DNA of 64,000 nt from Blastocladiella emersonii ATCC 22665 (Eukaryota; Fungi; Blastocladiomycota): assembly GCA_025594325.1 (NCBI GenBank), contig JANHCV010000001.1:3100001-3164000 (forward strand), read 5' to 3'. The position numbers and the translations under genes were made by a program. Numbering within the stretch: the first letter of the stretch is position 1; each line of letters starts with the position of its first letter. Positions 1 through 64,000 of this stretch are shown here, one piece after another. The notes beneath the pieces are model-generated. The model did not search any database. It was not told the DNA's origin and worked only from the letters and a program-made list of their open reading frames with translations.

Positions 1-1130
1 GGTCCGGGAGGCCGGCGTTGCGGGCGGTGCTGGTCGTCGTGGAAGGCGGGGCGCGGTGATGGGGGGCGGAGGCGAAACATGCGCTGGGGGAGCGTGGGCG
101 GCGGACGGACGCGCGGCACGGCACGGTGGCCACGCCCGCTCGTGGGATGCGGCGGCGGGGCGGCGTGGCGGCTGACTGCGGGTGGCCTGCCGACGGCGGC
201 CGCCGCCGCGAGCGTGCGCGACTTGGCACCTGCCGCCCACCCGGCCGCTCGGCCACCTCCAAACCACGCTTGCCTGCCCCGGCTGGGACCACGGCCACCG
301 AGGGCCGCCGTGGACACGCGCCTCGGTTCAACCGTGCGGATCCACTCGACCCGCGTCCCAGCCGCCGCAGTCGCAGCCGACTCCCCGTCGCCGCGCACGC
401 GGGCGCACGGGCCACCCCCGGCCACGTATACTACGCTCGACACCACGATGGCCAGCACCATGGCCAGGAGCTCGTTCAATCGCGGCCGCGACCTTGCCCG
501 ACCGCCCCGATCCGCGGTTTGCCGACGGCGCTGGCAAGAAGTCGTCGGCTTAGATCGCGACCATCCAACACCGCGCACATCCTGGAAGCTTGAGCTGCGT
601 AAGATCGTGTTGGTCTGTCCCGATCACCGCCGAACGTCGCAGCGAAGCGAAGCCTTGAGTCGAGAAGAGCGGGCATGCGCACAACTTGGAAAGCGCAAAC
701 AGCTCTCCCACTTCAATCACACGTCAACCAGCGCGCGAGGCCGGTGTAACCCACGGCGCAAGCTCAGCAGCCATCACTGGCGGCATCATCGTCGCTCGCG
801 CGAGGTGTGATACTGCTGATCGACGGGGACAACCTGGTTGAGCGCAGGCGACGTGGGTTCGGGTGTCGGACGGGAGGGCGAAGGCGCAGTCTAGCCTCGA
901 AAGGGCACGAGGGACCTCCTCTCCGCCACGACGTCCCTCGAGACGACCGTGGCTCAGCGCGGCGGCAGTGGCGGGGCATCGACGCGTCTCACGAGCTTCG
1001 GGCGCCAGCGCCACTCAGCTGATCGCCGCCGACGCGCCGGTCGCTTCGCCTCTGGTCCCGACATTGCGACGTGCCCTCAAACGATACGACCACAACTCTA
1101 TGCAATCAACCTTTCGTCACGCAGGGCACC

Positions 1131-1715
1131 ATGGCATCTAGTATTGGCTCCTTGCTACTCTCGCTCACCGGCGGGCTCCTGCTCATCGCGCTCGTCATCG
1201 CTTCCGGTCCGTGCTGACTGGTTGGCTCACGGAAGAAGCACTCGGACCTCATCACTTCCTGCCCGAGTGTAGCGTGGTTTGTCATGTGGAAGCTCATCCT
1301 CAGTCAAATCCCACTCGTGCGAGAGATGGCCGGCCTGCCACCGCTTCCTGTGTCGGCTCGACCACCGCGGAGCAAGCGCGAGCGCTCGGCCGCGCAAGAC
1401 TCTCCGCCCACGCTCCAGTTGTCGCGCTCAACGAGCCGAACCGCTCTCAACCTGCGCGACGTCGCTCCCGCCGCCCCGAGCGGGCAGCCCACTGACATGG
1501 CCGCCTCTATCATGCCCGGGACCCTCAAGCAGTCGGAGAGCATGGACGCCCTCGTCAACAACGCGGGCACAAACGGTCTCGTCATCGAGGACGACCACTT
1601 CGGCGACGGTTCGTCACCCTCGTCGTCGCGCGGCAGCTCGGGCACCCCGGCCGCCGCCGCCAAGCCGCTCAAGTCCATTCTCAAGCAGCGCGGGCCGCGG
1701 CAGCAGGACTCGTGA
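1131..1715 (+). CDS. Small integral membrane protein, SMIM13/DUF4750-like (2 exons; intron 1207-1272)
   Basis: ATG 1131; intron GTCCGT..GCTGAC..GTGTAG. The spliced N-terminus MASSIGSLLLSLTGGLLLIALVIASAWFVMWKLILSQIPLVREMAG resembles the SMIM13 TM segment plus 'W..FLSKFKFLRELVG'. It joins in frame to ORF 1284-1715. Confidence 0.65.
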
Positions 1716-1744
1716 GTGAGTGAGCATGGATTCAATCGAATTGA

Positions 1745-1920
1745 GCACCTGTATGAATGGAGTACACAAAACGCGCAGGCCATCTACATAAGATCTGTCG
1801 ACCACAGACCTGCGACCACATTGGCCGTAACCAATGCGATCGACACCACGAGGGGTCCCGTAGGACCAAAGGCGCAATGAAGCACCCGAGACGCAGGGGC
1901 CCGTCTCACCTCGGGGGGCA
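1745..1920 (-). ncRNA. Candidate Fanzor omegaRNA (scaffold plus guide) downstream of the Fanzor ORF
   Basis: Minus-strand hairpins: GAGACG/CGUCUC (~1888-1907), GGUCC-UACG-GGACC (1854-1867), a 12-bp stem GAUCGCAUUGGU-UACG-GCCAAUGUGGUC (1814-1841), and GCAGGUC/GGCCUGC closing further small stems (~1775-1813). G-U pairs work only on the minus strand, which is the Fanzor sense strand. Boundaries are approximate. Confidence 0.6.
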
Positions 1921-1954
1921 GTGGATTCGTTAGGGGAGCCGTTTGGGAGAGCGG

Positions 1955-2000
1955 GATGAGGAGAGGGAGGGAGGGAGGGAGGGAGGGAGGGGAAGAAGAC
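1955..2000. repeat. (GGGA)n / (TCCC)n low-complexity tract between the Fanzor stop codon and the structured region
   Basis: gaggagagggagggaggggagggagggagggaggggaagaag on the + strand; it fits a G4-type motif. Confidence 0.85.
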
Positions 2001-2010
2001 ACGGATGACC

Positions 2011-3885
2011 TTAGACGACCTGGGCTTGAGCTTGAGCTTGAGCGATTCGAAGGCGATGCGCGTGGATCAGCAGCAGGTTGAAGGCGGCGTTCTTGTCGCG
2101 GCCGAACGTCGCGCGACACCGCGGGCAGTGCTTGGTGCCCCACGGCGTGCGCGGGCCCGTCTCGAGGTCGCACTCGCCGTCGGCGCGCTGCTGCGGCGTG
2201 GAGAGCGCGGAGCAGACGGCGCACCGCTTCGACGTGTAGTTTTCGTCGACGCGGGCGATCTTGGTGCCACGGCGCACGAGCTGGTCGACGAGCTTGGCAA
2301 CAGGACCACGACGATGAACACGAACGCCGCCGTAGTGGAACTGGTGGCCGATCAGGACGTAGGCGCCCTTGAACGCGTGCGTGAGCTTGTCGAACATCTT
2401 CTGCGCGAGCCCGAACGTGAAGAACCCGAGCCGGCCGACGCGCGTGCGCCGCACCTCGGTCAGCGTCGCGGCCTCGGCGGCCGCGTTGGCGTCGATCTTG
2501 GCGTGCAGGTAGGTGGCGGGGTCGGCGGCCGGGTGCGACGCCGCCGAGCGGTCCTCGTCGTGGTCGTCGAGGCCGTACTCGGCGCGCCACATGCGCGAGC
2601 GACTCGACTTGAGGCGGGCGCCCGTCTTGTGGTTGAACTCGTACACCGTGATCTGGTCGAAGCGGTGGTTGATGCCCTCGTTGGTCATGGCGATATCGAG
2701 CAGGATCAGGCGCACCGCGTCAAGCTCGGCGGCGCGAGCGTCGTCGTCGAGCGTGCCGTCGGCGTGGATCATGGCGATGCGCTCGAGGACGGCGACAATG
2801 TAGAAGAACAGGACGAGCGCGACCGTGAACGCCGTGATGGGCGAGTTGGCGCCGGGGTCCACGAAGGTGATGCGGTCGATGCCCTCGGCCACGTCGATGT
2901 CGCCAGCGTGGATGTCGGTACCGGCGCCGCGGCGACGAGCAACGCGATGATCAGGAGGGTGGGAGATGACGAGAGGTGGGTCATTATGGGCGACAACAGG
3001 AGGTTCGGGAGGAGATTCGAGTGCGAGAGCGAGGTGCTCGGCGGACGAGAGTGCATGAGTAGAAGGCGTAGACCGGGCGCGCTCGCACGGGTAGATGCCG
3101 TCGCGGTAAATGGGGACGCGGGCCGAGTACCCGTCCGTCTTGATGGACCCAATGAACTGGTTGACGGGCTGCGCGCCGGGTTGAAGGCGCCAGCACAGCA
3201 AGTGCTTGACGTACATGGACGACCAGTGCAACAGGTAGTCCCAGTAGGCCTTGGCGGTGCGGCCGTCCTGGAGCTCGTACGCGGCGACGCGGACACGAGC
3301 GGCGGCGACTGCGACAGGATCATCGTCTGCGGCGATGATGTCGTAGTCAGCGACAGGATGATCGGGCCAATCCATCCCCCGCGTCGGCGATGTCGGATCC
3401 CGGCTCTCGTAGGCCGGCATGCCGGCCACGGCCATGAGCGTCCACCTCGAGCTTGGGGACCATGCGCGGGCGCGGCGTCGAGGCCGACACGAGCTCGCGG
3501 TCGACAAAGTAGTCGCGGGCACGTTGAAGACGAACGAGGCGGTCGAGCCACGACAGGCCCTGGACGTCGATCTCGGCGTAGGCGCGGACACGGCGCTTGG
3601 CCATGCGGACGCGCGCCTCGCGCTCGGCCTTGGAGACCTGGAGCTCGCGCGGCAGGCGGCGCGGCATCGTCTCAACGGCCACCGCGGCGCGACGATCCGC
3701 CCAGAACGCCGTCGAGTTGGCCGCCTTGCGGGCAGCGGCGCGCGCGCGCGGTGACGGGTGAGGACGAGGGCCGCCACGGCCGGGCGCGTCGAGTACGGGT
3801 TCGGGAACCGGCGCCTGCGCCTGCGCCTGCGCGCGGCGCTCGTGGCCGGCGGTCTTGGCGGCGCGACGACGACGAGCACGGAGCG
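2011..3885 (-). CDS. Fanzor1 (TnpB-family RuvC RNA-guided endonuclease); the N-terminal part lies in a different frame (frameshift or intron near 3440)
   Basis: Motifs: FIGSIKTDGYSARV (Fanzor1 WED-type TDG motif, ~3130-3155); RuvC-I ITFVDPG (D 2857-2859); YVLIG (Gly at the canonical Glu site); rearranged RuvC-II VDENYTSKRC (E 2242-2244); zinc finger CAVC..CPRC; RuvC-III RDKNAAFNL (D 2095-2097); TAA at 2011. The in-frame ATG at 3435 gives 474 aa. Coding-like codon usage continues upstream in the 3347-3985 frame. Confidence 0.88.
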   Translation of the reverse strand, partial: RSVLVVVAPPRPPATSAARRRRRRRRFPNPYSTRPAVAALVLTRHRARAPLPARRPTRRRSGRIVAPRWPLRRCRAACRASSRSPRPSARRASAWPSAVSAPTPRSTSRACRGSTASFVFNVPATTLSTASSCRPRRRARAWSPSSRWTLMAVAGMPAYESRDPTSPTRGMDWPDHPVADYDIIAADDDPVAVAAARVRVAAYELQDGRTAKAYWDYLLHWSSMYVKHLLCWRLQPGAQPVNQFIGSIKTDGYSARVPIYRDGIYPCERARSTPSTHALSSAEHLALALESPPEPPVVAHNDPPLVISHPPDHRVARRRGAGTDIHAGDIDVAEGIDRITFVDPGANSPITAFTVALVLFFYIVAVLERIAMIHADGTLDDDARAAELDAVRLILLDIAMTNEGINHRFDQITVYEFNHKTGARLKSSRSRMWRAEYGLDDHDEDRSAASHPAADPATYLHAKIDANAAAEAATLTEVRRTRVGRLGFFTFGLAQKMFDKLTHAFKGAYVLIGHQFHYGGVRVHRRGPVAKLVDQLVRRGTKIARVDENYTSKRCAVCSALSTPQQRADGECDLETGPRTPWGTKHCPRCRATFGRDKNAAFNLLLIHAHRLRIAQAQAQAQVV

Positions 3886-5030
3886 TAGCTCGGCGTCCAG
3901 TCGAGCCCGTGCTCGTGCGCGATCCCCGCCCACCGCGGGCCCCAAGCGCGGGCCGCGTCGCGCGTGAGCAGGCGGCCGTCGGCAAACAGCGACACCTCGA
4001 CGCGGTGCGGCGGGCGCGTCGACTTGACGTCGGCGACCTCGGTCAAGAACGACGCGATGCGCTGGTGCACGCGCCGCGTGTCAGGGTGCCCGATCGCGAC
4101 GAGCGGGAAGACGTGAGGTTGGTCGACGAAGAGATCGTGCACCACGACCGAGGCGCGGCCGTGGTCGACGAACCGCGCGAGCTTGGCCGCGAACCGCACG
4201 TTGTCGTCCAGCAGCCGCTCGTCGGTGCCCGTCGACAGGTACACGGGCGGCCACGGGACACGCGCGCTGCCGCGGTCGAGGACCGGGCTGACCATGTGGT
4301 GCGTGGCCGCGATGCGCACCGTCTCTGGCCCGTGCTGGTCGCGGCCGACGTAGTAGTCGTACGCGCCCACGCCGTCGGGCCCGTTGCCCAGACTCGACTC
4401 GGACGGAGACACGACCACGTCGTACGGGTTGTCTTACGCGCTCGGGTTCTTGAACGTCAAGTCCGTCCACGGCGAGATGCCGACCACGCCCGCGGGCATC
4501 GGGTGGCCCTGCTCGCGCAGGAAGATGGTCGCCGAGAGCACCAAGTTGCCACCGGCCGAGTCGCCCATGAACACGATGCGGGACGCGGGGATCTGCTCGA
4601 CGTGCAGGAGGTAGAGGTACGCCGACGCGACGTCGTGGACTGCATCGGGGAAGACGTGCTCGGGCGCGAGGCGGTACTCGCTACGCCGTGAAGCGTCAGT
4701 TTCCTGCCGAGTCGTTGAAGGAGAGAGCGAGCGAGCGTACACGTTGAAGAAACGGCGACGACACAGCGCGGCCAGCTGCGCGGCAATCGGCGTGTATGCG
4801 GCCTTGCTGCCAAAGAGAAACGCGCCGCCGTGGACAAAGAGCACGACGCGGTCGCTGTCGATGGTCGGCGGCACGACCCAGTCGGCGCGCATCGTCCACG
4901 ACCGGATGCTCGGCACGTGCGAGTAGGCGCCCGGCTTGGCTGACAGCGGGCGTCAAGCAAGTCGAAGCGCGCACCGAGGCGCCCGTTTGAGACGCGAAGC
5001 GCCCGGCACGTGTGAGGTGGCGCGACGCGT
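3885..5030 (-). pseudogene. Alpha/beta hydrolase (HSL/abhydrolase_3 family), truncated and with a premature stop
   Basis: Motifs VVLFVHGGAF, EYRLAPE, GDSAGGNL, SPWTDL and HVFP. Introns at ~4682-4740 and ~4939-4974. In-frame TAA at 4434-4436 (NPSA*DNPYD). No ATG-bearing 5' exon was found, and similarity ends at ~3885. Confidence 0.8.
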
Positions 5031-5209
5031 GAACGCCGGCTGTTCCACGTTTTTGGCGTCGATGCTTCAGCTTCCCCGCTTCTCGTGAGCAATCCTTGCT
5101 CGTGTCCATCAGGGTTCTTCTCACCGACTCGAGCAGCTGGATAAAACTGTATTCACCGATGCTACACTCCGATCCGAGCGACACGACGCGCTGCGACACC
5201 TTTTCAGCA

Positions 5210-5755
5210 TCACACGCCGTACTTTTCCTTGAGCTCCTTGAGCCCCTGCTCCCGCCGCTCTACGTCGGGCCGCTTGTGCATCTTGTTCGGCTGGTAGTAG
5301 AGCACGATGAGGTACCGGCCCATGAGACTGTATCCGGACAGGTGCTCGCACGCGTTCTTGGCGTCGTAGATGTCCTCGTACACGACAAACGCTGTGCCCT
5401 TGGTGTCGGCCGTGTGGCCACTACACGGTCAACAAGGTAAGCTGATGAGGCGAGCCGCGACGGTAGGTGCTGCGCGTACACTCGGATCTGCCGAATCGCG
5501 CCATATTTACCAAACAGCTCGAACATGTCCTCGGCCGTCGTCTTGAACGGCAGGTTCCTGTTCCAAACGCTCAACCATCAGTCCGCAAGCCGAGTGAGAT
5601 GGTACACCACGCGTACCGGACTTGCAGGATCCGGTTCACCTCGGGCGGGAGGCGGCCCTACACCGTCGCGGATGCCATGGCGCCGTCAGTCGCCGATTCA
5701 TAAACGTGGTGCAATGGCTTTCATGGATGCATCAACTGACCGTTCCGCGTGACAT
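5210..5755 (-). CDS. SF3B6: U2 snRNP splicing factor 3B subunit 6 (p14); 4 exons
   Basis: Spliced product MSRGT|[14 protein letters not shown]|[26 protein letters not shown]|[36 protein letters not shown]. Intron 1 is 5658-5740. An alternative ATG lies at 5773. Confidence 0.93.
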
Positions 5756-5948
5756 TGCAGGTGGTGCCAACATGGTATCTTTGGTGAATCGTCGCTCCGA
5801 GGACAAGAGCGGAGAGGGAGGCCGGCTGCAGCTCTGCGCGCGTGGCTCGCGAACTTCTCTCGTGGCCGACCTCGCTCCTCTCCCTCTCTGCTGCCTTACG
5901 CCCATTCATGAAATGCTGTGCTTTCAGTGATTGCAACGAATCAACACC

Positions 5949-6507
5949 ATGCCAACTGAGACGCCCGAGGAGGCCCGCGTCCGCTGCGAGACGGAGCTCG
6001 AGTTTGTCCAGTGCCTCGCCAACCCCGACTACTTGCACTGTATGACTCGCCCCTGGCACCATCATATGAGCGCCAACTGTGCTGTCTTGATGAAATTATG
6101 GTTGATACGTCAGTGTCCTGCGGGTAGTCCTCGCCAAGTCCGGCTACTTTGCGCGCCCCGAGTTCGTCAACTACCTGCAGTACCTGCAGTACTGGAAGCG
6201 GCCAGAATACGCCAAGCTGATTCTGTATGCTCTTGCGCGCGCTTATCCAACTCTCACACGCCTGCTCTTGGTTCTAACTGAGACGTCGCACGGGGGACGC
6301 TACGCAATTAGGTACCCGCAGTGCCTCTACTTCCTCGATCAACTCCAGGACGCGGGGTTCCGCAACGCTCTGTACCAGAAGGAGGCCATCGACTTTATTC
6401 GGCACCGTCAGCTGAGCCACTGGTACACGTACCGGAACCAGAACCTCATCTGGTCGTTCCAGAATCCACCGGGCGCACCAGGAGCGGGAGAGCCCGCTGG
6501 ACAATAA
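5949..6507 (+). CDS. MED31: Mediator subunit 31 (SOH1); 3 exons
   Basis: ELEFVQCLANPDYLH|FLAKSGYF..FVNYLQYLQYWKRPEYAKLIL|YPQCLYFLDQLQ; introns 6040-6127 and 6225-6311. Confidence 0.95.
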
Positions 6508-6931
6508 GCTTGAAATACTATCGCTGCGTTCTGGATCAACGATTGGAGGCGGTCATGCTCGGGCCTTGGGAGTCTTACCGCGACAGGATCGCGCAACGCT
6601 CGCTTGCTCATATTCGGACGTGTCGCGGTCGTAAATTAGGTTTCCAGGGTACCGACACGCGCGCAGGGCGAAAAGATGGCTTTCTTTCATCGCCATCATC
6701 GAGCCGCGTCAGCCAAGGAACTTTGATGCTTGGCGGCTCGTTAATCACCGCCGCCGCGCGTCCACGGCCCGCGACTCGTCATCACCATGCGCGAAGAATG
6801 AGAGCTTGGTGCCTGGCCATCTATCAGTTGCGTGATCTCTGAAAGCCGCCGAAAGCGATGGAAAGGGATACGTTCAGCGGCAACGGAGACTAAGTCGTGC
6901 ACATCGTGATGCGCCCTCGAGGCGGGCGAGC

Positions 6932-6976
6932 CCGCTGAAGTACGAAGCTAACTCAACCATTGCTGTAGCGCTCGCA
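6932..6976 (+). repeat. Degenerate ~45-bp direct repeat, copy 1 (branch point plus 3' splice site)
   Basis: ccgctgaagtacgaagctaactcaaccattgctgtagcgctcgca; matches 7644-7689. Confidence 0.85.
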
Positions 6977-7508
6977 TGTATTCCCTATAGCTGCGATGGG
7001 ACACCCCGACACGTAGCGCGTGCACCAGAGGCTCGCCTCGTTCGTGCGCGAGATCGCCGACGTGCAGTCCTCGCGGCCGCCGTATCGCGTCGAGGTGTCG
7101 CTGTACTCGAACGGCAAGCTCGTCTCGCGCGACGCCGCCAAGTTCTGGGGCCCGCGCTGGGCGGGCGTCTCGTCGACCGACAACCTCGCGTGGACGCCCA
7201 ACCACGTGCGCGCATCGGCCGGACTCGTCCTGTCTGAGCCGCCGAGCCTCGACGCGTCGTCCGCGGCCATGGTCATGGCCACCGTGGTCAATTCCTCGCC
7301 AGCGATGGCCGAGACTGATCCGTCGTCCGTCGCGTCGGCCAGCGACGCGGTTCCCGTCGCCATGGACGACATGCAGCGCATGACGCGGCTCCAGCGTCGC
7401 TCGGTCGCGGATATCAAGAAGGCCGTTGCGTCGGTCCAGCGTACCTCGTCTTTTTTGGTCGCGCAGCGCCGCGCTTCTCAGTCGGAGACGGCGGCCACCA
7501 TGGCGTAG
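6969..7508 (+). pseudogene. 3' fragment of a paralogous alpha/beta hydrolase, inverted relative to the 3885-5030 copy
   Basis: HVFPIAAMGHPDT*RVHQRLASFVREIADVQSSRPPYRVEVSLYSNGKLVSRDAAKFWGPRWAG aligns with HVFPLVAIGHPDTRRVHQRIASFLTEVADVKSTRPPHRVEVSLFADG of the first copy. In-frame TAG at ~7014-7016; no upstream exons. Confidence 0.85.
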
Positions 7509-7643
7509 AGCTAGAACTGTAGAAATGGGAGCCATATAGAGATGTGTTATTGAGCACCCCGGTACATGAGAATATGTAGAGGAACGCGGGGAGTCGCGGG
7601 GTCTCGGAGGCGATGGTCGGGAGCGCGCGTCAGCCGCTGTGGG

Positions 7644-7689
7644 CCGCTCAAATACTAAAGCTAACTCACCCATCGCTGTAGCGCCCGCA
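7644..7689 (+). repeat. Degenerate ~45-bp direct repeat, copy 2
   Basis: ccgctcaaatactaaagctaactcacccatcgctgtagcgcccgca. Confidence 0.85.
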
Positions 7690-8514
7690 AATAAATCCGT
7701 AAAATTGTTTTGACTGCTCTAAAATAGTTTATTATGCATATCAAGTATATCTGAACAAGATGAGCACCATCGACGGTATGTGTCAATTCAAGAAGCTAAG
7801 TCTTAAGTGCGTTTTTCGTCCGAGCGACCAAACCGAAAGTTTTTTTCAACTTTGCACGGTCGGACAACTTCTCGACACCCCGATACTTCGACTCGGAGAT
7901 TTTTGCAGTTCTGGGGTCCCTGAAGGTCCCTGATCACGATCCCATGCTCATAAAAAATATTCTGATGCATGTTGAATTTACACGTCTAAGGCCCGTCACG
8001 TGATATGAGCTTCGAGGGCGAGCGAGCGTGCGGCGCGGCGACAGACGCGTCCCGCTCACTTGCGGAAGCTCATCCGCACGATGCGGGTACCTGGCACGGG
8101 CCGCAATAGGCAGAGTCATGTCGATTGGCCTTCTCTTGCGGCCGCGGAGCCCCGGCCCGCACGAGGGCCTCCTAGACTGATTCGATACGCACCCTCGCAC
8201 GACGTGTCGCAGCTAAGAGGTCGACGGTGGACGTGTTGCTCAAGGACTTGCAGTTCCTCGGCAACGCAACAGCTGTTGATCGGGGAGTGATGGGGCAAGG
8301 CTCGATCAAGCTGCGGGATGATGTCACCGCCGGCGCGTCGGTCACGCTCGCCGGATCTGAATTTCGAGTTCCGAGCAGCCCCGATGCCACGCGAGGCGGA
8401 TCAGCTCGCCACCCCCACCGCCGCCGCGGCCCGCGCGCTCCCTCTCCCCTCTCCCCGAGATCGCAACGGCCCGGCTTGTCTTGATTCCGTGCACGAATCG
8501 CCCACTACTTTGCC

Positions 8515-10105
8515 ATGTCTGCTGCTCTTCGCACTGTCGCCACCTCGCTGGCGCGCTCCGCCCGCGTCGCCGCCCCCGCGCGGTACCGTGCACTCGACAA
8601 CGCGAGTACCCCGACATCGAGCGCTCACTCGCCCGCCCCGCCCGCTCGCTACTAGCGCCTTCTCGGCGTCGTCGGTCGCTCGCTCAGAGACGGGCCTTAA
8701 CTCGCTCAACGTCTTCACCGATGAGGAGAACATGATGCGCGAGGCCGGTGCGTCGACTTCGCCACACGCGTCTCGGTCATGGATCAGGTCGCTGACATGG
8801 GTCTCGGCCGTGTAGCCTCCCGCTTCGCCAACGAGAAGGTGAAGCCCCTCGTCTCCAAGATGGACGAGGCCGAGAAGATGGACCCCGAGATCATCAAGGG
8901 CCTCTTCGAGCAGGGCGTACGTGTTTCGCGCTGTTTGTCCGAGACACCAACAGCTTACCTTGACCTTGCACGAAACCCGCGTAGTTCATGGGCATCGAGA
9001 CCCCCGAGGAGTTTGGCGGTGCCGGCGGCTCGTTCACCTCGGCCATCATCGTCGTCGAGGGTCCGTGCCCTGATCTTCGCACTCGCTCCACGCACCTTGT
9101 CTGACCACGCTGGACTCGTGCGTAGAGCTTGCCAAGATCGACCCCGCCGTCTCCGTGTGCTGCGACGTCCAGAACACGCTCGTCAACACGCTGTTCCGCA
9201 CCCACGGCACCCAGGCCCAGAAGGAGAAGTACCTCGCCGGGCTCGCTACCAACACGGTCGGCTCCTTCTGCCTGTCCGAGGCGGGCTCGGGCACCGACGC
9301 CTTCGCGCTCAAGACCCGCGCCGAGAAGAAGGGCGACTACTACGTCCTCAACGGCCACAAGGTTCGTTCCCCCGACTCTCCTCGACGTACAGGACTCTAC
9401 TAACACGCAATTTGGTAGATGTGGATCACTAACGCTGGGGAGAGCGAGACGTTCCTCGTCTTCGCGAACGTCGACCCGAGCAAGGGCTACAAGGGCATCA
9501 CCGCCTTCATCGTCGAGAAGGGCATGGGCGTCAAGGTGGCCAAGAAGGAGGCCAAGCTCGGCATCCGCGCCTCGTCGACGTGCCTGCTCAACTTTGACGA
9601 CGTCAAGGTCCCCGCCTCCAACATCCTCGGCGAGATCGGCCGCGGCTACAAGTACTCGATCGAGATCCTCAACGAGGGCCGCATCGGTATTGCTGCCCAG
9701 ATGCTGGGTCTCGCCCAGGGCGCCTTCGACGTTGCCGTCCCCTACACGTTCGAGCGCAAGCAGTTCGGCCAGGCCGTCGGCGAGTACCAGGGCATGCAGC
9801 ACCAGTACGCGCAGGTCGCCGTCGAGATCGAGGCCGCGCGCCTCCTCACCTACAACGCGGCCCGCCTCAAGGAGGAGGGCAAGCCCTTTATCCGCGAGGC
9901 CGCCATGGCCAAGCTGTACGCGTCGCAGGTCGCCGAGAAGGCCGCGTCCAAGGCCATCGAGTGGATGGGCGGCGTCGGCTTCACCCGCGACTACCCCGTC
10001 GAGAAGTTCTACCGCGACGCCAAGATCGGCGCCATCTACGAGGGCACCTCCAACATCCAGCTGCAGACCATCGCCAAGATGATCCAGCAGCAGTACAAGG
10101 CCTGA
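8515..10105 (+). CDS. ACADSB: Mitochondrial short/branched-chain acyl-CoA dehydrogenase; 6 exons
   Basis: Presequence-like [17 protein letters not shown]; motifs [19 protein letters not shown]|[27 protein letters not shown] and [12 protein letters not shown]; five GT-AG introns. Confidence 0.9.
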
Positions 10106-10194
10106 AGTCTCGTCGGCTTCCAGAAACTCTCTTTTCATTACCTCCTCCCTTACCATGGCTACATATATTCATAAGCTCCGCGCGGAGCTTGTCC

Positions 10195-10888
10195 CTACTC
10201 GTAGCTGATGTTGACGTGCGACACGTTCAGGACCGTGTCCTCGTCGAAGAAGGTCGTCTCGATGCGAACGCGACTACAAATGAACGGTCGCGCGTCAGTG
10301 TGATGCGGGCGAGCGATGGACGAGAGAGAGATGCGTACGCGGACTCGATTTCGTCGTCCTGTAGCGTTCCCTCCTCGTCGTCAGCCTCGACGAGCGTCTC
10401 CCACGAGTTTTGCGACATGGGAATCACGAACCCGAATTCGAACTTCCACGCTACGGATTGAATGCTTCTCAGTCAGTTCCAGCTTGGCTCGGCGTGTGAC
10501 GCGAAGAAGCGAAACGTACTCTCGACCAGCACGTCGTTGAAGTAGATGTTCTACGAATCGAACGAGTGCAACCGGTGGTGAGATAGTCGCCGAAAACGTC
10601 CAAGCGCTTAAGTACCTGAACGAGGCGGAGGTGCGAGATCGGCTCCGCGCGGAGCGAGGAAAAGTTGATCTCGCGCGCGACCGCGGGGCAGCGCAGCATG
10701 GCCTTGGGCAGCGTAACGCTCATGTCGCCCTTGAATGCGCCGGTCCAGTTGGAGCCCTTCCATAGGACCTTGCCGCTGGACACGTCGCGGATCTGCATCC
10801 AGTTGCTGACGTGCCGCGCTTGTGCAGTCAGTTTTCCGAGGATGTACTCGGTTCATTCGCGCGCCAGGTACATTTGCAGGTGATCCAT
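10195..10888 (-). CDS. PDE6D: PDE6-delta prenyl-binding protein (GMP-PDE delta family); multi-exon
   Basis: NWMQIRDVSSGKVLW, LPKAMLRCPAVAREINFSS, FEFGFVIPMSQNSWETLVEA and RIETTFFD match human PDE6D motifs. Confidence 0.88.
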
Positions 10889-11271
10889 GGTGTTCATTCG
10901 TGGTCCGTGAACAAATCCTTGAACGATTTTGCCGAGGAGAGCTGAAGGGGCTGCGACCAAAACGCGTCTCGCACCGCGGCCGCGAGTGTCTCGCAAATGG
11001 GCGCGTTCAATCAGGTGATTGAGGCGTGACCTCCGATTTCGTTTCGGCTTGCCCGATTCCTTCAGCGCCCGTGCCCCTGTACTGCCTGGTGTCCCCACGC
11101 CGCCCGCCGTGCCTTCTCGCCAGCCTCGGACACGCCTGCTCCGTGCTACGGCGATTGAATGTTAAACTACATGCAACTTGGCGCACTGTTTACCTGAGGC
11201 GCCCTTCCATCTTCTCCTGCGTAAAAAGTAGCCCTTCACGTTTCCGGCGCTCAGCTCACTCTCGTCGCCCC

Positions 11272-14200
11272 ATGGATCAAGAGGATCTCGTCGGGGCGCT
11301 GCTTCAACTCGCCGGCCCGATCGTGCCCATGCTTTCTGAGTCGAACAAGATTACCGGTGGTGCCGCTGGCGCCGATGCTGTTTCGGCGGCGACGGTCCAG
11401 CAAGTGCTCATGTCGGACACGGATTCCACGTTAAAGCGGCTCGACGGTCCCTCGGAAATGGCTTTTGATACGCCAGGTGCTGCGCATGCGATTCAGGTTG
11501 GCGAGACCTCGCATAATCTGCAGGACTTCTCGGCGGCCAACGCTGAGACCGATCTGTTTCCCAGTCGCTCGAGCAGCGACGCTTCGACGCGGGTCCACGG
11601 TTCTCCCGATCTTATGGGCGTAGACGCATCGGAAATCGCAACCGAGGCCGAGCCGATGCAGACGGGTGAGGGCCGTTGCGTTTCCGACGAGGCCAACGCT
11701 CCGGGTACCGAGCCGAATCAACATATTACCTTTGGTGATGCAGCCGACGCGACTAATCAACTGGTTGATACCTCGGAGCTTCTTGGTTTTGATTCGAGCG
11801 CCGCGGCTGCTCACCGCGACTCAACCACACCAACCAACGCGCCGTTGCAACACAACGTTATCATCCCTGATCTTGCCCGTGTCGGCCATGTCGGCGAGCA
11901 CACCCAGTTTGCCGATATCCCGATGGAACTCGACGCTTCCCCTGCGACCGCGATTTCTTGCTCTATTGTCGACACGGCGACCAAGTCAACATCCGATACT
12001 CCATTCGAGGGACCGCTTGTGGACTCGACCAGCGAAACGAGCGCGGCAAAGGCTGGTTCGAATCGAGCAACGACGTCTTCGCCGAAACCGAGTGGAGACG
12101 GCGACGAAGGCGAGGACTTTTTCGTGATCGACACGCAGCCCCAGGTGCCGGTTGTTCAAGCTGCTCTCGAACCACCCAATCGACTTGGTTTGCCTCGTAA
12201 GCCCACAAGTTCGACCTCCCATGGAAATGGGAATGAAGATGCCGCTCAGCAGCAGCAACAGCGGTCGGATGCTCGCTCTCGCTCTCGCTCTCATACTCGC
12301 TCTCATCAGCTTCCGCTTGAACAACCCATCGACCACCGTCGTTCCGCTCCTCGTGACCGCTCGCGGGACCCTCCTTCGCGGCCCAACTCGCGTGGCTCCT
12401 TGCCGTCGGGTGACGGCCAAAGCGGCCGCCGCACGCGCGTCACGGTCAAGGAGTTGCCCAGCAGCTTCCGTTGGCAGGAACTCAAGGACCTCGCGCGTAG
12501 TTGTACGCGTCTTCCTGCTTGTGCTCACGCTTTGATTGCTCCTTGAGTAATTAACGACTCGCTGCTGACCCTTGTAGATGGCCTTCCTGCCCTCAGTACC
12601 GATGTTGAGTGGCGGAACCAGACGGGTCGCCTGAGCGGATACCTCGAGTTCCGCTCGCGCGCTGAGGCCGAGCGTGCGGTCGAACGCCTTGACGGACTCG
12701 AGCTGCAGCGCGGAAAGCTGATTGCTTACCTGACCGAGGACGGCAGCCCACGCCGCCACCGCCAGCCTGCACCGCTTCCGCCTGCTTCTGCGCGCGCTGC
12801 CCGGCCCTCGTCTCGGGCACCTGCTTCGGCCCAGCTGCCTCCCGCTAACCCACTCGCCGTGTTCGTCACCAACGTTGGTATCTCCCGGTACCGCGGTTCC
12901 TTTGCGACAACGCCGATTCACCGGTCCCGCCCGCCGTGTAGATTCCCGATGTTGCGACGACGCGCGACGTTGAGCAGTTCTTCTCGGCCGCTGGTCGGCT
13001 CACCAGCGTGGAGTTCCAGCACGAGGGGCGAGGTCGCCGTTCGGGCCGCGCTACCGTGAAGTACGCGTCGACCTCGTCCCCTGCGCTCGCTGTTTGTACG
13101 TTTCGCGACAGCTCCCGCTCCCGCTCCCGCTCCAGTCGATCTACTCTCGACATGCTGACGCAAGGCGTACGACGCGTACTCGATGTAGCCATGTTCAACG
13201 GGCGCGAGTGGCGCGGCAACATTCTTTCGGTGGTTTCGCTCGGCAACGAGCCGGGTCCAAGCTCGTCTTCGCGGCGTTCGCGCTCGGGTGACCGCTCGGG
13301 CGACTACACTCGCCAGGAGCGCCGCGACGACCCGCGCTATCAACGCCACGCTTCCTCCCGCGCCGCTTCGCGTGGCCGGGCTCGCTCTCGTTCGCGTTCG
13401 CGTTCGCGTTCGCGCTCTCCCGCCCGGTACTCGTCGCACCGGGATCGTGTGGACTACCGCGGCCGCGAGCGCTCGCGCAGCCGCTCGTGGGACCGGATGC
13501 GCTCGCCGCCTCGCTACGAGTACGCTCGCGGGGGTGAGCGCCGTCGTACGCCCTCGCCGCCTCGCTACCGCGACGACGATTACCGTCGCGATGACGACTA
13601 CCGCCACGACGACCGTTACCGTTACGACCAGGCGCCCTCGCGCGGTGGCCGGTACGCTTCTCCGCCCCCTGCGCGCCGCGAAGCTTCGAGGGACAGGTAC
13701 GACTCGCGCGACGCGCGTGATCGGCCCAGCGACCGGTACGAGCGGTACGATCGGTACGATCGCCATGATCGCGAGGAGTCGGTCGGCCGCTACAGCGACT
13801 ACTCGTCGCCGCGCCGCCCGTCGCGTGCTTCGCCGCCTCCGGCTGTGCCGCTGATGCCGATGCCCGCGCAGCTTCCGTACGGGTTCCCCTTCTACCAGCA
13901 ACCGCTTCCTGCGCCGGCCAACGCGCCCATGGGTCAGCTCTCCATGGCTCAGCTCCAGCAGCTCATGCAGTTTATGAACCCCTTGGTCGCCGCGCAGTCG
14001 ACGGCCCCCGCTCCCGCCCCCGCTCCCGCCCCCGCCCCCGTTCCCGCTCCTGCCCCCGCGGCGCAGTATCCTCCTGCCATGCCCGTCGTGGCACTGGCGC
14101 CCGTCGTGGCACCGGCTCCCGCCGCACCAGTGATGCCGCCTGCTCCGCCTGCGGTCGTCGCACCGACGCCGATTTCCCCTGCGGCGCCTGCTGCGGCGCC

Positions 14201-14414
14201 CGTCGCCCCCGTCGCTCCCGCCGTCCCGAGCGCCCCGCCGACTTCTGCTTTCCCTGGCAGCGCTTCCGCGGCCGCGCCCAACTTCTTGCAGCTTATGGCG
14301 AACCTCACGGCGCTGCAGAAGAAGAAGCAGCAGCAGCAGCCGCTGCAGGAGCCGTCGTACCAGCCGTCGCAGTCCGAAGCTCAGGATCAGTACGATCCGT
14401 CGTCGTCGTACTAG
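11272..14414 (+). CDS. RRM-containing SR-like RNA-binding protein (Npl3/Gbp2/SRSF-like) with a long acidic N-terminus, an RS domain and a P/A-rich tail; multi-exon
   Basis: RVTVKELPSSFRWQELKDLAR (SRSF pseudo-RRM motif), GYLEFRSRAEAERAVERLDG, a second RRM (DVEQFFSAAGRLTSVEF..FNGREWRGNILSV), and RSRSRSRS repeats. Confidence 0.75.
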
Positions 14415-14519
14415 CGGCGCCGCTCTCAGCTGAATCGAGTCGCGCGAGTTCACCGTGTTTCTCACGCAGTTGTTCTTTCTCTTTGCTTCTTTCTTGTTTC
14501 GTTCGTACATCATAAAAAT

Positions 14520-17500
14520 CTACTTTCCTCCAATCCCGCCGCCGAGCGTGACGTTCTTGAGCGCGAGCGAGAGCTTGGCCTGTGTGCCCTGCAGCTCGGA
14601 CCCGTCCAGCGTGACGTTCGAGTACCGCAGCGTCTGCTTGCCCATGCCGCCACCCTGTGCCGGGATCGGAGGCTGCCACTGGACCGACTCGGGCGCGTTT
14701 TGCTACAGTTAATCAGCGTGTGTGTGAGCAGCGAAATCACCATGGTCGCGGTAACGGTAATCGACGCGGTGACGCGTGATCGCACCTTGGCGGCCTCCCG
14801 CTCGTCCTCGGTGATGGACGCGCCGTCGATGCGGATCAGCGAGGCCATGAGCTGGATCAGCACGGAACGGTAGCTTGGGACGCGCGATACGGGGTTGGCC
14901 ACGAGCGAGATGCTCTGCAGCGACGCGCTCTAGATGGGGCGACGCGTACGTGAGTAGCTGTCAAGCCGATTCGGAGTTCAAGAAGTTTAACGCACGCTAA
15001 CATCGGTCAGGTCGGCCACGCGGTTGCGGTCAGCGTGGAGGTACTTGATCTTGGGCAGCGCGCGGAGGAAGCTGACCGACTTGACGCGGTTGTCGCTACA
15101 CGCCCGCATCGTTAGTTGTGGCGCGGACGACAAGCACCCAGAAAACTGCTATACTTGATCGAGAGCTCCTTGAGCGACCGCAGTGGCGCGGCCATGTCGT
15201 AGTCCAGCCCGCGAATCTGGTTGAGGTCGAGGTACAGCTTTTGGACGCCGCGGACGCGCTCGATCCCGTCCAGCCGCGTGAGCCGGTTCGACCGCGCGCT
15301 CAGGATGCGCAGCTCGCTCGACAGCGACTCGAGGTGCATGTCCGCGATGCGCTGGAACTGGTTGTGGTCGAGGTAGAGCTCGGCGAGCAGGGGCCAGATC
15401 TCGGGCCCGGTGCCCGCGCACATGCCGCCGCTGGCGCCGCGCCCGCCGTCGCCCGAGCCGGATGCAGATGAGCCCGACGAGGAGGTGCCCGATCCCGCTG
15501 AGCCGGGCGCGGACCCAAAGACCTTGGCTGGGTCCGGGAGCGACTCGAGGCGGTTGCCGCTCAGGCTGAGGCACCGCAGCGAGCGCAGGTGGACGAGGTT
15601 CGACACGTCGGTGAGGTTGTTGTTGTCGAGGTTTAGGAACGACAGCGACTGGAAGTCGTTGGGCGAGAAGCACTCGATGCGCACGAGCTGGCACGAGCGG
15701 AGGTCGAGGCACGTCAGCGTGCGGACCTTGGCCACGTCCATGCGCTCCAGCAGCTTGGCGCGCGTCAGCGAGCCGACGAGAAGCTGCTTGGCCTGCGCAA
15801 TCTCGTCCTCGGTGACGGGCGTGCCGTCGAGGATCTGCAGTGCCGGCGAGCAGTACACGACGGACTGGCGGTAGTTGCTCAGGTACCCGACGATGGCGTT
15901 GCCGCGGAGGTCGAGGATGATCAGGTTGGCCGCCTGCGCGAGGCTGTTGAGGTGGCCCGAGTCCGAGATCAGGTTGAAGGCGATGTACAGCTCCTGCAGC
16001 TTGGGCAAGCGGCGCACAAAGTCGAGGGCCACGAGCCGGTTGTCGGTCAGGTTGAGATGGACGAGGCGGTGGAACGGCCGGTGGGGCTGCTGCAGGTCGA
16101 TGCTGGCGATGCGGTTGCACGAGCAGTCGAGGACCTGGAGCGACGGCAGCAGGCCGAGCGGGTCGATGGTCGTGATCAGGTTGCCGCCGAGGAACAGGTG
16201 CTCGAGGTGCGTCATGCGCGCCAGCGCGTCAATCGTCGTGAGCCCGCTGTTCCGGAGCGAGAGGTGCTTGATGTGCTTGAGGTTCGAGAGCATGATCAAG
16301 TCGTTGAGCCCCGTGTGCTCGAGCTGCAGCGCCGTCGCGGTCGAGAAGAGCATGTAGGACGGCGGAACGACGACCGAGTGGTCGATGAGGTACTCGTCGT
16401 AGATAAGCTCCTCGAGCTTGGCCGACCACGCGGCGAGTACGGCCGAGCTCTCGCCCGCGATCATGTTGCCCGACAGATCGAGGACCCGAGCCGTCGCGGG
16501 AAGCTTGCCGGACAGGATCGAGATCTGGTTGTGGCGAGCATCGAGTCGGACCACGTTCGGGAGCACGTCGAAGAGGTGGCTCGTGTCGACAAAGGCGTTG
16601 AACGCGAGCCGCGCCGTCGTGACCGAGGGCAGCGGGAGCGCGGGGAGGCTGCTGATGCCCATGTGGCTCAGATCGAGCTCGGTCAGCGAGTCCTTGAGGC
16701 ACGCGTCGAGGAGCGGCTGCAGCTGGAGCTGGCGGCTCGCTTTGAAGTCGGTGTACTCCTTGGACAGGAAGTGCGGGATCGAGCCGAGGTCGATTGCCGA
16801 CGGCGAGGCGATGGGCTCGTGGATGAAGCACATGGGCAGGCCCTGGCGCGACGCGAGGTAGATCTCGTCGTGCAGCTGCGTGACGTGGACCGGCGCGTCG
16901 AACGGGTCCTCGAACGGGAAACGGATGAGCGTGACCTCGTACGACCGGAGTCGTTCGGGCAGCAGCGCGCGGCTGAACTCGGCCGAGGCGGTCTCGAACG
17001 TGATGCCGCCGAGGTAGCTGAACATGAGCTGGTGCTTGGCGTTGGCCAGCATGACCGCGCGGTAGCAGTGCTCGAGCTGCGCGTAGGTCGCCTTGGCGCG
17101 CGTCGACAGCTCGCCGTGCAGGGCGAGAGCGCGCTCCGACGGCGACCGGCGCACCGACTCGGACCAGTCGATGTAGCCGAGCAGGTAGGAGAGCGAGGGC
17201 GCCATGCGCGCAATGGCCTCCTTGAGGAACTTGGCCTGCTGGATGTACTGCGTCACGTCGTCCTGCCACGCCGTCTCGTAGTACCGCCGCTTCATCTTGT
17301 GGATGGTCATGGCGCGCGCGGCCATGGCCTCGGTGATGGTCTTCTCGTTGAGGACCGAGAGCTTGGCGCAGTGGCACAGCGCGACGAGCTCAAAGTGCTG
17401 CAGCATGCACAGCGGGTTGGACCCGTAGAAGGCGTGCTCAAAAACGAGCTCGGTGAGCTCGGGCAGCTGGCCGAGAATGTCAAGCACCTCAATCAGGTAG

Positions 17501-18175
17501 ATGTTGTTGCCGGCGAGGTTGAGCGTCTACACGAGCTGAAGCGTCAGCATATAGGAGTGTTTTCATCGCGAGGTCGAGAGATGTATCGACCTTGAGGTTC
17601 GAGTGAACAAGGATGCCGGGCTGAATGTCCGAGATCTGGTTGTTGGCCGCATTCAGCGTCTCGAGCTCGAGGCACCCGCCGAGGCTGGAAATGTCGCTGA
17701 TCACTACCACGGAGCTGGTCAGTGGAGTCTTCTTAAGGTGCTACGTTGTAAATGTACCATTGTCGTTGATCCAGAGCGACTTGAGGTGCGAGAGCCCGGC
17801 CAGGTGCCGTATCGACGAGATTCGGTTCGAGTACCTGTTGAACGTGACAGTTCTAGTTCAGTATCTGTTCCAAACCCTCACCGGTATCATAAGAAGTGCG
17901 CACAAGTGGAGAGTCTTGAGCTGCCGGCAAACAGCGATCGGCGCGACGTCGTGGACGCGCGTTTCGCAGATCCACAGGTTCTCGAGCAGCGGGCAGTAGC
18001 TCAGGTCACCGATATACTCGATATCCTGCGCCACGATGACTAGGGTCCGGAGTTGGGCTCCGACTTGGTTCAGGTTCGGGAACGCGGCAAGGTTGAAGTG
18101 GCAGAGCTCGAGGACCGAATCGTCATCTGCGCGAAACGTCGAGTGCACGAGGTCATGAGAAGCGTTGCGTGACAT
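14520..18175 (-). CDS. LRRC9: Leucine-rich repeat protein, LRRC9-like (ciliary); multi-exon
   Basis: Many SDS22-type LRRs (LxLxxNxIxxI) and LRRcap motifs (YRQSVVYCSPALQILDGTPVT; YRSVLIQLMASLIRIDG). The N-terminus LRTLVIVAQDIEYIGDLSYCPLLENLWICET fits LRRC9. Confidence 0.72.
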
Positions 18176-18288
18176 GATGCATAGAGTTCATTTATGAGAT
18201 CTGCAAGTTTGGGAGTGGTAGCAGGTGGACAAAACAGCCCGCGGAGGCGAGGCGCAAGGGACACGTCGCGCGTCGCGCCACGGCGTGA

Positions 18289-21200
18289 TCACGCGGCGCC
18301 GCTCAACGCCTCGAGCGTCGCGGCCTGCAGGTCTTGGAACTGTTTTTCCAGCGCGTCGCCGTCCAATGGGGAGCTGGCCTTGGGATCCTCCTTCTCGGGC
18401 TATTGAGCAGCGAAGAGTAATGAGCGCTACTTCGAGCGATGGTGGCGGACGAACGACGTACCGCTCCTTCGGCCTTGGGCTCGGCGGCCTTTTGCTTCTC
18501 CTGGACACGGAACGTGCGCCGTTCGGCGGCGAAGGCCACGCGCTTGATCTCGCGGTCGAGGAGGGCACGAATGAAGGCGCGCTAAGGGAGAGCGTACGAG
18601 GTAATCAGACTCGGCGATCAGGCGGCACGCGCGCCGAACTAGCCGCACCTCGTTCTTTCCTGGCCGGAAGATGTTTCGCGGCACCTCGAGGACGTGCACC
18701 GTGCCGTCGTCGTCGCCGATGGCAATGAACTGTTGAGACGGATGACTCTTGTCTACACGCCACAGGCTCATCAGCGACGGCGCAAACCGGCGGGGAAGAG
18801 GGCTCAGCGTACTGTAGTAGGTCTGCACGTTGATGGCCGAGATTGAGGACGACGAGATGGCCTGGATCTGACTTGCTTGGTGTGTCCTACACGAGCCACT
18901 GTCAGGACTGGTGGTGCCGCGCGGACTCACGAGCGAGCAGCGTACCGGTCGAGAATGTCCCAAATCTCGACGAAACCGTCGGAGCGGCCGACAAAGAACA
19001 CGCCGGGACGCGTCGGGCTCCACGCACCGCACGTCAGGTGCACGGTGCTGAGCGACGACGACAGCAGCGGGGTGGACGATCGGTCCTGCCAGATGTTGCA
19101 CGACCACCCGCCGACGCTCAGCAGGATGTCGCTGAAGTGCGGCGACCGGATCACGTCGCTGACGGGCCCGTAATGGACGCCCGACACGGACTCGACGCGG
19201 GACGCGCCCTTCTCGCCGCCGTCTTGCTTCTCGAGGAGCCAGTCGGCCTGGATTACGTCGCCCTCCTCGGTCGCGCACCACACGCGGCTCGGGGTCTGCG
19301 GTGCGTTGCCGCCGGCGGACGAGGGCGGGACCTGGTGCCCGAGCCGCGGGATGGCCGAGCTGTCGAGAGCGACACGAGTGAGGCCGTAGTCGAAGGTGCC
19401 GTCCATGGACAGCAGTGGGACCTTGAACGTGGGCCGCCACGCCTGGTCGAGCGACTTGAGGTCCTTCTTGTACCTTGTGTCCCAGAACATGACGTTGCCG
19501 TCGAGGCCGACGGACACGAGCTGGTAGATGCCCGGCTCGTCGCGCTCGGTCTTGGGCACCTCGCCGTTGTGGTTGAGCTCGAGCGACGTCCACGTCACGT
19601 CGGTCACGGCGCCGCGGTGGCTGTACTCGACCGACGACACGGCGACGAACCGGATCACGTCCACGTCGACGTTCTTGTTCTCCTCGTTCTCGTCGCGCTT
19701 CTTGTTCTTCATCTTCTCCTGGAACTCTACACGGCGCTCGTTCGTGGTCAGCGGTCGACGGACCATCTCGCGACCGCAAGACGCATACCAGAAATGTCCC
19801 AGATGACAATCTGGCCGTTGACGCATCCGCCGGCGATGACGTGCGGCAGGAGCGGGTGGAAGGCGAACGACGACACGTCCTCGGACGCCTCGAGGATGAG
19901 CTGCGGGTGGATCGGGTCGTAAAAGGACCAGATGAGGACGATCGACTGGCGCGAGCGGATCGAGAAGCCGCTCTGGACGCGCTCCTCGAGCGTCGAGCGC
20001 TGCGCGCACGAGACGGCGAGGACGCCCTTCTGGTTCGGGTGCCACGCAACGCACGAGATGCTCTTGTCCTTGGAGTACTTGAGGTCTGTGAAAGATTGGT
20101 ACTCCTACGAGATGCGGGGTGCGGTGAGTCCGTGGCCATCGAGCAGCGACCACGAGATGAAGCCCGTACCTGGAGCGACGAGTGGGTGCCCTGGTCGAGC
20201 GCGTGCTCCTCCTCACCGAGCTGGACAAAGTCGTTCTGGAAAATGTTCATGACCGTGTTCTGGAGCAGCACCTTCTCGAGCTTGTCGGCGGCGATCTCGA
20301 CGCGGCTCTTGAACAGGTCGTTGGCCAGCATCTGCTCGCACTGCTCCTCGTCCATCTCGAGCGGCTCGTACTGCATCGATGAGTTGACCTTGCGATTCCT
20401 ACGCGCGCGGCTTTGTTGGCCATCGGACAGGGAGCGATCGAGGAGAGCGCCACGTACCACGTCGTCTGAGCCGCACTCGAGACCATGGGGTTGATGGCCT
20501 GGACGCCGGCGCTCATCTGCATGCGGTGCAGCGTGTGGGCGATGGCCGGGTTGGGCCGCAGGTCGAACCAGCCCGTCGTGCAGTCGTAGTCCTGGAACCG
20601 CGTCTCGAGGCCAAACTTGCGTCGCTTGCGCGACATTTTGTAGAAGATCTACTCAAACAGCGGGAGTTAAAACAGGTCCGCTTGCTAGCAGCAGTATGAC
20701 GTACCGGGTCACGGCTTGGCAGGACGCGCTCCTCGTCAATCTCGCGGTCGCTACCGAGACAAACCCATGTCGGCGGGCGCTGCGACTTGACCTGCGCGGC
20801 GGCGGCCTCGGGATCGACAACGTCGGCCGTCTCGGGCTTCTTGGGCTACGCGAGATTTGGGTCAGCCTTGACCGTGCGGATGATCCGGCCACAGATCGTA
20901 CCAGCTGCAGAAACACGTCCTTGGCGGCCTCGGTGAGGCAGATGATGTAGTTTTGGCCATACTTCCACTCGAGGTCCTGGATCAGGAGTATCTCCTCGAA
21001 GGGCAGCTCCTGCTCGACGGAAACACGAGCGTCAGTCCAAGTCCACATGGACGACGCGCATCACAACGACGCACGTTGAGCTGGGCCTTGAGCGGACTGA
21101 AATCGGACACGGCAGCGCGGTTGAACAGGTCGCTCAGGAGGTCGGCGCGCTTGAGGAACGTGTACGGCTTGGCCTCGGTGCACATCTCCTTGAGCTGAAA

Positions 21201-21515
21201 CAGATCGACCGTGGCCGTGGACAGGAACAGGGCGAGCGAGCCCTCGGGGAGCGTCTCGGGGATCGAGAAGATGTACTCGGGCGGTGCATCGGCGGCCGCC
21301 TGCTCGGCCGCGTCCCCTGGCATGTCGCCGCCAGCCGACGGCGGAGCGCCACCGTCGTTGCCGGTCCCCGGCTTGGACGGGCTCCGTGTGCGGTTCAGCT
21401 TGCCCGAGCTGCTGCTCATGTTAAGGCTGGACACGCTGGAGCGCGACCCGGTCCGCGGCGGGTTCCCGCTGCTGTTGAGCGCATTGCGCGACTTGGACAG
21501 TTTACTCGTTGACAT
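18289..21515 (-). CDS. WDR63: Axonemal dynein intermediate chain WDR63/DNAI3 (IC140-like); multi-exon
   Basis: DFSPLKAQ, KYGQNYIICLTE, GWFDLRP, QMSAGVQA; dynein-IC type WD40 repeats (SHRGAVTDVTW, HYGPVSDVIRSPHFSDILLSVGGWS, GAWSPTRPGVFFVGRSDGFVEIWD). Confidence 0.88.
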
Positions 21516-21794
21516 TGCAGCAGTTCATGGGTGGGCAGGGGGTCGGTGCCGTGCGTGAGAGACGGTTTTTTGGGTTGAGAAGCGATCGGCCGTGCCTCCT
21601 GAGACGCTGCGACGCGGCACAGGTGAAACGCGACGCGTGAAAGGCGATCAGCTGAGCTCACACGCCCCGCGACGCGACGGTGCCTCGCGGGCGCGAGACG
21701 TTTTCGGCCGTCGTCCCTCGCTCGCATCCTCTCTTAAGTCGCGCACGAAGACTGCACATGAAACGTTGATTACGATCGCATACGACAGGACACC

Positions 21795-23419
21795 ATGAGC
21801 AAAAAGTCCATCATTTCCGACCGAAGCGTAGGTTCTGGTCTTCCGTCCAGCCATGCGCCCCTCGCTGACCGCGAGGACCGCTCTAGTTCCTCGGGAAGAA
21901 GCTGCCCAAGTCGAAGAGATACACGGACATTGGGTGCGTCCCGCCCGCCCCTGCCTGCCGCCGAGACGACGCAGCAGTAACACTCGCCGTCATGTAGCCC
22001 GACCATCGACACGGGCTCGAGCTCGCTGAGCCAGCTGCGCAAGCTCAAGGAGACGGCCGTCGACCACAAGTACCTCGCGAATGAGCTCTTCATCCGGCTC
22101 AAGCCGATCGTACGCTCCGCCCGGCTTCACGATCGTGCCGAACCGCCGCTTGACTGGTCCGCCACCTGTAGCTCTTCGGCCGGCTCATCTACGAGACGCA
22201 GATGGAGCACGACCTCGAGGCCATGGAGGAGGCCGTGAGCTCGCGCCTGCTCTCGCCGCACGCCTCGCGGGCAGGCACGCCCGTCCACCACCACCACCAC
22301 GCGCCGACCCCCGTCGCCGCGCCGTCGCCATGGGGAGACCGCGGCGGCGAGAGCGACGTGCCGAGCTTTGGCCGGCGGAGGCAGCATCCGGGGCGCCTGC
22401 ACGACTCGGTGATGGGGCTCATGGCCGACCCCGAGGTGACGCGGACGCCCGTCGGCGACGCCGAGCAGTCGCACACGCCGGGACTCCGCGGGCTGCGCAT
22501 GAACGGGTCCGCTGATACGGGGTACAACCACCAGCTGCCGTACCTGCTCCTCGACGTCCGCGAGTACGCCGACTGGCGAAAGTGCCACATTGTCGGCGGT
22601 ACGTGCCCGCTTCACTCTGTGTGCGCTGAGCGAGCGGCGGTAGCTCACTCGTCTCGGACCTTCGTGCAGCGCTGCCGTACCCGGCCGGCTTCATCAAGCG
22701 CGACCAGCTGTCGCGCGACCTGATCATGTACCGCAACAAGCCCGAGCACATTGTGATCCTCTACGACGACGACGAGACGTACGCCTGGTTCCCTCACTCA
22801 CGGCTGCGGTCCCTCGACGCTGACAACGGCCCCCTGTAGCATCGCGGTCCCCGCGGCGCAAATCCTGGCCGAGCGCGGCTTCGACAACGTGTACGTTCTC
22901 TCGGGCGGCCTGCACCACGCCGTAGAGAAGCTGTCGGGCGTGTTCGTCGGCGAGCCGCCCGAGAAGCGCCGCGCGCCCGCTGGCGCCCCCGCCGCGCTGC
23001 CCCGTCTCGGCCGCGCCCGTGGTGCCGTAGCCCAGCCCGCGGCCCCGTCGCCGCTGCCGCAGCTGCCCCCGGGTCCGCAATCGTTCAACATGCACGACCT
23101 GGAGCGCGCGCTGCTGAACGCGACGCCGAGCACGGTTGCGGGCGGCGGCGCCGGCAACTCGCGGTCGTCGACGCGGCTTAGCATGCGCAGCGACGCGTCG
23201 TCGACGGTGCCTGTCGTGCGCGGCGCGGGTGCGGGCGCGCGGTCCGTGGCCACACCCGTCTCGTCGGCGGGCTCGTCGCGGTCAGCCAGTACGAGCAGTC
23301 TCGGAAGTCGGGCTAGCGGGTCGAGCGGACGCGGCGGCGGCGGCGAGTCGCGGACCGGGTTCCGCGGCAGCGGCGGCAGTATGTACCGGCCGTCCAAGCT
23401 GGCTTACTCGGTCGAATGA
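21795..23419 (+). CDS. CEP41: Centrosomal protein CEP41 (rhodanese-like domain); multi-exon
   Basis: KLPKSKRYTDIGPTIDTGSS..KYLANELFIRLK; PYLLLDVREYADWRKCHIVG; IVILYDDDE; LAERGFDNVYVLSGGL. Confidence 0.85.
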
Positions 23420-23588
23420 CGATGGCGGCGTAAGCAAGGCTGGCTGTGGCGAGGAGACGAGAGCGGATACACGATAATTTAAAACTTTCTTTGGCATTGC
23501 GGTTTGGTATGACATTGCGCTGCAGACATGGATGGATCGACAGAACAGGTGAAGGGGAAGGGAGTGAGATGTGCGGCAGCGGTAGCCC

Positions 23589-25519
<1,931 letters not shown>

Positions 25520-25754
25520 TTATGGGCGGAGGCGGCCGGGGGCGGTGGCGTGGGCGGCGGGGGAGAGTGGGCGGCGGCGGCGGTGGCGGGCGAGGGCGAC
25601 GCCCGTGGGAGCGAGCTCCTCGCTAAAAACGACCAGGGCCACGGCTGCCGCTGCCACCTCATCAACACGTTTTTCATTCGGGTTGGCCTGCCCGCTCTCC
25701 TGAACGATGGACGAGCGCGCGTACGCGGGGGGCGACGTCACGCTGCTCGCCTCT

Positions 25755-25788
25755 TGCTTGTTCCCCACTGCTTGTTCCCCACTGCTTG
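25755..25788. repeat. 14-bp tandem repeat (TGCTTGTTCCCCAC x2.4) in the glfA-MPG1 divergent intergenic region
   Basis: tgcttgttccccac tgcttgttccccac tgcttg is seen directly. Confidence 0.85.
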
Positions 25789-26434
25789 GCGGCCCATCGA
25801 GCGATCAGAGCGCGTCCGCATCCCCGGCCCTGCCCAACGCAGTCGCTGGCCGCCAGTCCGGTCAACTAGCTCGTCCACCTGCTCGTCCACGCTGTGGGCG
25901 ACGCGTCGTTGAGCGCGAATTCGGGTCTCCCCGCGTCCAGCGAGGATCTGCACCGTGGCCGAGCCAGCGGACCTGTGTGTCCGCTCGTCGTCTCGCCGGA
26001 AGGACTCGGAAGCGGGTCCAGGCAGTCAGGCACGATTGCTGCTGCTGCGGCACTGGCACCGGACCGGCGAGGTGGTGGGCGTGCGGTGAGGCAGTGGGTG
26101 GCGTAGCGCGCACATGTTCGCGTGGGCGCGATGGGGGTGGCAGGTGTGGCGACCCGTGTCTCGCGGTCACGCGGCGACCTGGCGAAGTCGTCGACGCCCG
26201 CGCCGCGTGCTTGTTGCACGCGCTGCGCTGGGGGGTGTGGGTCGCCGCCGCCGCCGCCACCGCCCTCGCGCCTGCGCCGCGTCCGCGCCCTCCCCCCTTC
26301 TCTCGCCTCGCGCTGCTCCGACCGCTCCTGCATCTCATCCCTCTTCGCCGCAGTGCTCGCTAGCTCGACTCTGCTCAACCCCCCCTCGCGCACCCGACTG
26401 CGCCACCACCTCCACGCTCACGCATCACCCCACC

Positions 26435-27868
26435 ATGAAGGCTCTCATTCTCGTCGGCGGTAAGTATCGCACGCTCCTCCGCTGCGCGCTCGCGGCCAGC
26501 GACGCGTGCGCGTGCCGGCGGGCAGATGGAATGGATGGACACGAACGGCGAGATGGACGCGCGACACGCCGCGCCGCGCGGCGAGGCGACTTGCCCGTCC
26601 TGCATGACGCTGCTTGCGACGCGTCGCGGACAGCAACGTCCGCTGTCCATCTGTTCCACCGCGCCCGCACGCTCGCGTCGCCTGCGCTCGTCGCGCCCCG
26701 AGACCACGCATGCTCACCATCGCCCGCTTCTCCTCTCCGTAGGTTTCGGCACGCGGCTGCGCCCGCTCACGCTCACCATGCCCAAGCCCCTGGTCGAGTT
26801 CGCCAACAAGCCCATGATTCTGCACCAGATTGAGGCCCTGGCCAAGGTCGGCGTCAAGGACATCGTGCTCGCCGTCAACTACCGCCCCGAGGTCATGGTC
26901 GGCGTGCTCAAGCAGTACGAGGCCCTCTACGGCGTCAACATCACCTTCTCGGTCGAGACCGAGCCGCTCGGCACCGCCGGCCCGCTCGCCCTCGCACGCG
27001 ACATTCTCGGCAAGGACGACTCGCCCTTCTTTGTCCTCAACTCGGACGTGATCTGCGAGTTCCCCTTCGACCAGCTCGCCGCCTACCACAAGGCCCACGG
27101 CGGCGAGGGCACCATCATGGTCACCAAGGTCGAGGAGCCCTCAAAGTACGGCGTCGTCGTGCTGCAGAACGGCCACGCCTCGCGCATCGAGCGCTTCGTC
27201 GAGAAGCCGCAGCACTTTGTCGGCAACCGCATCAACGCCGGCATCTACATCTTCTCGCCCGCCATCCTCGACCGCATCGAGCTGCGCCCGACCTCGATCG
27301 AGAAGGAGACCTTCCCCGCCATGGCCGCCGACGGCCAGCTGCACGCCATGGACCTCGAGGGCTTCTGGATGGACGTGGGCCAGCCCAAGGACTTTTTGAC
27401 CGGCATCGGCCTGTACCTCGCCTCGGTCCACCGCCGCCAGCCCGCCACGCTCGCCGCGGGTCCGCACATCCAGGGCAACGTGCTCATCGACCCCTCGGTC
27501 AAGATCGGCGAGGGGTGCAAGATCGGGCCCAACGTGACCATTGCCGAGGGCGTCGTCATTGGCGACGGCGTGCGCATCAAGAACGCGTGCATCCTCAAGA
27601 ACTCGGTCGTCCGCGACTTTTCCTGGATCGAGCGCAGCATCATCGGCTGGAACTCGACCGTCGGCCGCTGGGTACGCGTCACCCTGCCTCTCACATCCCG
27701 TAGCACTCTCGCTGACCCGCTCTCCCTCGTCTCTAGGCGCGCCTCGAGGGCGTCACGGTGCTCGGCGACGACGTGTCCATCTCGGACGAGATCTACGTCA
27801 ACGGCGGTTGCATCCTGCCCCACAAGTCCATCTCCGTGTGCATCCCCGAGCCACAAATCATCATGTAA
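26435..27868 (+). CDS. MPG1: Mannose-1-phosphate guanylyltransferase (GDP-mannose pyrophosphorylase); 3 exons
   Basis: MKALILVGG|[32 protein letters not shown]; [13 protein letters not shown]; C-terminal hexapeptide repeats; introns 26460-26742 and ~27672-27737. Confidence 0.96.
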
Positions 27869-28296
27869 GCGCGAGACCGTCGTGTGTCCCCCCGCTCCTC
27901 TCCTCCCTCCCTCCCTGTACAGCCGTCGCCCTCGTCATTGCACATCCGCCATCCCACGCCCGCACTCTCTCCCCCGCACTCGACTGCTCTCGCGTTTTGC
28001 CCGCCGCAGCTCCTCCTTTCCCACCCCACGCATCCCGTTATTGCATTCGTTCGCCAGTCATCTCATGCCCATCGCCGAGCGCGGTATTCCACTCTTGATA
28101 GATATTTTCCGTTACCATCCCGATGGCCTCGATGAAATCACGCGGGCGCGGATGTCGACGCGCCGCTCCGATCGATCCTGACCTCCCACGCTTCGGCTCG
28201 CCGTTGCACCCGGCAACAAATCCGCCTTTGGATCGCCCTGCCGCGCCCTCTCTCTCTCCTGAGCCCGACACCACGTAACTGCTACGAATCATCATC

Positions 28297-29576
28297 ATGC
28301 TGCACCGGCAACTGTCGTCGATGCTCATGCGCCAGTCGTCCGCATGGACGGCGCGCTCCATGGCCACGTACGGCGGGACTCTGCGCATCCCATCGTGCCA
28401 CCACACGCGAGTGCTCATGCCATCGACGTGTACCGTAGCCAGGCGGCCACTGCTACGGCCCCGTCGTCGTCGATGGCCGTGACCGACAACTCCAAGGGCA
28501 CGGCGATCCTGCTCATGAACCTCGGCGGGCCCGAGACGCTCGACGCCGTGTACCCGTTCCTGCAAAGCCTGTTCTCGGACCCGGACCTGATCCCGATCCC
28601 GTTCCAGGACAAGCTGGCGCCCATCATCGCCAAGCGGCGCACCCCGAAGATCCAGGACCAGTACGCGCAGATTGGCGGCGGCAGCCCCATCAAGATGTGG
28701 ACCGAGAAGCAGGGCCGCGCCATGGACGAGCTGCTCGACCAGCTGTCGCCCGCGACCGCCCCGCACAAGTCGTTCATTGGGTTCCGGTACGCGTCGCCCA
28801 TGACCGACGACGCCGTCAAGGCGATCCAGGACGCCGGGTTCAAGCGCGCCGTCGCCTTCACCCAGTACCCGCAGTACTCGTGCTCGACCACGGGCTCGTC
28901 GCTCAACGAGCTGTACCGCCAGCTCAAGGAGCTCGACCCCAAGGGCGAGCTCGACTGGTCCGTCATCGACCGCTGGCCCACCCACCGCGGCCTCGTCAAG
29001 GCGTTCGCCGACCGCATCCGCGCCGGCCTCGAGCAGTACCCGGCCGAGGTCCGCAGCAAGGTGATCCTGCTCTTCTCGGCGCACTCGCTGCCCATGACCG
29101 TCGTCGAGCGCGGCGACCCGTACGTGCACGAGGTGGCGGCGACCGTCAACGCCGTCATGGCCGAGCTCGGCAACTCGAACCCGTACCGCCTGTCGTGGCA
29201 GTCCAAGGTCGGCCCGCGCGCGTGGATGGGCCCGCAGACGTCCGACGTGCTCGAGTCGCTCGGCAAGAAGAAGCTCGACAACGTGCTCCTGGTCCCGATC
29301 GCCTTCACGTCCGACCACATCGAGACGCTGTTCGAGCTCGACCTCGAGTACCTCGAGGAGGCCAAGTCCAAGTGGGGCATGCAGGGCGTGCGCCGCGTCG
29401 AGTCCCTCAACGACTCGCCGCTCTTCATCGAGGCCATGGCCGACCTCGTCCACAACCACCTCAAGGACGGCCGCAAGACCTCGCCCCAGCTCGGCCTCCA
29501 GTGCCCTATGTGCACCAAGGTGAGCTGTCGCGACGCCAAGAAGTTCTTTGCCAAGGACTTCGCCCTGACCATCTAG
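28297..29576 (+). CDS. HEM15: Mitochondrial ferrochelatase with C-terminal [2Fe-2S] cysteines; intron ~28368-28438
   Basis: ILLMNLGGP, YAQIGGGSPI, FTQYPQYSCSTTGSS, LFSAHSLP, WQSKVGP, PIAFTSDHIETL, and C-terminal CPMCTKVSC; presequence exon from ATG 28297. Confidence 0.95.
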
Positions 29577-30389
29577 GCTGGCCCCGCGCGGGTCGCCGTC
29601 CCCGCCCAATACATTCCGTAGTAGATCATCTATCGCACCTCATCGATGGCACCGCCGACGCTGAACACGTCGCGAATGAGGGCCGCGCCAATCACGACGC
29701 AGGGCGGCTGCCCCACGCAGCCTTCCGCGGATCGTGCACGCGCTCGTTCAACGCTGCGCGTCGCTTGAATTCAAACCCCAGCAAGGCGTAGAGGCGGCGC
29801 CATCCGCTTGGTCACCGGGCCATGCGATCGCCGTCAGCCTGACCAACCTTGGCCCGAGCTTAGCCAGCCGGCCTTCCGCGCCGCGATGCGTGCAACGCGA
29901 CGGGTGCCCCACACTCGACCGCGTGAGCGGCAGGCCGTGCATGGGCGCTCATTTCACAGGGTTTGATTAGCCTTCCAGACTTGGCACGTACGGGGCGTAC
30001 GCATGGGCCAAGTCGGCGATGCCCGGAGCGAAGAAACCGTTCGGCGTCGCGGGATGGGTGGCTCAGCAGCGAGCGTCAGCAAACCCCAGCACCACCTTGC
30101 GCTCGAACGGGAAACGTGTCAGCTCTTCTCGCTCGCGTCGCGGACACGGTTCCGACCTGCGCCGAAATAAGCTGTAATGAGCGGGAAATGAGACGTAGCG
30201 ACTGGTGCTACGTGGGTCGAGGCCGACGGCGAGCGGTGATCGGTTCAATGATCCGCGTCGCTCATCCAGCCCGCCCGCTGCCACCGACCGTGGACCGCCC
30301 GAGAGTACAAGTACCGGGCCCTCCCCCGCTCCTCATCTCTCGATCCTCACCAGCCAACCCTCCTTCCACAAACCAACCAGCCGACCAAG

Positions 30390-31385
30390 ATGCAGATCCT
30401 CGCCATCCTCGCCTCCGCGGCCCTGCTCTCCACCACGGCCTCGGCCGCCCCCGCCCCCTCGGCCTCGACCGACATGACCTGCGCCAAGACCTTCACGCCC
30501 GGCTTCATGTCGCTCATGACGTGCCACTGCCTCGCGTCGTGCACCGTGACCGGCCGCTGCTGCCCCGACTACGACGCCTTCTCCGCGTCGGCCTCGGCCT
30601 TCATGCGCTCCAAGGACATGGTGATCGCGCGCCGCGGCCCGAACACCGAACCCGCCAAGGACAAGCCGTACCACAAGTCCGAGCCCGCCATCACGGCCAT
30701 GACGACCAAGGGCACCGGCAAAGAGGCGGTCGCGCTGCTCACGGTGCGCCAGTGCACCTTCGAGGACGTGGCGCGCGCGCCCGTCAACCCGGGCAACGGC
30801 GACATGACGACCATGCCGATGCCCAAGTGGGAGCTGCGCTCGTGCGGCGAGGGCTACGACGTGGTCGCGCACAAGGTCGGCGGCAACGGCCAGATCGTCG
30901 CCTTCGAGGACGCGGTCAAGGTGCCCGCGACCGTGCGCGTCGCGGTCGGCCCGCTGCCGCCGACCGAGATCGCCACGATCCAGCCGTACCCGGCGCCGTG
31001 GAACGTCATGTACTACGCCGAGGTCAAGGGCGCGTCGGCCGCGTCGGCGTACAAGGCGGCGCTGGTGCAGGAGCCGCTCGTGCCCGGGTTCACGGCCGAC
31101 CTCAACAAGCGCGCGTCGGGCAAGCTCGGCTTTGATCCGACCACGGGCCGCAAGTGGTCGGTGCGTGCGGCCACGTTCGGCACGGCCGAGCCCGTCAAGT
31201 ACGCGCCCACGACGCAGGACGTGACGGCGCTCCAGCTCGACGAGGAGTTTGTGTCGCGCGCGCACTCGGCCAACTACCACGTCACGCCGACGCGTGGTGG
31301 GTACCTGCGCCGCGTGTTTGACGGCCAGCAGTGGGTCGACACGGTCGATGCCCGTGGCAACCGCGTCGTCGCCTCGACGCTCTAA
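30390..31385 (+). CDS. Secreted protein with an N-terminal somatomedin-B-like Cys motif and an unassigned C-terminal domain; intronless
   Basis: Signal peptide MQILAILASAALLSTTASA; CHCLASCTVTGRCCPDY matches SMB CxCxxxCxxxxxCCxDY; strong GC3 codon bias over 331 aa. Confidence 0.8.
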   Translation: MQILAILASAALLSTTASAAPAPSASTDMTCAKTFTPGFMSLMTCHCLASCTVTGRCCPDYDAFSASASAFMRSKDMVIARRGPNTEPAKDKPYHKSEPAITAMTTKGTGKEAVALLTVRQCTFEDVARAPVNPGNGDMTTMPMPKWELRSCGEGYDVVAHKVGGNGQIVAFEDAVKVPATVRVAVGPLPPTEIATIQPYPAPWNVMYYAEVKGASAASAYKAALVQEPLVPGFTADLNKRASGKLGFDPTTGRKWSVRAATFGTAEPVKYAPTTQDVTALQLDEEFVSRAHSANYHVTPTRGGYLRRVFDGQQWVDTVDARGNRVVASTL

Positions 31386-33170
31386 GTGTCCTCGACTCCT
31401 CTCTCCACTTAAGCCCTAGAAGTGTGTTTCCGTGTGTGTCTACCCTCCTTGTGTGTCTTGTCTTGTCGGTACCCCCAAAAGTGCAATACAGGCTCAGTTA
31501 GTGTGTTTTCTTTAAAAGTCTCGCTGTTGCTTCAAATCATCTCCGCCCTGCGTTCCGCGCGAAACGATGATCTGACACTGGAGGTCATGCAAGATTTCGC
31601 GACCGAGAGCCTGCGCCAAGGTGGGCCACGACGAGGGCCTGCGTCTCGGCGGTTGGCGCACAGCCGAGGGCCCGGCGGGAAGGTGAGCTGGGCGTGCCAT
31701 ATCAGTTGGTGTAGGAATCCGTGCACGCCACGCGCCCCGGCCCTCTGAGCGAGGGGACCTCGTCCGAGGTTTCCTAGCTCATGGCCGGCGCGCCGGTGGA
31801 TGTGCGGCTGCTCCGCCGTGGGGCAGGCTCAGCTCATGGCCTGCTTTTGCCGCGGCGGACGGGGCCGTCGCTCCGGTCGAGAAGGTGGAGTCAGGAACGC
31901 TGCGCGCTCGGACCCTTCGCGCAGCCGCCCTCAACTCGCTCTCGTGCGCCCAGCCCTTGAGGTCTCTTCCGAAAGTGCTGTAATGAGCTCCCCCCTAGGT
32001 TTCTCTCTCGTTTGGTGTGTGTGTGGTTTTGTTAAGATTCAAGCACGTGGAATAGATGGGCAATGAACAAAGAAGCGTGCTTGGTGCGCGGATGCTCGCA
32101 GAGCACCTGCGCCCGCGACTCGAGCAGCTGGTTCTGAGCACCGCGACGATTGATTGATTACTCGGCTGCCGTGCGCCTCAAGGCCGACTTTTCGCCCAAC
32201 GTCCTTCACTTGACCTAACTTGTGTCGCAGGCGCCAACTGGGTCCGACTCGTTCGAATGAATGACTGAATGAATACACACATCCTCACTGCTTCTTTCTG
32301 CGGCGGTCGGTTGATTGCGAGATCCAGGGCCAGCGGGGCGCGACGAGCGAGTGCGGGCCATGGCCGTGCCATCATCAATCGATGGGTGCGTGTCTTGCTG
32401 AGAGAAAGAATCCACCACGCAACACAAGGGCACGGGTGCATCGGGGCGGACGGCGGACGGCTTCCGAAAGGGAGGGGATCTGCCTTCTGAAGCGGACGCG
32501 CTGCGCCACAGCGTGAGGACACGAGACGAGGTGGCGGCGTCGGCGTCGTTTCGAGTCGCCGCCACTCTGGCCGCCACTCGCGGCGGGCCTCCCAAGTCTG
32601 CCCGCCCCGCCGCCACCTCTCCCTCTCGGTGTCCCATGGATCCTATGCAACTTTGACGTCTAACTCGTCGAACTCGATGCATCGACTTCAGGGCGTGCGT
32701 GGTCATGCTGGGCTCGTCGAAGCACCGTGCTGATCGAGTGTCTCCTGAACTCGGCGACCGCGGCCACCGCGGCGACCACAAGCGCGGACCGGGAGCGCTG
32801 GCTGGGCCGGTGCTCGATGCCGGAGCTTGTCTCGATCCATCCTGCCCTGATGGTTGCTGCTATTCACATAGGTACACGTTGGGCGGTATCCCGCGGTAGT
32901 AAGGGCCGTGGGCAGTCTGTCTCAACGCGCGGGTCGCTGCTAGCTTGACTCGCATCGCTTTGTTGATTGATCACTGCGGACTGCCCAAGCCCCCGAGGCT
33001 CTCAACTGTGTCCCGAGCGGCGGCGCATCAAGTCGATCGCCAGGCGCAAGGACAGAATATCAATTGGCTTCTCATTCAATAATCAGTTACCTGATCAATC
33101 ACATCCTGTGCGGGCCGCAGGACGGCGGCCACGCAATACTGTTGCTTTCCTTGTTCTTGGAAGGCCCCAC

Positions 33171-34834
33171 TCAGAGGTAGTAATAGTACTCGAAGCAGTA
33201 CGAGATGGCGAGCAGCGGCGGGCCGGCGAACATGCCGAACCAGAAGAAGGCGTTGCCCGCGACCGGGTGGCGGCGGCTCCACGGCAGCCGCCCGAGCCAG
33301 ATGAGCGGGAGCTGGAACATTTGCAGCAGGAACAGGTACATGCGGAACTTGCGCGACACGATGATCATGGCGAGCTCGTGGAGGCACGAGCTGAAGAGGA
33401 ATGTGAGCAGCGTCGCGTTCTTCTTGGACACCTTGTAGTTCTGGATCGACTCGAGGTACTATCAGCGGCGGTGGCGCGTGATTGATTTGATTAGTCGGGC
33501 GAGACGTGAGGGGTTCGAGCGTGAGTGAGACTGCTCGACACGCACGACGTGACGCAGCAGGAACTCGTGGACCGGCTTGTTCCACTCGCGCGCAAACTGG
33601 TCAAACGACGACGAGTTCCACCAGAGCCCGTAAAAGTTGCGATCCTAGAAGTGACGCGGGTGTACATACGTCAGAGTACGACCAATGGGTGTCGCCGAGT
33701 CTCGCGCAAGCATCCAGCGCACCGCGAACCTATACGGTGCCAAGAGTCAGCCGCATGATGGCGAGGAACCAGCCAGTCAACCAGTCGCAAACCGTACCGC
33801 GTAATCTCGGCAAACCCGTTGCAGACGCACTCGAAGATGATGTAGAAGGTCATGAGGTAGCAGATCATGAACGGGAAGAAGAGCTGCGCGAGGAGGCCGG
33901 CAAACGTCATGTTGCGCATGTTGTGGAGCACGGGCAGGATGTAGTGCTCGACCGTGATGTACATGAGCATGATGCTGCCGAGCGTCGCGGCGAGCTTCTC
34001 GCAAACGTAGGACCAGCGGATCGACTGGGTGCGCGGGTACTCGAGCTCGGCGAGCTCGGCCTTGACCTCCTCAAGCCGTGACGTGACGGTCGCGGCGGTC
34101 GGGTCGGCCACGGACTCGAGCAGCTTGTACTCGGCGCGCACGCGGCGGTCGGCCCAGTACCGCTCGTTGAGCTCGCCGTTGTACTGGTTGTACGAGTGGA
34201 TCTTGAACAGCATCGCGATGACGTGCAGCGTCAGGGTGCCGGACTGGACCCACGGCAGGTCGCGGTGCCAGATCCACGAGAGCCAGCCAAAGAAGAAGAC
34301 GGACTGGACCGTGTGCTGCAGCACGGCGCGCACGAGCGGGTGGCGGAAGACGTGCATCTTCATGAGCCAGTTGAGGACAAAGGCCGAGAAGAGCGAGGCG
34401 ACGATCATGAGGTCGTCGCGGACCAGGCCGAGCAGGTTGGACGTCATGAGGCGGAAGGTGCCGAGGCCGAACAGGATGCCGGTGGTCTGCAGGTTGTTGA
34501 CCATGGTGAGCAGGGTGTAGAAGCCCATGGCGACCCAGAACAGGACAAAGAAGCCGCGGAAGTCGTCTTTGTCGCGCTCGAGCCGCTCGAGGTCGAGCTT
34601 GGACGAGCGCGCGCGGAACGGGCTCCCGCGGCGCGACGAGGGCTTGGAGATGCGGCACGACGACACGGAGGTCGAGGACGCCGACGACAGCGTCGAGTCG
34701 GTGAGGTGGCGGCCGAGGCGCGCGTGCAGGTGGCTCTGCGGGCTCAGGCGCGTCGGCGACGTGGTGCGCGGGATGCGCGTCACGGGCGACACATTGAGCT
34801 TCTCTCGGGTTCGGTCGCAATGTCGCGCGTCCAT
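33171..34834 (-). CDS. MBOAT sterol O-acyltransferase (ARE1/ARE2/SOAT family); multi-exon, start uncertain (possibly 34931)
   Basis: FRGFFVLFW, ELEYPRT..IRWSYV, DRNFYGLWWNSSSFDQFAREWNKPVHEFLLRHV, catalytic SSCLHEL, GNAFFWFG. Confidence 0.9.
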
Positions 34835-35795
34835 CAAGGGTGGCGAACCGCGAAGCGGTTGCGGCCAAGGCGTTCAAGGCTTTCCCGCTCGATCGCGGCC
34901 GCCCGTCTCCCAAAGACGCGCGTGGCGCCATGCGTAAGGCGCGGGGCGCGCTCCCATACCTCAAGGCGCGCTGGGGCAACTGGCGGAGTCCTAGGCACGG
35001 ACTGGAATGCGACGGGCCCCTCACGCCCGCTTTGCATTGCACATTTGATCGGCGGAATCGGGGAGGGGAGGAGCGTCCGGTGCGTGCCGCCTTTTTGCTT
35101 CCGCACCAATTGCTGCGCGCTTCAACTTACGCTTTTTTTTTTTTTCTTGAATAAACGGGCGGCGCCCTTATGAGCAGCTGCGATTGGCCTATTATTTTGC
35201 GCCAGACACCTTGAGATCAATCCCTCGAAACGCTCTGCGAACGGCGGGACGGTCCGCAAGCCGTCCCGCCCTTTGCTCGGCTGCCGGGTCACCACCACGT
35301 CCAGCGAACCATCACCGGACGCGTCAAGGGCGCGCGGTGATCGTTACGATCAACGCCTGCGAGCCGCAAGACGCGTCCGAAACTCGACGCGCGCGGCGAG
35401 GTCGGCGCGAGACAGTCGGTCACGTGCGCGGCGCGAGACACTTGGTCAGGTGATGCGCGCGCCGACGCGCCTCGCGTCTTAGTGGTGAGCTTGGTGCTCT
35501 TTGCTCTTGTTCTCGCATGCCCGTGTTACCCCAGTACTTTGTTGAGCTCAACGAGCGGCGCCGGACCGAGCTGCGCGTGCGCACCAAGGACAACCTACTT
35601 CTCGCGTCCCGCGAGTGCATCAAGTGCGTCGCGCTCCGAGTCTGGACCCACGCGCTCATGTGATGAGATTCAATGAAGATTGATTTGGATTTGGATTTTG
35701 TATTTTGGATTCATGTACATGAGTGAATGGCAGCAAGCAGCAGCAAAGTCAGTTGCAAAGCCGTATAGGTAGTCGCGAGAACCGCAACCGCTCGC

Positions 35796-37126
35796 TCAGA
35801 TCCCGCTGGCCAGGAACGCCTTGAGTGCCGGCCCGAGCGAGTCCATGCCGCTGCCGCACACCGGGTACGCGGGGACAATGAGCACGCGCTTAAGTATCGG
35901 CCGCAGCGACGCATAGAGCGCAGGCTTGAGGCGCGGGTCGGTTCCGGGCACCAGCTCTGCGAGGGGACGCAGTGCGGCGGCAGAGAGCGGGGTGATGGAG
36001 CCGGCTGGGAGCTCGCGGACAGCCAGCTGACCCGCAATCGCCTGCGCGCACTTTTTGATCGCGGCGGCTCGAGACTGACGATGGGCCCGAGTCGCCGTCG
36101 CGTTGCACGGGTCATCGTCGACGCCAGGCGTCGGGATCATGCCCGGGCCGGCCGAGGGAAGCAGGACAGCGCGATCGAGGAAGATGAGAGCGCAGCAGTC
36201 GCCCGCCTCAGTGCGAACCGAAACCGCCTGGTTCCCGCTGGCAAACGCGCCAAAGATTCGCCGAATGACTGCGACGACTCGGGAAGCCCGCGACCAAGAA
36301 GCAAATCGAAAGCGTTGGTTGGCAGACAGTTCGGATCGACAGCGTAGTACGGCTCGTTGTCGATGGCCAGGGTGAGGAACATCGGGTTGACAACAGGGGC
36401 CGAGTCCTGCGTGAAGGCGCTCGACTCGGCAAGGCGCTCAATGGAGCACGCCGTCCGCGCCGATTGGGCGCCCGTGAGCACACCTCGGTACTGCGCGTTC
36501 AGTCGGTCCGTGAAAGAAGACACCGAGCTCGAGACATTTGGGCTGGAAGATGGGTCGGCGGCAGAAACTGAGAGGTGGTACCGAGCGCGCTCCTCGAGCA
36601 TCTTGTCGACAGACCAGTCGATCTCGAGCCATGCGCACCAGCAGCGGCGCAGCTCACGCTGGGTCGATTCATCGGTAGCCTTGAGGGGCGACTCAGCGGC
36701 AGCACCGCACACCCAATCCTTGGCGATGCAAGCGCGCAGGTGGAAGTTCCAGAATTCGCGAACTTTGGGATCGAGAACGTGCGAGTACCACAGCTGGCCG
36801 ATGTTGCGAGCGAGAGTCGGCAAGTCGGCCTCGTCAGCAGGCGAGAACGCGAGGGCATGGAGAATGAGCAAGTTTCGCGCAAGAACTTCGGGCTGCCAGT
36901 CGTTGAGAGTGAAGACAAGCTTCTGCTTCATTCCGCGCGCCGCGGCCTCGCACACGGTGCGGGCGACTTCGGCCAGATCGCCACAGCCGCACATGAGCGC
37001 GTATGGGTCAGCTCGCGTGGCCGAGCCGTAGGTACTGAGCGCCAGATCCCGTGTCGGCGCGTCGTCGTCCATAGTAGCAGATCTATTGCCGCCAGTTGCG
37101 GGCAGTTTCATGGGTTTCCAATACAT
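35796..37126 (-). CDS. DUF4470-domain protein (3' structure uncertain)
   Basis: MYWKP..ALMCGCGDLAEVARTV..VFTLNDWQPEVLARNLLIL..IGQLWYS fits the DUF4470 pattern; likely intron ~36494-36579; the downstream frame change is unresolved. Confidence 0.6.
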
Positions 37127-37808
37127 GTGCGAGTGGTGTTGAGGGAGAAAGGGAGAGTGAAAGTGGAAGTGGAAGTGCGGAAGAGGCGCGGCGCATGGGA
37201 AGGCGATACGGCGCCGCCACCTCGTGTCGTCACGCTGTGGCGCAGCGCGTCCGCAACGAAGTCGACCGCCCATCGCCGCCCGTACCACTCTTAGGTTGCG
37301 GGCAAATACATCATGGTAGGCCTTGGACTGAACATTCAACAAGACAAGTGGCGTGGTGTGGCGTGCCAACGAAGGTAGCGACGGTGGGAAGAGTGGGACG
37401 AGCAGGGACACCGTGGCCACGATCTGATGCATCCGCGCCAGCGTGAGAGATAGGAGAATGCAAGTGGGCGCGGGCCACTGAACGGGAACGGACCTGACGG
37501 GCGCCAGTAAGCGAGACCGCTTCGCACACGGGACGGAGCGCGGTTGTGGCATTGAGGTTTGGGGTCATGTTTTCCTGAGGCACGTCGTCTGCCCTCACTC
37601 ACGATTCGGCATACCTCGACATTGCGGTCATGCCGCGATTCAAGGACCGCCGCGTCAGTGAAATAGCGCTTGGGATTCGGGATCACCGGCGACTGAGGCC
37701 AATGCGCCATGAATCAACCAATCAATCAAAACCGTTGGATGTGGACGTGACGCAGATCCGAGTGTGTATTGTTCAACAACAGCTTCATCTCCAGTTCCAG
37801 CCCCAGAT

Positions 37809-37846
37809 CCAGCAACAACAGCAACAACAACGACAACAGCAACAGT
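37809..37846. repeat. (CAA/CAG)n microsatellite
   Basis: cagcaacaacagcaacaacaacgacaacagcaacag. Confidence 0.85.
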
Positions 37847-37925
37847 ATCATCACCCAAATTCCGGCAGCGTTTGCGCTTCCGCGCAGAACAGCACGGACC
37901 GGACCATGCGATGCTGGGCCGTCGT

Positions 37926-39676
37926 TCAGGTCAAGCGAAGGACGGCGGGCGAAAAGTCGGCCCGCAGCCGCGCCGCGACTCGTCCGTCCATGGCCGCGCT
38001 ATCCAGGATCAGCAGCTCGAGTCGCGGGCGAAGGTGGTGCGCAAGCAGCCGCGCTCCGACAAGGCTAAGCCCCGCCGTGGACAGGTCGAGCCGCCGAATT
38101 GCAGCGGGGAGCCGCGGGATCAGGTCGCTGGATGCGTCGCGCGAGATGCCGCAGCCGCCGAGTGAAAGCTCCTCAAGCGCCGGCGGAAGCCGTCCCGCAA
38201 GCTTGCGCACAAAGTTGTGGCCCAGCGTGTACCCGCTGAGGCTGAGGCACCTGAGCGAGTCGGGAAGGTGGGACGTCACCGCTTCAAGCTCGCGCTCGTA
38301 CTCGCGCTTCAGGTCCGCCATGGTCGACGACGCAGTCGCGACCGCGGGCACGGAAGACGAAGTGGAGGAGGAGGCGCCCGTGCCCGTGATGGTGCAATTG
38401 TTGAGCTTGAGAACCCGCAGTGTGCCCGGGAGCGACGTTAAGAGGGCATCGATCCCGCGGTGCTCAAGGGTGGCACCGTCGAGAACAAGTTCGAGGAGGA
38501 AAGGTGGGAACCGCCAGATCGGCAACGTAGCCTTGGCGTGGACCGCCAGCTTGGCGCCCGAAATGTCCAGCGACACGAGCGACGGCGGCAAGCACGCGAA
38601 CGCCTTGACGAGGCGCGGGTAGTCCAGGCCGATGTCATGGAGGGTGAGCGACGTGAGGTGCGGAACGGCGCGCAACAGGGCAGTGAGCGCAGGATCCTGC
38701 ACGCGGCAGTCAACCAGACGGAGAGCCGAAAGCGTAGGCGGAAGTCGCGGGACGAGGTACGGGGTCATAGTGTCCCAGAGCTTCATGAGCGAGAGCGAGA
38801 GCGATGACAGGTTGGCGGGCCACTGTACCGCTGCGGGCGCTGCCGCGGTGGCGGCGGTGGTCGGGTAGCGCTGGCCCAACACGGGCTTGAGCCACGGGCT
38901 CGCGATCGAGACGGCCGTGACTGACGGAGGGAAGCGGAAAGCAAGGAGGCGCGGCAGGTCAATGGTGCAGGCGTCGATCGTGATGGACGTGAGCGCCTGT
39001 GTCGGGCTCGCCATGGCCTCGTTGAGCGAGTGGATGCCGGCGAGCGAGATGGCCCGGTGCGTGAGAATGAGCTCGGTGACGGCGCCCGTCGCCACGTCCG
39101 TGCTGATGCCGTCAATCGCCGCGTCGTAGTCGGCCGGCGGATTGACCTAGTTGCGACGGAAGGACACAGCGTGAGCGGATGGGTGGGAGGGCGCGGGGCA
39201 TGAAAAAGGCGCGCGGTGGTGGCGGCCAAACGTACCATGGCGTCCGCGCCGCGCGAGCAGTCCAGGTCGATCCCAAGCGCGACGCGGGCGGCCGGGCTCC
39301 AAGTGAGAGCTGTCCTCGATCGCAGGGCGCGTCGAAGCGAAGGCGAGCCGCGCCAGAACTCGACGGTCAACAGGTGCCCGTCCTCGATGGCCTTTTCGAG
39401 CCCGCCCATGGGACAGGCAAACTTGTGAAACTCGGCCAGCTTCTGGAGCGCCGCGGCGTGCCCGCGGGCGGTTGCCTTGACCGGACTCAAGTAAGGGACG
39501 CGGGCAAAGATGGCGCGCACGACGCGCGGGATCCTGGACTCGGGCATGACGCGCGCGTACTCGGCCATGCCCTGGTAGTCCCGCTCGTCGGGGTGGAGGT
39601 GGACGGCGCGGACGAGGATGTTCTCGACAACGGCTGGCACACAAAGTTTCGGCAGCATGGTCTCGTTCAAGTGCAT
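37926..39676 (-). CDS. RNI-like leucine-rich-repeat protein, lineage-specific; at least 2 exons
   Basis: Repeats LPPTLSALRLVDCRV, LPPSLVSLDISGAKL, LPGTLRVLKLNNCTI, LPDSLRCLSLSGYTL and LPPALEELSLGGCGI; intron GTACGT..TAG at ~39149-39235. Confidence 0.75.
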
Positions 39677-40104
39677 GTAGTTTACGTGGCAGTCGGCTGG
39701 GCGATATCAACACGTAGCAAGCAGCGGAGGCGCGGGGAGAAGGACGACGGGGACAAGAGCGCGCCTGGCGCGTGGGAGCACGGCTCGCGCGCCGGCGCGC
39801 GCATCACCTGACCAAGTGTCTCGCATTGTACACGTGCTCAATTGAATTGAATTGAATTATATCGAACAGTAAGAGTCCTTGGCGGCGGGCGCGAACTTGG
39901 TCACAAAGAAGCTCGCTCGACGTGTCCTACGCGAATCAAGTGTAATCCAGCCAGTTTCGAGCCGGCAAGTCGATAGCCTGCAGGAGCGTCACCGAGATAC
40001 GAACCGCATCTTGGCGCTGCTGATCGTCGCCTCGGGGCAGGCTCGCAGCGAAGTGAGCGTAGAGATCGAGCCTGGCCGCGTCGTCGGACTGGGAGCGAGG
40101 ATGC

Positions 40105-40415
40105 AGCTGCCGTCGACGACACTGACGTGGTCCGCGTGCGACAGCATCAGCGAGACGGCGTACGTGACGGAGATGCGCGTGTAGCCGCGCATGAAGCCCG
40201 GGAAATTGTGCGCGATCACCGAGTGCAGCTGCGAGTCGGCGGCGCGCGCGAGGTTGAGGCGTTGGCGCTGGCCGGCCTCGCGACCCTGGCCCGAGCTGCC
40301 GACCTCGGTGCCGTCGCCGGCGGGGAGCATCTCGAGGTTGCGAGAGGCGCGGCCAGATGAAGTCGACGCCGCGAACAATCGGGGCACCAAACAGCACTTT
40401 CGTGGCATTGGATCA
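40105..40415 (-). pseudogene. Degenerate fragment of an ABCC/MRP transporter nucleotide-binding domain
   Basis: NATKVLFGAP / (frameshift) / NLEMLPAGDGTEVG..AGQRQRLNLARA..GYTRISVTYAVSLMLSHADHVSVVDG. The LSGGQ signature is corrupted and Walker B is deleted. Confidence 0.7.
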
Positions 40416-40485
40416 AATTTACAGAATAGTACTTTCCCCGCTCTGCGCCCAAGACACTCGCGCATGACCCGCCCGCCGCGGCCGC

Positions 40486-41103
40486 TCACATGGGCGCGCG
40501 GAAGTAGTTGACGGCCGAGAGGACAGCGAGCGCGCCGGCGCCCCACCCGGCGCCGCGGTACAGGTAGCGCCAGCGGGCCATGGCGGCGTCGACCGAGGGC
40601 GAGAGCTCGGTGAAGGCCGAGTCGCGGGCCACGTCGAGGCGGATGCCCCAGCGCGGCTCGGCGACCGTCTTGGCGCCGGCGGCACCCGACCCGGGCGTGT
40701 GCGCGGTCGGGGCGACTGGCAGGTCGGCGCGCGCGTCGACGAGGACGGCGCCGTAGGGCACGTGGCGCGGGCCGAGGTAGTGGCGGGCGGCGAGCAGGGC
40801 GGCGGACCCGGACGCGAGGATGGCCGAGCCCGTGAGCGGCGCGTGCGGCTCGAGGTGCGCATCCGGGTGGGTCGGCAGGCGCGAGGGCAGCAGGCCCGGG
40901 TACCACAGGGCAAACGACTGGGCGAAGGACGGGGTGTGCGGGATGCCCATCTCGCGGCGGGCGCCGGCGCCGACGAAGCGGCCGTCGACCTTGGTCTGGG
41001 CGACGCCGTCCGCCGCGTGCGGCGGGGTCGAGGGCGCGGCGCCGGGTGCAGCACCGCCGCCCATGACGGCGCCGGGGGTCGCAATGTCGCCGCGCTGGTC
41101 CAT
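40486..41103 (-). CDS. Hypothetical intronless protein (205 aa) with a C-terminal hydrophobic segment
   Basis: Clean ATG-to-TGA ORF with host-like GC3 bias; C-terminal GAGWGAGALAVLSAVNYF; no family recognised. Confidence 0.6.
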   Translation of the reverse strand: MDQRGDIATPGAVMGGGAAPGAAPSTPPHAADGVAQTKVDGRFVGAGARREMGIPHTPSFAQSFALWYPGLLPSRLPTHPDAHLEPHAPLTGSAILASGSAALLAARHYLGPRHVPYGAVLVDARADLPVAPTAHTPGSGAAGAKTVAEPRWGIRLDVARDSAFTELSPSVDAAMARWRYLYRGAGWGAGALAVLSAVNYFRAPM

Positions 41104-41342
41104 GGTGTCGAGGCAGATGGTGGTGGTGTGGCGCGTGACGTTGATGGGGTCGGTGATCTGCCGTCGTCGCGGAGCGGGCGAGGGCCGTGGTCGGGCGCGA
41201 GGAGTGCGTTACGTTGCAGCGGCAGCAGGTGCGTGCTCGAGAGCGCGATCGCGGTCGTCGTAGCGATCGGGGAGAGAGAGGAGGGCTCCCACGGCGGGCC
41301 GCGGCCCGTCTCGAGCGAATCACCCGACGCGCAGCGCCACAG

Positions 41343-42003
41343 TAGTCTCGGTGCCAGCTCGTTTCCGCTTACGGCAGGGGCGTCAGAGGGGTCACGTGGG
41401 GTCACGGCGTGCAGGCCGACGCGTAAACGAGTCTGGAGTCCAGTTTCACTCAGCAGTGCTTTTCTCGCCGATAATTACCCCCGGCGCGGTCTTTCGTCAA
41501 TTCCACCCCCACCGTTGATCTTTTGGCCTCGAGTCCTTCAGCAATCTCGTGCGAAACATCATGGGCTACGCGGATCTGCGGTCCGCTAAGCCTAAATCCG
41601 TACTGGTGCGGAGGATCAGGCGCGGGAAGCTCGGGCAGGCGTCGCGCTCGGAGGCCGACCCACCCCGTCCGGGCTCCCCACGAGGCCGATTTCACTGCGA
41701 TTGACAGTTTTCGAAAGCTCTCGGCCGGGGCAACTCGCTCGTACCCGCCACGTCTCAATCGAGTCAGGTTTGAGTGAACAGGGCCAAACCCCGACTTTGC
41801 CGCCTTGCTGACGTTGGGCACCTGATCTGATTGTTCCGTAACCGGTCTCGTTGGAAAGGGCAACTTATTTTGAGCGGATTAGGTATCGTTGCACCAAGTA
41901 GCTCGGTAGTGGGAGGTCGTTACGACGGTGGAAAGTGAGCGCCGATGGTCGGTCGGAGCGCGTCACCGCGATCACCTTTCGGGCGACCCGCTCGACGTGC
42001 CAC
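41343..42003 (+). repeat. Left terminal inverted repeat (about 660 bp, imperfect)
   Basis: Blocks matching the reverse complement of the right end: tagtctcggtgc (41343), aaacgagtctggagtccagtttcac (41425-41449), taaatccgtac, ttcgaaagc..gtacc, and ggtcggagcgcgtcaccgcga..gggcgacccgc..gtgccac (41947-42003). Confidence 0.8.
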
Positions 42004-42836
42004 CCAAACAACTTCCCCTCGGACCATGCTTATTCGAAAGAGCAGACTCAGGGCCATCGGCTGATACCCGAGAGATAGCTGCACTACACATAGTTAGCGG
42101 TCGGATCGTCCAAACGCGTCATGGGCTCTACCATGTCCCTGAGGGGTCTATATCATTTAACTCTTGGAATAGTTGGTGATCATAATCAACTACTATCATT
42201 TTGTACAGAGTTAGCAAACACTAACGACACATGGGATTAACCGGGCGGTCGGAACGGTGGCCCAGCGAACGGCCGTCGCGACCAACTTTTGACCCGAACC
42301 CATGACACCCACATCGGCCATTCCCCACTTTCTTACTGGTTCCCGAAAGCCGGAATCAAGGGCTATCTTTGAGCATCAACCGATATTGCAGGCGACGTGA
42401 ATAGGGGTGCAGCGACCTTGTTGTCGTTCATATGCTGTAGTACATGAAGTTCAAGTGGCATTTCACTCGGATTACTCTCTGGCGATAGCACTGAACTTGG
42501 ACCACCTGTGGGATGCAGCTCATGGAGGTGTACGCTTCGAGGGGTTGAAGAGTGGGCCAGAGAAGCACTGAGCGGTGAGCTTGGTCGCGCGCCATGATCC
42601 GAGCCCCGATCCTGATAAATTCGCTCCCCCTTCCCGCGCCGTCACGCCAACCATGACATTAACGAAAAGTTTTCTGTAATGCTTATAGCCGCTTCGAGAG
42701 TTGTGCTGTGTGGAATTCGAGTCCCTTGACGGCTGTTGACTTGGCGCGCGAAGCGGCAGTGGCGCGTCTCGTTTCAAGATGTGCTCGACTCGCCTCTGCC
42801 GCTCCCACGCTGTCAAATGAATGCTCCCCGGCAAAC

Positions 42837-45800
42837 ATGTCTAATCGAATGAAGACTACGCGCAACGGCAATAAGCCGACCGAGCCAACGTCGTCCCGGA
42901 CGCTGGCGTCGGCTCGTCCAGCTGCGCCTGTGGCTCGAGGGCGAGGTGCTGCAGTTGACAGGCCACCCGGCACCACCTCGCCCGAGCCCTCGGGATCGGA
43001 TTCCGAGCAACCTCTTGCTTCTTCTGTGCGAGCTAAACCGGGTCCGAAGGGGTATCCCCAGCAGCTGCTTGGACCAAAGTCAGCAACGGGCAAGCACGCG
43101 CGTGATTGGTTCTTGCACCGCCTCCTGAACCCTGCGGACAAGGATCCGGCTGTGGACACGGGCCAGCAGATGATGCTGGTCAAGTGCGTCCTCAAGCACG
43201 TTGATCCCGAGGCTTTCCGCGAGACCCTTGCGCTGCACTGTTCCGACATCTCGAGCTCGAGCTCCAACGTACCCCAGCCTACTTCTGAGCGCCGTCGCGA
43301 GTGCTTTCATGTCCCGTGGACCCAATACTTCCTGCGGCGGGGCAAAGACAGGGATCCTATCCTCGTTGCAACCGACATCTATCGCACCGAGCTCAAAAAC
43401 CTTTACACAGCCTCGGGCGACCTTCGTCAGAGCACCGCCGTCAAGATCTCGGAGCTCAACCTGTCCAACATCGCGCAACGCTGCGTCGGCTGCTGTCCCC
43501 AGCTTTTGCGGACATTCAACGTCATTACGGCGCCGTCATCGCAGGAGCGCGCTGCAGCCGAATGCGCGAAGCCTGGTTTCTCGTCCACTGGCGCGCCCGA
43601 GTTGCCGAAGATGTGGATCGTGGTTTTCATCCTGAATATCTTGTTCGCCTTGCACCGCCATGCTTGCGCCTTCCAAGTTGCTCTCGGTGGCCTCCTGTCG
43701 CTGAATGGCGCGACGCGGGCTGTGCTCGAACTGTTCAACTCGCTCAAGTTCACCGCTTCGAAATCGTCTGTTGCGCGGAGTCTCAAACATACGGCTCGGC
43801 ATAATGTGAAGCACGTGGACGATCTTGCCAAAAAACGGGACGCAGTGTTCGTACTTGCCATGGACAATGCCAACGTCTACAACCATAAGGCTGAGACGAC
43901 CTCGGCCAGCCGCTCGCACATACTCAATTGGACTAATGCTGTCCTATTTTCCGTTCCCGACTCAACCAATTTTCCGCTCTCGCCGAAGCAACGCGTGCTT
44001 CGTGATCGCCTTGTTGCTGTCTCCTTGGACCAGGAAGCACGAGAGCCTGGCAATCCGACGTATTCGCCCGAGCATGTCTGTGAAACTCTCGAAGACGAGG
44101 AATTCCGCATGCTTCGGATTGAAGACGATATCAAGCATAATCTCACGAAAAAAGGCGGGCTTGCTGCGCATCTTCGCAAAGATTTAGTTGGTGATCATCC
44201 GGAGACGCCTTTGCCCCGCTTGGATGAGGACGAGGACGAGGACTTGGACAAGGACAACCACAATTCCTTAGACGGCAGCGACTCTTTGGACAAACCGGAC
44301 TCCTCTGCAGATTCAGGCGTGAGTCTCGACGATGTGGATCTGGACGGTCTGCCCCCTCAATGCACGGCCCATTTTGCCAAAGACTTTGTTCCCCTGCCCG
44401 TCGAGGGTCATTCTGTCGATCTCATGGACAAGAACGAAGGTACTCGGGGAGGGATGTGCGAAGTCCTTGACAATCTACTTCATCGCTTCCGCAGCGTTGT
44501 CCATAGCACCGACGCGGATGCCAAAGAGGTTTGCGCCGACATTCTTGCAGTCTTCGGCGACGTGGGCACCTTTGTTATGGGTCATTCGGCCAAAAATGCT
44601 CGCTCGTCTGATGTTTGCGGGAGCCTTCAGTCTGTCCTGCCCATGTTCCTCGACTGGCATACCGCTCTCAATCTTGTGCGGATCACTGTTCATCGCTTCT
44701 GGGGTAGCCCCGAGGATCAGGTCTCATTCTCTTGGCTCAAATCGTTCTTTGATCGCAGGGAACTGTTGGACAGCAACACTTTGGACTACAACGCGGGGAA
44801 GCGTGCCATCAACGAGTTGCTAGAGATCCAACTTAACGCCATTTTCGAGTTTGAGCTTGGGCGCTTGCGCGGTCGCCCGCTTGACTATAAAGCGGAGCCG
44901 GTCACGGTCGACGAATTCAATGTGGTCCTCAAGCTGATTATGAAGTCCTGGGTCCTGTTCCAGCCGAGGTAAGCTATGTTGCCTGAGTGCGCCAACGTTA
45001 ACCAACTTGCTAACAAGACGCGTGCTCCAACAGTGCTGAACAGGCTCGTTCCACTGATCCTTCGCCTGGGAAGAAGAAGAAAAAGGGTGCGAAATCGTCG
45101 CCGCCATGCGCTGATCCATCTCAGCAGCATCGCACCTTCATCTCGCAATTCCTGCAGCATGCGCTTCTTCTTTGTGACTTCCAAGCTGCAATGCGTTCCA
45201 GTAATGGTCCACTGCTCATTCGGCTCTACCGACCAATTCTTATCCTTTTCCTTGGTTCCACTCACGGCAATTATCAGGGTGCCATTGTCAACTTGCTTTG
45301 AGGAATGGCGGGGGGCTTTTCCGAGTACGTCCAGCTTGTTGCGAAACATCTCCGGGTCGCTTACTCTGCGCATGGCACTGCAAAAGTTTGCCGCGCTCTC
45401 GATCACTTTGTCAAGGAAACGATCCGATACTTGAAGCTTTTGGTCTCGCGCCAGGGCAGCGCGTTGAGCTTCAAGCACACGCGGAGGATCATGCACGCAC
45501 TTTCCGTATTCCATCAATTCCACAACCAGCTGCTCGCCGCTCCTCGGGCCACTACTTGCGCTGCCTCGTCCAACAACACCCACCACGGCAAACCGTCCGA
45601 GCGAACGCTTATGGGTGCTATGAAACTCATGGGCGAGCGGCTCAAAGACCCCAAGCCCATGGATTGCGCAGTCGACTACCAGACGGTGGGTAAGCAGCGT
45701 CTCCACAACAAGTGCTACGTCGAGCGAAAGTGGAACAGCAACCCAACCAAACCTGTGGATGATGAACGTGGCATCGTCACCAATCTGGACGATAATGATG

Positions 45801-45838
45801 AATCCGACGGGGAGGAAGAAAGTGACATGGAGGAGTAA
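42837..45838 (+). pseudogene. AcademH transposase (DUF6589 family) with a premature stop; intron ~44969-45033
   Basis: LAMDNANVY..NWTNAVL; VFGDVGTF; FLDWHTALNLVRITVHRFWG; exon 2 FLQHALLLCDFQAAMRS..GSTHGNYQGAIVNLL*GMAG with in-frame TGA at 45299-45301; ALDHFVKETIRYLK. Confidence 0.78.
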
Positions 45839-46046
45839 TCAATAAATGCACTTTGGTTCTACAAATTACCAAGGAATTCGGTGGTCGGGTCGTGTCTCAC
45901 ATGTCACGTGTTTTCCAAACGCGTCTCACGGCTCGCTCCTTCGCTTGACGCAAGCCAACTCATTGCACAGATTGCATCTCAGAGGGACAAAAACAACTAA
46001 TTGGGTCAAATAACGCGTCGTATTCAATGGGCAGATGAGAAACAAC

Positions 46047-46541
46047 TCACCCGCGGGGGTCAGGCTGCAACGACTTGTACGGGTTTCGCTGGTACCCAGC
46101 GTATCCGCCAGTCGCGGGGTCGCGCGGAACCGGATGATATTGTCCTGGTGCAACTAATGGCTGCGTACTCATTTGCGCGTTTTGGACGTTGGGTTGCAGG
46201 TTTGTCGTGGGCCGCAGGGTCGCAGGAGGCGACGCGTACGGAGGTTGAGTCGGGACCTGGTAACCTTGGTAGTATAGCGGTAAGTAACCCATTGGCCAAC
46301 CTGGCCAACGATATTGGAATACACTCGGATAATTCGGCACGGGCGAGTAAGGCGGGCGTGGAACTTGCACTCCCGGCAAAATTGGAGCGATCGCTGGAAC
46401 AGCTGGAGCGTTTGACGGGGGAATGTACTGAGGCGCCGCATGTGGAGCCGAGGGTCGTGCAAAAGCTGGCTGGAGTACAGCAGAGGAGTGCGAAGGCTGC
46501 GTCACGGCTGGAACGAAGTCCTGCGCTGATGCGAGTGGCAT
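46047..46541 (-). CDS. P/Q/Y-rich low-complexity ORF inside the transposon (third gene or frameshifted helicase tail)
   Basis: 164-aa ATG ORF immediately after the helicase stop, in a different frame. Confidence 0.35.
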   Translation of the reverse strand: MPLASAQDFVPAVTQPSHSSAVLQPAFARPSAPHAAPQYIPPSNAPAVPAIAPILPGVQVPRPPYSPVPNYPSVFQYRWPGWPMGYLPLYYQGYQVPTQPPYASPPATLRPTTNLQPNVQNAQMSTQPLVAPGQYHPVPRDPATGGYAGYQRNPYKSLQPDPRG

Positions 46542-46548
46542 AGGCTGC

Positions 46549-48880
46549 TCAGACAGCAGCGGAGCACAAGGGCCGCGTCGCTGGTTGAGCAGAAGTCCAC
46601 GGTGAGGCGAGCGGGGTCTGTGGTGGTGAACAAGTCCGCGGAGCAGTAGACGAGCTGGAAGTGGTGCTCGCGGGCAAGGAAATAGCCGCTTGCGCCTTGG
46701 ACGTCGGCGCAGTGGAGCCTGTACCTGAGATCGGAAGCAGGTCCACGTCCATTGAATCGCGTTGTAACGTTGGCGGATTCAGAGTGAGCGCTTGGTCATG
46801 GGCTGCTCGGAGGGTCAAAAACAGACGCAGGTATTCATTGCGGAGCGGCGAGCGGTCAGGCAAGTAGTAAGGGTCCAACTTCATCAAATCAATCGAGTCG
46901 AGGACATGAGCATGTCGCGCCAGAAGCCAGCGAGTGCGAGTGGGAAGAATGTCCTCGGGGATGAGAGCAGAGTAACCCAGGCGCGACCTTGCGCTGAGCT
47001 TGTTAATGACGGCGATGGCGAGGTTATACAGAGTATCCACGACAAAGTCGACCTGGTGATCAAGGAGCCGCACCTTTGACATGCGCTTCAACTTGCCAGC
47101 AATGATTTGAGGAAATTTCAGTCGCGCACCTGGAGGCGGCTTCGCATTGAACGAACTCTCGATGAAAGCACGACCGGGACCCAAGTCCATGTCAAAGATC
47201 GGTGAGCAAACGTTGGAACAATCGTGAGATGGCGAGTTGCAGCAGAAGCCAAATTTGGGCTTCTCCTTGCGATGCCCGCCAAACTTACGCAACATGTACT
47301 CCCGTTAGCGTTGAGGACGGGAAACGGGGACCTTGGCGACGGTCGTCGAATCGTCGCTATTGGAATCTGGCCCGCCGGTCCGCGTGCGCTTTGCTGGGCT
47401 AGCTTCAATGCGAGCGGCCATGGACGCACACTTGTCCAAGGCGCGAGAGACACGGAAGCGCTGATCGACATCCTTTGGCGGGTCTTTTTTGCGTTTGGGC
47501 GACCAATAAAGCTGGATCACCTCGGCAGGTTTACCATCACGACCAGCGCGGCCATGAACCTGGACCATTTCCTCGCCCAAGGTCGGGTTGCCGATTGAGA
47601 GTACGACGCGAATGTTGTCCAGGTTGACACCCTACATCGCGTTTGGGGCGTATCAATCAATGTTGGGTCGATTGTGCACATGAGCGCGGCAAGTGTACAT
47701 ACGGTCCCAAAGGCATGCGAAGCAAAGAGAACCACGGGACGAGTCTGTGGATCACTTGTCATGCGATCGTACGTGCGCTTCTGATGCGCCGAGGTGTGCA
47801 CTCCGTGATAGACAGCGATGAATTTCTTGGCCTTCCCGTCGTTGAGTTTCCGCATGACATGGTAGAAGCAATTGACGAGATCTGGCGTGTAAGCGTATAC
47901 AAGGACTCGGGGCGCGTGCGCAACATTTTCCGGCCGCAGCGAAGCGATGAAGCGCCGCAACCACTCGTACAGCTAAACGGTCTCGTTGGTTAGTACGTGT
48001 CCTTCTCACAAGGGCCACGCGGAAGGCGACGTACGCCCGAATTAGGGTCGCGCATCATCTTCACTTGAGCCGCTTTGATGAAGCGGTAGAAGAGTTCAGG
48101 GCGGTCAAGCGGGCCGCGGATGCGTGTATATGGCGCGTGTCTTAGACCCAGAACCTGGTCCACGAGCAGATGCTCAAGTTCGGAACCGAGTGTTGCGGTC
48201 ATGGCAAGGACAGCGGCTCCAGAAAAGAGAGTCAAAGCGTGAGCGAGATGAGAGCACTGTTTCCGGAAAGTTGAACCAGCCGACCCCCTAGCGATCGCGG
48301 GACAGGGGAAGAGGTCACACATCGGCTGGTAGAACACATCGTCCGGGAAAAAAATCAATCAGGGGACGTACCACTTCGCGATCAGGTGGGCCTCATCAAG
48401 AACAATCGCGCTGACCTTGGGTGCGCGATCCAGTCGATGCCAGTTGCTGTGAAAGTGGTCGGCGAAATGTTCGGGCGTCATGAAGACGAGCTGAATCGCG
48501 CCCTCGGCGAGAGCGGTCATGTGCTCCTGGCGCTCCTTCTCAGTCGCATCCGACGACAAGGAGCAGCACTTGACGCCCTTCTCCTTGGCCTGGCGCACCT
48601 GGTCAAAGAGCAGGGCTCGGTACGGCGAGAACACGATAACGAGCATGCCGGGGCGCAGAAGGGTCATGGCGAAGAAGAGCATCGACTTTCCGTAGCCCGT
48701 GCGAGCAGTGAAGATCACTTTCTTTCCGTCCATGAGCTCAGAGAGCACCAGGAACTGGTCCGGGTGCAGCGACGCCACGCCAAACGTGGCACCGGCCCTT
48801 GAAATGCCCTCTCGGCGCATAATAGCTCGCTCGTCGGCCGACGGATCAGTTGCATCAGGTGCCATGGTCTGGTCGGACAT
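46549..48880 (-). CDS. RecQ-like SF2 helicase of the AcademH element; multi-exon, possibly disrupted
   Basis: Motif I ARTGYGKS, Ia VFSPYRALLFDQ, II IVLDEAH, W|GSAGSTFR, III AMTATL, V ASHAFGT|GVNL, VI QVHGRAGRDG; Cys cluster FCCNSPSHDCSNVC; in-frame TAA at 47305-47307. Confidence 0.85.
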
Positions 48881-49531
48881 GTGTGGGGAGATTGGGGGTG
48901 CCGAAGTCGCTGGGAAGTCAGTGAACGCCACTGCGCGAGGCGCGCCGTGACGCGACCATGCGAGGCGTCGTTCATGGCATGCTGGATCACAACTTCGATC
49001 AGGAACTCGACATGACGACTGTGGTGATTGAGAGACGTTGGAGACCACTTGGCGGTCATCGTGGACACGGTCAGCTGTGAACCTGACCTGCTTGTCCCGT
49101 CTCGCATTGGTTCAACCAACGCTGCAGCACCAGCAAGCACTCAAATAACACTTTTGACGACACAGATCTGCAGCCAAGTAACTTTCTTAGCGATTCTAGG
49201 AACTCAACTGGGTCCGAGTTCACCCAGGGATGAACGATAGCACGAACTGCCCGCGTCGGACAGGCGTCGCCGCGGTCGTGCTCCGCACCGTATTCTCAAC
49301 TCTTTTCGCGATTACCTGCTCGCAGGCGACAGGACAGTGACAGATCAAGTTCATGGTTTTCATTTAAGCTGAATTTCACGCGATGAACCCGCTCTGCGCA
49401 TGCAGTACAGCCGTACAAAGCTTGTCCCACCCTGTTACCCCAGAATGACAGTTTTTACGAGTTTCTTACTACCATCATGTTCAGCCCGTTGAGCTCTATC
49501 AGAAACCGTCGAGAACTCGGAAATCGACCAA

Positions 49532-50189
49532 GTGGCACGGTCGGCGGGTCGCCCGCAAGTCAGTCGCGGTGACGCGCTCCGACCCGACCTTTCGCGGACC
49601 ATACCCAACTCCCCACCGAGCGCACTCACTGCAAACTAGTACAGGGGTCTCCTGCAACACAATACAGCACATCCAGCTCGTTTGAGCGAGGTCACCACTT
49701 GGTGCCCGACCTCCACAGGCGCGCCGAGTCGATGCTCACCCCTTCTCGCCATCCCGTGGGCCGTCACATTTCAAATTGGTACCAGCGTGTAGCCTGGGAG
49801 AAGCGCTTTCGAATGTGCCCGGTCCGAGGCCAAACGGGCCATGGAGGTGCCGGTGCGACGTCGGCGCGGATCGGCCGAGGACCCGGACCCCCGCCGAGGC
49901 GGGACCCACCTCTCCAGCGTGATCGGTGCGGATTTACGGGGCCGAACCTGTACGAGCGGTTAGAGCGTGTAAAATCATGTCCATCGTCTGAGTCGACCGA
50001 GGCAACTTTTATTACGAGCGGGGGAGTAACGCGGCGCGAACGATTATCCGCGCGAAATACGTGGCGGGAGGGGTGGGGGTGAAACTAGATTCCAGACTCG
50101 TTTCCACGGTCAGCCCGAGCGCCACTTTGACGCGTTTGGCAGGTCCAACGGCGCGCCACACGTGGGAACGAATCTGTGCACCGAGGCTA
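49532..50189 (-). repeat. Right terminal inverted repeat (about 660 bp, imperfect)
   Basis: Reverse-complement blocks matching the left TIR; ends ..gcaccgaggcta followed by the TSD. Confidence 0.8.
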
Positions 50190-50374
50190 GCGCCACAGCG
50201 GAACGCGCGTTTTGGCGCCGATGGGCGTGGCGGCGACGGCGCGTGCCCGCGAGGATCCCTGCAACACCACCCACCACCGCTTGATTACGAGCTCACCAAA
50301 GGCCCAGTCCCGCTGCAACGGAAACGCCCGGCACGCACTGCCCGCAACCGCCCACGGATCGAGTGCCCTCCACC

Positions 50375-53300
50375 ATGTCGTCGTACGCGGCCGGGTTCGC
50401 GTCGCGCAGGCGCCCGCCCACCGCCGCGCCCGGCGGCCCAAACCTCCCGCCCCGCCCGCCCGCCCCCGCCGGCGTTGTCCCGCGCCCCGCTGTCGTCGGT
50501 GGCCCCGCCGCGACCATCGCGCCGGCCGTCGCAACGCCGCCGCCCGCCGCTGCTGTCTCGCTCCCGCCGGCCTCGCACACGACGTCGATCCCGGCCCCTG
50601 CCCTTGCACCACCCGCCCCTGCCCCGGGCGTCGATGTCGGCGCCATCTTCTCGACGCTCGCCCAGATGTTCGGCGCGCAGCAGGCCCAGGCCGCCGTCTC
50701 GCAGGCCTCGGCGACGAGCGACGCGGACCTCTCGGCCGGCCCGTCTCAGTCCGCGACCCCGACCCCGGCCTCCTCCTCCATGTCGACGAGCGCGCAGACG
50801 TCCAACCTGCAGCAGCTCCGCCTGCAGCTCCTCCAGCAGCAGCGCGCGGACAAGGCCGGCCCGGCTCTAGTTCCGGCCACGGTGCCCGCCTCGGCCGGGC
50901 TCGTCAACAACGGCGTGCCTGCGTCGTCGTCGCAGCCCCTTGATGCCGCCAAGAGCACCGCTCCCGCTGCATCGAGACCGACGCGCCGCATGTCGTCGGT
51001 CGCGGATGGCGCTTCGTCGACTACCGCGGGTCGCCCGCTGCCCGATCCCGACGCCATGGATGTCGTCCAGCCCGACGAGGACTCGCCCCGCGACGCGTCC
51101 GACCACGCCAGCCGCCCGCTGTCGTCGTACTCGCAGCAGCAGCCGTGCCAGTGCAACGGCCGCCTCGTCTCGCTCGCTGCCGTCGACCAGGTCGCCCGCT
51201 TCCCGCTGCCCAAGCTCTCGTTCCGCACCCACGCCGTGCGCGGCTGGCTCGCCACCTTTGAGCGCGTGTGCCGCCTCCACGACGTGCACCCCGTCGACAT
51301 GCCGCGCGCCCTCTTTGCCCACGTCGAGCCCGAACTCGCCGCCTGGCTCGTCGTGCTCCCGCTGCCCGAGGACGACCTCGGCAACCCGGCCGTCGCGCAG
51401 GACGAGCTGTGGGACGCCCACTACAAGCAGGCCATCCTCTCGCGCCTCGCCGTCGCGCCCGCCGACGAGCAGCTCCTCGTCGACAGCAACCTGCGCGCCA
51501 TGCGTCAGGACGCCCGCCCGATCTGGGAGTACCTGTCGGTGTGGGAGACCACCGTCCTCGCCCTCCAGCTCGCCGGCAGCGAAGTCTACATTGACGACTA
51601 CCTCCCGACCTTCTACCAGTCGCTAGACCCCAGCACCCGCGCCGCCCTCGGGGCGCGCCAGTACTCGACCGTCGATGCTCTCGTCGCTGACTGCCGACTC
51701 GTTGAGCTCGGCCTCCTCCGCGCTCCCGCCGACGCGTCCGCTGCTGCTGCGGCGACGATCCTCGGTGGTGCTGCACGCGCGCTTCCCCCGCCGCCGGTGC
51801 CGGCCCCTGCTCTGGCTCCGGCCCCTGCCGCAGCTGCCCCGCCGGCCGCACCTGCGCCTGCTGCAGCGATCCTCGCCTCGCCCGTTGCGACTCTGGCGCG
51901 CCAGACTTCGGGCACCGCCGACGTCGTCATAGTCGACGATGACGACGATGAGCCCGAGCCTGAGCCCATCCCCGCCTCCGCCGTTCCTGCTGCGGCAAAT
52001 CGGCCTCCTTCGCCGCGGCGCACCCCTGCGCGCTCGGTCTCGGTCACGCACGCCTCATCGTCTGTGGGCCGCGCCAGCTCGCCGCCCGCTCCCGCGCCCG
52101 GCCGCGCCAACAGCACGCCCGTGTCGATGCTCGCGGGCGCCGACCAGATCCCGCGCTCGTCCTCGCCGGCCGTCGATGCCGCGCTCGCGCCCAACCCCAG
52201 CAGCCGCGCCGCGTCCGCGAGCGCGTTCGCCTCGCCCGCGGTCGGTACCACCAAACCGCCGGCGCTGCCCAGCTCGCCCGTCAAGGCTGCCGCCGACTCC
52301 ACGGCCATGGCCTCGGACCTGGCCGCCCGCAAGAGCGAGGAGCCCGCGGCCGCCCTGGCGTCGACGGGGTTCAGCTTCATCGGCGCCGCGCGCCGCCGCC
52401 AGCAGGGTCTCGACCCGATCGTCCCCGTCATCGGCGCCGTCACCATGGCTGCCGTGCACACGCCGCCCGCCATCGAGCTGATCCCGGCGCCCACGTTCGG
52501 TATCGTCACGACTCCGGCCGCGGCTCCCGTACCCTCGGCGGTGGCCGTCTCGAACAACAACATGGACGTGGACCAGAGCCCCGTCGTCGGCGGCAACTCG
52601 AACGCGGGCTCGCGGCTGGGCTCGGGCGGGGGCGGGAACAACGATGATGATGACGACGACGCAAACTACGTGACCGAAGACGAGAGCGACTCCCGCGCCG
52701 CGCCTGGGACTACGCGCGAGTCGTCGACGTTCTCGCAGCACGCCAACGGCGGGCCCGTCAACACCGCCAACTCGGCGGCGGATGCGCTGCGGTCCAACAC
52801 GGCCTCGAAGGCCGCCGGGTCCACCACCTCGTCGTCGACTACCTCGCCGTCGCAGCCGGCCGCGGCGGACCGCAAGTGCCGTGTGCGCGTGGTCGACGAC
52901 TCGCTCCTGCGCGAGCACCGCGGGCCGCACCTGTGGGAGTTCACGACGGACGCGGCGCGCGAGTGGTGCGTGTCGTACGACGCGGACGCGGCGGGCCTGC
53001 GCACGCTGCTGCAGTCGATTGCCAAGTCGCTCGACGCCAACTTCGACATGGTGCGGTTCTGGGTCATGGTGCGGCGGTCGCCCGACAACCCGGACTCGCC
53101 GTACCTGCCGCGCCACCACACGGTGGTGCGCCCGCTCGACCTCAAGGGCTCGCTCGCCGCGCTCGGTAACCGGATCGGGTTCGACCTGGTCCCTGCCACC
53201 ACCACGGGGAACGGCCAGCCCGTCGTTGACATGTTCATGTACGCCGAGGTGCGCACCAGCGCCATGCCCGCGTTCCCGGCCATCCCCAAGTCGCTGCGCC

Positions 53301-53830
53301 CGTCGGACGAGTGGGGCGCCGACTCGGCGCTGCTGTTCGTCAAGTTGACGGACCCCAAGGCGCCTGGCGCGTCGACCCCGACCTCGGGTGGCGCCAGCGG
53401 CAGCACGGGGCTCCAGCGGTTCCTCGGCCATATCAACGTGCGCCGCGCCGACCGCGTCGCCGTGTCGCTCGCCGCCATCAACGAGCTCGTCGCGGCCGCC
53501 GGCACCGGCGCGTCGCCGCCGTTCCAGTACTTCCGCGAGGGCGCGCGCAGCCCGCCGCTCGCCACCAGCAAGACGTGGGCTGACCTCGGGTTCGTCACGG
53601 GCGACGTTCTCCTGGTTTCGGCCATCACGGCGCGTACCGCGAGTCCCGCGGCGGCAGCGGCCAAGGGACAGAACGGCAACAACGGCGGCAACAAGAACAA
53701 CGGCAACAACGGCGGCAACAAGAACAACGGCAGCAGCAGCAACGACATTACCAGCCGGCTCGGCAACGGCGGCGGGAACCAGCCGCCGGCCAAGCGGAAG
53801 CGGTCCAACAACTACAGCAGCAACAACTAG
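50375..53830 (+). CDS. Intronless ~1150-aa chimeric protein: Ty3/gypsy Gag-capsid-like domain (~51200-51720) plus USP7 C-terminal Ubl1-2-like domain (~52870-53620), separated by P/A/S-rich linkers
   Basis: Gag-like: GWLATFERVCRLH..LAAWL..LWDAHYKQAILSRL..LRAMRQDARPIWEYLSVW..FYQSLDPSTRAAL..YSTVDALVADCRLVE. USP7-like: VRVVDDSLLREHRGPHLWEF..VRFWVMVRR..TVVRP..MFMYAEV..ALLFVKLTDPK..FLGHINV..GDVLLV. Confidence 0.72.
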   Translation: MSSYAAGFASRRRPPTAAPGGPNLPPRPPAPAGVVPRPAVVGGPAATIAPAVATPPPAAAVSLPPASHTTSIPAPALAPPAPAPGVDVGAIFSTLAQMFGAQQAQAAVSQASATSDADLSAGPSQSATPTPASSSMSTSAQTSNLQQLRLQLLQQQRADKAGPALVPATVPASAGLVNNGVPASSSQPLDAAKSTAPAASRPTRRMSSVADGASSTTAGRPLPDPDAMDVVQPDEDSPRDASDHASRPLSSYSQQQPCQCNGRLVSLAAVDQVARFPLPKLSFRTHAVRGWLATFERVCRLHDVHPVDMPRALFAHVEPELAAWLVVLPLPEDDLGNPAVAQDELWDAHYKQAILSRLAVAPADEQLLVDSNLRAMRQDARPIWEYLSVWETTVLALQLAGSEVYIDDYLPTFYQSLDPSTRAALGARQYSTVDALVADCRLVELGLLRAPADASAAAAATILGGAARALPPPPVPAPALAPAPAAAAPPAAPAPAAAILASPVATLARQTSGTADVVIVDDDDDEPEPEPIPASAVPAAANRPPSPRRTPARSVSVTHASSSVGRASSPPAPAPGRANSTPVSMLAGADQIPRSSSPAVDAALAPNPSSRAASASAFASPAVGTTKPPALPSSPVKAAADSTAMASDLAARKSEEPAAALASTGFSFIGAARRRQQGLDPIVPVIGAVTMAAVHTPPAIELIPAPTFGIVTTPAAAPVPSAVAVSNNNMDVDQSPVVGGNSNAGSRLGSGGGGNNDDDDDDANYVTEDESDSRAAPGTTRESSTFSQHANGGPVNTANSAADALRSNTASKAAGSTTSSSTTSPSQPAAADRKCRVRVVDDSLLREHRGPHLWEFTTDAAREWCVSYDADAAGLRTLLQSIAKSLDANFDMVRFWVMVRRSPDNPDSPYLPRHHTVVRPLDLKGSLAALGNRIGFDLVPATTTGNGQPVVDMFMYAEVRTSAMPAFPAIPKSLRPSDEWGADSALLFVKLTDPKAPGASTPTSGGASGSTGLQRFLGHINVRRADRVAVSLAAINELVAAAGTGASPPFQYFREGARSPPLATSKTWADLGFVTGDVLLVSAITARTASPAAAAAKGQNGNNGGNKNNGNNGGNKNNGSSSNDITSRLGNGGGNQPPAKRKRSNNYSSNN
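53672..53731 (+). repeat. 27-bp coding tandem repeat (NGNNGGNKN x2)
   Basis: aacggcaacaacggcggcaacaagaac repeated exactly twice, plus a partial copy. Confidence 0.9.
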
Positions 53831-54019
53831 CTTGTGGGTATCATTATATTGCATCGCATACATGGATCTTTCTGCAGAGCACTCGCCGTCTCCTGAGTGT
53901 GGCCGCGTCCACGCCAACAGGCAAACGATAGGAGATGAGAACGTTGTATATGAACAATCCCGCGCACACGCGCTCCTCGCGGGCTCGACACGGCCGCAAA
54001 CACGCGCGAGCGAGTGCGG

Positions 54020-55377
54020 CTACGCGTAGTACTGGAGGACCGTCTTCTTCTTGGCCTGCACCTCCTGGATGCCCTCCATGAAGTCCTCGTGCTCGATGGT
54101 GGTGGCGCCGCGGCGGAGGGCGAACATGCCGGCCTCGACGCACACGGCCTTGCACTGGGCGCCGTTGAACTCGTCGCATGACCGGGCAATCTCGTCGTAG
54201 TTGACGTCCTTGGACACGGTCATCTTGCGCGAGTGGATCTGCAGGATGCGGGCGCGCGCCTCCTCGTTCGGGTGCGGGAACTCGATCTTGCGGTCGAGGC
54301 GGCCCGACCGCAGCAGCGCCGGGTCGAGGATGTCGATGCGGTTGGTGGCGGCAATCACCTTGATCTGGTCGTCGGACGAGAAGCCGTCGAGCTGGTTGAG
54401 CAGCTCGAGCATGGTGCGCTGCACCTCGCGGTCGCCCGACTTTTCCGAGTTGAAGCGCTTGGTGCCGACCGCGTCGATCTCGTCAATGAAGATGATGGCG
54501 GGCTGCTTCTCCTTGGCCAGCGCAAACGCGTCGCGCACCAGCTTAGCGCCGTCGCCGATGAACATCTGCACCAGCTGCGGGCCCGCCAGCTTCAGGTAGC
54601 ACGAGTTGGTCTGCGCAGCGCACGCGCGGGCCAGCTAAAAGTAAATCGATTGTTAGCGTTACTGCTCCGGAATCTCCCCGCTCGTGGTCGACGACGTGCC
54701 AGTGTCTTGCCGGTCCCGGGAGGCCCGTACATGAGGACGCCCTTGGGCGGCTTGATGCCGAGGTTCTTGAAGCGGTCGGCGTGGGTCATGGGCAGCACGA
54801 TGGCCTCGACGAGCTCCTCGATCTGCTTGTCGAGGCCGCCAATGTCGCCGTAGTCCTCGGTGGGCTTCTCGTCGACCTCCATGGCCTTGACGCGGGCGTC
54901 GTACTCGGCGGGCAGCTTCTCGAGGATCAGGTACGAGTCCTTGTTGACGCCGACGAGGTCGGCGGGCTTGAGGTCGGCCGAGTCGACGAGGCCGACCATG
55001 GGCAGGAAGATGGTCTGGCGCGTCGAGGTCTTGACGACGGCGCAGCGGCCCTTGCGGGCGGCGTCGAGGTCCTTGTTGGCGCCGTCCTCCTCCTCCTCGT
55101 CGTCGGGGTTGATGTCGAGCAGCTCGACGACGTTGCCGACGAGGTACGGCAGCTGCTTGTTGAGCTTGATCTTCTCCTTGTTGTCCTTGATCTGCTCGCG
55201 CATGTGGGTCTGCTCGTGCTGCAGGCGCTTGAGCTCGGACTGCATGACCTTGACCTCGTTCTCGAGCATGCGCGTGCGCGACACGATGTCGTCGGTCGTC
55301 GACCGCAGAATGTCCTGGCCGAGGTCGTCGGCGATCTCCTCGTCGGTCCAGATGGTCTTGTCCTCGAGCGTTGCCAT
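54020..55377 (-). CDS. RPT5: 26S proteasome AAA-ATPase Rpt5 (PSMC3); one GC-AG intron at 54635-54699
   Basis: [10 protein letters not shown]; [38 protein letters not shown]; GPPGTGKTL|LARACAAQT; [17 protein letters not shown]; KTVLQYYA*. Confidence 0.97.
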
Positions 55378-55721
55378 GGTGGTGGTGTTACGTTGCAGGT
55401 ACTGCGTCGGGATCTGCTCCCCGGCGATGGAGGCGCGCGAAGATGAGGGCGGCTCGCGGCCCGGCACGCGTCGGGCGCCAGCAGCGAGGTGAACGTCGCG
55501 CGCGGGAACGTCAGCACGGCGCGCGGGCGGACGGGCGCGGCACAGCCGTCACCTGACGCTGGCTGACGCCGCTTTTCACCCCGCCGGCGCAAAACACACT
55601 CTGATCACCGCCGATTCACCGCGGCCGGCTGCACCACCGTCAGACAGCGCGAGCAGCGCACCCCATGCATCTGTGACCCGGCGCAACGATCTCCCCGTCC
55701 GCCGCGCTTCCGACCCCAAAA

Positions 55722-56693
55722 ATGCTGGCCCGCTCCGCCCTCCGCAGCACCCTGCGCCGGGCCTACTCGGCGGTGGCCGCTGACGCCGCGCCAGCAGCAG
55801 CCTCGTCGTTCCCCGTGCCGCTGCCGCGCGACGACCTGCCGCTGCCGTCGTCGCTGTTCGATCCGCACGCGCCGACGCCGGCCGACTCGCGCATGGTCGA
55901 GCACTACGAGGCGACGCTGGCGAGCGACCTGCTGTACCTGACGTACAACCACAAGGACCCGGCCAAGCCCGAGCGGTTGCCGCAGAACAAGTACGTGCCG
56001 GGCCTGAACGCGCACAACGCCGCGTACAAGAAGCACGAGACCCCGCGCTACCTCGACACGGCCATGCGCAAGCCCGCGCCCGCCCGCACCGCCGCCAACC
56101 AGCCCGCGCTCGAGTCCATCACCGTCCACACCTTCCTCGAGGCCGCCATCGAGAACAAGTTTGTCCTGCTCAACGCCATGGCCCAGCTCGAGGCCATCAC
56201 GGGCAAGCACCCGCTCGTCGTCCGGTCCAAGTCCAACGTGGCCCTGTGGAAGCTGCGCGCGGGCATGCCCGTCGGCGCCAAGGTCGAGCTCACGGGCGAC
56301 GACATGTACCACTTCCTCGACAAGTTTGTCGAGCTGGTCCTGCCGCGCCTCAAGAACTGGTACGGCATCAGCGCCACGGCGGGCGACGGCACGGGCAACA
56401 TCAAGCTCGGCTTCGAGCCCAAGGTCATGTCCTACTTCCCCGAGATCGAGCAGACCTTTGACCGGTACCCGTTCATGTGCGGCTTCGACCTCGTCTTCCG
56501 CACCACCGCCTACTCGGACTGGGAGGCCCGCCTCCTCCTCTCGGGCTTCCAGATCCCCATCGAGAACGCCGCCTCCAAGGCCAAGCGCGAAAAGTACTTC
56601 AAGAAGGACGACGGCGCCGACCCGAACGAGCCCGAATGGATGAAGTTCAAGCGCGCCCGCGAGGCCGCCGCCGCCAAGAAGGGCAAGAAGTAA
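55722..56693 (+). CDS. MRPL7: Mitochondrial large ribosomal subunit protein uL5m; intronless
   Basis: HYEATLASDLLYLTY; LEAITGKHP..VALWKLRAGMPVGAKVELTG..FLDKFVELVLPR; GFDLVFRTTA..ARLLLSGFQIP. Confidence 0.92.
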   Translation: MLARSALRSTLRRAYSAVAADAAPAAASSFPVPLPRDDLPLPSSLFDPHAPTPADSRMVEHYEATLASDLLYLTYNHKDPAKPERLPQNKYVPGLNAHNAAYKKHETPRYLDTAMRKPAPARTAANQPALESITVHTFLEAAIENKFVLLNAMAQLEAITGKHPLVVRSKSNVALWKLRAGMPVGAKVELTGDDMYHFLDKFVELVLPRLKNWYGISATAGDGTGNIKLGFEPKVMSYFPEIEQTFDRYPFMCGFDLVFRTTAYSDWEARLLLSGFQIPIENAASKAKREKYFKKDDGADPNEPEWMKFKRAREAAAAKKGKK

Positions 56694-56942
56694 ACCGCTT
56701 CGTGCGCCGTGTTCATTGTCGTCTCCCCCACACCTGTTTTTGTCGTTCAGTTGCTCTCTACACACTCCATAGTCGCCACACTCACCTGTCTCGCGCGAAG
56801 CGCGCGCGTGTCTCACGAGCGATCGTCGGTCACCTGAGCTCAACGTGAGGCGCGACGCGTCGTGCCTCGAGTCGCGTCCGCGCTGTTTCCACGCTCCTCA
56901 AACCAGTCCTCTCCTCTTCCTCGATCAGCGCTCAACGCAACC

Positions 56943-58274
56943 ATGAACGCGAGCACCGACTCCATCCTTACCGCCAGCGGCGGTCCCGGCGGCAGCAGCA
57001 AGATGGAGAAGGTCACAGACGACGGCGGCATCGTCAAGGCCGTGCTCCGCCCGCCGACTGAGCCCGCCGCCGAGATTCGCTGGGTCAAGGGCACCAACGC
57101 GCGCCTGCACTACACCGTGAGCACCGCACCGTTCGTCCTGGCCAACCCGCCCAAGATCAAGCCCGCGTCGGCGTCCAAAAAGAAGGCGGCGCACAAGCAC
57201 TCGTCCGCGTGCAGCCATGGCCACGACCACGGCGACGACCACGGGTGCGCCGCCGAGGAACCGAAGCCCATCGAGCCGCCGAAACCCGGCGAGCCCGTGT
57301 TCGCTTCGCCATCGGGCGTGGCGTACCGGTTCGACCCGTCGGCGCGTCGCGTGCTGGCGGACACGGCGCGCGACGACGGCGAGACCGAGCTGTTCGAGCT
57401 GCGCATGGGGCGGCAGTTCACGTTCAAGGCGCTCGAGGCCGCGGTGCAGACGATGCGCGTGGGCGAGACGAGCAAGTTCCTGGTGTCGCCCGAGTACGCC
57501 GAGGGGTTCATCCAGCTCGAGACGGTGCTGCGCAAGGAGCGGGCCGCGAAGCTCGCCGCCAAGGAAGGCCGCCCGCGCCCGCCGACGTGCTGCATGGGCA
57601 TGGCGGCCGACGCCGAGGCCCACGCCGACCTGTACGCGTCGGCCGACGTGCCGCTCGAGCTGACTGTGACGCTGCACGCCGTGCAGCAGCCCGACGAGTT
57701 TGTCCCCGAGGCGTGGGAGGTGAGCGCCGTCGACAAGTACAACGCGATCCCGTCCCTCAAAGCCGCGGGCGCCGCACACTGGGCGGCGGGCGACGCCGCA
57801 GCCGCGCGCGACGCGTACCGGCGCGCGCTCGAGTGGACCGAGGGCGTGCAGGCGGCCGTCGCCGACGCGCGGCGCGAGGGGACGCAGCCCGCAGGCCACG
57901 CGCCGCCGCTCGCCGACGGCGAGGGCACCCGCGGCGTGTCGTGCGCGTGGCTCGACGACACGCACCTCGCACTGCGGCTCAACATGGCGCTGTGCACGCT
58001 GCACCTCGGCGAGTACGAGCTCGCCGTCGTCCAGTGCACGCAGATCCTCGGCGACAAGCCGGGTCACCCGAAGGCGCTGTTCCGGCGCGCGCTCGCGCAC
58101 CTGCGCCGTGGGCGCGACCTCGAGCTCGCGCAAGCCGACCTTGAGGCCGTGGTCGCGGGCGGCGGCATGGCGCGCGACGACCGCGCGTGGGCCGAGGCGT
58201 GGGCGGAGCTCACGGCCAAGTGGAAGCGCGCGCGTGCGAGCGAGACGCGGATGTGGCGCGGGCTGTTTGCGTGA
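56943..58274 (+). CDS. AIP: AIP/AIPL1-like co-chaperone (FKBP-like domain plus TPR); intronless
   Basis: GIVKAVLR..GTNARLHY; VLADT..ELRMGRQFTFKALEAAVQTMRVGE; PTCCMG; WEVSAVDKYNAIPSLK; TPRs LRLNMALCTLHLGEYELAVVQCTQIL..KALFRRALAH. Confidence 0.75.
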   Translation: MNASTDSILTASGGPGGSSKMEKVTDDGGIVKAVLRPPTEPAAEIRWVKGTNARLHYTVSTAPFVLANPPKIKPASASKKKAAHKHSSACSHGHDHGDDHGCAAEEPKPIEPPKPGEPVFASPSGVAYRFDPSARRVLADTARDDGETELFELRMGRQFTFKALEAAVQTMRVGETSKFLVSPEYAEGFIQLETVLRKERAAKLAAKEGRPRPPTCCMGMAADAEAHADLYASADVPLELTVTLHAVQQPDEFVPEAWEVSAVDKYNAIPSLKAAGAAHWAAGDAAAARDAYRRALEWTEGVQAAVADARREGTQPAGHAPPLADGEGTRGVSCAWLDDTHLALRLNMALCTLHLGEYELAVVQCTQILGDKPGHPKALFRRALAHLRRGRDLELAQADLEAVVAGGGMARDDRAWAEAWAELTAKWKRARASETRMWRGLFA

Positions 58275-58352
58275 CGAGCGGGGCTAAGGGGGATACAATA
58301 CACGGCTGGATTGCAACAAGATGATGGATGGGTGGGGGTACAAGTGCGCGTC

Positions 58353-59536
58353 TTACTCGTCGTCGTCGCTCATGAGCTCGGCGAGCTCCCGCTCCTCGTC
58401 GGCCGTGAGCCCCGACGCATTCTGCTTCTGCTCGAGCGACTCTTCCTCGAGCGAGATCTCGAGCTTGAACTGGATCTTGGGGTCGATGACCTCGTTGAGC
58501 TTCCACGACCGGATGGTGCAGTCGAGGGAGCCCGAGTAGAGCGTGTCGCCGACGATGCACAGGGCCGAGACCTCGTCGTAGTGGCCGTCGATGACCTTGA
58601 GCAGCTTCTCGGAGGCCATGTCCCACACGCGGATCGCCTCGTCGCGCGAGCCCGTCAGCACCACGGACGAGTGCACGGGGAGCACCGCCTTGACGTAGTC
58701 GTCGTGCTCGAAGCTCGACTCGGCCTTGATCTCCTTGTTGGCGAGCGGCCACCGCTTGACCGACTTGTCGGCCGAGGCTACGCGAGTGGGTTAGTGTCGT
58801 GGTCCGAGCTTAACCCAAAAAGATGTGACGTACCGCTCCACAGCAGCTCGTCGTCGAGGTCGAGGTACATGGCGTAGACACTGGTCTCGTGGCCAGACAG
58901 CACGAGGTCGCACGCCTTGGTCTCGAGGTTCCAGCGGCGGATGGCGCCCTCGCTGCCGCAGCTCCACAGCGTCTTGCAGTCGGGGGTGATGATCAGGTCC
59001 TCGACGCCGCGGATGTGGCCCTTGAGGGCGACCGAGGTGCCGGTGGCGAGGTCGAGCACGCGGATCAACTTGTCGGACGACCCGCTGCACAGGAACGCGC
59101 GGTTCGGCGCGAGCGCGAGCGACTTGACGAAATCGGCGTGCAGCGCCCACGTCGCGACGCACTCGCGCGTCTTGAGCGACCACTGCTTGACGGTCTTGTC
59201 CCAGCTGCCCGTGAAGATGAAGGTATCGTCGGCGGCGGCGTCGTGGTAGAACTGCGTGCAGGTGACGGGGCCCGAGTGGCCGCGGAACACGGCGACGGCC
59301 TTGCCCGTGTCGGCGACGACGACGCGGCACGTGTGGCCGGCGTCGCCGACGAGCAGGTACGGCGACGCGATGGGCTCGAGCAGCGGCGACGCAAAGTGGC
59401 GCACGCTCAGGACCTTGGCGGGAAGCTCGACGGGACTGCCGAGCGTGTTGCCCTGCTTCAGCTGACGCAGCTTGGCCTGACGCAGCGACGCGTCCGACTG
59501 GAAGAAGTCGGACGCCTCGGAGCCGATGTTCACCAT
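58353..59536 (-). CDS. WD40-repeat protein; 2 exons
   Basis: GHSGPVTC..FTGSWDKTVKQW, HADFVKSL..SGSSDKLIRV, GHIRGVEDL, GHETSVYAM, LTGSRDEAIRVWD, GHYDEVSAL. Confidence 0.9.
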
Positions 59537-59785
59537 GGTGTTGATGCGTGGGTGTGTTTCGTGGAGATCCGTTGCAAGCAGCTGCGGGGTTGGAAGAGGA
59601 GAAAGGACGCCGGGAACGCAGCGGCGCAAGGGGGGCGGCGAGCGCGCCGTGTTGGCGTCGCTGCCTCTTCGCTTCGCCCTCGCCACCCGCGAAACACTCT
59701 GCTGTGGTGACAGATGATGTGTGTATTTACCAAGGAGCGACGCCTTGGGCATGGTACAATAATGACGGGAAGCCGCGAGAAATGT

Positions 59786-60955
59786 CTACTGCGAGCGAGC
59801 TGGGCCCGGTACGGACACGGGAACTGGTGACGGGGCCGCGGCCCGCAACTTGGACGTGATGGTCGACAGGTTCACGATTGACGCGGCCACGTCAGCGTAG
59901 TGCTGGACGGCCGTGAGGATGCGGTTCATGATCAGTGAGCACGAGTCCTACGAGAGACGCGCGGTTAGCGAACTCGTGCAGGGAGGGGTACAGGGAGGCC
60001 GGCGTACCAGTCCGAAGCGAAGACCAAAGAGCCCGAGCCAGCTGAGGCCCAAGATGATGAGGACCACGACAAAGAAGAAGAGGAAAATGACGGCCGGGAT
60101 GACGAGGATCGTCGACTCGAGGATCAGCATGATGGCGCAGCCGACGAACGTGGTCGCGAACAGCGTCGTCGCGGCAAACACGAGGAACAAGCCGACGAGC
60201 GCTGCGACCACCACCAAACTTGTGACAGCGAGCGTCTTGCGCATCTGCGAGAAGATGCGCGGCCGGCGCGGGAGCATCGGGCGGTACTGCTTCGCGGCCG
60301 GCGGCGCCTTCTCGTTGCCCGCGTCGCCGCGCTTGGCCGCGCGCTTGCGTGCGCTGCGGGCCGGCGACAATCCCCCAAAACTATCCTCGCTGCTCGACCG
60401 CGATGACGACGCGGACCGCACCGAGTCGTCGTCCGAGTCGCCCGGCGACGGGACCAGCCGCGCCGCGAGCGCCTCGGCCATGGCGCGCCACCGCACCCAC
60501 GACAGGTACCGCTGGCGGAACTCGGTCAGGTACGACGGCGCTGCCGACGCGGGGATGGCGAGCGGGCGCGCGGCGCTGAACCGCGGCCGCCGCCGCAACG
60601 TGGTGCTCCCGCGATGGCTCGACGCGCGCGACGATGAGGGCCGCCGAGTGCTCGAGCTCAGCGCGAGGAGGTCGTCCGAGTCGTCGCTCGTGCTCAGCGG
60701 GCGAGGTGGTGGTGGCGGGGTTGCTGGGAGCGCGATGGCCGCCGCGGCGGCGTTACACTCGTCCATGTCGCTCAGCGTGATGGCGTGCCCGGCAAGAGAC
60801 AGCGGGGCGGGAGCTTTACGGGGACGCTCGCCGCCTAACAGCGCCGAAGTTTCTGCTGTCTCGTCGCTCGTGTTGCCATCGGCATCGGCGTCGCCGTCGT
60901 AGCCGGGCCGTGGCGCGGGCGGCAGCGAGGCCGTGTCCAGAGCGACTTCATTCAT
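59786..60955 (-). CDS. Membrane protein with a disordered N-terminus and a long hydrophobic hairpin, promethin/LDAF1-like; 2 exons
   Basis: About 75-aa hydrophobic block (TLAVTSLVVVAALVG..VIPAVIFLFFFVVVLIILGLSWLGLFG); intron GTACGC..TAG at ~59950-60009. Confidence 0.6.
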
Positions 60956-61189
60956 GGGCGGCGACAGTTTGCATGGGTTGCTTGCTTTTCGAGAGAGAGG
61001 AAGCGCGAGGAAGGGGAGGGCGGAGTTTCAGAAGGTCATCGGGCGCGGCGGCGAAGCAGCTGAGGCGATCCCCGAACGTTGGGCCTGCTCACCTGATACC
61101 GCGACGCGTGAGACGCGCTTGTCTCGCGGGTTACGTCCAAACGCGCGATAACGGCACTCTGCGCTCCCTCACCGGAGCGACCCTATATA

Positions 61190-63204
<2,015 letters not shown>

Positions 63205-64000
63205 GATTGTGTGCTGCCGAGGGCAGGGTGGAGGGGGCGGGGATGAAGGCGAGGATGAGCGACGCGCGAGCGCAAAGGGAGCCGCGCCACGCCGTGCCAC
63301 TCCCATCCACGACACGTGCGCCAGCGCTGGCCACGGGGCAAGTCAGTCAGCTGGCGGGCCGGGCGCCTTCGCACGGCCGCAAGCCGCCCGCCCGGCCGCC
63401 CAGTCAAAAGCTGCACACAGGGCCCGCCCGCCCCGCTCCTCTCTACAGCAGCAGCAGCACACACAGCAGCACAGCGTACGTAGGCCAGCCGGCCTGCACG
63501 GCACCACACCACAGCACGACTCGCCATGCACACACACCACACACGGGCACCCCCCGCCACGCTGCGCGCGCACCCTCGCCGACGTCGCCGCGCCGACGGC
63601 GGGTCGCACACGCCCCTCAACGATTTTCTGCGGCCTCGGCCGGGCCAAGTCCCTTGCTCCCCTGCTCCCCTACGTCGTCCTGGCGACCTCTCGGCCGTGA
63701 TCCGTGACTCCCCTGCTCCGCGCGCACTCCCCGTGCATTTTGCTCGCCTCCCCGATCACCCCGCTCACCCCGCCGTGGCTCGCGCCGCGGCCGCCCACCT
63801 CCCCCACGTCGACCATGACGTCTCCCCCGTAAATTGGCCCCCTTTCGGGCCGGTTGCGGGGGCCGTCCCGGCGCGTGTCCCGCCCTGCCCTGCGACAATT
63901 CCCGTCCCTTCTTCGTCTCAATCGGGCCGCTTTTTCGCCCGTGTGACCGTGTTCGCGTGCCGGCGTGCGTGCGTGCGACTTGCGCCCTCATCACGCGCTG

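Follow-up and report, generated by a model that had tools for sequence, protein, structure and literature searches.

A truncated and frameshifted Fanzor1-type gene copy in Blastocladiella emersonii, probably the relic of a solo element

The window, a 64,000-nucleotide stretch of contig JANHCV010000001.1 of Blastocladiella emersonii ATCC 22665 (positions 3,100,001 to 3,164,000), contains a repeat unit with a Fanzor1-type gene copy that lies against the remnant of an alpha/beta-hydrolase gene. The features discussed here, in window positions, are:

1750..3886, minus strand: repeat unit (Fanzor element copy), 2.14 kb, which recurs at locus L001 on contig JANHCV010000003
1750..1916, minus strand: structured, conserved 3' tail of 167 nt, flush with the unit's right end; a candidate scaffold for an omegaRNA
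2083..2244, minus strand: alternative Glu E398, followed by CAVC, CPRC and RDKNAA; E398 and D447 align with E541 and D606 of SpuFz1 (PMC10711439; PMC11423790)
2338..2352, minus strand: IGHQF, with Gly363 at the canonical RuvC-II Glu site, aligned with SpuFz1 G505
2686..2817, minus strand: helical hairpin between RuvC strands 2 and 3, specific to Blastocladiella paralogs
2851..2859, minus strand: RuvC-I DPG (residues 193-195); D193 aligns with SpuFz1 D383 (PMC10432273)
2926..3087, minus strand: low-complexity linker ahead of RuvC-I; paralogs keep the second half of it (DPPLV..PP.HRV.RRRGAG); pLDDT < 50
3130..3138, minus strand: TDG motif (residues 100-102) in WED strands, almost invariant across the family and also in SpuFz1
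3442..3443, minus strand: site of a 29-bp deletion (pairwise alignment with L001) that shifts the frame and takes RGRFFNVPFK out of a conserved motif
3443..3667, minus strand: N-terminal coding fragment in another frame, with its ATG at 3667; homologous to residues 1-75 of the L001 ORF
3668..3886, minus strand: Arg/Pro-rich coding remnant that extends to the unit's 5' edge; its homologous stretch lies inside the longer paralog P0003
3885..4892, minus strand: alpha/beta-hydrolase (Abhydrolase_3) gene remnant adjoining the element; fused to the Fanzor in GenBank model H9P43_001163

The minus strand between 2011 and 3435 holds an ORF of 474 codons that, as an earlier note on this DNA had stated, is free of stops from the ATG at 3435 (the stop codon is 2011-2013). 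A long ORF is by itself weak evidence of coding in this stretch, which is 69% G+C and bears a 627-codon shadow ORF on the opposite strand, and it is homology to relatives that identifies the minus strand as the coding one. From the distal part of WED onward, the ORF encodes a Fanzor1-type protein, with the low-complexity linker followed by RuvC and a zinc finger (TNB); it matches Pfam PF07282 (Cas12f1-like TNB) above the gathering score (E 3.4e-9). All the motifs that the earlier note had listed (TDG, DPG, the Gly site, the rearranged Glu, CxxC..CxxC and RDxNAA) could be located in it, and the RuvC-I aspartate codon does end at 2857 (D193 is 2859-2857). E398-NYTSKR-CAVC occupies 2244-2212, with E398 six residues N-terminal of CAVC (C405); CPRC (2127-2116) follows after a zinc-finger spacer of 28 residues, and RDKNAA (D447) lies at 2100-2083. 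The catalytic triad is thus intact, as claimed, D193/E398/D447 aligning with D383/E541/D606 of SpuFz1.

These residues fall into arrangements that have been used to recognize the family. The motif D-X(125,275)-[TS]-[TS]-X-X-[C4 zinc finger]-X(5,50)-RD of Bao and Jurka (PMC3627910) is present as D193, 207 residues, T401 S402 K R, CAVC..CPRC, 5 residues and R446 D447. The Fanzor hallmarks (PMC10711439, PMC10530073) appear as DPG at 193-195, an inert G363 at RuvC-II and E398-x6-C405; conserved residues G500/E536 have been described in SPu-1-1p (PMC3627910). The pattern of Yoon et al., DPG-x(120,160)-E-x6-CxxC-x(12,18)-CxxC-x(4,8)-D, is a search heuristic rather than a definition of Fanzor; its order and anchor residues are all found here, with two spacings (202 and 28) that exceed the pattern because the helical hairpin of this lineage adds length and the zinc-finger loop is longer.

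Sensitive profiles were required to place the protein among solved structures. Word-indexed protein searches returned Blastocladiella proteins alone, a phmmer search of the PDB with the single sequence gave no match at E up to 1 (SpuFz1 included), and a four-sequence profile found Cas12f alone in the PDB (E 0.09); a family profile of 43 sequences was needed. This profile matched SpuFz1 (8gkh) at E 2.9e-40, PpFz1 (9cf0) at E 1.5e-29 and GtFz1 (9cer) at E 3.3e-25, against E 2.1e-11 for Fanzor2 (9b0l), where the match was confined to the zinc-finger region, and E 1e-9 or weaker for TnpB/Cas12f. The structure prediction that the earlier note had proposed as a check was made with AF2 on the 91%-identical open ORF of L001 (43 sequences), so that structural statements on the window copy are by proxy. 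Foldseek ranks 1-6 of this model were all Fanzor1, and the best structural match of its RuvC/TNB half was SpuFz1 (8gkh; VIA Z 14.8, compared with 11.0 for Fz2 and 10.3 for ISDra2 TnpB). Profile and model together support the assignment made in the earlier note, namely that the ORF represents a genuine Fanzor1-type RNA-guided nuclease gene copy with all three predicted catalytic residues.

The unusual hydrophobic helical insertion that had been noticed past RuvC-I is also real, and is modelled as an amphipathic helical hairpin common to the Blastocladiella paralogs, with both helices (296-314 and 320-339 of the modelled ORF) at pLDDT > 90. The segment measures 70-108 residues in these paralogs compared with 29-44 in most full-length relatives outside Blastocladiella, and SpuFz1 and PpFz1 are gapped there in the profile alignment.

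The intactness implied by the earlier note does not extend to the gene as a whole. The ATG at 3435 corresponds to an internal methionine of the family protein, and upstream of it, at 3443-3886, the homologous N-terminal part is still encoded but in another frame. By tblastn, residues 1-82 of the L001 ORF are matched at 86% identity in a frame other than that of the 474-codon ORF, and the fragment that starts at the ATG at 3667 runs past the deletion and out of frame to a stop at 3347-3349 (within ORF 3347-3985). Full-length relatives have the conserved motif 'lP..k.i.id..L' at residue 180-460, SpuFz1 has it at about 264 and the L001 ORF at 71; the 474-codon ORF begins downstream of it and retains none of the 180-460 preceding residues. 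An N-terminal WED/REC lobe, RuvC and TNB are accordingly not found in a single frame. Beyond the frameshift, the unit itself is 5'-truncated, because 3668-3886 matches an internal part of P0003: residues 158-315 of that paralog match window 3838-3410, and its residues 1-157 have no counterpart anywhere in the window.

The 29 bp missing at 3442/3443 are retained in L001, and the motif that they encode is shared by L001, by two more distant paralogs (L002 and L003) and by remote members of the family. AF2 pLDDT is below 50 over this segment, so that it is conservation that suggests a structural role for it. A conserved small intron was considered as the source of the N-terminal frame changes in three copies and rejected, the shifts lying at different places (L001 ORF residues 86, about 131 and 151) with no room for an intron.

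The limits of the unit were set by comparison with L001. Window 1750-3886 and L001:5791-7946 are 91% identical over 2178 aligned bases, both flanks are unrelated, and at 1750 and 3886 DNA unitigs have loose ends that run into the flanks of L001. At the ends so set, with two copies of the subfamily compared, there is neither a terminal inverted repeat (TIR) nor a target-site duplication (TSD), and no transposase lies within 10 kb of the ORF, as the earlier note had observed for the DNA beside it. Signs of carriage by a eukaryotic transposon, whether TIRs/TSDs or a partner transposase such as that of Mariner, Helitron, IS4, Sola or MuDR, were therefore not seen. Ordinary host genes without a transposase were found within 6-10 kb at four loci, and the long paralogs contain no transposase domains. 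Of the possibilities that had been raised, a stand-alone element agrees with the four loci that lack a transposase, whereas a working or domesticated nuclease is not supported, given the truncation, the frameshift, the damaged paralogs and a dN/dS of 0.64.

The 3' tail (1750-1916) is placed where an omegaRNA would be expected, and may have served as one. Its minimum free energy is -77.6 kcal/mol (z -5.18), a fold that none of 200 shuffles equalled. It is ~95% identical to that of L001, the differences including 1 compensatory and 2 wobble-compatible changes with 0 predicted pairs broken. The tail has no match in Rfam; the sole Rfam hit, a sub-threshold miRNA at 3860-3906 (24 bits, where the gathering score is 80), was judged to be chance. 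The 3' tail of the L002/L003 subfamily has no significant structure (z -0.29) and bears no resemblance to the tail here.

The copy is one of many. At least 15 annotated paralogs in the B. emersonii genome have a PF07282 or profile match; no other Fanzor pieces were found inside the window. All three paralogs that were compared are damaged: L002 and L003 carry frameshifts, and L001 has an open ORF of 561 codons in which TDG is MDW and RDxNAAxN has N replaced by T. L001 also shows a decay of CpG sites that is probably methylation-linked. For the window copy and L001, its nearest copy, dN/dS is 0.64 (Fisher p 0.04), a value below 1 that places part of the divergence under constraint; the L002/L003 pair gives 0.39. 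At positions polarized with outgroups, L001 has 16 derived changes and the window copy 9, the latter having kept the ancestral residue more often.

Given these observations, the locus is with good confidence a B. emersonii copy, dead or dying, of a solo element of the Fanzor1 family, and most likely an ordinary relic, a known kind of mobile gene that is decaying. Its loss of function and the order of events below are inferred. The ancestral gene would have encoded a protein of ~600-750 residues, in which an N-terminal lobe preceded WED, a RuvC domain bearing the rearranged glutamate of Fanzors, and a zinc finger (TNB). After the gene would have come a structured 3' RNA, which would act as the omegaRNA scaffold of an active element, its guide drawn from the flank past the right end. 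The copy at 1750-3886 may have arrived or been duplicated without its first 150-300 codons and come to lie against the 3' part of an alpha/beta-hydrolase gene. The 29 bp at 3442/3443 would have been lost later, taking away a conserved strand motif and shifting the frame, and leaving open the C-terminal two thirds from an internal methionine. We propose that D193/E398/D447 and both CxxC pairs survive because decay is recent, and not because the protein works. The 474 stop-free codons, in which every catalytic and zinc-binding residue is kept, the larger share of ancestral residues than in L001 and a dN/dS below 1 count against a relic, and translation from the ATG at 3435 or of a spliced product may occur.

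Could the 474-residue ORF instead be a working, N-terminally reduced nuclease, be it a compact Fanzor or the product of host domestication? The frame is open, the D/E/D triad and both CxxC pairs are intact, the RuvC/TNB half of the 91%-identical paralog is modelled at pLDDT > 90, and a conserved structured tail lies downstream. Such a protein would nevertheless start past a motif kept in all full-length relatives and in SpuFz1, and it lacks the 180-460 residues that stand ahead of this motif elsewhere, where SpuFz1 has its REC residues for reading the TAM and holding the heteroduplex (PMC10432273). Its start codon owes its position to the 29-bp deletion and not to a conserved gene structure, no orthologous truncated form was seen, and a dN/dS of 0.64, though less than 1, speaks of weak constraint, all of which makes a working nuclease improbable on the sequence evidence. 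GenBank takes a different course and joins hydrolase and Fanzor in a single spliced gene (H9P43_001163, 866 aa), which would be a chimeric domesticated gene. The annotated protein (P0067) does map to window 4892-2014 in five blocks, and a 105-nt gap between them ends GT..AG. That 105-nt 'intron', however, deletes coding residues kept in paralogs (T18, R19, P27, D30 and Y31 are invariant); another of merely 31 nt falls exactly on the element boundary, a further one jumps over a premature stop in the hydrolase, and all three change frame, like gene-finder patches over frameshifts. A second hydrolase fragment lies at 6975-7206, and homology between the two fragments ends at 3884, at the edge of the element; it is not resumed below 1750, where no continuation of the hydrolase was found, and an empty site was looked for in the second fragment and not found. 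A genuine fusion is on these grounds very improbable, and the chimeric model H9P43_001163 should be split.

The frameshift might also be an error of assembly, in which case the true locus would be open like the 561-codon ORF at L001. Copies that are 91% identical could confuse an assembler, and the DNA runs that were found may be those behind the assembly. Unitigs of these short reads (three DNA runs from one sample) nevertheless bear the deleted form across 3224-3472 with zero differences, and stop exactly 30 bases beyond the junction, as a 31-mer graph would where the paralog branches off; a separate loose end shows the undeleted form. Even with the 29 bp restored the unit would be 5'-truncated, and an assembly error is scarcely credible as an account of the locus.

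As a relic of a solo element, the copy may be set against known systems. It shares with Fanzor1 (SpuFz1 of Spizellomyces punctatus, PDB 8GKH; PpFz1 of Parasitella; GtFz1 of Guillardia) the DPG, the RuvC-II glycine, the alternative glutamate, the C4 zinc finger, RDxNAA, the TDG and 'lP' motifs in WED and a structured, RNA-like tail at the 3' end of the element. Identity to SpuFz1 is ~16% over the aligned structure, and the copy differs from Fanzor1 in its helical hairpin of 40-75 residues, its long zinc-finger spacer, its frameshift and the want of an N-terminal REC lobe, of TIRs and TSDs and of a partner transposase. With Fanzor2/IS607-type TnpB (mimivirus ApmFz2, PDB 9B0L) it has in common the rearranged glutamate, the zinc-finger/RuvC-III region and the habit of TnpB-only elements without TIRs or TSDs; unlike these, there is no IS607 serine recombinase nearby, and the family proteins are larger with Fanzor1-type WED motifs. 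A taxonomic precedent is found in Allomyces macrogynus, also of the Blastocladiomycota, where Fanzor1 families (AMa elements) were recorded by Bao and Jurka in 2013 (PMC3627910); they belong to the same phylum and protein class as the Blastocladiella copy, likened by description and motif and not by sequence. Fanzor1 in this phylum is thus not new.

There is some reason to ask whether the Blastocladiella paralogs are a Fanzor1 subclade of their own, expanded in this lineage, marked by the hairpin within RuvC-I, the long zinc-finger loop and the solo state of the elements, and with an undescribed route of spread. This is doubtful, though not far-fetched, and the route might be nuclease-assisted homing or a 5'-truncating copy-out; were it true, the damaged copy would help to define the element ends and the omegaRNA. 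There is a smaller chance that the locus is expressed in some new role, as the truncated ORF or as a fusion with the hydrolase. Fanzor1 nucleases attract attention as compact genome editors from eukaryotes, and because they bear on the persistence of TnpB-like genes there. Being truncated and frameshifted, and in a phylum with recorded Fanzor1 families, this copy alone adds little. Taken with its paralog L001, it fixes the ends of the element exactly and supplies a candidate omegaRNA for a Fanzor1 clade that is very divergent and expanded in this lineage, and it documents that clade as solo and largely decaying in the B. emersonii genome.

The window copy is most probably a 5′-truncated, frameshifted relic of a solo Fanzor1 element, neither a working nor a domesticated nuclease. 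The intact gene that the earlier note implied, and the domesticated Fanzor that it allowed for, are not borne out, given a 5′ truncation and a frameshifting 29-bp deletion. Much else in that note stands: an ORF scan returned its 474 uninterrupted codons from an ATG at 3435 to a stop at 2011–2013 on the minus strand, and its motifs (TDG, DPG, Gly, rearranged Glu, CxxC pairs, RDxNAA) were each found in place:

TDG, residues 100–102 of the window ORF, minus strand
DPG, residues 193–195, D codon at 2859–2857, minus strand
IGHQF with Gly363, minus strand
E398-NYTSKR-C405AVC, minus strand
C437PRC, minus strand
R446-D-K-N-A-A, minus strand

The length of this ORF is by itself no evidence at this locus, because G+C content here is 69% and a longer, 627-codon shadow ORF lies on the opposite strand; homology instead decides for the minus strand as the predicted coding strand. 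The Cas12f1-like TNB domain (Pfam PF07282) was detected at residues 554–624 of a longer 644-codon reading (E 3.4e-9, above the gathering score), and an NCBIfam TnpB subfamily model gave a weak match.

All of the closest proteins are annotated as 'hypothetical proteins' and belong to Blastocladiella emersonii ATCC 22665 (GCA_025594325.1). A profile searched exhaustively against 1.84 billion representatives gave only 49 proteins at E ≤ 0.001; 20 were looked up, of which twelve (the ten best and two weaker ones) were Blastocladiella paralogs and the other eight came from short metagenomic contigs. At least 15 paralogs are annotated in the genome, and the family is divergent and lineage-expanded. 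Fanzor1 has been on record in Blastocladiomycota (Allomyces) since 2013 (PMC3627910); the literature searched held no paper naming Fanzor together with Blastocladiella. The window ORF as a lone query found no match in the PDB, and the following were obtained with a profile of 463 positions built from 43 family members:

PDB matches of the family profile
8gkh, Spizellomyces punctatus Fanzor1 (SpuFz1), E 2.9e-40, 373 of 463 positions
9cf0, Parasitella Fanzor1 (PpFz1), E 1.5e-29, two stretches
9cer, Guillardia Fanzor1, E 3.3e-25, 375 of 463 positions
9b0l, mimivirus Fanzor2, E 2.1e-11, zinc-finger region only
TnpB and Cas12f, various entries, E 1e-9 or weaker, zinc-finger region only

In the 8gkh alignment (MBP-fusion numbering, offset 394), D383, G505, E541 and D606 of SpuFz1 correspond to DPG, G, E-x6-CxxC and RD of the profile and to D193, G363, E398 and D447 of the window ORF. 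Structures of SpuFz1 identify D383, E541 and D606 as the metal-binding catalytic residues (PMC10432273; PMC11423790), and the claim of an intact triad is upheld by this alignment. The open ORF of L001, a 91% identical paralog, was modelled with AlphaFold and a 43-sequence alignment (pLDDT 75 overall, above 90 across the RuvC/TNB half). Its best six PDB matches in Foldseek were all Fanzor1, and VIA-align of residues 261–553 gave Z 14.8 to 8gkh versus 11.0 to Fanzor2 and 10.3 to ISDra2 TnpB; together with the profile match to 8gkh, these rankings sustain the assignment to Fanzor1. The window ORF agrees with the definition of Bao and Jurka, D-X(125,275)-[TS][TS]-X-X-C4-X(5,50)-RD (PMC3627910). 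It follows the search pattern of Yoon et al. (PMC10711439) in order and anchors but departs from it in spacing (202 residues versus 120–160, and 28 versus 12–18).

The hydrophobic helical insertion reported past RuvC-I is real. It is modelled as a helical hairpin with pLDDT above 90 between RuvC strands 2 and 3 (L001 residues 296–314 and 320–339, window residues 207–225 and 231–250). The DPG to HKT(G) segment spans 70–108 residues in Blastocladiella paralogs versus 29–44 in most other full-length relatives, a few being longer, and SpuFz1 and PpFz1 have gaps there in the profile alignment; the hairpin is a lineage-specific insertion, not a membrane segment. The linker ahead of RuvC-I, described as low-complexity, comes out as disordered in the model; the paralogs nevertheless conserve its second half.

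Window 1750–3886 matches L001:5791–7946 (contig JANHCV010000003) at 91% identity with unrelated flanks on both sides, and these limits mark out a repeat unit of 2.14 kb. In L001 the copy carries an unbroken 561-codon ORF (L001:6001–7686); relative to that copy, 29 bp are missing from the window between 3442 and 3443. These encode RGRFFNVPFK, part of an 'lP' motif (roughly hydrophobic-s-l-l-P-x5-k-h-i-x-i-d-x-x-x-L) that is present in L001, at the loci of two more distant paralogs (L002 and L003), in remote relatives from metagenomes and, by profile alignment, in SpuFz1 as QRFSAIPLRRSLIQSHVRIDTIIL; the difference is thus a deletion in the window rather than an insertion in L001. Because 29 is not divisible by three, the N-terminal part (ATG 3667 to 3443) lies out of frame with the window ORF and ends at a stop at 3347–3349. 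ATG 3435 is just the next in-frame Met past the break (LMAVAG in paralogs). An assembly slip is opposed by unitigs carrying the deleted junction: those from three public short-read DNA runs, all on one sample, cover 3224–3472 with zero differences from the window. This is consistency rather than independent proof, since the assembly may itself have been built from these runs. Unitigs across the deletion stop exactly 30 bases beyond it, the behaviour expected of a 31-mer graph at the point where a paralog joins, and a separate loose end at 3443 carries the paralog's 29 bp.

The unit has also lost its 5′ part. Coding sequence homologous to P0003, a longer paralog protein (residues 158–315), reaches about 3838, near the unit edge, and P0003 residues 1–157, which contain a block shared with paralog P0002 (LAE.LV.QE.K...Y.LDWW.ERHP), are not matched anywhere in the window. 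The 'lP' motif lies at residue 180–460 in full-length relatives (about 264 in SpuFz1) and at 71 in the L001 ORF. The window ORF begins past it and so represents roughly two thirds of a Fanzor1, the C-terminal part; in SpuFz1 the region ahead of the motif includes the REC residues responsible for reading the TAM and for holding the guide–target duplex (PMC10432273).

An Abhydrolase_3 gene (4892–3885, minus strand) adjoins the element, and GenBank merges the two into one protein, H9P43_001163 (866 aa, 2014–4892, minus strand), by way of three 'introns':

intron 1, 31 nt, minus strand, exactly at the element boundary
intron 2, 87 nt, minus strand, over a stop codon in the hydrolase
intron 3, 105 nt, GT..AG, minus strand, spanning the 29-bp frameshift and dropping residues conserved in paralogs

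Each mends a stop or frameshift, and the chimeric model is read as a gene-finder patch; its correction is of main practical value. Diverged hydrolase C-terminal fragments at 3884–4115 and 6975–7206 (inverted, 74% identity) lose homology at 3884, two bases from the element's 5′ edge, and in that comparison homology does not resume beyond 1750, which fits an element that inserted into, or replaced, the hydrolase 3′ end. The 'stand-alone' reading was right: no transposase domain was found in the paralogs and neither TIR nor TSD at the unit ends, and the neighbouring genes, out to 10 kb, are ordinary host genes (RRM protein, Med31, acyl-CoA dehydrogenase, DUF4750), as are those around the three paralog loci. 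At L001:7930–7966 the CATTCATAC that ends the element is seen again 10 nt into the 3′ flank, which could be target-site preference or chance.

Directly past the stop codon the window and L001 copies diverge. A (CCCT)n low-complexity run at 1956–1999, the element's most diverged part, separates the stop from a structured tail, and between 1916 and the right end (1750) the copies are about 95% identical. This 167-nt tail forms several hairpins (z −5.18; 0 of 200 shuffles fold equally well); among the positions where it differs from L001 are one compensatory change (C-G to U-A) and two compatible with wobble pairing, and no predicted pair is broken. Rfam gave no match for it. Position and structure fit a candidate omegaRNA scaffold, the guide of which would begin in the flank below 1750; a comparison of two sequences is not proof. 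For this divergent clade, the fixing of the element's ends and of an omegaRNA candidate is likewise of main practical value.

The three compared paralogs are damaged too. L002 and L003 are 87.6% identical (each about 68% to the window), and both have frame changes in the N-terminal third, at differing positions and with no room for an intron as the cause. The frame of L001 is open, but near-invariant positions are altered (TDG to MDW, IGHQF to TGHQF, N to T in RDxNAAxN), with 16 derived replacements versus 9 in the window at sites polarisable by outgroups. Nei–Gojobori dN/dS is 0.64 for window versus L001 (Fisher p 0.04), 0.39 for L002 versus L003 and about 0.55 between subfamilies. A family formerly under selection whose present copies are drifting fits this pattern. 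A second, more diverged Fanzor fragment (L003:9313–9943, 69% to L002:7103–7705) sits about 400 bp downstream of the P0003 gene, and the L003 locus thus holds relics in tandem.

CpG transitions make up the bulk of differences between window and L001 units: at 48 sites a CpG of the window corresponds to TpG/CpA in L001, versus 14 in reverse, and G>A outnumbers A>G by 34 to 10 (binomial p 0.0006). This looks like methylated-cytosine deamination, mainly in L001, and hints at 5mC silencing of that element. Within window 1500–4500, DNA unitigs have loose ends inside the element at 2022, 2086, 2247, 2486, 2765, 3014 and 3864 that lead to unrelated sequence, and summed word depth in its interior is 2–4 times that of unique flank, which suggests that the genome contains more truncated copies of this subfamily at other sites.
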